Assembly (NCBI RefSeq): GCF_039383305.1
Contig: NZ_CP135009.1
Coordinates: 240,001 to 272,000, forward strand
DNA length: 32,000 bases
Reading direction: 5' to 3'
Source of the DNA: Candidatus Saccharimonadota bacterium
GTDB taxonomy: Bacteria > Pseudomonadota > Gammaproteobacteria > Enterobacterales > Enterobacteriaceae
Part shown: piece by piece, positions 1 to 32,000 of the stretch
How the letters are laid out: the number at the start of each line of letters is the position of its first letter
Numbering within the stretch: position 1 is the first letter of the stretch
Position numbers and translations under genes: made by a program
The notes under the pieces: generated by a model
Databases searched by the model: none
Seen by the model: the letters and a program-made list of their open reading frames with translations, nothing else
Told to the model about the DNA's origin: nothing

Positions 1-165
1 ATTTGGGCAATTTCTGGAAATATTAAAATTACACAAATTAAAAACAAAAAAAAATTAAAATTTTTTTATACAAAAATTTCTCAAATATATGCAAAAGACA
101 TTATTTTTTATATGTTATTAAAATTTAAAAAATATATAAAATTTAAAAATATTAAAAAATTTTAA
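1..165 (+). CDS. 3' end of an unidentified protein-coding gene (5' end lies outside the window)
   Basis: Frame 1 is open from base 1 to a TAA at 163-165 (54 codons, ...IWAISGNIKITQIKNKKKLKFFYTKISQIYAKDIIFYMLLKFKKYIKFKNIKKF*). A stop-free run this long is unlikely by chance at this A+T content. I do not recognise any family. Confidence 0.35.
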   Translation: MWAISGNIKITQIKNKKKLKFFYTKISQIYAKDIIFYMLLKFKKYIKFKNIKKF

Positions 166-262
166 AATTTTTTTAATAAAACTATTATAAAATAATATTA
201 AAAAATTTAAAAATAAAAATTTATATTATAGAATTTTTTTTTTAAATAACATAATATTTATT

Positions 263-490
263 TTAAAAAAAAAAAATTTTTTTATTAATTATTTTATATT
301 TAATTTTAATCATATTTGGATTTATATTAGTATATTTGGATATAATAGTTAATAATTCATTTTTTAATTTTGGAAAATAAATTGGTTCTTTCAAAGATTT
401 TCTTTGTTCTTTTAAAATAATTTTTAAACGTTTTTTAGCAACTAAAGCAGTTTTTTTTTGTTTAAAGAAAAAAAATTTTAAAATAGACAC
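263..490 (-). CDS. minE: Cell division topological specificity factor MinE
   Basis: The N-terminus MSILKFFFFKQKKTALVAKKRLKIIL resembles E. coli MinE [25 protein letters not shown]. It has a GTG start 2 nt after the minD stop and is preceded by AGGAGGT. minCDE order is conserved. Confidence 0.9.
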   Translation of the reverse strand: MSILKFFFFKQKKTALVAKKRLKIILKEQRKSLKEPIYFPKLKNELLTIISKYTNINPNMIKIKYKIINKKIFFF

Positions 491-492
491 GA

Positions 493-1305
493 TTACCTCC
501 TAAATAACCATTGTAAAAAGCTTTTTTTTTTATATTCAATAAAACGAAAAGGAGTTTCTTTTCCAATTAAGCGCTGTATAGTATCTTGATAAGCTTTTCC
601 AGCATTGGAAAAAGAATTTAAGATAATTGCAGTTCCTTGATTGGAAGATCGTAATACAGAATTATCTTCAGGAATAATTCCTATTAATGGAATTCGTAAA
701 ATATCAAGAATATCATCTTTACTTAACATATCTCCTTTCTTGACTTTTTGAGGATTATAACGAGTAATTAACAAATATTCTTTAATAGGAGTTTTTTTAA
801 ATTTTGCTCTATAAGATTTAGAAGATAAAATTCCTAAAATTCGATCTGAATCACGTACTGAAGAAATTTCAGGATTTGTAATAACAATGGCTTCATCAGC
901 AAAATATAAAGCTAAAATTGCACCTTTCTCAATTCCAGCAGGAGAATCACAAATAATAAAATCAAAAGTCATACTTTTTAATAAAGTAAAAATTTTTTCT
1001 ATTCCTTGTTTTGTTAATGAATCTTTATCTCTAGTTTGAGAAGCAGGTAAAATAAATAAATTAGGAGTATTTTTATCTCGAATTAATGCTTGAGAAATAA
1101 CTGCTTCTTCATTAATTACATTTAAAAAATCATATACTACGCGTCTCTCACAACCCATAACTAAATCTAAATTTCTTAATCCAATATCAAAATCTATTAC
1201 AACAGTTTTATAGCCTAATAATGCTAATCCTGTAGCAATAGATGCACTAGAAGTTGTTTTTCCTACTCCTCCTTTTCCAGAAGTAACTACAATAATTCGA
1301 GACAT
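493..1305 (-). CDS. minD: Septum site-determining ATPase MinD
   Basis: MSRIIVVTSGKGGVGKTT carries the deviant Walker A motif. The product is 270 aa and near collinear with E. coli MinD. Confidence 0.97.
   Translation of the reverse strand: MSRIIVVTSGKGGVGKTTSSASIATGLALLGYKTVVIDFDIGLRNLDLVMGCERRVVYDFLNVINEEAVISQALIRDKNTPNLFILPASQTRDKDSLTKQGIEKIFTLLKSMTFDFIICDSPAGIEKGAILALYFADEAIVITNPEISSVRDSDRILGILSSKSYRAKFKKTPIKEYLLITRYNPQKVKKGDMLSKDDILDILRIPLIGIIPEDNSVLRSSNQGTAIILNSFSNAGKAYQDTIQRLIGKETPFRFIEYKKKSFLQWLFRR
495..501 (-). promoter_or_regulatory. Shine-Dalgarno AGGAGGT for minE, embedded in the last codons of minD
   Basis: The minus strand reads ...TTATTTAGGAGGTAATCGTG. This is a perfect SD core a few nt upstream of the minE GTG, and it is unusually G-rich for this genome. 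Confidence 0.6.
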
Positions 1306-1345
1306 AAAAAATTTTATCCTTTTTTTTAAAATAAAAAAATTTAAA

Positions 1346-2050
1346 TTAAAAACATTGAATTATTAAAGATTGTTCTTTTAAATAAATACTAACAGTTTTT
1401 CCGATATATTTTTCTGGAATTTGTTCCAATACCCAATATTCTCCCGCGATAGAAATTAATTCTGCAAATAAATTAGAACAAAAAATTTGACTAGTGATAT
1501 CTCCATTAGCTCCTGCTAATACTTTTCCTCTCATTATTCCATAAATGTGTACATTTCCATCTGAAATAATTTCAGCTCCAGCATTAACATTATTTTTAAT
1601 AATTAAGTCTCCATTTGGTATATAAATTTTTTGTCCAGATCTTATTGGTATATTAATAATATGTGTTTGAAATTTTGTTTTTATTGTTTTAGGAAATTTT
1701 GAATAAGAAATAGATTTTTTATAAAAATTAGATTGTGAAATATCAGTTCCTTCTGATAAAATTGGAATTCCAGAATTTAAAATTATATTTTTAAAATCTA
1801 GATTTTTACAACCACTTACTCCAATAATTAAAAAACCAGCAGATAAAATAACATCTTTAATATAATTCCAATTTACAGTATAGGATAGCTCCGAAACATT
1901 TAGAACTACTGGAGCTTGTTTAAAAAATTTAGGAGATTTATTTACAATTTTAAGCAATTGTTCTTCTAAAGAATTTAAAGAAATATCTTTTAAATAAATC
2001 ACTGAAATTGTAAAATTTTTTCCTTTTATAGAAATCTCAAACGAACTCAT
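1346..2050 (-). CDS. minC: Septum site-determining protein MinC
   Basis: It lies upstream of minD. The C-terminal beta-helix region (GNVHIYGIMRGKVLAGANGD) is typical of MinC. The track start at 2062 is a TTG, and the ATG at 2050 (MSSFEISIKGKNFTISV, compare E. coli ...IELKGSSFTLSV) is more likely. Confidence 0.88.
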   Translation of the reverse strand: MSSFEISIKGKNFTISVIYLKDISLNSLEEQLLKIVNKSPKFFKQAPVVLNVSELSYTVNWNYIKDVILSAGFLIIGVSGCKNLDFKNIILNSGIPILSEGTDISQSNFYKKSISYSKFPKTIKTKFQTHIINIPIRSGQKIYIPNGDLIIKNNVNAGAEIISDGNVHIYGIMRGKVLAGANGDITSQIFCSNLFAELISIAGEYWVLEQIPEKYIGKTVSIYLKEQSLIIQCF

Positions 2051-2177
2051 TTTTTTACTCAATTAATAAAATTTTTTTAAAAAAAAATTTGTTAAAAATA
2101 TTTAAATTTAAATTAGGATTGTTATAATAATGTTTAATTAATTTTAATAGTTTAAATATAGGTATAGAAAATTCTAG

Positions 2178-3212
2178 ATGAATAATATTATTCAAGATTC
2201 AAAAAAATATCTTAAAGAAAATAAAATTTTATCTCAAAGTATTAATTTTTCTAAAATATCTAACATTATTTTTTCTGGATATTTATCACATTTAACTCCA
2301 GATATTTTTAAATTAAAAAAATATATTTTATATACACAAAAATGTAATATTTTTCAAGAATTTTCTAATAATATACATAAAAATATTATTTTTAATACAT
2401 ATAGAATAAAAAAAAAACTTAAAAAATGTGAAAATTTAATCTTTTTTTGGTCTAAAAATAAAAAAGAAATAATTTTTGAATTATCGTATTTATTTTCAAA
2501 ATTAAAAAAAAATTGTAAAATTTATGTGACAGGTTCTAAAAAAAATGGTATTCGAAGTCTTCCAAAAATTTTTTTAAAATTTATAAATTTTAAAAAAATA
2601 GATTCAAAATCACATTATTTATTATATTACGGAAGAATAAAAAATCCTATACAATTTTTTCTAAAAGATTTTTTTAAAATACATTATTGGAAAAATTTAA
2701 AAATTTTACATTTACCAGGTGTTTTTGGATATAAAAAAATAGATGAAGGTAGCCTTTTCTTAATATCTACATTTAATAAAAATATTAAAGGAAAAATTTT
2801 AGATCTTGGATCTGGATCTGGAATTTTAAGTGTAGCATTATTTCAGATTAATAAAAACCTTAAATTACATTTAAGTGATTTTTCAAAAAATTCTCTTATT
2901 TCAAGTCAAAAAACTTTATTAATGAATAAAATTCCAGGAAAAATTTATACTAGTAATATTTTTTTAAATATTTTTAAAAAATTTAATTTAATTATTTCAA
3001 ATCCTCCTATTCATAAAAATTTAAAATTAAACTATATAGTTCTTTTTAACATTATTACTAATTCTAAAAATTTTTTAAAAAAAAATGGAGAACTCAGAAT
3101 AATTGTTAATTCTTTTGTATCTTGTAAATTTTTATTAAAAAAAATTTTTAAAAATTGTAATCTATTAAAAAAAAATAAAAAATATAAAATTTACCAATCA
3201 TATAAAAAATAA
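2178..3212 (+). CDS. rsmC: 16S rRNA (guanine1207-N2)-methyltransferase RsmC
   Basis: 344 aa against 343 aa in E. coli. Collinear motifs are LIFFWSKNKKE (LIYYWPKNKPE), VTGSKKNGIRS (VVGENRSGVRS), LPGVFG, the SAM site LDLGSGSGILS, the catalytic IISNPPIH (NPPFH) and NGELRIIVNSF. Confidence 0.85.
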   Translation: MNNIIQDSKKYLKENKILSQSINFSKISNIIFSGYLSHLTPDIFKLKKYILYTQKCNIFQEFSNNIHKNIIFNTYRIKKKLKKCENLIFFWSKNKKEIIFELSYLFSKLKKNCKIYVTGSKKNGIRSLPKIFLKFINFKKIDSKSHYLLYYGRIKNPIQFFLKDFFKIHYWKNLKILHLPGVFGYKKIDEGSLFLISTFNKNIKGKILDLGSGSGILSVALFQINKNLKLHLSDFSKNSLISSQKTLLMNKIPGKIYTSNIFLNIFKKFNLIISNPPIHKNLKLNYIVLFNIITNSKNFLKKNGELRIIVNSFVSCKFLLKKIFKNCNLLKKNKKYKIYQSYKK

Positions 3213-3220
3213 AAAATATA

Positions 3221-3307
3221 TACCCGAAGCGGGACTTGAACCCGCAAGACTATTTATAAGTCGAGGGATTTTAAGTCCCTTGTGTCTACCAATTTCACCA
3301 TCCGGGC
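3221..3307 (-). tRNA. leuZ: tRNA-Leu (anticodon UAA), class II with long variable arm, no encoded CCA
   Basis: The reverse complement is GCCCGGATGGTGAAATTGGTAGACACAAGGGACTTAAAATCCCTCGACTTATAAATAGTCTTGCGGGTTCAAGTCCCGCTTCGGGTA. It folds as a cloverleaf with anticodon loop CTTAAAA and is close to E. coli leuZ. It is followed by TATATT, not CCA. Confidence 0.93.
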
Positions 3308-3323
3308 AAAAAAATTTTTTAAT

Positions 3324-3394
3324 AAGCGCATCCCGGAATTGAACCGGGTTATACGGATTTGCAATCCGATGCATAACCAATCTGCCAACGCGCT
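3324..3394 (-). tRNA. cysT: tRNA-Cys (anticodon GCA), no encoded CCA
   Basis: The reverse complement is AGCGCGTTGGCAGATTGGTTATGCATCGGATTGCAAATCCGTATAACCCGGTTCAATTCCGGGATGCGCTT. The acceptor stem AGCGCGT/ATGCGCT pairs and the anticodon loop is TTGCAAA. cysT-leuZ adjacency matches E. coli. Confidence 0.93.
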
Positions 3395-3448
3395 TTTTAT
3401 AAACTTATGATTTTAAAAAACTATTTTTTATAATAATTTTTTTTATTT

Positions 3449-3533
3449 AGGAGGAAGAGAGATTTGAACTCTCGAATAATTTCTTATTGGCGGTTTTCAA
3501 GACCGCTGCCTTAAACCACTCAGCCATTCCTCC
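3449..3533 (-). tRNA. serT: tRNA-Ser (anticodon UGA), class II, no encoded CCA
   Basis: The reverse complement is GGAGGAATGGCTGAGTGGTTTAAGGCAGCGGTCTTGAAAACCGCCAATAAGAAATTATTCGAGAGTTCAAATCTCTCTTCCTCCT. It has anticodon loop CTTGAAA, variable arm AATAA/TTATT and T-arm GAGAG-TTCAAAT-CTCTC. Confidence 0.93.
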
Positions 3534-3646
3534 AAATTTTTTCTTATAATAATAAAATATTTTACAGAAAAAAAATAAAATGTAAAGCTCATTATAATTT
3601 TTTTTATTAGAATTTTAGTATAATCTAAAATCAATATTAAAATTAA

Positions 3647-4771
3647 TTATATGGTATTAGGCAAAGAATATAATTTTATTGTTACTCGTCTATCAAATGC
3701 TAAAAAATTTTTTAAAATTTCTTGATTTTTAATTGTAGAATATGTTGAAGCGTCAAAAAAATGATTACAACCCATTCCTTTCAAAAAAATTTTTTTAATA
3801 GGAAAATTTTTTGACTTTAAAAAATCAGCGACAATTTGTGCTCTTTTTTCTGATAATTTTTGATTATTTTCTACAGTTCCAAATTTATCAGCATATCCCG
3901 TAATCATAATATATTTTGTATCACAATTATATTGTGTAATTTTTTGTATAAAAGATTCTAAAATTTTTTTAGAAACCTCAGAAAGTTCATAACTATTAGA
4001 ATCAAATAAAATATTTTCTTGAAGATCCATTGAAACATTAGATCCATTTCCAATCGAGATATTCGAAAAATTTGTATTAATTTTATTATTTTGATAAGAA
4101 TATTTTGAATATGAATTTATCGGATGATTTTCAGAATTATTTTTATAATTATTAAAATTCCTAGAAATACCAACATTAAAACAGCCCCAAGTAGCATTTT
4201 CTAAAGAAGAAAATCCATCTTGCATAATTTTTTTAAAATTATAATCAAAATGCACATTAGTTTTATGAGTAAATAAATAATCTAACCCTAATGTTAAAAT
4301 TGGTAAAATTTTATATGTTGTATGTAAATCTTTATTTGATTTTTCAAAATCATTCATATCTTTAAAATTTTGTACTGAATACATTGTACCAATTCGAGAA
4401 TATACATTTAACGAAGAAGATAATGGTACAGAAAATTTTGCAGTTCCAGAAAAATCATAATTATAAATTTCAGGTAAAGAAAATTGTAATATTGGTAAAA
4501 TTTTTCCGGATATATCTGTATCTACTTGAAAATGTAAATATGGATTAAATTTATAACCAATAAAACCACCAAAATTAAAATTTTTGATATGATTAAACAA
4601 ATTTGATATAGTAAATAATTCTTTTATTTCTTGTACTCCAACTCCATTATGAGGAGGTAACCAATTATTTTTAATTCCAGTATACCAATAATGTTTTTGT
4701 ATTTCTGAAGCTTGTACAGTAGAAAATATACTAGATATAAAAAATATTAAAAAAAACAATATCTTTTTCAT
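3647..4771 (-). CDS. ompA: Outer membrane protein A (beta-barrel plus OmpA-like peptidoglycan-binding domain)
   Basis: The C-terminal OmpA domain reads ...ILFDSNSYELS...ITGYADKFGTVENNQKLSEKRAQIVADFLKSK...DRRVTI. The likely start is the ATG at 4771, giving signal peptide MKKILFFLIFFISSIFSTVQA. The track start at 4807 adds 12 residues. Confidence 0.85.
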   Translation of the reverse strand: MKKILFFLIFFISSIFSTVQASEIQKHYWYTGIKNNWLPPHNGVGVQEIKELFTISNLFNHIKNFNFGGFIGYKFNPYLHFQVDTDISGKILPILQFSLPEIYNYDFSGTAKFSVPLSSSLNVYSRIGTMYSVQNFKDMNDFEKSNKDLHTTYKILPILTLGLDYLFTHKTNVHFDYNFKKIMQDGFSSLENATWGCFNVGISRNFNNYKNNSENHPINSYSKYSYQNNKINTNFSNISIGNGSNVSMDLQENILFDSNSYELSEVSKKILESFIQKITQYNCDTKYIMITGYADKFGTVENNQKLSEKRAQIVADFLKSKNFPIKKIFLKGMGCNHFFDASTYSTIKNQEILKNFLAFDRRVTIKLYSLPNTI

Positions 4772-4972
4772 AAAAGAACTCATAATTTTAAAAATGTTAA
4801 AATACATAAATATAAATTTTATTATTTCATTATAATATAATGAAGTATATTATTTTCATTAAATAAATTATTAAAATTTTTTTTAAAAAAAAATATAAAT
4901 TTTATAAAAAATTTATAAATTAAAAATTTTTAAGATATAATATAATTTTATAAAATTTAATATTAAAAATAT

Positions 4973-6523
4973 TTAATGAGTAATTTTATAATAAAAATGT
5001 TGTAAATTAATTCCTGTTATTTTTAAAGAAATTAAATATACAAAACTACTTAAAATAAATACTAAAAAAACTCGAGTAATTCGAATAAAAATATTACCAA
5101 CATGCCATGAAGGTATAAAATACAAAATTATATATAAAAAAAGAGACATAATAATAGTTGATAAAAAAATTTTCCATAAAAAATTTAACCAATCTGGCTG
5201 AGGTTTAAAAATTTTAGTACGACATAAAGAAAAAAATAATAAAAAAGTGTTAATCCAAGCAGAAATACTAATAGATAAAGCTAATCCTGATTGTTTTAAA
5301 AAAAATACAAAAATTATATTTAAAATTTGAGTGATTAATAAAATAATAAAAGAAATTTTCATTGGAGTTACAACGTTTTTAATAGAATAAAAAGCTGTAG
5401 ATAACACTTTTGTAGACATTAATGCAATAATTCCTGAAGTATAACATAAAAGAATTTTTTGAGTCATAATTGTATCAAAATCTGTAAAATGTCCATATTC
5501 AAATAAAGATATAATTAAAGGTTTAGAAAAAATAAATAAAAATGCAGTACCCGGAAAAGATAATAAAACCGAAATACGTAAACCCCAATCCAATAATTTA
5601 GAATATTCTATTTTAGAATTTAAAGTATGATGTTTAATTAATTTCGGGAATATTAATGTACTTACTGACACTCCTAATACTCCTACCGGAAACTCCATTA
5701 ATCGATCAGCATAATACAACCACGAAATTGAACCAGAATTAAATAAAGAAGAAATAATACTATTAATTACTAATGAAATTTGACCAGCAGCAACACCTAA
5801 AATTGCCGGAGAAATTCTTTGTAATACTTTTTTTAATCCACTATTTTTAATATTAAATTTCGGAAAAACTAAAATATTTTTTGTACATAATGTAGGAACT
5901 TGATATGCAATTTGTAACATACCCCCAATAATAATTCCCCAACCTAAAGAAGAAATTTGAGGATTAAAACAGGATGGTTTAAAAAATGTACTTAATAAAG
6001 TAAAAAAAATAATACTAATGTTTAATAAAATAGGAGAAAAAGAAGGCAATAAAAAACAATTATATGTATATAGAATCGAAGAAATAAATGAAGATAAAGA
6101 TACAAAAAAAATATAAGGAAAAATAATTTTAAACAATTGCACACCTAAATATAATTTATTTGTATCTTTAGAAAAACCAGGTGATGTTATTAATACTATT
6201 GAAGAAGGAAAAAAAATTCCTAATATAATAAAAAACATTAATAATGTAATTAAAACTCCTAAAATAGTGGCAATAAAATCTTTAATTGTTTTTTTATCAT
6301 ATTTTGTTTTATATTCTGATAATACAGGAATAAAAGCTTGTGAAAATGCACCATCTGAAAAAATTCTTCTTAAAAGATTAGGTATTTTAAAAATTGAAAA
6401 AAATACATCTGTTTCTACTGAAGCTCCAAATGTATAAGCAATTAAAAAATCTCGAATAAATCCTAAAATCCGACAACATGAAGTTATTATACTAATAGAG
6501 GCTAAAGATTTTAAAAGATTCAT
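4973..6523 (-). CDS. murJ: Lipid II flippase MurJ (MviN)
   Basis: MNLLKSLASISIITSCCRILGFIRDFLIAYTFGASVETDVFFSIFKIPNLLRRIFSDGAFSQAFIPVLSEY is the canonical MurJ N-terminus. The product is a 516 aa polytopic membrane protein. Confidence 0.93.
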   Translation of the reverse strand: MNLLKSLASISIITSCCRILGFIRDFLIAYTFGASVETDVFFSIFKIPNLLRRIFSDGAFSQAFIPVLSEYKTKYDKKTIKDFIATILGVLITLLMFFIILGIFFPSSIVLITSPGFSKDTNKLYLGVQLFKIIFPYIFFVSLSSFISSILYTYNCFLLPSFSPILLNISIIFFTLLSTFFKPSCFNPQISSLGWGIIIGGMLQIAYQVPTLCTKNILVFPKFNIKNSGLKKVLQRISPAILGVAAGQISLVINSIISSLFNSGSISWLYYADRLMEFPVGVLGVSVSTLIFPKLIKHHTLNSKIEYSKLLDWGLRISVLLSFPGTAFLFIFSKPLIISLFEYGHFTDFDTIMTQKILLCYTSGIIALMSTKVLSTAFYSIKNVVTPMKISFIILLITQILNIIFVFFLKQSGLALSISISAWINTFLLFFSLCRTKIFKPQPDWLNFLWKIFLSTIIMSLFLYIILYFIPSWHVGNIFIRITRVFLVFILSSFVYLISLKITGINLQHFYYKITH

Positions 6524-6622
6524 TGTATATAACCTTAGTCACATTTTACTATTGAAAATAATATTATATTAAATTATAAATATTATAATAAAATTCATCA
6601 TCATGTAATATTATAAACTATG

Positions 6623-6859
6623 TTAAAAGAAAGATATAATTTTTTTTAAAAAATTATTTTTTGAATTATTTGATAAAATAATTATCTTAAATAAAAAAAT
6701 TTTTAAAAGAAAAAATAAATTATTATATAAATATTTTTTAAAATATTCTAAAATACTTTTTTTATTCAAAAAAAATAATTATTTAATAAATTTTAAAAAA
6801 TATATAAAATTTTTAAAAATATAACAAATTATATTTTTAATATCTACTTTTATTTTCAA
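6623..6859 (-). pseudogene. Possible decayed flgN-like remnant (79-codon frame with one internal stop, no ATG)
   Basis: The minus strand reads LKIKVDIKNIICYIFKNFIYFLKFIK*LFFLNKKSILEYFKKYLYNNLFFLLKIFLFKIIILSNNSKNNFLKKIISFF*. It lies immediately downstream of flgA, where flgM/flgN sit in E. coli. Resemblance to FlgN is only faint (NKKSILEYFKKY against EEKSSLLATLDY). Confidence 0.2.
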
Positions 6860-6873
6860 AAAAAAATAATATA

Positions 6874-7530
6874 TTATAAAAATATATAAATTTTTTTTTC
6901 TTTATGTAATTTCCCAAAAATAATTTTTTTTTTATTTAAGAGAATTTGGATTTTTTGATTTACTTCAGCATCTTGTAACGAAGTTCCAAAAACTTTAATT
7001 ATAAAACCTTTACCATATAAAAAAATTGGAATTATATCTCCTCTTTTAACTAAAAAAAAAGAATGTAAATTTTGATATGAAAAAGGTTGATTTGGAGAAA
7101 GAGGATTTATTAATTTTTTATTTAAAATATTTTTAATATTATAAATAGAAGTAGAAATATTATATGGAATGTTTAAATATTTAATTTTAATATCAGATTT
7201 AGAAATTATAACACCTTTTTTTAAAAATTTAGAAGCTACAAAATATTTATAGAATTTTTTTTTTTTATAAAAATTTTTATTTTTATTAAAAATTTTATAA
7301 TTTTTTTTTTTAAAATCATTTTTTTTAAATGTTTTTTTTATTTTATATTGTAAAAAAAAATTTTTTTTTTTCTTACTAGCATTTACGAAATGATTATTAG
7401 TTAGAATTTTAAAATCTAATATTTTTTTTTTTTTATAATAAATATTATCATTAAAATTTTTTGTTAAAATAAAAGGCTGAAAAAATACCTGAAAAATATA
7501 CAAAAAAAAAAATATTAATTTTAAAAACAT
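6874..7530 (-). CDS. flgA: Flagellar basal-body P-ring formation chaperone FlgA
   Basis: It is divergent from flgB, as in enterics. The C-terminal half (INPLSPNQPFSYQNLHSFFLVKRGDIIPIFLYGKGFIIKVFGTSLQDAEVNQKIQI) aligns with the E. coli FlgA SAF/beta-clip region (LSPDQPIQLTQFRQAWRVKAGQRVNVIASGDGFSANAEGQALNNAAVAQNARV). Confidence 0.8.
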   Translation of the reverse strand: MFLKLIFFFLYIFQVFFQPFILTKNFNDNIYYKKKKILDFKILTNNHFVNASKKKKNFFLQYKIKKTFKKNDFKKKNYKIFNKNKNFYKKKKFYKYFVASKFLKKGVIISKSDIKIKYLNIPYNISTSIYNIKNILNKKLINPLSPNQPFSYQNLHSFFLVKRGDIIPIFLYGKGFIIKVFGTSLQDAEVNQKIQILLNKKKIIFGKLHKEKKIYIFL

Positions 7531-7686
7531 AAAATATCCTTTTTGAAATAAATTAATAAAAGAAATATAATCTATTGAAAAATATAAATATATTTTTTTT
7601 ATAAAATTTTAATAAAAAAACAATTTACTATTTTTTTTTCTACAGATAAAATTCATTTAATTATAAATTTTTATTTGAGAAAAAAA

Positions 7687-8073
7687 ATGTCATTTTTTGT
7701 ATCAAAATTTTTTGAATTAGATAAAATTGCTTTAGAATTATTACTTTATCAACAAAAAATAATTATTTCAAATATAGTTAATATACAACGAAAGAATTAT
7801 TTTTCAAAAAATATAAATTTTAAAAAATCTTTTATTGAAGCAGTTAAACAACGTCAAAAAAATTTAAAAAATCCAAATTTTAAAATTGATTATTCAAAAA
7901 TCATTGTTGAAAAACGAAAAAATTTTATATGTAATAACAATATAAAAAAAAATAATAAAAATTTAGATTTAGAAAGAACAGAATTCTTAAAAAATTCCCT
8001 GATGTATCAAAAATGTTTAGCTTCAATTAAACAAAAAGAACGTATATTTTTAGACGCTATAGGAGCTAAATAA
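7687..8073 (+). CDS. flgB: Flagellar basal-body rod protein FlgB
   Basis: It is the first gene of the flgB operon. It has the N-terminal rod motif ...LYQQKIIISNIVNIQRKNY (compare E. coli ...QRQEILAANIANADTPGY). An ATG at 7687 is preferred over the TTG at 7675 used in the track. Confidence 0.8.
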   Translation: MSFFVSKFFELDKIALELLLYQQKIIISNIVNIQRKNYFSKNINFKKSFIEAVKQRQKNLKNPNFKIDYSKIIVEKRKNFICNNNIKKNNKNLDLERTEFLKNSLMYQKCLASIKQKERIFLDAIGAK

Positions 8074-8075
8074 TT

Positions 8076-8504
8076 ATGCTATCATCATTATTTGATTCTT
8101 TTAATATTACGGCTGCTTCATTAATTACGCAAGCTAGATTAAAACAAATTAATATAGAAAATTTATCAAATGCATCTAGTTTAGTTAAAAATTTTAATGG
8201 TTCATATCATACATATGTTCCTAAAAAAGCTATTGTTAAATTTTTACCTTATCAAAAAAATGAAAAAAATATTGGTAGTATATATATAGATAAAATTATT
8301 GACAAAGAAAAACCAAAAAATTTTATAAATAAATTAGATTATATGTCATTAAAAAATTATGAAAATTTAAAAACAAATCATACTAATTTTTTAACCGAGA
8401 CTGTTAAAAATTTAGATATTTCATTGCAATATAAAATGAGTTTAGAAATTTTAAAAACAATTAAATCTTTAATTTTAAAAACTTTATCATTATATGAAAT
8501 ATAA
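8076..8504 (+). CDS. flgC: Flagellar basal-body rod protein FlgC
   Basis: MLSSLFDSFNITAASLITQARLKQINIENLSNASS compares with E. coli [33 protein letters not shown]. Position and size (142 aa) fit. Confidence 0.85.
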   Translation: MLSSLFDSFNITAASLITQARLKQINIENLSNASSLVKNFNGSYHTYVPKKAIVKFLPYQKNEKNIGSIYIDKIIDKEKPKNFINKLDYMSLKNYENLKTNHTNFLTETVKNLDISLQYKMSLEILKTIKSLILKTLSLYEI

Positions 8505-8525
8505 TTTGTTAAGGAAAGATTATAA

Positions 8526-9206
8526 ATGAAATATAATAATTTTGAAAAAATAAATTCTAAAAATATTAATACAGGAAATAAATTTTTTAAAAAAAAAAAT
8601 TTTCTAAACTCTTCTACAATACAAAAAAATTTTTTAAAAGTCTTAAAAGCAGAAATAAGTAATCAAGATCCTACAAAACCTATTAAAAATAGCACTTTAA
8701 CATCGCAAATTACACAAATGCAAATGAATGATAGAATTCATGATGTTCAACAAAATACTAAAAAAATTTTACAACAAATTAATACTAATCAATTTTTTAA
8801 TGCTGTTAATTTAATTAATCGAAAAGTCTTAATTAATAATAATAAAATTTTTGATATTAAAAAAACAAAAATTCCTATTTTTTTAAAAATTTTTAAAAAA
8901 TCAAAAAAAGTTCAAATGAATATTTTTAATTCATATCAACAAAAAGTTTTTTCAAAAAATTTAGGAAATTTATCACCTGGTATACATAAAATATATTGGG
9001 ATTCTAAAAAAGATTTTAAAAAAGATTCTTTCAAAAAATTTCCATATACTGTAAACTTTACTGTACAAAAAAATAAATGTATAAATAAAAAAAATATTTA
9101 TACACAACATATAATTAAAAATATTTCTAAAAATAGAAAAAAAATTTATGTTACATTAGATAGTGCTAAAATAGTAAAATTACATGATTTAAAAAAAATT
9201 TTTTAA
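8526..9206 (+). CDS. flgD: Flagellar hook-capping/assembly protein FlgD
   Basis: FLKVLKAEISNQDPTKPIKNSTLTSQITQMQ compares with E. coli FLTLLVAQLKNQDPTNPLQNNELTTQLAQIS. In the C-terminus, LGNLSPGIHKIYWDSK compares with LGALNAGVHTFTWDGK. The gene is full length at 226 aa. Confidence 0.85.
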   Translation: MKYNNFEKINSKNINTGNKFFKKKNFLNSSTIQKNFLKVLKAEISNQDPTKPIKNSTLTSQITQMQMNDRIHDVQQNTKKILQQINTNQFFNAVNLINRKVLINNNKIFDIKKTKIPIFLKIFKKSKKVQMNIFNSYQQKVFSKNLGNLSPGIHKIYWDSKKDFKKDSFKKFPYTVNFTVQKNKCINKKNIYTQHIIKNISKNRKKIYVTLDSAKIVKLHDLKKIF

Positions 9207-9318
9207 AATTTATAAAAATTATAATTGTTCTTTTTAAAATTATCGATATGATACGAAGAGTCAATAAAAATTTAAAATCTTAATAACATTCTTTTAAAAT
9301 TATAATGAGTAAATATCT

Positions 9319-10071
9319 ATGAATAAAATATTAAGAATTGTATTAAATTCTGCAAATAATAATTTAATGAAACAAAAAGTAATCGCTAACAATATTGCAA
9401 ATGTGTCTACAGCAGGTTTTAAAGAACAATATGTGTATAACATACGAAAAAAAGATAGAAATTCAAACATAAAAAATATTAATAATATAGTATTTAATTT
9501 TACTAGAGGAAATTTTAGAAAAACAAATAATCCTATTAATGTTTCCGCTAAAGATAATTATTGGATTTCTATTATTGATACTGATGATACTGTGGCATTT
9601 ATGCAAACTGGAAAATTTCATTTAAATGAAAAAAATGAATTATTATTAAATGAATATCCTGTTTTAACTACAAAAGATGAAACGATTGTATGTGATAATC
9701 ATAAAATGCCTCGAATATTAGAAGATGGAAAAGTTGTATTATCTTTTAAAAAAAACAATAAAATTGTAAATAAATTTTTAGGACAAATAAAACTTATTAA
9801 ATTATTACCAGAAGATGTCATACATAGTTCACATGGTAAATATTTTTTAAGAAATAGTGGAATGAAAAAATATCAAAATCTTCAATTACGAGATTTTTAT
9901 AAAGTTCCTGCAATTGCTAATGCTACAGAAGGTAGTAATGTTGATTTAACAGAAAATTTAATCAATATGTTAGACGCTATGCGTGATTTTGAATCAAATA
10001 TCCAAGTAATTTCTAACGAACATGAAAATGAAGATAAAGCAAATAATTTATTAAATGGAGTTATACAATAA
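9319..10071 (+). CDS. flgF: Flagellar proximal rod protein FlgF
   Basis: 250 aa against 251 aa in E. coli. The N-terminus has IANNIANVSTAGFK. The C-terminus TEGSNVDLTENLINMLDAMRDFESNIQVISNEHENEDKANNLLN matches LEGSNVKPVEAMTDMIANARRFEMQMKVITSVDENEGRANQLL. Confidence 0.9.
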   Translation: MNKILRIVLNSANNNLMKQKVIANNIANVSTAGFKEQYVYNIRKKDRNSNIKNINNIVFNFTRGNFRKTNNPINVSAKDNYWISIIDTDDTVAFMQTGKFHLNEKNELLLNEYPVLTTKDETIVCDNHKMPRILEDGKVVLSFKKNNKIVNKFLGQIKLIKLLPEDVIHSSHGKYFLRNSGMKKYQNLQLRDFYKVPAIANATEGSNVDLTENLINMLDAMRDFESNIQVISNEHENEDKANNLLNGVIQ

Positions 10072-10089
10072 TTATTAGGAAAAAATTTT

Positions 10090-10872
10090 ATGATATCAAC
10101 TTTATGGATTGCTAAAACTGGACTTGACGCCCAACAAATGAATATGAATGTTATTGCAAATAATTTAGCTAATGTAAATACAAATGGCTTTAAACGTTCA
10201 CATGTCATTTTCGAAGATTTAATATATAAAAACATTAATCCCTCTGGTTTATTAACCATGCGGGATACTGAAAAACCTAATTCAATACAAATTGGCACTG
10301 GAGTTCAACCTGTTGCAACCGAAAAAATTTTTACACTTGGAAATTTATCTAAAACAAATTCTTGGAAAGATTTAGTAATTAACGGAGATGGATTTTTTAA
10401 AATCTTGTTACCAAATGGACAAACGCGTTTTACAAGAGACGGTTCTTTTCAAATTAATTCAAAAAGACAATTAGTCACTCATCAAGGATATTTAATATCA
10501 CCAGAAATTAATATACCTCAGAATATTGAAACTATTCATATTGGAAAAGATGGACTTGTAACAGCTAAAATAGACGGAAAAATTTCACCTGAAATACTAG
10601 GTCAATATACAATTGTAAATTTTTCTAATAATTCTGGCTTAGAAAGTATAGGGGAAAATTGTTATAAAGCTACAAAATCTTCTGGAAAACCAATTATAGG
10701 AATTCCAGGTCAAGTAGGTTATGGAGAATTATATCAAGGATTTATTGAAAAATCCAATGTGAACGTTGCTGAAGAATTAGTAAATATGATTCAAGCACAA
10801 CGTGCTTATGAAATTAATAGTAAAGTCTTAACTGCAACAGATCAAATGTTACATAAATTAACTCAATTATAA
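10090..10872 (+). CDS. flgG: Flagellar distal rod protein FlgG
   Basis: 260 aa, the same length as E. coli FlgG. Conserved stretches are MISTLWIAKTGLDAQQMNMNVIANNLANVNTNGFK and ...QGFIEKSNVNVAEELVNMIQAQRAYEINSKVL. Confidence 0.96.
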   Translation: MISTLWIAKTGLDAQQMNMNVIANNLANVNTNGFKRSHVIFEDLIYKNINPSGLLTMRDTEKPNSIQIGTGVQPVATEKIFTLGNLSKTNSWKDLVINGDGFFKILLPNGQTRFTRDGSFQINSKRQLVTHQGYLISPEINIPQNIETIHIGKDGLVTAKIDGKISPEILGQYTIVNFSNNSGLESIGENCYKATKSSGKPIIGIPGQVGYGELYQGFIEKSNVNVAEELVNMIQAQRAYEINSKVLTATDQMLHKLTQL

Positions 10873-10896
10873 ATTTATTATAGGAAAAAAAATTCT

Positions 10897-11583
10897 GTGT
10901 TTAAAAATTTTTTAAAAATTTTAAATTTTTTATTATTAATAATTAGTTTATCTTTTATAGATTCTATTTATGCTCGGAATGAATTTCCAAAAAAAAATAA
11001 TATTATCTTTATACATAATAAAAAAGATAAAAAAATAATTTATCAAAAATATTATTATCATAATTGGTTTGAAGATAAACCTCATTATCAAATAGGAGAT
11101 AATTTAATAATATTTTTACAAGAAAATATTATGACTCAAAATCGAACTTTTAATAATACACAAAATAATTCTTCTACTTTTTTTAAAATTCGTTCATTAT
11201 TATTTTCTTTAATTAGTCAAATTTTTTCAAAAAAAAAAAATGATTTACCATTTTTACAAACTATCGGAACAAATGTTTTATTAGATGATAATAAATCATT
11301 AGAAAAAAATACTTTTTTAGGAATGATTACTGTTACAATACAAAAAATATTTCCTAACAATCATTTAGAAGTTGCAGGAAAAAATTCAATTTTAATTAAT
11401 GGAAATGTAGAATCTATTCGTTTTTTTGGTATAGTAGATCCCAATGAAATTGTAAACAATATAGTTCCTTCTTCAAAAATTTCTCATAAAAATATTGAAT
11501 ATGTAAAACATGACACATCAAAAAAAGAAAATTTTTTTGAAATTTTAAAAAAATTTTGTATAAATTTTTTTCCTAATTTTTAA
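10897..11583 (+). CDS. flgH: Flagellar L-ring protein FlgH
   Basis: GTG start with AGGA upstream. [22 protein letters not shown] compares with E. coli [64 protein letters not shown] compares with [42 protein letters not shown]. Confidence 0.88.
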   Translation: [228 protein letters not shown]

Positions 11584-11641
11584 ATTTTTTTATTTTATCT
11601 TAAAAATTTTTTAAATTGTAAAATTTTTTAAAGGTATTTTA

Positions 11642-12681
11642 ATGAAAACTCTGTTAAGATATTTTTTATTATGTAATATTTTTATAAATATGATATTAAT
11701 AAATTTTGCATTTGCTTCAGAAAATACAATCAAGAATTTAACTAACATTTCAGGAGCTTATACTATTCCATTAATTGGATATGGTTTAATGGTAGGATTA
11801 CCTAATAGCGGCGATCAAATTCCATATTCAAATTTTACTTTACAGACTATGTTAAATCTTTTTAAAAAAATGGGAATTGATGTTAAAAATACAAAAAATA
11901 TTCAAACAAAAAATATTGCATCAGTAATGGTTACCGCTGAATTACCTGCTTTTAATTATATTGGTCAAAAAATTCCTATTTATGTTTCTTCTATTGGTAA
12001 TTCGCAAAATTTACAAGATGGTACTTTATTAATGACTCCTTTAAAAAATTCCAATGGTATACGCTATGGAACCGCTCAAGGACATTGTAATTTAAAAATA
12101 GAACACTTAACAAATATAAATTTATTAAATAATCAAAATTTTAAAAATAATATTAAAATTAAAAATGGGGGTATTGTTGAAAAAACTTTTCAAAATGTTA
12201 TAGAACATAATGGGCATATAAAATTACAATTAAAATCTAAAAATTTTTATATGGCTCAAAAAATTAGTGATATAATTAATAAAAAATATCCTAAAATTTC
12301 TTTTCCTTTAAATGAAAGATCTATACAAATAAAAGTACCTCATAATAAAAGAACGCAATCACGTTTATTAGCAAATATACTACATTTAAAAATTAATACT
12401 AAAAAAAAAAAAAAAATATAATTTTTTTAAATTTAAAAAAAAATAAATTTTTCTTAAATCATGAAATTTATATTAAAAATTGTAAATTTTTAAAACATAA
12501 TGTTTTTTTAAAAATTAAAAATTTTAAAAAAAAAAAACAACAAAATATATATAAAAAAACTAAATTATCCCATATACTTACCGCATTTAATTTTTTAGGA
12601 ATTAAATCATCTAAAATTTTATCTATTCTAAAATCCTTAAAAAATAAAAAAGCGATTATTGCAACTATAAAAGTGATATAA
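11642..12681 (+). pseudogene. flgI: Flagellar P-ring protein FlgI, interrupted by a frameshift in a 16-A tract (12401-12416). One extra A or two fewer gives an intact protein of about 346 aa
   Basis: The N-terminal 258 codons (11642-12415) align with E. coli FlgI through ...RLLANILHLKINT (RFLADIQNMQVNV). The annotated frame then stops at 12419-12421. The frame offset by one base is stop-free from the tract to 12681. It encodes NIIFLNLKKNKFFLNHEIYIKNCKFLKHNVFLKI...[39 protein letters not shown], matching E. coli [32 protein letters not shown]...[39 protein letters not shown]. Confidence 0.9.
12401..12416 (+). repeat. A16 homopolymer containing the flgI frameshift (candidate transcriptional slippage site)
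   Basis: Sixteen consecutive A residues counted directly. The reading frame changes across this tract. Confidence 0.95.
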
Positions 12682-12972
12682 ATGAAAACATTAACATATG
12701 AAGATTTCAATACAATACAAAAAATAAAAAATTTTTTACCACAAAAAAATGATCAATTAAAAAATTTAAAAGAAATTTCTTCACAAATTCAAACTTTATT
12801 TATAAACATATTTTTAAATAGTGTAAAAAATTCTAATATAAATTTAAATCCTCAAATAAATTTAGATACTACTAGTAAATTTTATAAAGATCTATATATG
12901 AATTATCTTTCAAATAAATTTAATCAAAAAGATATAGGTTTTTTGCAATTAATAAAACAACAAATTTTATAA
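12682..12972 (+). CDS. flgJ: FlgJ reduced to the N-terminal rod-binding (rod cap) domain, with no muramidase domain
   Basis: 96 aa against 313 aa in E. coli. LKEISSQIQTLFINIFLNSVKNS...SKFYKDLYMNYLSNKFNQKDIGFLQLIKQQI aligns with the E. coli FlgJ N-terminus ...VARQVEGMFVQMMLKSMRDA...TRLYTSMYDQQIAQQMTAGKGLGLAEMLVKQM. Its ATG directly abuts the stop of the flgI downstream frame (TAAATG). Confidence 0.75.
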   Translation: MKTLTYEDFNTIQKIKNFLPQKNDQLKNLKEISSQIQTLFINIFLNSVKNSNINLNPQINLDTTSKFYKDLYMNYLSNKFNQKDIGFLQLIKQQIL

Positions 12973-13102
12973 AAAATTTTTTTATTAAAATTTTTTTAAT
13001 AAACAAGATAATTTTTTATAATTTTAAAAATTCATTATTTTAAAATATAACTATAAAAAACTTTTAAAACTTTTTCTATTTTATGAAGATAAAAAATAAA
13101 TT

Positions 13103-14043
13103 ATGATAAAAAAAGATTATAAAATTTTTATAAAAAAAGATACAAGTAATCAAAGAATTGATAATTTTTTATTTACAAAATTTAAAACACTACCTAAAAG
13201 TTTAATTTATAAAAACCTAAGATTAGGAAAAATTTTAATTAACACAAAAAAAAAAAAACCATCTTATAAATTAAAAAATCATGATGAAATATTATTAAAA
13301 TCTTTAAAAATCACACCATTTAAAAAAAAAAAATATTATTTCATAAAAATTTAAAAATAAAAATTTTAAAAAACATTTTATATGAAGATTCTTCTTTAAT
13401 AATTTTAAATAAAACTTCTGGAATTTCTGTACATGGAGGTAGCGGAATTAATGCTGGAATTATAGAAATTTTACGAATTATTAGAGTGGATATTTTTTTT
13501 TTAGAATTAGTACATCGATTAGATAAAGATACATCTGGAATATTATTATTAGCAAAAAAAAAATCTGTCTTAAGAAATTTACATCAACAATTACGAGAAA
13601 AAAAAATTAAAAAGTATTATATAGCTTTAGTGCATGGATTATTTAAAACTCAAAAAATCATTACAAATTTTCCAATTTTAAAAAAAAAAAATAAATTTAA
13701 TCTTATGTCAATACATAAAAATGGAAAACCTTCTAAAACTATTTTTACAATTAAAAAAATTTTTTTAAATTCTACCTTAGTAAGAATACACCCTATAACA
13801 GGCAGAACTCATCAAATACGTATTCATGCTTCTAAAATTGGACATCCAATACTTTATGATTCAAAATACGGAAATAATAATTTAAATTTAAAAATTAATA
13901 AAATTTTACAAAAAAAAAGACTTTTTTTACATGCATATCAAATCTTTTTTTTACATCCTAAAAATAATAAAAAAATGTGTATAAAAGCCCCTTTAGATCA
14001 AAGATTTGAAAACGCTATTAAAATTCTTTCAAAAAATAACTAA
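13103..14043 (+). pseudogene. rluC: 23S rRNA pseudouridine synthase RluC, interrupted by a frameshift in a 12-A tract (13322-13333). One extra A gives an intact protein of about 313 aa
   Basis: The N-terminal S4 domain (QRIDNFLFTKFKTLPKSLIYKNLRLGKILINTKKKKPSYKL) is in one frame and stops at 13352-13354. The offset frame is open from 13324. It encodes ...ILFHKNLKIKILKNILYEDSSLIILNKTSGISVHGGSGINAGIIEILR...LELVHRLDKDTSGILLLAKKK...GRTHQIRIH, matching E. coli RluC ...ILYEDDHILVLNKPSGTAVHGGSG...FLELVHRLDRDTSGVLLVAKKR...GRTHQIRVH. The DEI-to-ILYED spacing is 28 residues, the same as in E. coli, if one A is added. Confidence 0.9.
13322..13333 (+). repeat. A12 homopolymer containing the rluC frameshift (candidate transcriptional slippage site)
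   Basis: Twelve consecutive A residues counted directly. The frame changes across the tract, and the downstream frame has a TAA at 13321-13323 immediately before it. Confidence 0.95.
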
Positions 14044-14147
14044 AAATACTTAAAATATTAAAATTTTTTTTAAAAAAAAATTTTCTAATATAATTTTTTT
14101 TATAATTAAAATATAAAAATTTTTTAAAAAAATATTCAGGAATGTAT

Positions 14148-14315
14148 ATGGCAGTTCAAAAAAGTAAACCTAGTAGATCAAAACGTAATATGAGAAGATC
14201 TCACGATTTAATTATTCAAAACACAATTTCGATAGATAAAATTTCTGGAGAAACACATATTCGTCATCATATGACAAAAAAAGGATATTACAAAGGTAAA
14301 AAATTTTTTTTATAA
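14148..14315 (+). CDS. rpmF: 50S ribosomal protein L32 (absent from the ORF track because it is 55 aa)
   Basis: [55 protein letters not shown] compares with E. coli [57 protein letters not shown]. AGGA lies upstream of the ATG. Confidence 0.95.
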
Positions 14316-14352
14316 AAAACAATTCTTCTTAAAATCAATTACAAATTAATAA

Positions 14353-14386
14353 AATACAGTGATTTAAAATTTTTAAACACTGTATT
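14353..14386 (+). terminator. Hairpin downstream of rpmF (AATACAGTG ... CACTGTATT)
   Basis: A 9-bp perfect inverted repeat containing G/C. The 16-nt spacer can pair further (TTTAA/TTAAA). There is no clean U-tract, since ATATATAA follows. Confidence 0.45.
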
Positions 14387-14441
14387 ATATATAATATAAA
14401 TTTCACTTAAATTTATTCAAAACTTTTAAAATTATAAAAAT

Positions 14442-15380
14442 ATGAAAAAAATTGTTTTATTATTTCCAGGTCAAAATTTACAAAATTTTAAAGATATTAT
14501 TTATTTTAACCAAAAAACTAAAATTCTAAATAAAACTTTTGAAGAAAGTTCAGAAATTTTAAATTTAAATTTGTTAAAAATTTTAAAAAAAAGAAATTTT
14601 ATAAAAAAAAAATATATTTCATATCTAATTATTAATATTTCTATTGCTTTGTATCGAGAATGGAAAAAAAATATTCCTATTATACCTAACATTATGATAG
14701 GACACAGTTTAGGGCAATATTCTGCATTAATTTGTAGTAAAAAAATAAGCCTGAAAAATGCACTTTTAAGTTTAAAAAAAAGAAATCGAATATTAAAAAA
14801 TAGTTTCAAAAATATTCCAACTTTAATGTACATTATTATTGGAATTCATTTTTCTATAATTAAAAAAATATGTTATATAGTTTCTCGTATTTTTCAAAAA
14901 GTTTCTATTGCATGTATTAATTTAAAAAATCAAATTATTATTTCAGGACACAAAAAATATGTTTTAAAAGTTTTAAATTTTTGTAAAAAAATTCAAAAAA
15001 ATTATATTATCCGTTTACCAATATATTTTTGTTTACATTATTCATTTCTTAAAAAAAATTCTAAAAAATTTTCAAAATATTTAAAAAAAAATATTTTTAA
15101 AAATTCACATATCAAGGTTTTTTGTGCCACACAAAAAAAATTTTTATACTCTTCTCAAAAAATAAAAAATAGTTTGTGTCAACAACTTTATAAACCAACA
15201 TTATGGTATGATACTCTTAAAATAATAAAAAAAAAAAATATTAAAAATTTTATAGAAATTGGTGCGGGGAATACTTTAACTAAAATAAATTTTCATAATA
15301 AAATTTTTAATACATACTCAACAAATACATTAAAAAATTTTTTAAAAACTTTAAAAATTATTAAAAATCAAAAATTATGA
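14442..15380 (+). CDS. fabD: Malonyl-CoA:ACP transacylase FabD
   Basis: LLFPGQ near the N-terminus, the active-site motif GHSLGQYSAL, 312 aa, and a position between rpmF and fabG. The sequence is otherwise strongly diverged and Lys/Ile/Asn-rich. Confidence 0.85.
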   Translation: MKKIVLLFPGQNLQNFKDIIYFNQKTKILNKTFEESSEILNLNLLKILKKRNFIKKKYISYLIINISIALYREWKKNIPIIPNIMIGHSLGQYSALICSKKISLKNALLSLKKRNRILKNSFKNIPTLMYIIIGIHFSIIKKICYIVSRIFQKVSIACINLKNQIIISGHKKYVLKVLNFCKKIQKNYIIRLPIYFCLHYSFLKKNSKKFSKYLKKNIFKNSHIKVFCATQKKFLYSSQKIKNSLCQQLYKPTLWYDTLKIIKKKNIKNFIEIGAGNTLTKINFHNKIFNTYSTNTLKNFLKTLKIIKNQKL

Positions 15381-16108
15381 AAATACACAAAAAAATTGCT
15401 TTAATAACTGGAGCTAATCGAGGAATTGGTAAAAATATTTTAACTACATTAATAAAAAAAAATATTTATGTAATAGGAACTTCTAAAACTTCGATAGGTG
15501 TAAAAAATATTAAAAATTTAGTAAAGAACAATGGAACAGGAATTTTAATAAATTTCTTAAAAAAAAAAAAATATGAAGATAATTTTAAAAAAATTCTTAA
15601 AAAATTCAAGAAAATCGATATTTTAATACATAATTCCGGAATAACTCATGATAATTTATTAATTAATATGACAGAAAAAGAATGGAAAAATGTTATAAAA
15701 ATAAATTTGTCTTCTTGTTTTTATTTAACAAAAATTTTTCTACCAAATATGATTAAAAAAAAATGGGGAAGAATTATCTTTATAAGTTCTGTAAATGCAT
15801 ATCAAGGTCAAATAGGGCAAACTAATTATTCTGCTTCAAAATCTGGTGTCATAGGATTTTTAAAATCTTTAGCTTTAGAAGTAGCATCTTTCGGAATTAC
15901 TGTAAATTCTATTGCTCCTGGATATATCAAAACTGATATGACTAAAAAATTTTTTAAAAATTTACCAAAATATATAAATAAAATTCCATTAAAAAATTTT
16001 GGAAAAACTACAGATATTTCTAATGTAATATTATTTTTAATTTCTAAAAAAACATCTTATATCACTGGACAAACTATTCATGTAAATGGAGGATTATTTA
16101 TGATATAA
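15377..16108 (+). CDS. fabG: 3-oxoacyl-ACP reductase FabG
   Basis: ALITGANRGIGK (Rossmann motif), NYSASKSG (catalytic YxxxK), GITVNSIAPGYIKTDMT and ITGQTIHVNGG. There is an ATGA start/stop overlap with fabD. Confidence 0.93.
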   Translation: MKIHKKIALITGANRGIGKNILTTLIKKNIYVIGTSKTSIGVKNIKNLVKNNGTGILINFLKKKKYEDNFKKILKKFKKIDILIHNSGITHDNLLINMTEKEWKNVIKINLSSCFYLTKIFLPNMIKKKWGRIIFISSVNAYQGQIGQTNYSASKSGVIGFLKSLALEVASFGITVNSIAPGYIKTDMTKKFFKNLPKYINKIPLKNFGKTTDISNVILFLISKKTSYITGQTIHVNGGLFMI

Positions 16109-16174
16109 ATATTAAAAATTTTTTTAAAAAAAAATAAAAATATAATCTAAAATTATAATATATTAAGGAAAATA

Positions 16175-16414
16175 ATGAATAAAATCGATAATTCTATAAA
16201 AAAAATTCTTTCAAAACAATTTAATTACCCAATAAAAAAAATAAAAAATACCCATATTTTAAAAAAAAAATTTAAAGTTGATTCATTAGATATGATTGAA
16301 TTAATTATGTTACTTGAAGAAAAATTTAAACTGAAATTACATGATAGAAACTTTAATAAATTAAAAACTATACAAGATATTATTAACTATATAAATTTAA
16401 TTTTAAAAAAATAA
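16175..16414 (+). CDS. acpP: Acyl carrier protein
   Basis: 79 aa. The phosphopantetheine attachment motif is DSLDMIELIMLLEEKF (E. coli DSLDTVELVMALEEEF). It follows fabG. Confidence 0.9.
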   Translation: MNKIDNSIKKILSKQFNYPIKKIKNTHILKKKFKVDSLDMIELIMLLEEKFKLKLHDRNFNKLKTIQDIINYINLILKK

Positions 16415-16529
16415 TAAATTTTATATTAAAAAAATATTTTATATAAAAAATAAATTTTTTTTAAAAAAATAAATTTCAAAATACACTATTTAAATTCATA
16501 AAAATTTTAATTATCTTAAGAAGAAAATT

Positions 16530-17162
16530 ATGAAAAAAGGAAAATTTATTGTTTTAGAGGGATTAGAAGGCGCCGGAAAAACAAGTGCCTGTAAATATAT
16601 ACAAAATTTTTTATATAATTTCGGAATTAAAAAAACTTTATTAATCAGAGAACCTGGTAGTACTTTTTTATCTGAAAAAATACGAAAATTTATAAAATTT
16701 AATCCAAAAAATGAAATTTTAAATTATAAAACAATAGTTTTATTACTTTATGCATCACGCTTACATTTAACTGATACCATTATTAAACCAACTTTAAAAA
16801 AAGGTATTTGGGTAATTAGTGATCGTTATGAATTATCTACTTTTGCCTATCAAGGGCAAAATTCACAAAAAAGAATAAATTTTATTAAAAAAATTAGTTC
16901 TTTAATTTTAAAAAAATTTTATCCTAATTTAACGATATATTTAGATGTTTTACCTCATATAGGTTTAAAAAGAATTAAAAAAAGAGGGATTTTAGATAAT
17001 ATTGAAAAAAATAATATAAATTTTTTTCTAAAAGTTCAAAAAACTTATTTAAAATACTTTAAAAAAAAAGAAAATATTTTTATTAATGCTAATTTATCAC
17101 AAAATATGGTACAAAAAAATTTAAAACATATTTTATTAAAATGGTTAAAAAAAAATATATGA
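16530..17162 (+). CDS. tmk: Thymidylate kinase
   Basis: GKFIVLEGLEGAGKTS (P-loop), ...REPGST..., and DRYELSTFAYQG. The product is 210 aa. Confidence 0.93.
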   Translation: MKKGKFIVLEGLEGAGKTSACKYIQNFLYNFGIKKTLLIREPGSTFLSEKIRKFIKFNPKNEILNYKTIVLLLYASRLHLTDTIIKPTLKKGIWVISDRYELSTFAYQGQNSQKRINFIKKISSLILKKFYPNLTIYLDVLPHIGLKRIKKRGILDNIEKNNINFFLKVQKTYLKYFKKKENIFINANLSQNMVQKNLKHILLKWLKKNI

Positions 17163-18148
17163 AATTTCCTATTTCTTGGTTAAATAAATATTATGTTCAA
17201 ATTATTACTTTATTTATACAAAAAAAATTGCACCCCATTCTTTTATTTAAATCTACATATAATATTGGCATTCCAAAATTAATTTATGAATTAAGTTGTT
17301 TTATTTTATGCATAAAAAAAAAAAATTTTAATTATTGTAACGTTTGTTCTTCTTGTATTTTCATGAAATCTAAAAAACATCCTGATTTTTATATCATAGA
17401 AGAAAAGAAAAAGAAAAATATTGGTATTGATTTTATTCGTGATATAATTATAAAAATATATTCTACTGCACAACAAAGTAATGAAAAAATTTTATGGTTT
17501 ACAAATATTTTAAAATTAACTAAAGAAGCTATAAATACATTATTAAAAACTTTTGAAGAACCACCTAAAAATACATTTTTTTTTCTATATACTTCCAACA
17601 CTGAAAATATTCAAAAAACTTTATTAAGTAGAATGATTATATATAATATATCAGGAATTAAAGAAAAAAATGCATTATTATGGTTAAAAAAAAAAAATAA
17701 AAAAAAAAATTTTTCTCAAAAAAATCTAATAACTATTTTACGTTTATATAATTCTTCACCTTTTTCAGCAAATTTTTTTTTAAATAACATAATTTTTGAA
17801 CAACGTATTAAAATCATAAAAATTTTTAAAAATTATTTATTCTATAAAAAAAATTTATTATTAATTAATGCTTTTAAATATATTTACAATCCAGACGTAA
17901 TATTTTGGATTTGTTTCATTTTACTAGATGCTATAAAATTAATTAGTAAAAAAAAAATAAAAATTCAAAATATAGACCAAATTTTATTTTTAAAAAAAAT
18001 TGCAAAAAAATACTCATATCGGATTTTATATAAGATTTTAACTTCATGGTTAAAATGTAATTATCACATACATAATATTCCAGGAATAAATAAAGAAATT
18101 TTTATTATAGAACAAGTTTTATATACAACACTTCTTATCAAAAATTAA
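17159..18148 (+). CDS. holB: DNA polymerase III subunit delta-prime
   Basis: It follows tmk with an ATGA overlap. MKFPISWLNKYY compares with E. coli MRWYPWLRPDFE. It has the Zn-module remnant CNVCSSCIFMKSKKHPDFYII (CGHCRGCQLMQAGTHPDYYTL), LLKTFEEPP and TLLSR. The track start at 17141 is an upstream in-frame ATG inside tmk. Confidence 0.85.
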   Translation: MKFPISWLNKYYVQIITLFIQKKLHPILLFKSTYNIGIPKLIYELSCFILCIKKKNFNYCNVCSSCIFMKSKKHPDFYIIEEKKKKNIGIDFIRDIIIKIYSTAQQSNEKILWFTNILKLTKEAINTLLKTFEEPPKNTFFFLYTSNTENIQKTLLSRMIIYNISGIKEKNALLWLKKKNKKKNFSQKNLITILRLYNSSPFSANFFLNNIIFEQRIKIIKIFKNYLFYKKNLLLINAFKYIYNPDVIFWICFILLDAIKLISKKKIKIQNIDQILFLKKIAKKYSYRILYKILTSWLKCNYHIHNIPGINKEIFIIEQVLYTTLLIKN

Positions 18149-18184
18149 AATTTTATATTATAATATTTTTTTTAAGGATAAAAA

Positions 18185-18967
18185 ATGTTTTTAATTGATT
18201 CTCATTGCCATTTAAATTTATTAAATTTTAAAAAAAAAAAAATAAATAAAATATTAAAAAACGCATATTCAAAAAATATTAAAATTATTTTAACGATTTC
18301 TATTTCTTTAAAAAATTTTAAAAATTTATTACAAACTATAAAAAAAAAAAATATTTTTTTTTCTTGCGGATTACATCCCATATTAAAACATAATAAAAAA
18401 GATATAAAATTGATTAAAAAATTTTCTCAAATTAAAAAAGTTATTGCAATTGGAGAAACTGGTTTAGATTTTTTTCAAAAAAATCCACAAAAAATCAACC
18501 AAGAAAAACTTTTTAAAAAACATATTCAAATAGCTAAAAAATTAAACAAACCATTAATTGTACATAGTCGAGAAGCAAAAGATCAAACTATTAAAATTTT
18601 AAAATCTGAAAATGCATATTTATGTTCTGGAATTTTACATTCTTTTACGGAAGATATAAATATGATAAAAAAATTATTAGATTTAAATTTTTATATTTCT
18701 TTTTCTGGAATTATTACCTTTAAAAATTCTGATACTTTAAGAAAAACTTTAAAATTTGTACCTTTAAATCGTTTATTAATTGAAACAGATGCTCCATATT
18801 TAACTCCAGTACCGTATCGTGGAAAAGAAAATCAACCAAAATATTTATATGAAATTGCTAAATATATTTCAAAAATATTTAAAAAAAATATTATAGATTT
18901 TTCTAAAATTCTTAAAAAAAATTTTTTTACATTATTTAAATTATCAGCACTCAAATTCGAAAAATAA
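18185..18967 (+). CDS. ycfH: TatD-family metal-dependent hydrolase/DNase YcfH
   Basis: MFLIDSHCHL (HxH metal site), GETGLDF, PLIVHSREA and LLIETDAPYLTPVPYRGKENQP. It sits in the syntenic position after holB. Confidence 0.9.
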   Translation: MFLIDSHCHLNLLNFKKKKINKILKNAYSKNIKIILTISISLKNFKNLLQTIKKKNIFFSCGLHPILKHNKKDIKLIKKFSQIKKVIAIGETGLDFFQKNPQKINQEKLFKKHIQIAKKLNKPLIVHSREAKDQTIKILKSENAYLCSGILHSFTEDINMIKKLLDLNFYISFSGIITFKNSDTLRKTLKFVPLNRLLIETDAPYLTPVPYRGKENQPKYLYEIAKYISKIFKKNIIDFSKILKKNFFTLFKLSALKFEK

Positions 18968-19096
18968 ATTATATAATAAATGAATTATAATATTATAAAA
19001 AAATATTTCCATAAAAACATTTTTATATTATTTTATTTTTTTAAAAAAAATAAAATTTTTAAAAAACTTTTTTTACTTATTAAAATTAAAAAATTT

Positions 19097-19450
19097 ATGA
19101 AAATTGAAAAAATTTTTTCTCAAATAGTTTTAAATAAAAAAAAAAAAAAAATAATTTATCAAGATAAAATTGTAACTGCATTTAAAGATAAAAATCCTCA
19201 AGCACCAATACACATTTTAGTAATTCCAAATATTTTAATTCCTACAGCAAATGATATTACTAAAAAAAACAAACACTTTTTTACACATATGTTTTATGCA
19301 TCCTTAAAAATTACTAAAAAATTAAATATTCATAAAACAGGATATCGATTAATTTTCAATTGTAATGCACATGCAGGACAAGAAATCAAATATATACATT
19401 TACATATTTTAGGAGGAAAAAATTTAGGACCTATAATATGTAAATCTTAA
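19097..19450 (+). CDS. hinT: HIT-family purine nucleoside phosphoramidase HinT (YcfF)
   Basis: From the ATG at 19097, [50 protein letters not shown] compares with E. coli [50 protein letters not shown]. The histidine triad is YIHLHILGG. The 39-residue N-terminal extension in the track has no homology. Confidence 0.9.
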   Translation: [117 protein letters not shown]

Positions 19451-19465
19451 AATTTTTTAAAAAAA

Positions 19466-19520
19466 TTGATAGATCTGAAATATTATCTAAAAATAATATT
19501 AAATTTTAAAGATCTATCAA
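19466..19520. terminator. Long-loop inverted repeat between convergent hinT and asnS (TTGATAGATCT ... AGATCTATCAA)
   Basis: An 11-bp perfect inverted repeat with G/C content, separated by 33 nt of A/T. It lies exactly between two converging stop codons (19450 and 19544). Confidence 0.5.
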
Positions 19521-19543
19521 AATACTAAAATATTTTATAAAAA

Positions 19544-20935
19544 TTAAAAATTTAAATTTCCTGAAGTTCTAGGAAAAGGGATTATATCACGAATATTTTT
19601 TAAACCTGTTATATATAAAATTAACCTTTCAAATCCTAAACCAAATCCTGCATGCGGAATTGTCCCATATTTTCTTAAATCTTGATACCAAATATAATCT
19701 TTTTGTGTATCCTTTAATAATTTCATATTTTCTTTTAAAATTTCAAATTTATCTTCACGTTCAGAGCCACCAATTACTTCACCTACGTGAGGTAATAAAA
19801 CATCAAATGCAGATACTGTAATACCATCAGTATTTAATTTCATATAAAATGGTTTAATTTTTTTAGGATAATTATATATTATAATTGGCGCTTTAAAATA
19901 TACTTCTACTAAATATTTTTCATGTTCAGTACTAAAATCTATTCCCCAATAAATTTTTTCTAAAAATAAATGAGAATTTTTTAACAATATATTTAATGCT
20001 TCTTTATATTCAATATAAAAAAATTTTATATCTAAAAAAGATTGTAAACGAGAAATAATTTTTGTATTAATATTTTTATTTAAAAAAGATAAATCTAAAA
20101 AATTTTTTTTTAATACTTTTGATATAAGAAATTTTAATAATTTTTCAGAAAATTTAGAAATTTGATTAATATTAGAAAAAGCTTCTTCTATTTCTAACAT
20201 CCAAAATTCCGCTAAATGTTTACGTGTATTAGAATTCTCTGCTCTAAAAACAGGACCAAAAGAATATACTTTAGATAATGCGCAAGCATAAGCTTCTAAA
20301 GTTAATTGACCTGAAACAGTTAAAAATGCAGTACGATTAAAAAAATTTTTTTTATGTTTTTTTTTTTGATATTCATAATTTTTCATATCTAACATAGAAA
20401 TTTTAAACATCTCCCCGGCACCTTCTGTATTAATACTAGTTATAATTGGTGTAGATATCCAAAAATATTTCTTAGATTGAAAAAATTTATGTATATTAAA
20501 AAATATTGTATTTCTAATGCGAGTAATAGCTCCTATAATATTAGTTCTAGGACGTAAATGACAAAAATTTCGTAAATGCTCTAACGTATGTTTTTTTGCA
20601 GACATAGGATACTTTTGAGGACTTAAAATTTTTCCTATTACATGCACAGAAATAGCTTTAATTTCATAAATATTTATACTTGAAGGTGAAAAAATCAAAA
20701 TACCTTTTATAATTACTGAACATCCAATAGTTAATTTTAAAATTTCAGTAAAATAATTTGATAAAGAATTTTTGATAACTACTTGAATTGAATTAAAAAT
20801 AGATCCATCATATACATTTAAAAAAGAAATTCCAGATTTTGAATCACGACGACTACGAACCCAACCACGAATTAAAATTATTTCATTAATATTTTTTTTT
20901 TTTAAAAAAATCTCGGAAAGAGACGTTACTTTCAT
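19544..20935 (-). CDS. asnS: Asparaginyl-tRNA synthetase
   Basis: 463 aa (E. coli 466). It has class II motifs ...FRAENSNTRKHLAEFWMLEIE..., GGSEREDK and HAGFGLGFERLILYITGLKNIRDIIPFPRT. Confidence 0.97.
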   Translation of the reverse strand: MKVTSLSEIFLKKKNINEIILIRGWVRSRRDSKSGISFLNVYDGSIFNSIQVVIKNSLSNYFTEILKLTIGCSVIIKGILIFSPSSINIYEIKAISVHVIGKILSPQKYPMSAKKHTLEHLRNFCHLRPRTNIIGAITRIRNTIFFNIHKFFQSKKYFWISTPIITSINTEGAGEMFKISMLDMKNYEYQKKKHKKNFFNRTAFLTVSGQLTLEAYACALSKVYSFGPVFRAENSNTRKHLAEFWMLEIEEAFSNINQISKFSEKLLKFLISKVLKKNFLDLSFLNKNINTKIISRLQSFLDIKFFYIEYKEALNILLKNSHLFLEKIYWGIDFSTEHEKYLVEVYFKAPIIIYNYPKKIKPFYMKLNTDGITVSAFDVLLPHVGEVIGGSEREDKFEILKENMKLLKDTQKDYIWYQDLRKYGTIPHAGFGLGFERLILYITGLKNIRDIIPFPRTSGNLNF

Positions 20936-21232
20936 TTTTTATTTTCCTAATTTTTAAAGTATAAATAAAATATTTTTATTATCTTTAAAATACTATTTTT
21001 TAAAAAAAATATATATAAATATTTTTAAAAATAAAATATTTTATATAAAAATAAAATTTTTTAAAATACAAAAAATAATCTTACAATATTTTATAAAACT
21101 TCATATAAAAAATTAAAAAATATTTTATTTTATACATGAAACATATATTATTTTCTTTATAATAAAAAATAATAATTTATATTTTTTTAAATTTAATTTA
21201 AAATTTAAAAATAAAATCAGAAAGAGAAAAAA

Positions 21233-23089
21233 ATGTTAGTAAATATTAAAAACGGAAAAATAAAATTTAATAAAATTCCAATTTTAAATAATATTAATCT
21301 TATAATACATCAAAAAGAAAAAATTTGTGTTTTAGGAAATAATGGTTCCGGGAAATCAACATTATTAAAAATTATTAAAAAAAAAATATTATTAGATGCA
21401 GGTTCTTTATTTATTAAAAAAGATCTTAAAATAGCATATTTATCACAAAATTTACCTAAACGTTCCAAAGAAACTATTTATGAATTTTTATGTAAAAACA
21501 TTAATAAAAAATATCGAGAACTTATAAATTTTCAAAATTTTTCAATAAAAAAAAAATCTAATTTAAAAAATTTTAATAATTTTTTTAATATTAATGAAAA
21601 AAAAATCTGGAAAAAATATTCAAAAATTAAAAAAATTATGAAAATTTTGCAATTAAAAAAAAATACACTTTTAAATTCTTTATCAGGAGGTTGGTTAAAA
21701 AAAGTTAATTTAGCAAAAATATTAATTCAAAAATCAGATTTATTATTACTAGATGAACCTACTAATCATTTAGATATTACTAGTATTGAATGGTTAGAAA
21801 AATATTTATTAAAATATAAAGGTGCAATTTTATTTACTTCTCATGATCGTGAATTTATTCATCATATTACACATAAAATTATTTATATTAACTTTAAAAC
21901 TTTAAACTTTTGGAAAATAAAAAATTTTAACGATTTTTTTAAAAAACTTAAACTTCAAGAAAATATTAATAATATTAAAAATTTAAAATTTCAAAAAAAA
22001 ATTAAAAAAGAAGAAATATGGTCAAAAAAAGGTATAAAAGCTAGAAGAACAAGAAATGAAGGACGTCTTAAAAAATTTATAGAATTAAAAAATGAATATG
22101 ATCAAATTGAAAAAACACAAGAAAGTTATCCAATTTTAATCAATTCTTTAGAAAGATCTAATAAAATTATTTTTAATCTTAAAAATATTTCTTTAATAAG
22201 AAATCAAAAATACTTAATAAAAAATTTTTCAGAAAAAATAATATATGGAGATAAAATTTCTTTAATAGGCTCGAATGGATGTGGAAAAAGTAGTTTTTTA
22301 AAATTACTATTAAAAAAAATTAATTTAACATCTGGTAAAATCAAGATTGGAAAAAATATTAAAATTTCTTATTTTGATCAGGAACGAAAAAATCTTAATA
22401 AAAAAAAAACTATTTTAGAAAATTTTTCTACAAATTTAAATAATATAAAATTTAAAAATCAAACATATAATATTTTTAGTTTATTAAAAAAATTTAATTT
22501 TTCTACTGAAAAAATCTATTCATTAGTACAAACTTTATCTGGTGGCGAAATTAATCGATTATTATTTTTAAAAATATTTTTAAAACCTAGTCATGTATTA
22601 ATATTAGATGAACCAACTAATGATTTAGATTTTACAACATTATCATTTTTAGAAAAAATCTTAAAATCTTATCCGGGAACAATTTTTCTAGTTAGTCATG
22701 ACCGAAATTTTATAAAAAATATTTCAAAAAAATTTTGGTATTTCCAAAAAAACGGTAAAATTACAATCGATTTAAACTATTATCCCAATATTTATAAAAA
22801 ATCAATAAATACTAAAAAAAAAATTAAAAAAAAAAATAAAAAAAAAAAAAATCTTAAAGACTCACAAAAATTAACATATAAATTAAAAAAAGAACTAAAG
22901 AATTTACCTCAAGAATTAGAAGAAATTGAAGCGCAAATACAAAAAATTGAAAAAAAAATCATTCAAAAAAATTTTTATCAACAGAATCCTATCGTAATTA
23001 AAAAAATCTTTTTAAAATTATCAAATAAAAAAAAAAAAATAAAAAAAAAATTTTTAAGATGGGAATTTCTAGAAAACTTAAAAAAATAA
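21233..23089 (+). CDS. uup: ABC-F family ATPase Uup
   Basis: It has two ABC cassettes: GNNGSGKSTLLK / LSGGWLKKVNLAKIL...LLLDEPTNHLD and GSNGCGKSSFLK / LSGGEINRLLFLKIF...LILDEPTNDLD. It ends in a Lys-rich coiled-coil tail. The product is 618 aa against 635 aa for E. coli Uup. Confidence 0.9.
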   Translation: MLVNIKNGKIKFNKIPILNNINLIIHQKEKICVLGNNGSGKSTLLKIIKKKILLDAGSLFIKKDLKIAYLSQNLPKRSKETIYEFLCKNINKKYRELINFQNFSIKKKSNLKNFNNFFNINEKKIWKKYSKIKKIMKILQLKKNTLLNSLSGGWLKKVNLAKILIQKSDLLLLDEPTNHLDITSIEWLEKYLLKYKGAILFTSHDREFIHHITHKIIYINFKTLNFWKIKNFNDFFKKLKLQENINNIKNLKFQKKIKKEEIWSKKGIKARRTRNEGRLKKFIELKNEYDQIEKTQESYPILINSLERSNKIIFNLKNISLIRNQKYLIKNFSEKIIYGDKISLIGSNGCGKSSFLKLLLKKINLTSGKIKIGKNIKISYFDQERKNLNKKKTILENFSTNLNNIKFKNQTYNIFSLLKKFNFSTEKIYSLVQTLSGGEINRLLFLKIFLKPSHVLILDEPTNDLDFTTLSFLEKILKSYPGTIFLVSHDRNFIKNISKKFWYFQKNGKITIDLNYYPNIYKKSINTKKKIKKKNKKKKNLKDSQKLTYKLKKELKNLPQELEEIEAQIQKIEKKIIQKNFYQQNPIVIKKIFLKLSNKKKKIKKKFLRWEFLENLKK

Positions 23090-23130
23090 AAAATTTCTTA
23101 TATATAACACTATAAATAATATAAAAATAA

Positions 23131-23177
23131 TCTTAACAGTATATTTAAAAATATTAAATATTTAAAATCTGTTAAGA
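23131..23177. terminator. Inverted repeat between convergent uup and trhO (TCTTAACAG ... CTGTTAAGA)
   Basis: A 9-bp perfect inverted repeat with G/C content. The 29-nt A/T spacer contains its own ATATTTAA/TTAAATAT pairing. Confidence 0.5.
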
Positions 23178-23209
23178 CTAATTTTAAAAAATAAAATTAT
23201 TTTTATTTT

Positions 23210-24145
23210 TTAGATATTTTTGCATTTCTCAGAACAAAAAAAATTAAATTTTTTAGAACAAGAATTACATTGAATAAATAATAAATGACAAAAATTATTT
23301 CTACAATTAATATATTTATTATTTGTAATTTTTTTACAATTTTTACATTTGGTAAAAATATCTGAAGTAACTTTTTCTTCTAAACGAGCATCAAATACAA
23401 ATAACTTTCCTAAAAAATAAATTGGTAAATTTTTTATTTTTGCTTCATGTATATATCCTAAAATCCCCCCAAAAATTTGAAAAACATTTTTGAAATTATA
23501 ATATAGTAAAAGAGAAGTAGCTTTTTCACATCTAATACCTCCTGTACAATATAAAATAATATTTTTTTTTTTATAATCTTTTAAAAAATTATGTAAATTT
23601 TTTAATTGAATTTTGAAAGTCTGAGAAGGATAAGTTATAGAATTTTTAAAATGCCCTATATAATATTCATAATGATTACGCATATCTACTAAAATAGCAT
23701 TTTTTTTATGTATATATTGATTAACTTGTTCAGCATTTAAATATTTTCCAACTCTATTTCTATCAAAAATAAAATTTTTTATTTTACTAGACAAAATTTG
23801 TGATCGTATTTTAATAATTAATTTCCAAAAAGATATTTTTTTATTTGATAGTTCCCTCTGAAAATTAATATTATTTAATTTTATATCTAAATTTTTAATA
23901 AATAATTTAATAAATTTTAAAAAATACCATGGAATACTAATTTGTGCATTAATTCCTTCTTTAGAAATATAAATTCTTCCTAATATATTTTTTTTAATAA
24001 AAATTTTTTTAATTTTATTAGAAAATTCAGTTGGATTTTTTATAAAAAAATATTTATAAAAAGATAAAACATATCTTAAAAATAACTCTTTTAATACTTT
24101 CTTTTTTAATTCTAAACTTGAAATATATTTTTTTTGTACAGACAT
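23210..24145 (-). CDS. trhO: Rhodanese-domain tRNA uridine(34) hydroxylase TrhO (YceA/UPF0176)
   Basis: SFYKYFFIKNP, GRIYISKEGINAQISIP, VDMRNHYEYYIGHFKNS and the active-site loop YCTGGIRCEKA. The Cys-rich C-terminus is CKNCKK...CRNNFCHLLFIQCNSC. It is collinear with E. coli YceA. Confidence 0.88.
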   Translation of the reverse strand: MSVQKKYISSLELKKKVLKELFLRYVLSFYKYFFIKNPTEFSNKIKKIFIKKNILGRIYISKEGINAQISIPWYFLKFIKLFIKNLDIKLNNINFQRELSNKKISFWKLIIKIRSQILSSKIKNFIFDRNRVGKYLNAEQVNQYIHKKNAILVDMRNHYEYYIGHFKNSITYPSQTFKIQLKNLHNFLKDYKKKNIILYCTGGIRCEKATSLLLYYNFKNVFQIFGGILGYIHEAKIKNLPIYFLGKLFVFDARLEEKVTSDIFTKCKNCKKITNNKYINCRNNFCHLLFIQCNSCSKKFNFFCSEKCKNI

Positions 24146-24237
24146 ATATTTATAACATTCCTAAAAAGATTATATAAAACAATTATAAAAATTTTTAAAA
24201 ATTTAAAATTTTATTATAAAAAAATTAATTTATTTTT

Positions 24238-27063
24238 TTAAGTATATATTTTTTTAATTTTTTTATATTTTTTTAATAATTTTTTTTTTTTTAAAATCAA
24301 AGATTGAGGAGCATTAAATAAAAAATTATGATTAGATAATTGTAATTTTAATTTTTTAATTATAAGTTCTATTTTAATGTTCTTTTGAATATTTTTTTTT
24401 TTTAAATATTCTAAATATGTACTTTTAGGTAAAAAAATAAAAATTTCTATTTCATCTATTATATATGATATAAAAAATTTTTTTATTTCTAAAAAAGGAA
24501 AAAATGTGATTTTTGTAAGGAAAGCAATTTTCTTTAATAAATTATAATTTTCATTTAAAAAAATTTTTTTATTATATGACAAATTTTTTATACAAATTTC
24601 GAAAGAATAATTATATTTAAATTTTAAGTCTGAACGTATTTTACGTAACTTAAAAATTATTTTATAAAACCATTCAATAAAATCAAATGAAGATTTATAA
24701 GAATCAACATTTATTATTTTAGGCAAATTCATAATATATTTTTTTTTAGAAAAATTTTTTAAAATTTTTACCATATTCATCCAAATATATTGTGTAATAA
24801 AAGGTATAATAGGATAAAGAAGTTTTAAAATTTTTTTTAAAACTTGAATACAAATTGTAAGAACATGAAATTTTTTCCAAGAAAATTCTTCCAAAAAAAT
24901 ACATTTTATATTTTCAATATATTTATCACAAAATTGATACCATACAAAATCATATAATAAAGCTACTAAAAGATCGAAACGAAAATTTTTAAAATAATTA
25001 TGATAATTTTTTATTACTACCTGTAATTTAAAAAAAATCCATTTATCTAAAATAGATATATAAAAAATTTTTTGAAAATTTTTTGAAAATTTTTTTTCTA
25101 TTTTTAAACAAATAAATCGACTAACATTCCATAATTTATTACAAAAATGTTTATAACCTTTGACACGATTCATATCCCAAGAAATATAACGACTCGTAGA
25201 TGATAATGATAAAAAGGTTAACCTTAATGCATCAATTCCATAAGCTTTAATTCCATGAGGAAATTTTTGAATAATATTTTTTTTAATATTATTTAACATC
25301 TTTTCATCTGTTAAATTTTTTGTACGTTTTATAATTAATTTTTTTAATTTTATACCATATACAATATCTAAAGGATCTAAAATATTACCTTGAGATTTAG
25401 ACATTTTCTTTCCATTATCATCGCATATTAAACCTGTAATATATACTTTTTTAAAAGGAATACAAAAATTATTATTTTTATTATCTTTTAAAATATATGC
25501 AGTCATCATAATCATACGAGCAATCCAAAAAAAAATAATATCAAATCCACTTACTAATACTTCCGTAGGATGAAACATTTTAAATTTTTTAGTACATTTA
25601 GGCCAACCTAATCCTACAAAAGTCCATAAACTAGAAGAAAACCATGTATCTAAAACATTTGTGTCTTGTAACAAAATTACATGTTTTTTGAGAAAATATT
25701 TTTTTCGAACTTCTTTTTCATTTTCAGCAATATAAATATTATTATGTTCATCATACCAAATAGGAAATCGATGTCCCCACCATAATTGTCTTGAAATACA
25801 CCAATCTTCAATTTTTAACATCCAAGAAAGAAACATATTTTTATATTGCTTAGGAAAAAATATAATTTTTTTTTCAACAATTAAGTCGATTGCAATTTTA
25901 GATAATTTTTTAGTACACAAAAACCATTGATTTGTTAATTTAGGCTCTAAAATTACCTGACTACGCTCTCCATAAGGAATAAAGTTTTTCTTTAAGATAC
26001 TAGAATGTAATAAATTTTTCTTTTTTAAAATTTTTATAATTATTTTACGAGCTGAAAAACGATCTTCATTCTGTAAAATAACCGGAATTTTTGAATCAAA
26101 AAAACATGATGGATTTCCTTCATAATCTAAAACTTCTAATTTCTTTAAAATTTTTCCGGAATCAGAAAAAATATTAATCATATATAATTGATGTTTTAAA
26201 GCTATTTGGTAATCAAAAAAATCATGTGCTGGAGTAATTTTTAAACATCCAGTACCAATATTTAAATCAACTGTAGAATCACCAATAATAGAAATCTTTC
26301 TATTAACAATAGGAACAATTGCAAATTTCCCAATATATTGTGAATATTTAATATTTTGAGGATTTACTGCAATTGCAGTATCTCCTAAAAGAGTTTCAGG
26401 ACGAGTTGTAGACACTACAATATATTTTTTTTTTTCTTTAATATTTTTTTTTTCAAATATTAAATATTTAATATACCAAATTAAACTTTTAGATTCTAAA
26501 TGTTTTACTTCTAAATCAGATAAAACAGTTCTTAATTTTGGATCCCAATATACTATTTTTTTTTTTTGATAAATTAATTTTTTTTTAAATAATTTTAAAA
26601 ATACACGATTTACAGCTCTTGAAAATTTTTTATCTAATGTAAATCGTATATCTGACCAATCTACTGAGATACCTAATTTTCTAATTTGCTCAAAAATGAA
26701 AAATTCTGTATTTTTTTTCCATTTCCAAATTTTTTTTATAAAATCTTGACGTGTGTAATTAAATCTTTCTTTACCTTCTTTTCTAAATATTTCTTTTTCT
26801 ATAATCAATTGCGTAGCAATACCAGCATGATCCGTACCCATCTGTAACAAAGTATTATATTTTAGTAATTTATGATAACGAATTAAGGTATCCATAATAA
26901 TCTGTTGAAATGCATGCCCCATATGTAATTTTCCTGTAATATTAGGGGGAGGCATCATAATACAATAATTATTATTAATTTTAGAATATTTTTCAGAATT
27001 TTTCTGATGTAATTTTTTAAAAACAAATTCTTCTATTAAGATAGTATTATAATTTTTTTCCAT
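24238..27063 (-). CDS. valS: Valyl-tRNA synthetase
   Basis: 941 aa. It has PPPNITGKLHMGHAF (HIGH), KMSKSQGN (KMSKS) and TRPETLLGDTAIAVNP (editing domain). Confidence 0.97.
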   Translation of the reverse strand: MEKNYNTILIEEFVFKKLHQKNSEKYSKINNNYCIMMPPPNITGKLHMGHAFQQIIMDTLIRYHKLLKYNTLLQMGTDHAGIATQLIIEKEIFRKEGKERFNYTRQDFIKKIWKWKKNTEFFIFEQIRKLGISVDWSDIRFTLDKKFSRAVNRVFLKLFKKKLIYQKKKIVYWDPKLRTVLSDLEVKHLESKSLIWYIKYLIFEKKNIKEKKKYIVVSTTRPETLLGDTAIAVNPQNIKYSQYIGKFAIVPIVNRKISIIGDSTVDLNIGTGCLKITPAHDFFDYQIALKHQLYMINIFSDSGKILKKLEVLDYEGNPSCFFDSKIPVILQNEDRFSARKIIIKILKKKNLLHSSILKKNFIPYGERSQVILEPKLTNQWFLCTKKLSKIAIDLIVEKKIIFFPKQYKNMFLSWMLKIEDWCISRQLWWGHRFPIWYDEHNNIYIAENEKEVRKKYFLKKHVILLQDTNVLDTWFSSSLWTFVGLGWPKCTKKFKMFHPTEVLVSGFDIIFFWIARMIMMTAYILKDNKNNNFCIPFKKVYITGLICDDNGKKMSKSQGNILDPLDIVYGIKLKKLIIKRTKNLTDEKMLNNIKKNIIQKFPHGIKAYGIDALRLTFLSLSSTSRYISWDMNRVKGYKHFCNKLWNVSRFICLKIEKKFSKNFQKIFYISILDKWIFFKLQVVIKNYHNYFKNFRFDLLVALLYDFVWYQFCDKYIENIKCIFLEEFSWKKFHVLTICIQVLKKILKLLYPIIPFITQYIWMNMVKILKNFSKKKYIMNLPKIINVDSYKSSFDFIEWFYKIIFKLRKIRSDLKFKYNYSFEICIKNLSYNKKIFLNENYNLLKKIAFLTKITFFPFLEIKKFFISYIIDEIEIFIFLPKSTYLEYLKKKNIQKNIKIELIIKKLKLQLSNHNFLFNAPQSLILKKKKLLKKYKKIKKIYT

Positions 27064-27357
27064 AAATACCCTTTATTAATTATATTTTTTTAAAAAAATA
27101 TATTAAATTAAAAAAATATTTTTTTTTAAAAAAAAAATTTAAGAAAATTTAAAATACAGTATAATAAATATATGTTATAACAATATGAAAATAAATTTTT
27201 TATTAAATTGTTTTTAATAATATTTTATTTTTATTTTTTAAATATTTTTATAAATTTTAAAAATAAAATATTATTTTTTTAAAAATATTAATATTATAAA
27301 AATATTATTATTCAAAAAAAAAATTAACAACTAAAATTATTAATATTGAGTATAATT

Positions 27358-28365
27358 ATGAACACATTATATAAAAAAAGTTTTTTAAAATTTTCAGATT
27401 ATCAAAAAAAAGAAATTTTATATCTTTTGAAGATTTCAAAAATTTTAAAAAATCAAAAAAAAGAAAAAAAATTTTTAAAATCTAAAAAAATTATTTTAAT
27501 TTTTGAACAATCTTCTACACGTACACGTTGTTCTTTTGAAATTGCTGCTTATGAACAAGGAGTATATTCAACAATTTTAAATTCTAATGAATCTCATTTA
27601 GGATATAAAGAATCTATTCAAGACACAACTAAAATCTTAAATCAATTATATCATGGAATACAATATCGCGGCACTTCTCATAATACTTTAAAAATATTTA
27701 AAAAATACGCTACTATTCCAATATGGAATGGATTATCAAAACTTTTTCATCCAACGCAAATTTTAGCTGATTTATTCACAATAAAAGAAATTTATCCTAA
27801 TTTAGAATTTGAAGAAATTAAATGCGCTTACATAGGTGATGCTCAAAATAATATCTCTAATACTCTTTTAGAAGCCGCTAAAATTTTAAAATTTCAATTA
27901 ATTATTATAGCTCCTAAAAAATATTGGCCTAAAAAAAAATTTTTAGATAAATATATCTATAAAACAAATACAAAAATCAATAATATTCAATATACTGAAA
28001 ATATTTCAATAGGAACTAAAAATATACATTTTCTTTATACAGATGTTTGGGTATCTATGACCGAACAAGAAAAAAATTGGAAAAAAAAAATATATGATTT
28101 ATTACCGTATCAAATTAATTCTCAATTAATTAAAAAAATAAATAATCCAAAGCTAAAAATATTACATTGTTTACCGGCTTTTCACAATACCCAATCAACT
28201 TTAAGTAAAAAAATTCATAATAAATATAATTTAAAAAAAGGTTTAGAAATTTCAGAAAAAATTTTTAAATCTCAATATAATATAAGTTTTCAACAATCAT
28301 ATAACAAACTATTTACTTTAAAAGCGTTATTAATTTCTACATTATCTTCTAAAAAACATTTATAA
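27358..28365 (+). CDS. argI: Ornithine carbamoyltransferase
   Basis: STRTRCSFE, HPTQILADL, DVWVSMTEQEK and HCLPAFH. MNTLYKKSFLKFSDY compares with E. coli MSGFYHKHFLKLLDF, so the ATG at 27358 is preferred over the TTG at 27346. Confidence 0.93.
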   Translation: MNTLYKKSFLKFSDYQKKEILYLLKISKILKNQKKEKKFLKSKKIILIFEQSSTRTRCSFEIAAYEQGVYSTILNSNESHLGYKESIQDTTKILNQLYHGIQYRGTSHNTLKIFKKYATIPIWNGLSKLFHPTQILADLFTIKEIYPNLEFEEIKCAYIGDAQNNISNTLLEAAKILKFQLIIIAPKKYWPKKKFLDKYIYKTNTKINNIQYTENISIGTKNIHFLYTDVWVSMTEQEKNWKKKIYDLLPYQINSQLIKKINNPKLKILHCLPAFHNTQSTLSKKIHNKYNLKKGLEISEKIFKSQYNISFQQSYNKLFTLKALLISTLSSKKHL

Positions 28366-28494
28366 AAAAATAATAAATTTATCAATTAAAAAATTATTAG
28401 TTTTTTAAATTAAAAAAATTTTAACAATAAAGAAATTTGAAAAATTATACAATATGTTAAAAAAATTTCAAAATTTTTTAAAAAGGATACATTA

Positions 28495-28896
28495 ATGAAA
28501 ATATTTACTGAAAAATTAAAAAATTTTAAAAAATACGGACCATATTCACATACAGTAAAAGCTGGAAATTTTTTTTTTACATCAGGACAAATTTTTGTAG
28601 AAAATGATCAAAAAACAAAAATTTTCCCTAATTTATATACTCAAACACTTTTTACATTAAAAAAAATCAAAAAATTATTATTACAAGAAAATTTAAAAAT
28701 TTCAGATATCATTAAAACAACCATTTTCACTACTAAATTATCTGAAATTAAAATTATTAATCAAGCATATGAATTTTTTTTTAAAAAACATACACAAATA
28801 TATCCCGCTAGATCATGTGTTGGAGTTTTAGATCTACCCTATAAAGCTTTCATAGAAATTGAAACAATTTCATATGTATCAAATTTAAAAAATTAA
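28495..28896 (+). CDS. ridA: RidA/YjgF-family enamine/imine deaminase
   Basis: GPYSHTVKAGNFFFTSGQI and ...YPARSCVGVLDLPYKAFIEIETI are typical YjgF/RidA termini. It sits in the syntenic position next to argI. Confidence 0.88.
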   Translation: MKIFTEKLKNFKKYGPYSHTVKAGNFFFTSGQIFVENDQKTKIFPNLYTQTLFTLKKIKKLLLQENLKISDIIKTTIFTTKLSEIKIINQAYEFFFKKHTQIYPARSCVGVLDLPYKAFIEIETISYVSNLKN

Positions 28897-28902
28897 AAAT
28901 AT

Positions 28903-28919
28903 ATGCCACATTGTGGCAT
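28903..28919. terminator. Compact hairpin between convergent ridA and deaD (ATGCCAC-ATT-GTGGCAT)
   Basis: A 7-bp G/C-containing stem with a 3-nt loop, 7 nt after the ridA stop. It is flanked by A/T runs on both sides, so it could act bidirectionally. Confidence 0.55.
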
Positions 28920-28981
28920 AAAAACTCTTTAAAAAAAATTTTTTCAAAAATAAAAATTAATATAAAACAAAAATATTCAAA

Positions 28982-30757
28982 TTATTTTTTTTGATATACA
29001 TTTTTTTTAAATTTATCAGAAAATTTTGAAACTCTTGAATAAAAACGTTTTTTAACTATACGACGATATTCTTTAGGTTTCGCATCTGGTAATAATTGAA
29101 TATTTATTGGTTTATTTAAGACACGCGTTTTTTTTAAATTTTTAAGAATTTTTAAAGAAAAATTTTTTGGTAATTCTACTGTAGAATAATCAAAAAACAA
29201 TCTAATATTTCCTATAAAACGACTATTAATATCTCCTTCGTTTGCAATAGCCCCTACAATATGTCGTACTTCAACACCATCATTTCTACCTACAGAAATC
29301 TTATAAACATTCATTAAAAATCTTTCAGGTAATAAATTTTGAGTAGTGCCAGAAAAAATTTTTCTTTTAAATATTTTTTTTTTTTGTTCCTTTCCATACA
29401 TCGAAAAAGATTTTTTACGAGTTGAATATAAAAAATTTTCATCTGGTTTTAGAATTAAAACACGTTCACCTTGAGCCATTTTTAATAATGCTGCCGCTAA
29501 TAATTCAAAATTTTTTGTATCAGTAATTTTTAATTTAGGTAATAACAAACGATATTCTTCTAAATTTTTACTCTCTAATTGTTTTTGTAATTTTTCAGAA
29601 AATTTTTGTAATCTACGTTTACTAATAATATCAATATTAGGTAATTGAACTTCCGGAATATTCATTCTTACAACACGCTCAATATTACGTAATAAACGTC
29701 TTTCTCTATATTCTACAAATAATAATGCACTACCAGTTCTTCCAGCACGCCCAGTACGTCCAATACGATGCACATAAGATTCTGCATCCATTGGAATATC
29801 ATAATTAATAACTAAACTAATTCGATCTACATCTAATCCTCTAGCAGCCACATCTGTAGCAATTAAAATATCTAATCTTCCATTCTTTAAACGAGCTAAT
29901 GTTTGTTCTCTTAAAGTTTGATTCATATCACCATTTAAAGCAGCACTATTATAACCATTTTTTTCTAATGCTTCAGAAACTTCTAAAGTAGCATTTTTTG
30001 TTTTCACAAAGATAATTGTTGCAGAAAAATCCTCTGCTTCTAAAAAACGAATTAAAGCATCAGTTTTTCGTCCTCTAACTAACCAATAACTCTGTTTAAT
30101 ATCGGGACGAGTTGTTAAATTAGATTGTATTTGAATTTCTTGAGGATTTTTCATAAATCTTCGAGAAATACGTCGAATAATATTAGGCATAGTAGCTGAA
30201 AATAAAGCTGTTTGATGATTTTTAGGTATTTTAGACATAATATTTTCTACATCTTCTATAAAACCCATTCTCAACATTTCATCTGCTTCATCTAAAACTA
30301 ATCCACATAAATTTGATAAATTTAATGTACCTCTCTTTAAATGATCTAATAAACGACCAGGTGTTCCTACTACAATTTGAGGACCTTTTTTTAAAGCTTT
30401 TAATTGTACTTCATATCTCTGACCACCATATAATGCCAAAACTTGAATACCCGTTAAATACTTTGATAAATCAGAAAATGATAAAGAAACCTGTATAGCT
30501 AATTCTCGCGTAGGAGCAAGTACTAAAATTTGAGGTACTTTACGATTAATTGATACATTATGTAATAATGGTAATGCAAATGCTGCAGTTTTTCCACTTC
30601 CAGTTTGAGCCATTCCTAAAACATCTTTTCCATTTAATAATAAAGGAATACATGCCGTTTGTATAGGAGAAGGTTTTAAGTATCCTAAATCTTTTAAAGC
30701 TTTTAATAAATTAATATTTAATTTAAAAGAAGAAAAAGATTGATAAATATGAGTCAT
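28982..30757 (-). CDS. deaD: Cold-shock DEAD-box RNA helicase DeaD (CsdA)
   Basis: [40 protein letters not shown] and [10 protein letters not shown]. It also has the C-terminal DeaD-type RNA-binding region ([24 protein letters not shown]). It is noticeably less A+T-biased than its neighbours. Confidence 0.96.
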
Positions 30758-30786
30758 GAAGTTTATGAGCCTCTTTTATAACCATG

Positions 30787-30851
30787 GCCAGTCTACTACA
30801 TAACTCACGAAGAAAATAATAATATTTTCTTCTTACAGAGTGTGAACTGGC
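30787..30851 (-). promoter_or_regulatory. Long imperfect hairpin immediately upstream of the deaD ribosome-binding site (candidate 5' leader or processing structure)
   Basis: The minus strand reads GCCAGTTCACACTCTGTAAGAAGAAAATATTATTATTTTCTTCGTGAGTTATGTAGTAGACTGGC. Pairings are GCCAGT/ACTGGC (outer), ACTC/GAGT (middle) and GAAGAAAATA/TATTTTCTTC (inner 10 bp). It is followed by CATGGTTATAAAAGAGGCTCATAAACTTCATG (deaD start). Confidence 0.4.
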
Positions 30852-31061
30852 AAAAATTAAATAAATGTAAAAAATATTTAAAAATATTTAAATTTTTTAA
30901 AAAAAATATTTATAAATACTTAATATTAAATAATAAATATCATATAAAAACAATTATACAATAAAATGTAAAAGTTAGATAGTCATGATAAATTTATTAT
31001 AAATAAAATTTATAATAGTTAAAACAAAATATTTTAATCTATAAAATAATTTCAAAATTTT

Positions 31062-32000
31062 TTAAATACTTTTCATACTTAAACGTAACCGACCATGACG
31101 ATCAATTTCTAAAACTTTTACAGAAATAATTTGATTTAAACACAAGTAATCTGTAACTTTTTCTACTCTTTTATTACCAATTTGAGAAATATGTACTAAT
31201 CCTTCTTTTCCTATTCCAATGGATACAAAAGCTCCAAAATCTACAATTCGAACTACTTTTCCAACATAAATTTTTCCAATTTCAATATCTTCTGTAATTT
31301 CTTCAATTCTACGAATTGCATGTTTTGCTTTAGATTCTAAAGCAGCAGAAATTTTTACAATTCCATCATCTTTAATTTCAATAATAGTACCAGTTTCTTC
31401 TGTTAACATACGTATAACTGCTCCTCCTTTTCCAATAACATCTTTAATTTTTTCAGGATTAATTTTAATAGTGTGAATCCGTGGTGCAAATGGAGAAATT
31501 TGATGACGAGGTATTTGTATAAATTTTTCCATTGTATTTAAAATAAAAATACGAGATTCCTTAGCTTGTAATAAAACTTTTTGTAAAATTTCTAAAGAAA
31601 AATCAATAATTTTAACATCCATTTGTAATGCAGTAATACCTTTAAGATTTCCAGAAACTTTTAAATCCATATCACCAAAATAATCTTCTTCTCCTACAAT
31701 ATCAGATAAAATAAAATATTTATTTTTTTCTTTAATTAATCCCATTGCTATACCAGCTATTGCCGATTTTACAGGTACTCCTGCATCCATTAAAGATAAA
31801 GAAGCTCCACATACCGAGGCCATTGAAGAAGAACCATTAGATTCTGTAATTTCTGAAACAACTCGCACAGTATAAGGAAATTTATCTATTGTAGGCATAA
31901 TAGCTAATAAACTGCGTTTTGCTAATTTTCCATGACCTATTTCTCGACGTTTTGGAGAACTAATAATCCCTATTTCTCCGACTGAATAAGGAGGAAAATT
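31062..32000 (-). CDS. pnp: Polynucleotide phosphorylase, C-terminal part (second RNase PH domain, KH and S1). The 5' end lies beyond the window
   Basis: The frame is open to base 32000. It reads [65 protein letters not shown]...[26 protein letters not shown]...[28 protein letters not shown], near identical to E. coli PNPase. The track start at 31898 is an internal Met. Confidence 0.96.

Follow-up and report, generated by a model that had tools for sequence, protein, structure and literature searches.

A probable one-base poly(A) frameshift at a domain boundary of flgI in the Buchnera symbiont of Nippolachnus piri and its possible rescue by slippage

The gene for the P-ring protein FlgI in Buchnera aphidicola of the aphid Nippolachnus piri carries what is very probably a one-base frameshift within a run of 16 adenines (A16), at the boundary between two domains of the protein. 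The locus is probably still functional (at a rough probability of 0.55), in that, judging from its sequence, a short FlgI would be made by default and some full-length FlgI by slippage on the run. The lesion belongs to a known class of poly(A) frameshifts, of which flgI in N. piri Buchnera is a new case. Such frameshifts are an established phenomenon; what is added here is the coincidence with a domain boundary, a precedent in the Buchnera of Cinara aphids and evidence from the nearby rluC gene.

The DNA analysed (the window, a stretch of 32,000 nucleotides) comes from Buchnera of N. piri. The window has a GC content of 19.2% and the genome a size of 417.6 kb, as in an AT-rich, reduced endosymbiont genome. 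The 259-aa FlgI is identical to RefSeq WP_343126391.1, which is annotated simply as FlgI of Buchnera aphidicola, and the same protein is present in CP135006 and in a second N. piri genome of 417,660 bp. These two are the genomes of Buchnera from N. piri samples 09 and 10 (Lu et al., 2024, PMC11193766), for which PCR-amplified libraries were run on Illumina NovaSeq and MEGAHIT was the assembler. Most closely related is Buchnera of Tuberolachnus salignus (CP135003); its FlgI is intact, with 338 or 356 aa depending on the annotation, and shares 59% identity with that of N. piri. The features of the window that bear on flgI are as follows.

6874-7530, minus strand: flgA, periplasmic chaperone for P-ring formation, intact (Pfam ChapFlgA, E=6.6e-15)
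10897-11583, plus strand: flgH, L-ring protein and partner of FlgI, intact (ORF; Pfam FlgH on the identical gene in L001/L002; dN/dS 0.62 versus T. salignus)
11642-12421, plus strand: genomic ORF of flgI, 259 aa, ending ...INTKKKKKI*, with a premature TAA at 12419-12421 (ORF list and translation)
12401-12416, plus strand: A16 run, the frameshift site, encoding the Lys linker K254-K258 (sequence)
12403-12681, plus strand: -1 frame, 92 codons without a stop, 88 of them past the tract, closed by TAA at 12679-12681
12526-12537, plus strand: A12 run within the tail that keeps the frame; it falls in the flexible loop of IRL, which is shortened
12682-12972, plus strand: flgJ, 96 aa, rod-cap part only, its ATG abutting the tail stop (56% identity to T. 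salignus FlgJ; dN/dS 0.52)
13103-14043, plus strand: rluC, in two parts owing to another one-base poly(A) frameshift, in an A12 run at 13322-13333 (ORFs; tblastn with C. cedri RluC)

The sequence and the ORF translation bear out the original prediction that the flgI ORF stops at 12421 and that the A16 run lies at 12401-12416; frame 0 reads ACT AAA AAA AAA AAA AAA ATA TAA across the run. The offset frame is open to 12681, as had been stated, with 88 codons after the tract and 92 from 12403, and its TAA is directly followed by the ATG of flgJ at 12682, also as stated. From the AAT at 12415, this -1 frame encodes an 87-residue FlgI-IRL domain (NIIFLNLKK...ATIKVI). The remaining two forward frames of 12403-12681 hold 11 and 13 stops, stop-free stretches over the six frames of the window have a mean of 11.5 codons and a median of 6, and composition-preserving shuffles of the tail segment were stop-free in 1 of 100,000 cases. 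Pfam FlgI (PF02119) matches the genomic ORF at profile positions 2-233 of 343 (E=3e-62, 210.9 bits) and the downstream peptide alone at positions 284-343 of 343 (E=1.3e-5). Together with the 51% identity of the downstream peptide to the C-terminus of the intact T. salignus FlgI, this match upholds the earlier view that the offset frame encodes the missing C-terminus. Addition of one A yields a FlgI of 346 aa, the length that had been anticipated, which is collinear with T. salignus FlgI without an indel at the junction (TKKKKKN versus IHLEKKN). The repaired protein scores 236.9 bits against PF02119, where the gathering cut-off is 25.3 and the genomic ORF also lies above it. The alignment of the N. 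piri and T. salignus proteins is uninterrupted, both flanks of the tract being homologous and holding no further stops or indels. T. salignus has GAA AAA AAA AAT at the homologous site, that is, an A10 run that stays in frame. The collinearity after addition of one A suggests that the N. piri run arose by a one-base deletion from an A17-equivalent run grown by substitution. The assignment to the poly(A) frameshifts of Buchnera and Blochmannia made in the original prediction therefore stands: there is a single indel in coding-strand poly(A) of an AT-rich Buchnera, and the homologous flanks are intact, as in the cases surveyed in PMC3017870 and PMC5009743.

Long homopolymers stutter in PCR-amplified Illumina libraries such as those published for N. 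piri, and the true tract might be A17 (or A14), in which case flgI would be an ordinary intact gene. Two assembly versions of Buchnera of C. pseudotaxifoliae disagree at the rluC tract (A11 versus A12), and one of the contigs used here (Logan SRR29339702) stops 14 nt past the flgI tract, which is compatible with read length heterogeneity. On the other hand, A16 is found in all four N. piri assemblies compared, namely the window, CP135006 and the two independent Logan assemblies SRR28869279 and SRR29339702. All the data are Illumina, and at least two assemblers are represented. Over 6.8 kb the four assemblies differ by six SNPs and one intergenic T8/T9 indel (~0.1%), and thus comprise at least three haplotypes; tract-length polymorphism at the flgI A16 was not seen among these sampled strains. 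The comparison of related strains proposed earlier thus gives A16 in 4/4 N. piri assemblies and an in-frame A10 in T. salignus. There are 32 runs of at least 11 nt in the window, 30 of which are sense-strand A-runs, and 28 of these 30 keep the frame, among them another A16 (in hinT, 19136-19151), one A14 and five A13; the two exceptions are the flgI A16 and the rluC A12. Systematic undercalling is unlikely, since the other long A-runs, the second A16 among them, are in frame. Neither a full-length nor a tail-only FlgI of N. piri was found among the best 120 matches listed from 5.8 billion clusters. The homopolymer error that had been offered as an alternative is therefore improbable, and from these sequence comparisons the frameshift is very probably genuine.

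In Salmonella, mature FlgI consists of the OR domain (residues 1-11 and 160-230), the IRU domain (12-159) and the IRL domain (231-346), the last with a flexible loop at 264-295 (PMC8298488). In a phmmer alignment with Salmonella FlgI (7bgl), residues 247-251 of the precursor (228-232 of the mature protein) stand opposite K254-K258, so that the tract straddles the OR/IRL boundary (230/231). Mapped through the same alignment, the genomic ORF comprises a signal peptide, a complete FlgI-IRU and FlgI-OR, and ends without IRL. Because the tract lies on this boundary, the genomic ORF amounts to a domain-complete short FlgI, and the 259-aa product (IRU and OR) is predicted to be exported by the Sec pathway. 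In the Salmonella structure, the pockets that bind FlgH, the lysines and loop facing the rod, and a putative peptidoglycan-binding module all belong to IRU and OR (PMC8298488). In the AlphaFold model of the repaired protein (mean pLDDT 82.9), residues 253-259 form a coil between two strands, 250-252 and 260-264, and pLDDT falls to 66 in the block 251-260. Foldseek matched this model to the Salmonella P-ring subunit 7bgl_a (E=3e-28, TM-scores 0.58/0.65). The three-domain fold (IRU, OR and IRL) of the Salmonella LP ring is accordingly predicted for the repaired protein only. The flexible loop of the N. piri IRL domain lacks 10 residues relative to T. salignus, and other FlgI proteins have a much longer one.

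An IRL-less FlgI has a precedent in the same aphid subfamily. A search with the protein of C. piceae retrieved FlgI from five Cinara Buchnera, strain BCc of C. cedri among them, with lengths of 252-273 aa (P0124, P0033, P0115, P0122 and P0123; loci L005, L006, L087, L089 and L090). In the alignment all five terminate at the OR/IRL boundary, at most a few residues from where the N. piri ORF stops. At these five loci the IRL-coding DNA and flgJ are deleted and rluC follows after 40-360 bp; tblastn for IRL or flgJ remnants in the spacers gave low-complexity noise only. The short FlgI proteins have pairwise dN/dS values (NG86) of 0.22-0.37 at dS 0.34-0.90, so that the IRL-less form has been kept by selection in the Cinara clade, and flgH in those species pairs has higher values (0.32-0.53). 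Only flgF, flgH and flgI are retained at this locus in Cinara, flgA, flgB, flgC, flgD and flgG being lost. Over the 3 kb preceding flgI, the Cinara loci and L004 gave no match to FlgA; in L004 this stretch is too short to reach the position of flgA. Furthermore, flgI and flgH are listed among the genes lost in some Cinara Buchnera (2026 preprint). N. piri shares with the Cinara symbionts the flgH-flgI context in addition to the point of truncation. Unlike in Cinara, the tail (12415-12681), flgJ, flgA and the rod genes are intact in N. piri. Since Cinara has lost most rod genes, its tolerance of a short FlgI may not carry over to N. piri, where the flgH-flgI-flgJ operon context is present, flgA, flgB, flgC, flgF, flgG, flgH and flgJ are intact ORFs and flgD is also kept. 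The gene flgE is absent from the N. piri locus, and flgD is frameshifted in T. salignus. Judging from the sequence, the basal body appears to be still in use in N. piri.

Rescue of poly(A) frameshifts by transcriptional slippage has been described in Buchnera and Blochmannia (Tamas et al., 2008; Wernegreen et al., 2010; as reported in Williams and Wernegreen, 2010, PMC3017870, and in PMC5009743 and PMC5574713). At such runs 12-50% of the transcripts are frame-corrected (PMC5009743), and the frameshifted genes are routinely counted as intact (PMC3017870). A genome-wide study of transcript errors by Traverse and Ochman, in contrast, recorded no frame-restoring events in Buchnera (PMC5574713). 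Sliding of E. coli ribosomes on runs of AAA codons has also been shown (PMC4363877). In the clade considered here, indirect support for a working rescue comes from rluC. In N. piri, its S4 part lies at 13103-13354 and its catalytic part at 13324-14043 in the -1 frame, and tblastn places the switch of frame at the tract. Poly(A) frameshifts in rluC occur in five genomes, with A12 in N. piri, A14 in a different run in T. salignus, a shared A13 in C. piceae and LR217710, and A11 in L090; the gene is intact in C. cedri and in version 2 of C. pseudotaxifoliae. Every one of these shifts needs one additional nucleotide, the same direction as in flgI. Between C. piceae and LR217710, the 235 codons downstream of the shared A13 have a dN/dS of 0.137 at dS 0.52 and no stops, which argues strongly for continued expression of, and constraint on, a frameshifted gene in Lachninae Buchnera. 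Around the flgI tract, neither a downstream RNA structure (fold z-score -0.31) nor a terminator was found, and promoter-like matches near it are fewer than in shuffled sequence. Any slippage would thus depend on the tract alone.

The openness of the tail was earlier set against stops expected about every 10 codons by chance. This expectation holds for random sequence, but it is not the proper null for a recently frameshifted gene, in which an open frame is to be expected. The open downstream frame proves little, since a young lesion would look identical, and the random-sequence null overstates the case. In the tail, 51 of the 792 possible single substitutions create a stop, and a neutral frame would survive with a probability of 0.5 at 4% divergence and of 0.05 at 18%. 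The frameshift is recorded only in strains separated by 6 SNPs over 6.8 kb, and T. salignus keeps the frame. With neutral survival to about 4% divergence and strains only about 0.1% apart, the open frame fits either selection or youth. The comparison of dN/dS with T. salignus, which had also been proposed, gives 0.52 for the tail and 0.31 for the N-terminal part of flgI; it mostly covers the time before the frameshift. The corresponding values are 0.62 for flgH, 0.52 for flgJ, 0.46 for flgF, 0.18 for flgG and 0.32 for fabD. All were obtained by NG86, which is crude at 19% GC with synonymous sites close to saturation, and a selected tail and a young tail are not separable by it. In relative-rate comparisons, N. 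piri-specific changes in the tail were 6-11 versus 7-10 with seven outgroups and 3 versus 9 with the eighth, and hence not in excess, at low power. The two SNPs that fall within flgI among the N. piri strains are synonymous third-position changes. Provided that the lesion is real, the IRL tail is needed with a probability a little below one half, and dispensable with a slightly lower one.

In the preferred reading, a lysine-coding A-run in the OR/IRL linker, still A10 in the sister species, would have been lengthened by AT-biased substitution to an A17 equivalent, which then would have lost one base to give A16. Some reads through the tract would shift frame, be it that RNA polymerase adds one A or drops two, that the ribosome slips by -1 on A AAA AAA, or that a minority of genome copies is in frame. 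The frame-shifted reads would yield the full-length 346-aa FlgI, which would keep the flgI locus functional and make the lesion a mild one. Such rescue by slippage is plausible for N. piri flgI. A possible but clearly less probable alternative is that domain loss is under way as in Cinara, so that the short two-domain FlgI is the sole product that matters, the tail being a young neutral relic due for decay or deletion and any full-length product of slippage being incidental. The truncation point, shared with five Cinara proteins under purifying selection, would be accounted for, as would the faster evolution of IRL than of the N-terminal part (0.52 versus 0.31), its shrunken flexible loop and the erosion of flagella in the clade, as seen in flgE and flgD. 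Moreover, an in-frame allele is only one slippage step away, yet all sampled haplotypes have A16, and an open tail is compatible with neutrality to about 4-18% divergence. However, if the age of the frameshift is taken as even along the N. piri branch (dS ~0.4), a neutral 88-codon tail would be caught intact in only ~15% of cases by our own estimate. N. piri-specific changes in the tail are not in excess either, the rod genes, flgA and flgJ missing at the Cinara locus are present in N. piri, and rluC indicates that frameshifted genes are maintained in the clade.

It is far less likely that the entire flgI is dead, that is, a very young pseudogene in a symbiont that no longer needs the P ring, with neither product functional. 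Lachninae Buchnera are shedding flagellar genes, flgI and flgH being gone in some Cinara lineages, and inactivation of a Buchnera gene is described as usually beginning with an indel in a homopolymer (Moran et al., 2009, cited by PMC3017870 and PMC5574713). Such a dead gene is difficult to reconcile with the dN/dS of the N-terminal part, which is among the lowest of the six genes compared (only flgG is lower) and close to that of fabD, with the synonymous nature of both SNPs within the species, and with the intact flgH and flgA, the latter having its only known role in P-ring assembly. FlgI is also among the most enriched basal-body proteins in Buchnera of the pea aphid (PMC8109811). A more novel reading is to regard the A16 run as a soft domain switch, with Cinara and Nippolachnus independently converging on an IRL-less, two-domain P-ring protein and N. 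piri caught at an intermediate stage in which the short form is the default and the full-length form is made only via slippage. Taken as a whole, this reading is tentative and rather doubtful.

The flgI lesion resembles the frameshifts of Tamas et al. (2008) in that an AT-rich, reduced genome has a one-base indel in a long sense-strand A-run with both halves of the gene intact. It differs from them in that the tract is longer than the 10-12 nt runs of those studies, that it is known from DNA sequence, in near-identical strains only, and that the break coincides with the border between two domains, which makes the unrescued product itself plausibly functional. In dnaX-type -1 frameshifting (A AAA AAG/A), a slippery A-rich heptamer is likewise present and a -1 shift likewise gives an alternative product, whereas flgI lacks an upstream Shine-Dalgarno-like stimulator and a downstream stem-loop, and T. 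salignus does not share the site. Programmed -1 ribosomal frameshifting was rejected for flgI on these grounds, since the heptamer is present but downstream structure is not, and the A10 of the sister is in frame. As in phase-variable loci of pathogens, a long homopolymer in a gene for a surface structure sets the reading frame, but tract length is uniform in flgI and an obligate clonal symbiont has no obvious use for switching. Phase variation was rejected because tract-length polymorphism is absent among the sampled strains.

RefSeq files the 259-aa ORF as an ordinary FlgI, leaving the frameshift and the intact tail unflagged, and comparisons of flagellar gene content in Buchnera would score flgI wrongly whichever way it is treated. 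The locus provides a clean natural experiment on whether genes are rescued by poly(A) slippage or whether such slippage only goes along with their decay, because the unrescued product is plausibly functional, the truncation is permanent in a related clade and the A16 of hinT provides a control for stutter. The short FlgI of Cinara suggests that a non-motile basal body can dispense with the lower inner ring of the P ring, which bears on the role of basal bodies in symbionts. If the A16 run were indeed a soft domain switch, poly(A) linkers prone to slippage would cushion the loss of domains as genomes shrink, and a basal body of the non-rotating, secretion type would be able to do without IRL.

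In the Nippolachnus piri symbiont, a poly(A) frameshift of one base at an A12 tract (13322-13333) divides rluC (13103-14043 in the window) in two, and the same gene is frameshifted, in the same or a different A-run, in four further Lachninae Buchnera:

Frameshift tracts in rluC (locus coordinates)
4581, A14: Tuberolachnus salignus Buchnera (L004)
4065, A13: Cinara piceae Buchnera (L005) and LR217710 (L006)
4347, A11: Cinara-type locus on JBPBPJ010000101.1 (L090)

The frameshift is common to C. piceae Buchnera and LR217710, in which the 235 codons 3' of it have a dN/dS of 0.137 and contain no stop. In two deposited genome versions of C. pseudotaxifoliae Buchnera, the rluC tract at 4362 is A11 (frameshifted) in one (L088) and A12 (intact) in the other (L089), which shows that the called length of a homopolymer is not fixed in these assemblies. 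Contig JBPBPJ010000101.1 bears the label of a Janthinobacterium lividum MAG. It carries a flgF-flgH-flgI-rluC-rpmF-fabD block of the Cinara Buchnera type and is probably mis-binned.

Among the homopolymer runs of at least 11 nt in the whole window, 30 of 32 are sense-strand A-runs within an ORF, coding for lysines, and only two are T on the mRNA. A second A16 run (19136-19151), which lies in frame close to the 5' end of hinT (NKKKKKI), would give an internal control against which to judge homopolymer stutter. The Logan contig of the same species (L003, SRR29339702) ends at locus position 3789, 14 nt past the A16 run of flgI, which is compatible with heterogeneity of tract length among reads breaking the assembly graph.

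The truncated 259-aa ORF (11642-12421) is annotated by RefSeq/PGAP as a normal FlgI (WP_343126391.1), not marked as a frameshifted gene. LR217710 flgH (L006 2297-2966) is annotated with 670 nt for a product of 223 aa, and thus appears to be another frameshift-corrected CDS. The hook gene flgE is not present between flgD and flgF in the window, where only a 112-bp spacer (9207-9318) is found, although flgD is still open as a 226-aa frame. In T. salignus Buchnera, matches to flgD (L004 85-500) fall in two different frames, indicating erosion.

A short FlgI of 252-273 aa is encoded by five Cinara Buchnera, including strain BCc:

Short flgI in Cinara Buchnera (locus coordinates)
3001 to about 3800: L005, L006 and the Cinara-type loci L087, L089 and L090

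The C-terminal end of this protein coincides with the boundary between the OR and IRL domains, and the IRL-coding DNA has been deleted together with flgJ in all five. Judged by a dN/dS of 0.22-0.37, the short flgI of Cinara Buchnera is under purifying selection.

What the first reader, a model, noticed from the sequence alone, without database searches (positions are those of the whole stretch)
13103..14043. rluC is split by a frameshift in an A12 tract that separates the S4 domain from the catalytic domain
**What the sequence shows**
- The 83-aa ORF (13103-13354) is the S4 RNA-binding domain of RluC.
- The catalytic domain (ILYEDSSLIILNKTSGISVHGGSG, HRLDKDTSG with the catalytic Asp, GRTHQIRIH) is in the frame offset by one base. 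That frame opens right at the A12 tract (13322-13333), with a TAA at 13321-13323 just before it.
- With one extra A the junction reads ...ITPFKKKKILFHKNLKIKILKNILYED. The spacing between the conserved DE(V/I) and ILYED motifs is then exactly 28 residues, as in E. coli RluC.

**Interpretation**
- The GTG start at 13486 in the ORF track would remove motif I, so it is not a plausible independent start.
- This is the second gene within 1 kb needing the same correction (+1 A). That argues for a systematic mechanism, either slippage-dependent expression or a systematic homopolymer undercall, rather than random decay.
Basis: partly seen in the sequence, partly recalled or inferred. Interest (0 to 1): 0.75.

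Follow-up and report, generated by a model that had tools for sequence, protein, structure and literature searches.

The report
Frameshifted rluC in an aphid symbiont
The rRNA-modifying gene rluC of the Buchnera symbiont of the aphid Nippolachnus piri is split by the loss of one base in a run of 12 A's; this is a new example of a well-known endosymbiont pattern, in which polymerase or ribosome slippage on the A-run can still give some full-length protein.

Summary
**Observation:** confirmed in every detail.
- The 83-aa ORF at 13103-13354 is the S4 domain.
- The catalytic frame is open from the TAA at 13321-13323 to 14043.
- The two frames meet in an A12 tract at 13322-13333.
- One added A gives a 313-aa protein that matches RluC end to end.

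**Source:** the window is Buchnera aphidicola of Nippolachnus piri (CP135006, Illumina, PCR-amplified libraries).

**Is the tract length real?** Probably.
- A12 is the same in five assemblies from two strains.
- About 20 other tracts of A12 or longer in the window sit in frame, so a systematic undercall is not supported.
- An isolated error is not excluded. In two related species, paired assemblies differ by one A in rluC tracts.

**Age and state of the gene:**
- The frameshift is specific to the N. piri lineage. The sister species has A4TA8 in frame at this site.
- It lies in the flexible interdomain linker.
- The gene shows no decay. It keeps 68 of 69 invariant residues, its branch is not longer than its sister's, and its dN/dS resembles that of fabD and fabG.

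**Best reading:** a recent, real one-base deletion. Some full-length RluC is still made by +1 transcriptional slippage or -1 ribosome sliding, as described by Tamas et al. 2008. Early pseudogenisation is the main rival.

**Verdict:** a new member of a known kind; modest interest.

The parts
13103..13354 (+). rluC 5' ORF (83 aa). It holds the S4 RNA-binding domain and the start of the linker, then 6 out-of-frame residues (YYFIKI) and a premature TAA at 13352-13354.
   Evidence: ORF list. Pfam S4 at residues 17-63, E=2.4e-6. The same 83-aa product is found on 5 contigs: 2 NCBI genomes and 3 Logan assemblies.
13322..13333 (+). A12 tract at the frameshift site, read as four AAA codons in the upstream frame. 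It lies in the flexible linker between the S4 and catalytic domains.
   Evidence: Sequence. The length is the same in L007, L008, L009 and L012. The sister species has A4TA8 in frame at this site, so N. piri is exactly 1 nt short. The linker is the lowest-confidence block of the predicted structure, with pLDDT 66 for residues 71-80.
13324..14043 (+). rluC catalytic frame, offset by one base. It is open from just after the TAA at 13321-13323 to the stop at 14041-14043 and contains ILYED, VHGGSG, HRLDKDTSG (catalytic Asp) and GRTHQIR.
   Evidence: Translation. Pfam PseudoU_synth_2. PDB RluC 1XPI/1V9K at E=1e-60. All 68 columns invariant across the 16 RluC sequences are kept.
13246..13258 (+). 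A13 tract within the S4 domain, in frame here (TKKKKP). The orthologous tract is A15 (in frame) or A14 (frameshifted) in two T. salignus Buchnera assemblies.
13680..13691 (+). A12 tract within the catalytic domain, in frame (LKKKNK). It is a further slippage-prone site that would lower the yield of correct transcripts.
13486..14043 (+). Mechanical 185-aa ORF from a GTG. It lacks the N-terminal strands of the catalytic domain and is not a plausible gene start. NCBI instead annotates a 213-aa product from an ATT at 13402.
12401..12416 (+). Context: A16 tract that truncates the neighbouring flgI at 259 aa. Adding one A restores a 346-aa FlgI.

Best explanation
In the Buchnera aphidicola lineage of Nippolachnus piri, the lysine-rich flexible linker of rluC became an uninterrupted A-run and then lost one A by replication slippage, going from A13 to A12.

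As a result the S4 domain and the catalytic domain sit in different frames. The gene is otherwise intact, so the deletion is evolutionarily recent.

Both RNA polymerase and ribosomes slip on runs of this length. A minority of expression events should therefore restore the frame. These events are a +1 A insertion in the mRNA or a -1 slide of the ribosome on AAA AAA AAA AAA, and both give the same ...FKKKKILFH... junction. They would yield full-length RluC at a reduced dose.

- **Shown:** the anatomy, the identity of the gene, the reproducibility of A12, the lineage specificity, and the lack of decay.
- **Inferred:** that slippage occurs here and that the residual RluC matters.
For: - **Gene identity and junction.** See the observation check.
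- **Source.** The window is 100% identical to CP135006.1, Buchnera of N. piri sample 09.
- **Reproducibility.** A12 is present in both NCBI genomes of N. piri and in three Logan assemblies from other runs. One of these (L007) is a different strain, with 8 SNPs and 1 intergenic indel over 6.5 kb. No full-length N. piri-type RluC exists among 5.8 billion proteins.
- **No general undercall.** About 20 tracts of A12 or longer are in frame in the window.
- **Exact one-base deficit.** N. piri reads CCA TTT AAA AAA AAA AAA -TA TTA. T. salignus reads CCT ATT AAA ATA AAA AAA ATA TCG.
- **No decay.** The gene keeps 68 of 69 positions invariant in 15 other RluC. Mean identity to 14 outgroups is 51.8%, against 51.7% for the intact sister ortholog. 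dN/dS against T. salignus is 0.35, similar to fabD (0.32), acpP (0.38) and fabG (0.26). The corrected protein folds confidently as two domains, with mean pLDDT 89 and the linker lowest.
- **Literature.**
  - Frameshifted Buchnera and Blochmannia genes give mixed mRNA pools with about 30% full-length transcripts (Tamas et al. 2008, as summarised in PMC3017870).
  - Single-base insertions in A/T runs rise exponentially with run length in Buchnera (PMC5574713).
  - E. coli ribosomes slide robustly on runs of A11 or longer (PMC4363877).
  - The RluC linker is flexible (PMC5449589).
Against: - There are no RNA or protein data for this organism.
- Traverse and Ochman saw no transcript-level frame restoration in Buchnera (PMC5574713).
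- The frameshift is not conserved beyond N. piri. T. salignus and C. confinis are in frame at this tract, so there is no evidence that selection maintains it.
- Lack of decay is also what a very recent pseudogene or a sequencing error would show.
- Two further long tracts in the same gene (A13, A12) would push many transcripts out of frame again, so the yield may be only a few percent.
- All available reads probably come from PCR-amplified Illumina libraries.
Confidence: 0.55

Rival explanations
1. Early-stage pseudogene. The one-base deletion is real and has effectively inactivated rluC. Any slipped product is too rare to matter, and the gene will decay, as dispensable genes do in shrinking Buchnera genomes.
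For: - rluC deletion has no growth defect in E. coli (established knowledge, not tested here).
- The frameshift is restricted to one lineage.
- The neighbouring flgI is also truncated, and the flagellar cluster is eroding in related Buchnera.
- The divergence between the two N. piri strains that share the frameshift is only about 0.12%. That is too little time for secondary damage, so the intact frames do not argue against this reading.
- Transcript-level restoration was not seen genome-wide in Buchnera (PMC5574713).
Against: - rluC is kept intact in nearly all Buchnera recovered, including other genomes of about 420-445 kb.
- There is no rate acceleration and no lost catalytic residue.
- An A12 run is above the lengths at which polymerase slippage and ribosome sliding are efficient, so some full-length protein is hard to avoid if the gene is transcribed.
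Confidence: 0.28
2. Sequencing or assembly artefact. The true tract is A13, and PCR stutter in the Illumina libraries plus consensus calling shortened it by one.
For: - Libraries were PCR-amplified, assembled with MEGAHIT and NOVOPlasty, and polished with Pilon.
- From the same study, the T. salignus genome CP135003 has A14 where the older reference LN890285 has A15. This also breaks rluC.
- A draft C. strobi genome (LT669949) has A13 at the very same linker tract where the finished genome LR025085 has A14.
- In both pairs the discordant tract is the longest one in the region.
Against: - Five assemblies from at least two strains and three further runs, made with different assemblers, all give A12.
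- Other tracts of A12, A13, A14 and A16 in the same window are in frame.
- The discordant tracts in the other species are A14 or longer.
- Homopolymer differences between the N. piri strains are resolved elsewhere, for example T8 against T9 at 14063.
Confidence: 0.12
3. Genuinely split gene. The S4 piece and the catalytic piece are made as two polypeptides. This could happen by termination at 13352-13354 followed by reinitiation at a near-cognate ATT (13363 or 13375), which would keep the whole catalytic domain.
For: - ATT codons in the catalytic frame lie 9-21 nt after the ORF1 stop and upstream of ILYED.
- The E. coli RluC catalytic module is a stable separate unit in crystal structures.
- NCBI annotates a separate product of 213 aa.
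Against: - There is no ATG, GTG or TTG before 13486 in that frame.
- ATT initiates poorly (established knowledge).
- The S4 domain is regarded as the docking and specificity element of this enzyme class (PMC5449589).
- No relative shows a conserved two-gene arrangement.
Confidence: 0.05

Closest known systems
Poly(A)-tract frameshifted genes of Buchnera and Blochmannia rescued by transcriptional slippage (Tamas et al. 2008 PNAS; Blochmannia vafer genes in PMC3017870)
   Same: - An AT-rich obligate insect endosymbiont.
- A single indel inside a coding-strand A-run of 10 or more.
- Both flanking frames intact, with no sign of accelerated evolution.
- The frameshift is shared by separate samples.
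   Different: - Here there are no transcript or protein data.
- The frameshift is not shared between species.
- rluC is not, to my knowledge, among the published cases.
Programmed transcriptional slippage, such as Thermus thermophilus dnaX at A9 and IS-element transposase fusions (PMC1088944)
   Same: An A-run in the sense strand at a junction between two reading frames. mRNAs of varying length fuse the two ORFs.
   Different: In those systems the site is conserved and both products have a function. Here the site is lineage-specific, and the short product (S4 alone) has no known role.
Ribosome sliding on lysine-encoding homopolymeric A stretches (Koutmou et al. 2015, PMC4363877)
   Same: Four consecutive in-frame AAA codons (A12) exceed the A11 threshold for robust sliding. 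A -1 slide gives exactly the restoring frame.
   Different: Sliding was described as a source of truncated products from in-frame genes, not as a way to rescue frameshifted genes.
Intact RluC of other Buchnera (T. salignus 69% identity; Cinara species 53-57%; Buchnera APS 52%)
   Same: Same domain order, the same synteny (flgH-flgI-rluC-rpmF-fabD-fabG-acpP) and a lysine-rich linker tract at the same position.
   Different: In those genomes the tract is in frame: A4TA8, A8, A10, A12 or A14.

Membership tests
RluC, 23S rRNA pseudouridine(955/2504/2580) synthase (NCBIfam NF008249) | N-terminal S4 domain followed by a RluA-type catalytic domain, matched over the full length of the model | tested here: met
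   After +1 A, one stretch covers profile positions 11-316 of 317. Pfam finds S4 plus PseudoU_synth_2.
RluC, 23S rRNA pseudouridine(955/2504/2580) synthase (NCBIfam NF008249) | Score at or above the curated equivalog cut-off (378 bits) | tested here: not met
   The score is 320.6 bits. RluC is still the best family by a wide margin: RluD scores 134 bits. A shortfall is expected for a fast-evolving genome with 19% GC. The RluA-subfamily cut-off of 192.7 is passed at 260.9 bits.
RluC, 23S rRNA pseudouridine(955/2504/2580) synthase (NCBIfam NF008249) | Catalytic Asp in the HRLDxxTSG motif, and the other invariant residues | tested here: met
   HRLDKDTSG is present. All 68 columns invariant in the 16-sequence alignment are kept, as are 68 of the 69 positions invariant in the other 15.
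RluC, 23S rRNA pseudouridine(955/2504/2580) synthase (NCBIfam NF008249) | Orthology by best hits and conserved gene neighbourhood | tested here: met
   The top hits are annotated Buchnera RluC. The flgI-rluC-rpmF-fabD-fabG-acpP order is the same in six related loci.
RluC, 23S rRNA pseudouridine(955/2504/2580) synthase (NCBIfam NF008249) | Formation of pseudouridine at U955, U2504 and U2580 | not testable with these tools
   This needs pseudouridine mapping of Buchnera 23S rRNA.
Slippage-rescued poly(A) frameshift genes of endosymbionts (Tamas et al. 2008) | A single indel inside a homopolymeric A/T tract of about 9 or more, with the gene otherwise in frame | tested here: met
   A12 tract, exactly 1 nt short of the sister species, with no other stop or shift.
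Slippage-rescued poly(A) frameshift genes of endosymbionts (Tamas et al. 2008) | The frameshift is reproducible in independent samples or populations | tested here: met
   Two strains and five assemblies. The caveat is that all are probably PCR-amplified Illumina data.
Slippage-rescued poly(A) frameshift genes of endosymbionts (Tamas et al. 2008) | No accelerated evolution or degradation of the frameshifted gene | tested here: met
   The test is weak because the event may be very recent.
Slippage-rescued poly(A) frameshift genes of endosymbionts (Tamas et al. 2008) | The frameshift is conserved across species (the 'ancient frameshift' subclass) | tested here: not met
   T. salignus, C. confinis, C. 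tujafilina and the finished C. strobi genome are all in frame at this tract.
Slippage-rescued poly(A) frameshift genes of endosymbionts (Tamas et al. 2008) | A mixed mRNA pool containing frame-restored transcripts, and full-length protein | not testable with these tools
   This needs cDNA length profiling and proteomics.

The most novel reading that the evidence does not exclude
The poly(A) tracts of rluC may be recurrent, tolerated frameshift sites in the Buchnera of Lachninae aphids. In this reading, tract length varies within species and acts as a heritable dimmer on RluC dosage, with slippage supplying a low basal level.

Three lineages show a -1 state:
- N. piri: A12 at the linker tract.
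- A C. strobi assembly: A13 against A14 at the same linker tract.
- T. salignus 08: A14 against A15 at the S4 tract.
Probability: 0.12. Interest if true: 0.5.

Novelty: new member of a known kind. Interest (0 to 1): 0.25.

Why it matters
**Annotation.** In the public records the gene appears as a 213-aa 'RluA family' protein plus an unannotated 83-aa S4 piece. It should instead be flagged as a single rluC with a poly(A) frameshift.

**Biology.** This adds an rRNA-modification enzyme to the list of endosymbiont genes whose expression may depend on polymerase or ribosome infidelity.
- Together with the discordant tract lengths in T. salignus and C. strobi, it gives a compact, testable locus. The question is whether such frameshifts are tolerated, polymorphic or artefactual.
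- It does not reveal a new mechanism.

Tried and rejected
- **Look-up of P0001.** The closest intact ortholog was not on record. Its longer isoform P0122 worked.
- **Primary papers.** Tamas et al. 2008 and Wernegreen et al. 2010 are not held. Their content is cited second-hand from PMC3017870 and PMC5574713.
- **Promoter and terminator scan of 12400-14400.** It found fewer promoter-like sites than shuffled sequence and no terminators, so it is uninformative in this composition.
- **Rfam.** It found only three tRNAs, far from the locus.
- **Other candidate frameshift tracts.** The tracts at 3167-3175 and 17147-17155 flagged by my scan are ordinary gene ends or gene junctions. For example, tmk (16530-17162) abuts the next ORF (17141-18148).
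- **Literature on rluC loss in Lachninae Buchnera.** The search found nothing.
- **Programmed recoding.** I considered this and rejected it because the frameshift is not conserved in any relative.

Full report
**1. What is in the sequence**

The window has 19.2% GC. Around the finding the gene order is flgH, flgI, a short flgJ-like ORF, rluC, rpmF, fabD, fabG, acpP, tmk.

The 83-aa ORF at 13103-13354 ends six codons after a run of exactly 12 A's at 13322-13333. The frame one base behind is closed by the TAA at 13321-13323. It then stays open for 239 codons up to the stop at 14041-14043. The other frames of the gene carry 23 and 36 stops.

Inserting one A gives a 313-aa protein with the junction ...ITPFKKKKILFHKNLKIKILKNILYED....
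- Pfam finds an S4 domain (residues 17-63) and PseudoU_synth_2 (99-244).
- The best NCBIfam model is the RluC equivalog. It matches in one stretch over profile positions 11-316 of 317, at 320.6 bits. This is below the curated 378 but far above RluD at 134.
- The catalytic part matches the E. coli RluC crystal structures at E=1e-60.
- The GTG at 13486 would give a product that starts inside the catalytic domain.

A 236-codon open stretch has a chance probability of about 1e-9 or less in this composition.

**2. Where it comes from**

The 213-aa NCBI product that corresponds to the catalytic frame leads to CP135006.1. That record is 100% identical to the window over 5.6 kb.

Lu et al. 2024 (PMC11193766) identify it as Buchnera aphidicola of Nippolachnus piri, sample 09 (417,640 bp). 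A second sample, CP135009, also exists. Sequencing was Illumina NovaSeq 2x150 on PCR-amplified libraries, with assembly by MEGAHIT, NOVOPlasty and Geneious and polishing by Pilon. That paper does not mention frameshifts or pseudogenes.

**3. Is A12 real?**

*For a real A12:*
- The same truncated 83-aa ORF is on five contigs: two NCBI genomes and three Logan assemblies of other runs.
- All loci I could read have A12 at the site. They also have identical lengths at the in-frame A13, A12, T10 and A10 tracts of the gene.
- One Logan contig (L007) is a different strain, with 8 SNPs and one intergenic T8/T9 indel in 6.5 kb. The frameshift therefore predates that small divergence.
- A search of 5.8 billion proteins with the corrected sequence found no full-length N. 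piri-type RluC.
- Within the window, about 20 tracts of A12 to A16 lie in frame inside long ORFs. Only two, the flgI A16 and this A12, break a frame. That rules out a pervasive undercall.

*Against:*
- The T. salignus genome from the same study (CP135003) has A14 where the older reference LN890285 has A15. This breaks rluC in its S4 domain.
- A draft C. strobi genome (LT669949) has A13 at the very same linker tract where the finished genome (LR025085) has A14.
- In both pairs the discordant tract is the longest in the region compared.

These discordances may be real polymorphisms at hypermutable tracts, or they may be errors. I put the artefact reading for N. piri at about 0.12.

**4. History of the site**

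A DNA alignment of nine rluC loci shows that the tract is orthologous across the Buchnera of Lachninae aphids:
- T. salignus: A4TA8
- C. tujafilina: A8
- an unnamed Cinara-type symbiont (SRR21069242): A10
- C. confinis: A12, in frame
- C. strobi: A14

N. piri reads CCA TTT AAA AAA AAA AAA -TA TTA. T. salignus reads CCT ATT AAA ATA AAA AAA ATA TCG. With one A added, the two proteins are collinear (PFKKKKI against PIKIKKI).

The simplest path is loss of the interrupting T, which gives A13, followed by a one-base contraction.

The tract lies in the interdomain linker. In E. coli this linker is flexible and carries three glutamates (PMC5449589). In the AlphaFold model of the corrected protein (mean pLDDT 89), residues 71-80 are the least confident block, at pLDDT 66. 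A weakly constrained linker under AT pressure is where a long lysine-coding A-run would be expected to build up.

**5. State of the gene**

- The corrected protein keeps 68 of the 69 positions that are invariant in 15 other RluC. The exception is P105T. Other sequences lose 0-2 such positions.
- Its mean identity to 14 outgroup RluC is 51.8%. The intact T. salignus ortholog has 51.7%.
- dN/dS against T. salignus is 0.35. fabD has 0.32, acpP 0.38 and fabG 0.26 (crude Nei-Gojobori estimates, useful only for comparing genes).

There is no sign of decay. This fits a recent event, continued function, or an artefact, and it cannot separate them. The shared ancestry of the two N. piri strains is too shallow (about 0.12% divergence) for secondary damage to be expected.

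**6. Mechanism**

The needed correction is +1 nt in the mRNA or, equivalently, a -1 shift of the ribosome. In the upstream frame the tract is four AAA codons. A -1 slide leaves tRNA-Lys paired with AAA and continues with ATA TTA TTT. The result is the same FKKKKILFH junction as an A13 transcript (sequence).

What the literature says:
- Frameshifted Buchnera and Blochmannia genes yield mixed mRNA pools with roughly 30% full-length transcripts, and they yield full-length protein (Tamas et al. 2008, as summarised in PMC3017870).
- In Buchnera, single-base insertions dominate in A/T runs and rise exponentially with run length (PMC5574713).
- Runs of about nine are already used for programmed slippage in other bacteria (PMC1088944).
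- E. coli ribosomes slide robustly on runs of A11 or longer (PMC4363877).

Two cautions apply. Traverse and Ochman saw no frame-restoring transcript in their Buchnera data. The two other long tracts in this gene (A13 and A12, both in frame) would throw a share of transcripts out of frame again. The net yield of correct RluC is therefore probably only a few to about ten percent. This figure is my inference.

**7.

flgI does need +1 at its A16 tract to give a 346-aa protein collinear with the 356-aa T. salignus FlgI. However, in three Cinara Buchnera the FlgI ORF is 254-255 aa. It stops at the very alignment position where N. piri shifts, and there is no room left for the C-terminal part. The truncated form may therefore be the working or tolerated form.

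Two same-direction events are not statistically meaningful. The many in-frame tracts argue against a systematic undercall. The evidence does not favour a special mechanism over ordinary mutation at hypermutable tracts in two dispensable genes.

**8. Verdict**

This is a further instance of a known class: a poly(A) frameshift in an endosymbiont gene that may be rescued by slippage. It occurs in a gene and genome where it had not been noted, and the public annotation obscures it.

My probabilities:
- 0.55: a real frameshift with residual full-length expression by slippage
- 0.28: an effectively dead, recent pseudogene
- 0.12: an artefact
- 0.05: a two-polypeptide arrangement

Interest is modest.

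Noticed in passing
window 11642-12700 (flgI, A16 at 12401-12416); L015 532-1296, L016 153-920, L017 99-866: The N. piri flgI frameshift truncates FlgI at 259 aa. That is the alignment position where FlgI of three Cinara Buchnera ends (254-255 aa, with the downstream part deleted). T. salignus keeps a 356-aa FlgI. This looks like parallel truncation at one poly(A) hotspot, and the short form may be the tolerated one.
   Followed up: partly
L011 (CP135003, T. salignus 08) vs L013 (LN890285), rluC first tract, L013 about 2651: Two T. salignus Buchnera assemblies differ by one A (A14 against A15) in the S4-domain tract of rluC. In CP135003 the gene is therefore frameshifted at a different tract from N. 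piri. NCBI annotates only a 244-aa fragment there.
   Followed up: partly
L010 (LT669949) vs L014 (LR025085), about 2725 in L014: Two C. strobi-type Buchnera assemblies differ by one A (A13 against A14) at the same linker tract as in N. piri. The draft splits rluC into pieces of 81 and 156 aa. Three SNPs also cluster just upstream of the rluC start.
   Followed up: partly
window 12401 and about 17686-17715: Logan contigs break at long A-runs. L008 starts exactly at the flgI A16 tract. All three contigs end near the compound tract A12-C-A11 at 17686-17709. This suggests read-level heterogeneity or k-mer ambiguity at these tracts.
   Followed up: no
whole window: Homopolymers of 10 or more inside long ORFs are almost all A on the coding strand (40 A against 4 T). 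Several are very long but in frame. Examples are A16 at 19136-19151 in a 156-aa ORF, and a cluster of A10, A11, A14, A13 and A10 at 22814-23050 near the end of the 618-aa ORF.
   Followed up: no
window 13402-14043: The public annotation (WP_343126716; XAJ79458.1, XAJ79839.1) calls a 213-aa 'RluA family pseudouridine synthase' from a non-canonical ATT start. It lacks the first strands of the catalytic domain. The S4 piece is left as a separate 83-aa call.
   Followed up: yes
window 12682-12972: A 96-aa ORF between flgI and rluC has counterparts of 108 aa in T. salignus and 103 aa in SRR21069242, with no Pfam hit on record. From its position it is probably a flgJ remnant.
   Followed up: no
window 3221-3533 (- strand): Three adjacent tRNA genes are the only Rfam matches in the window.
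   Followed up: no
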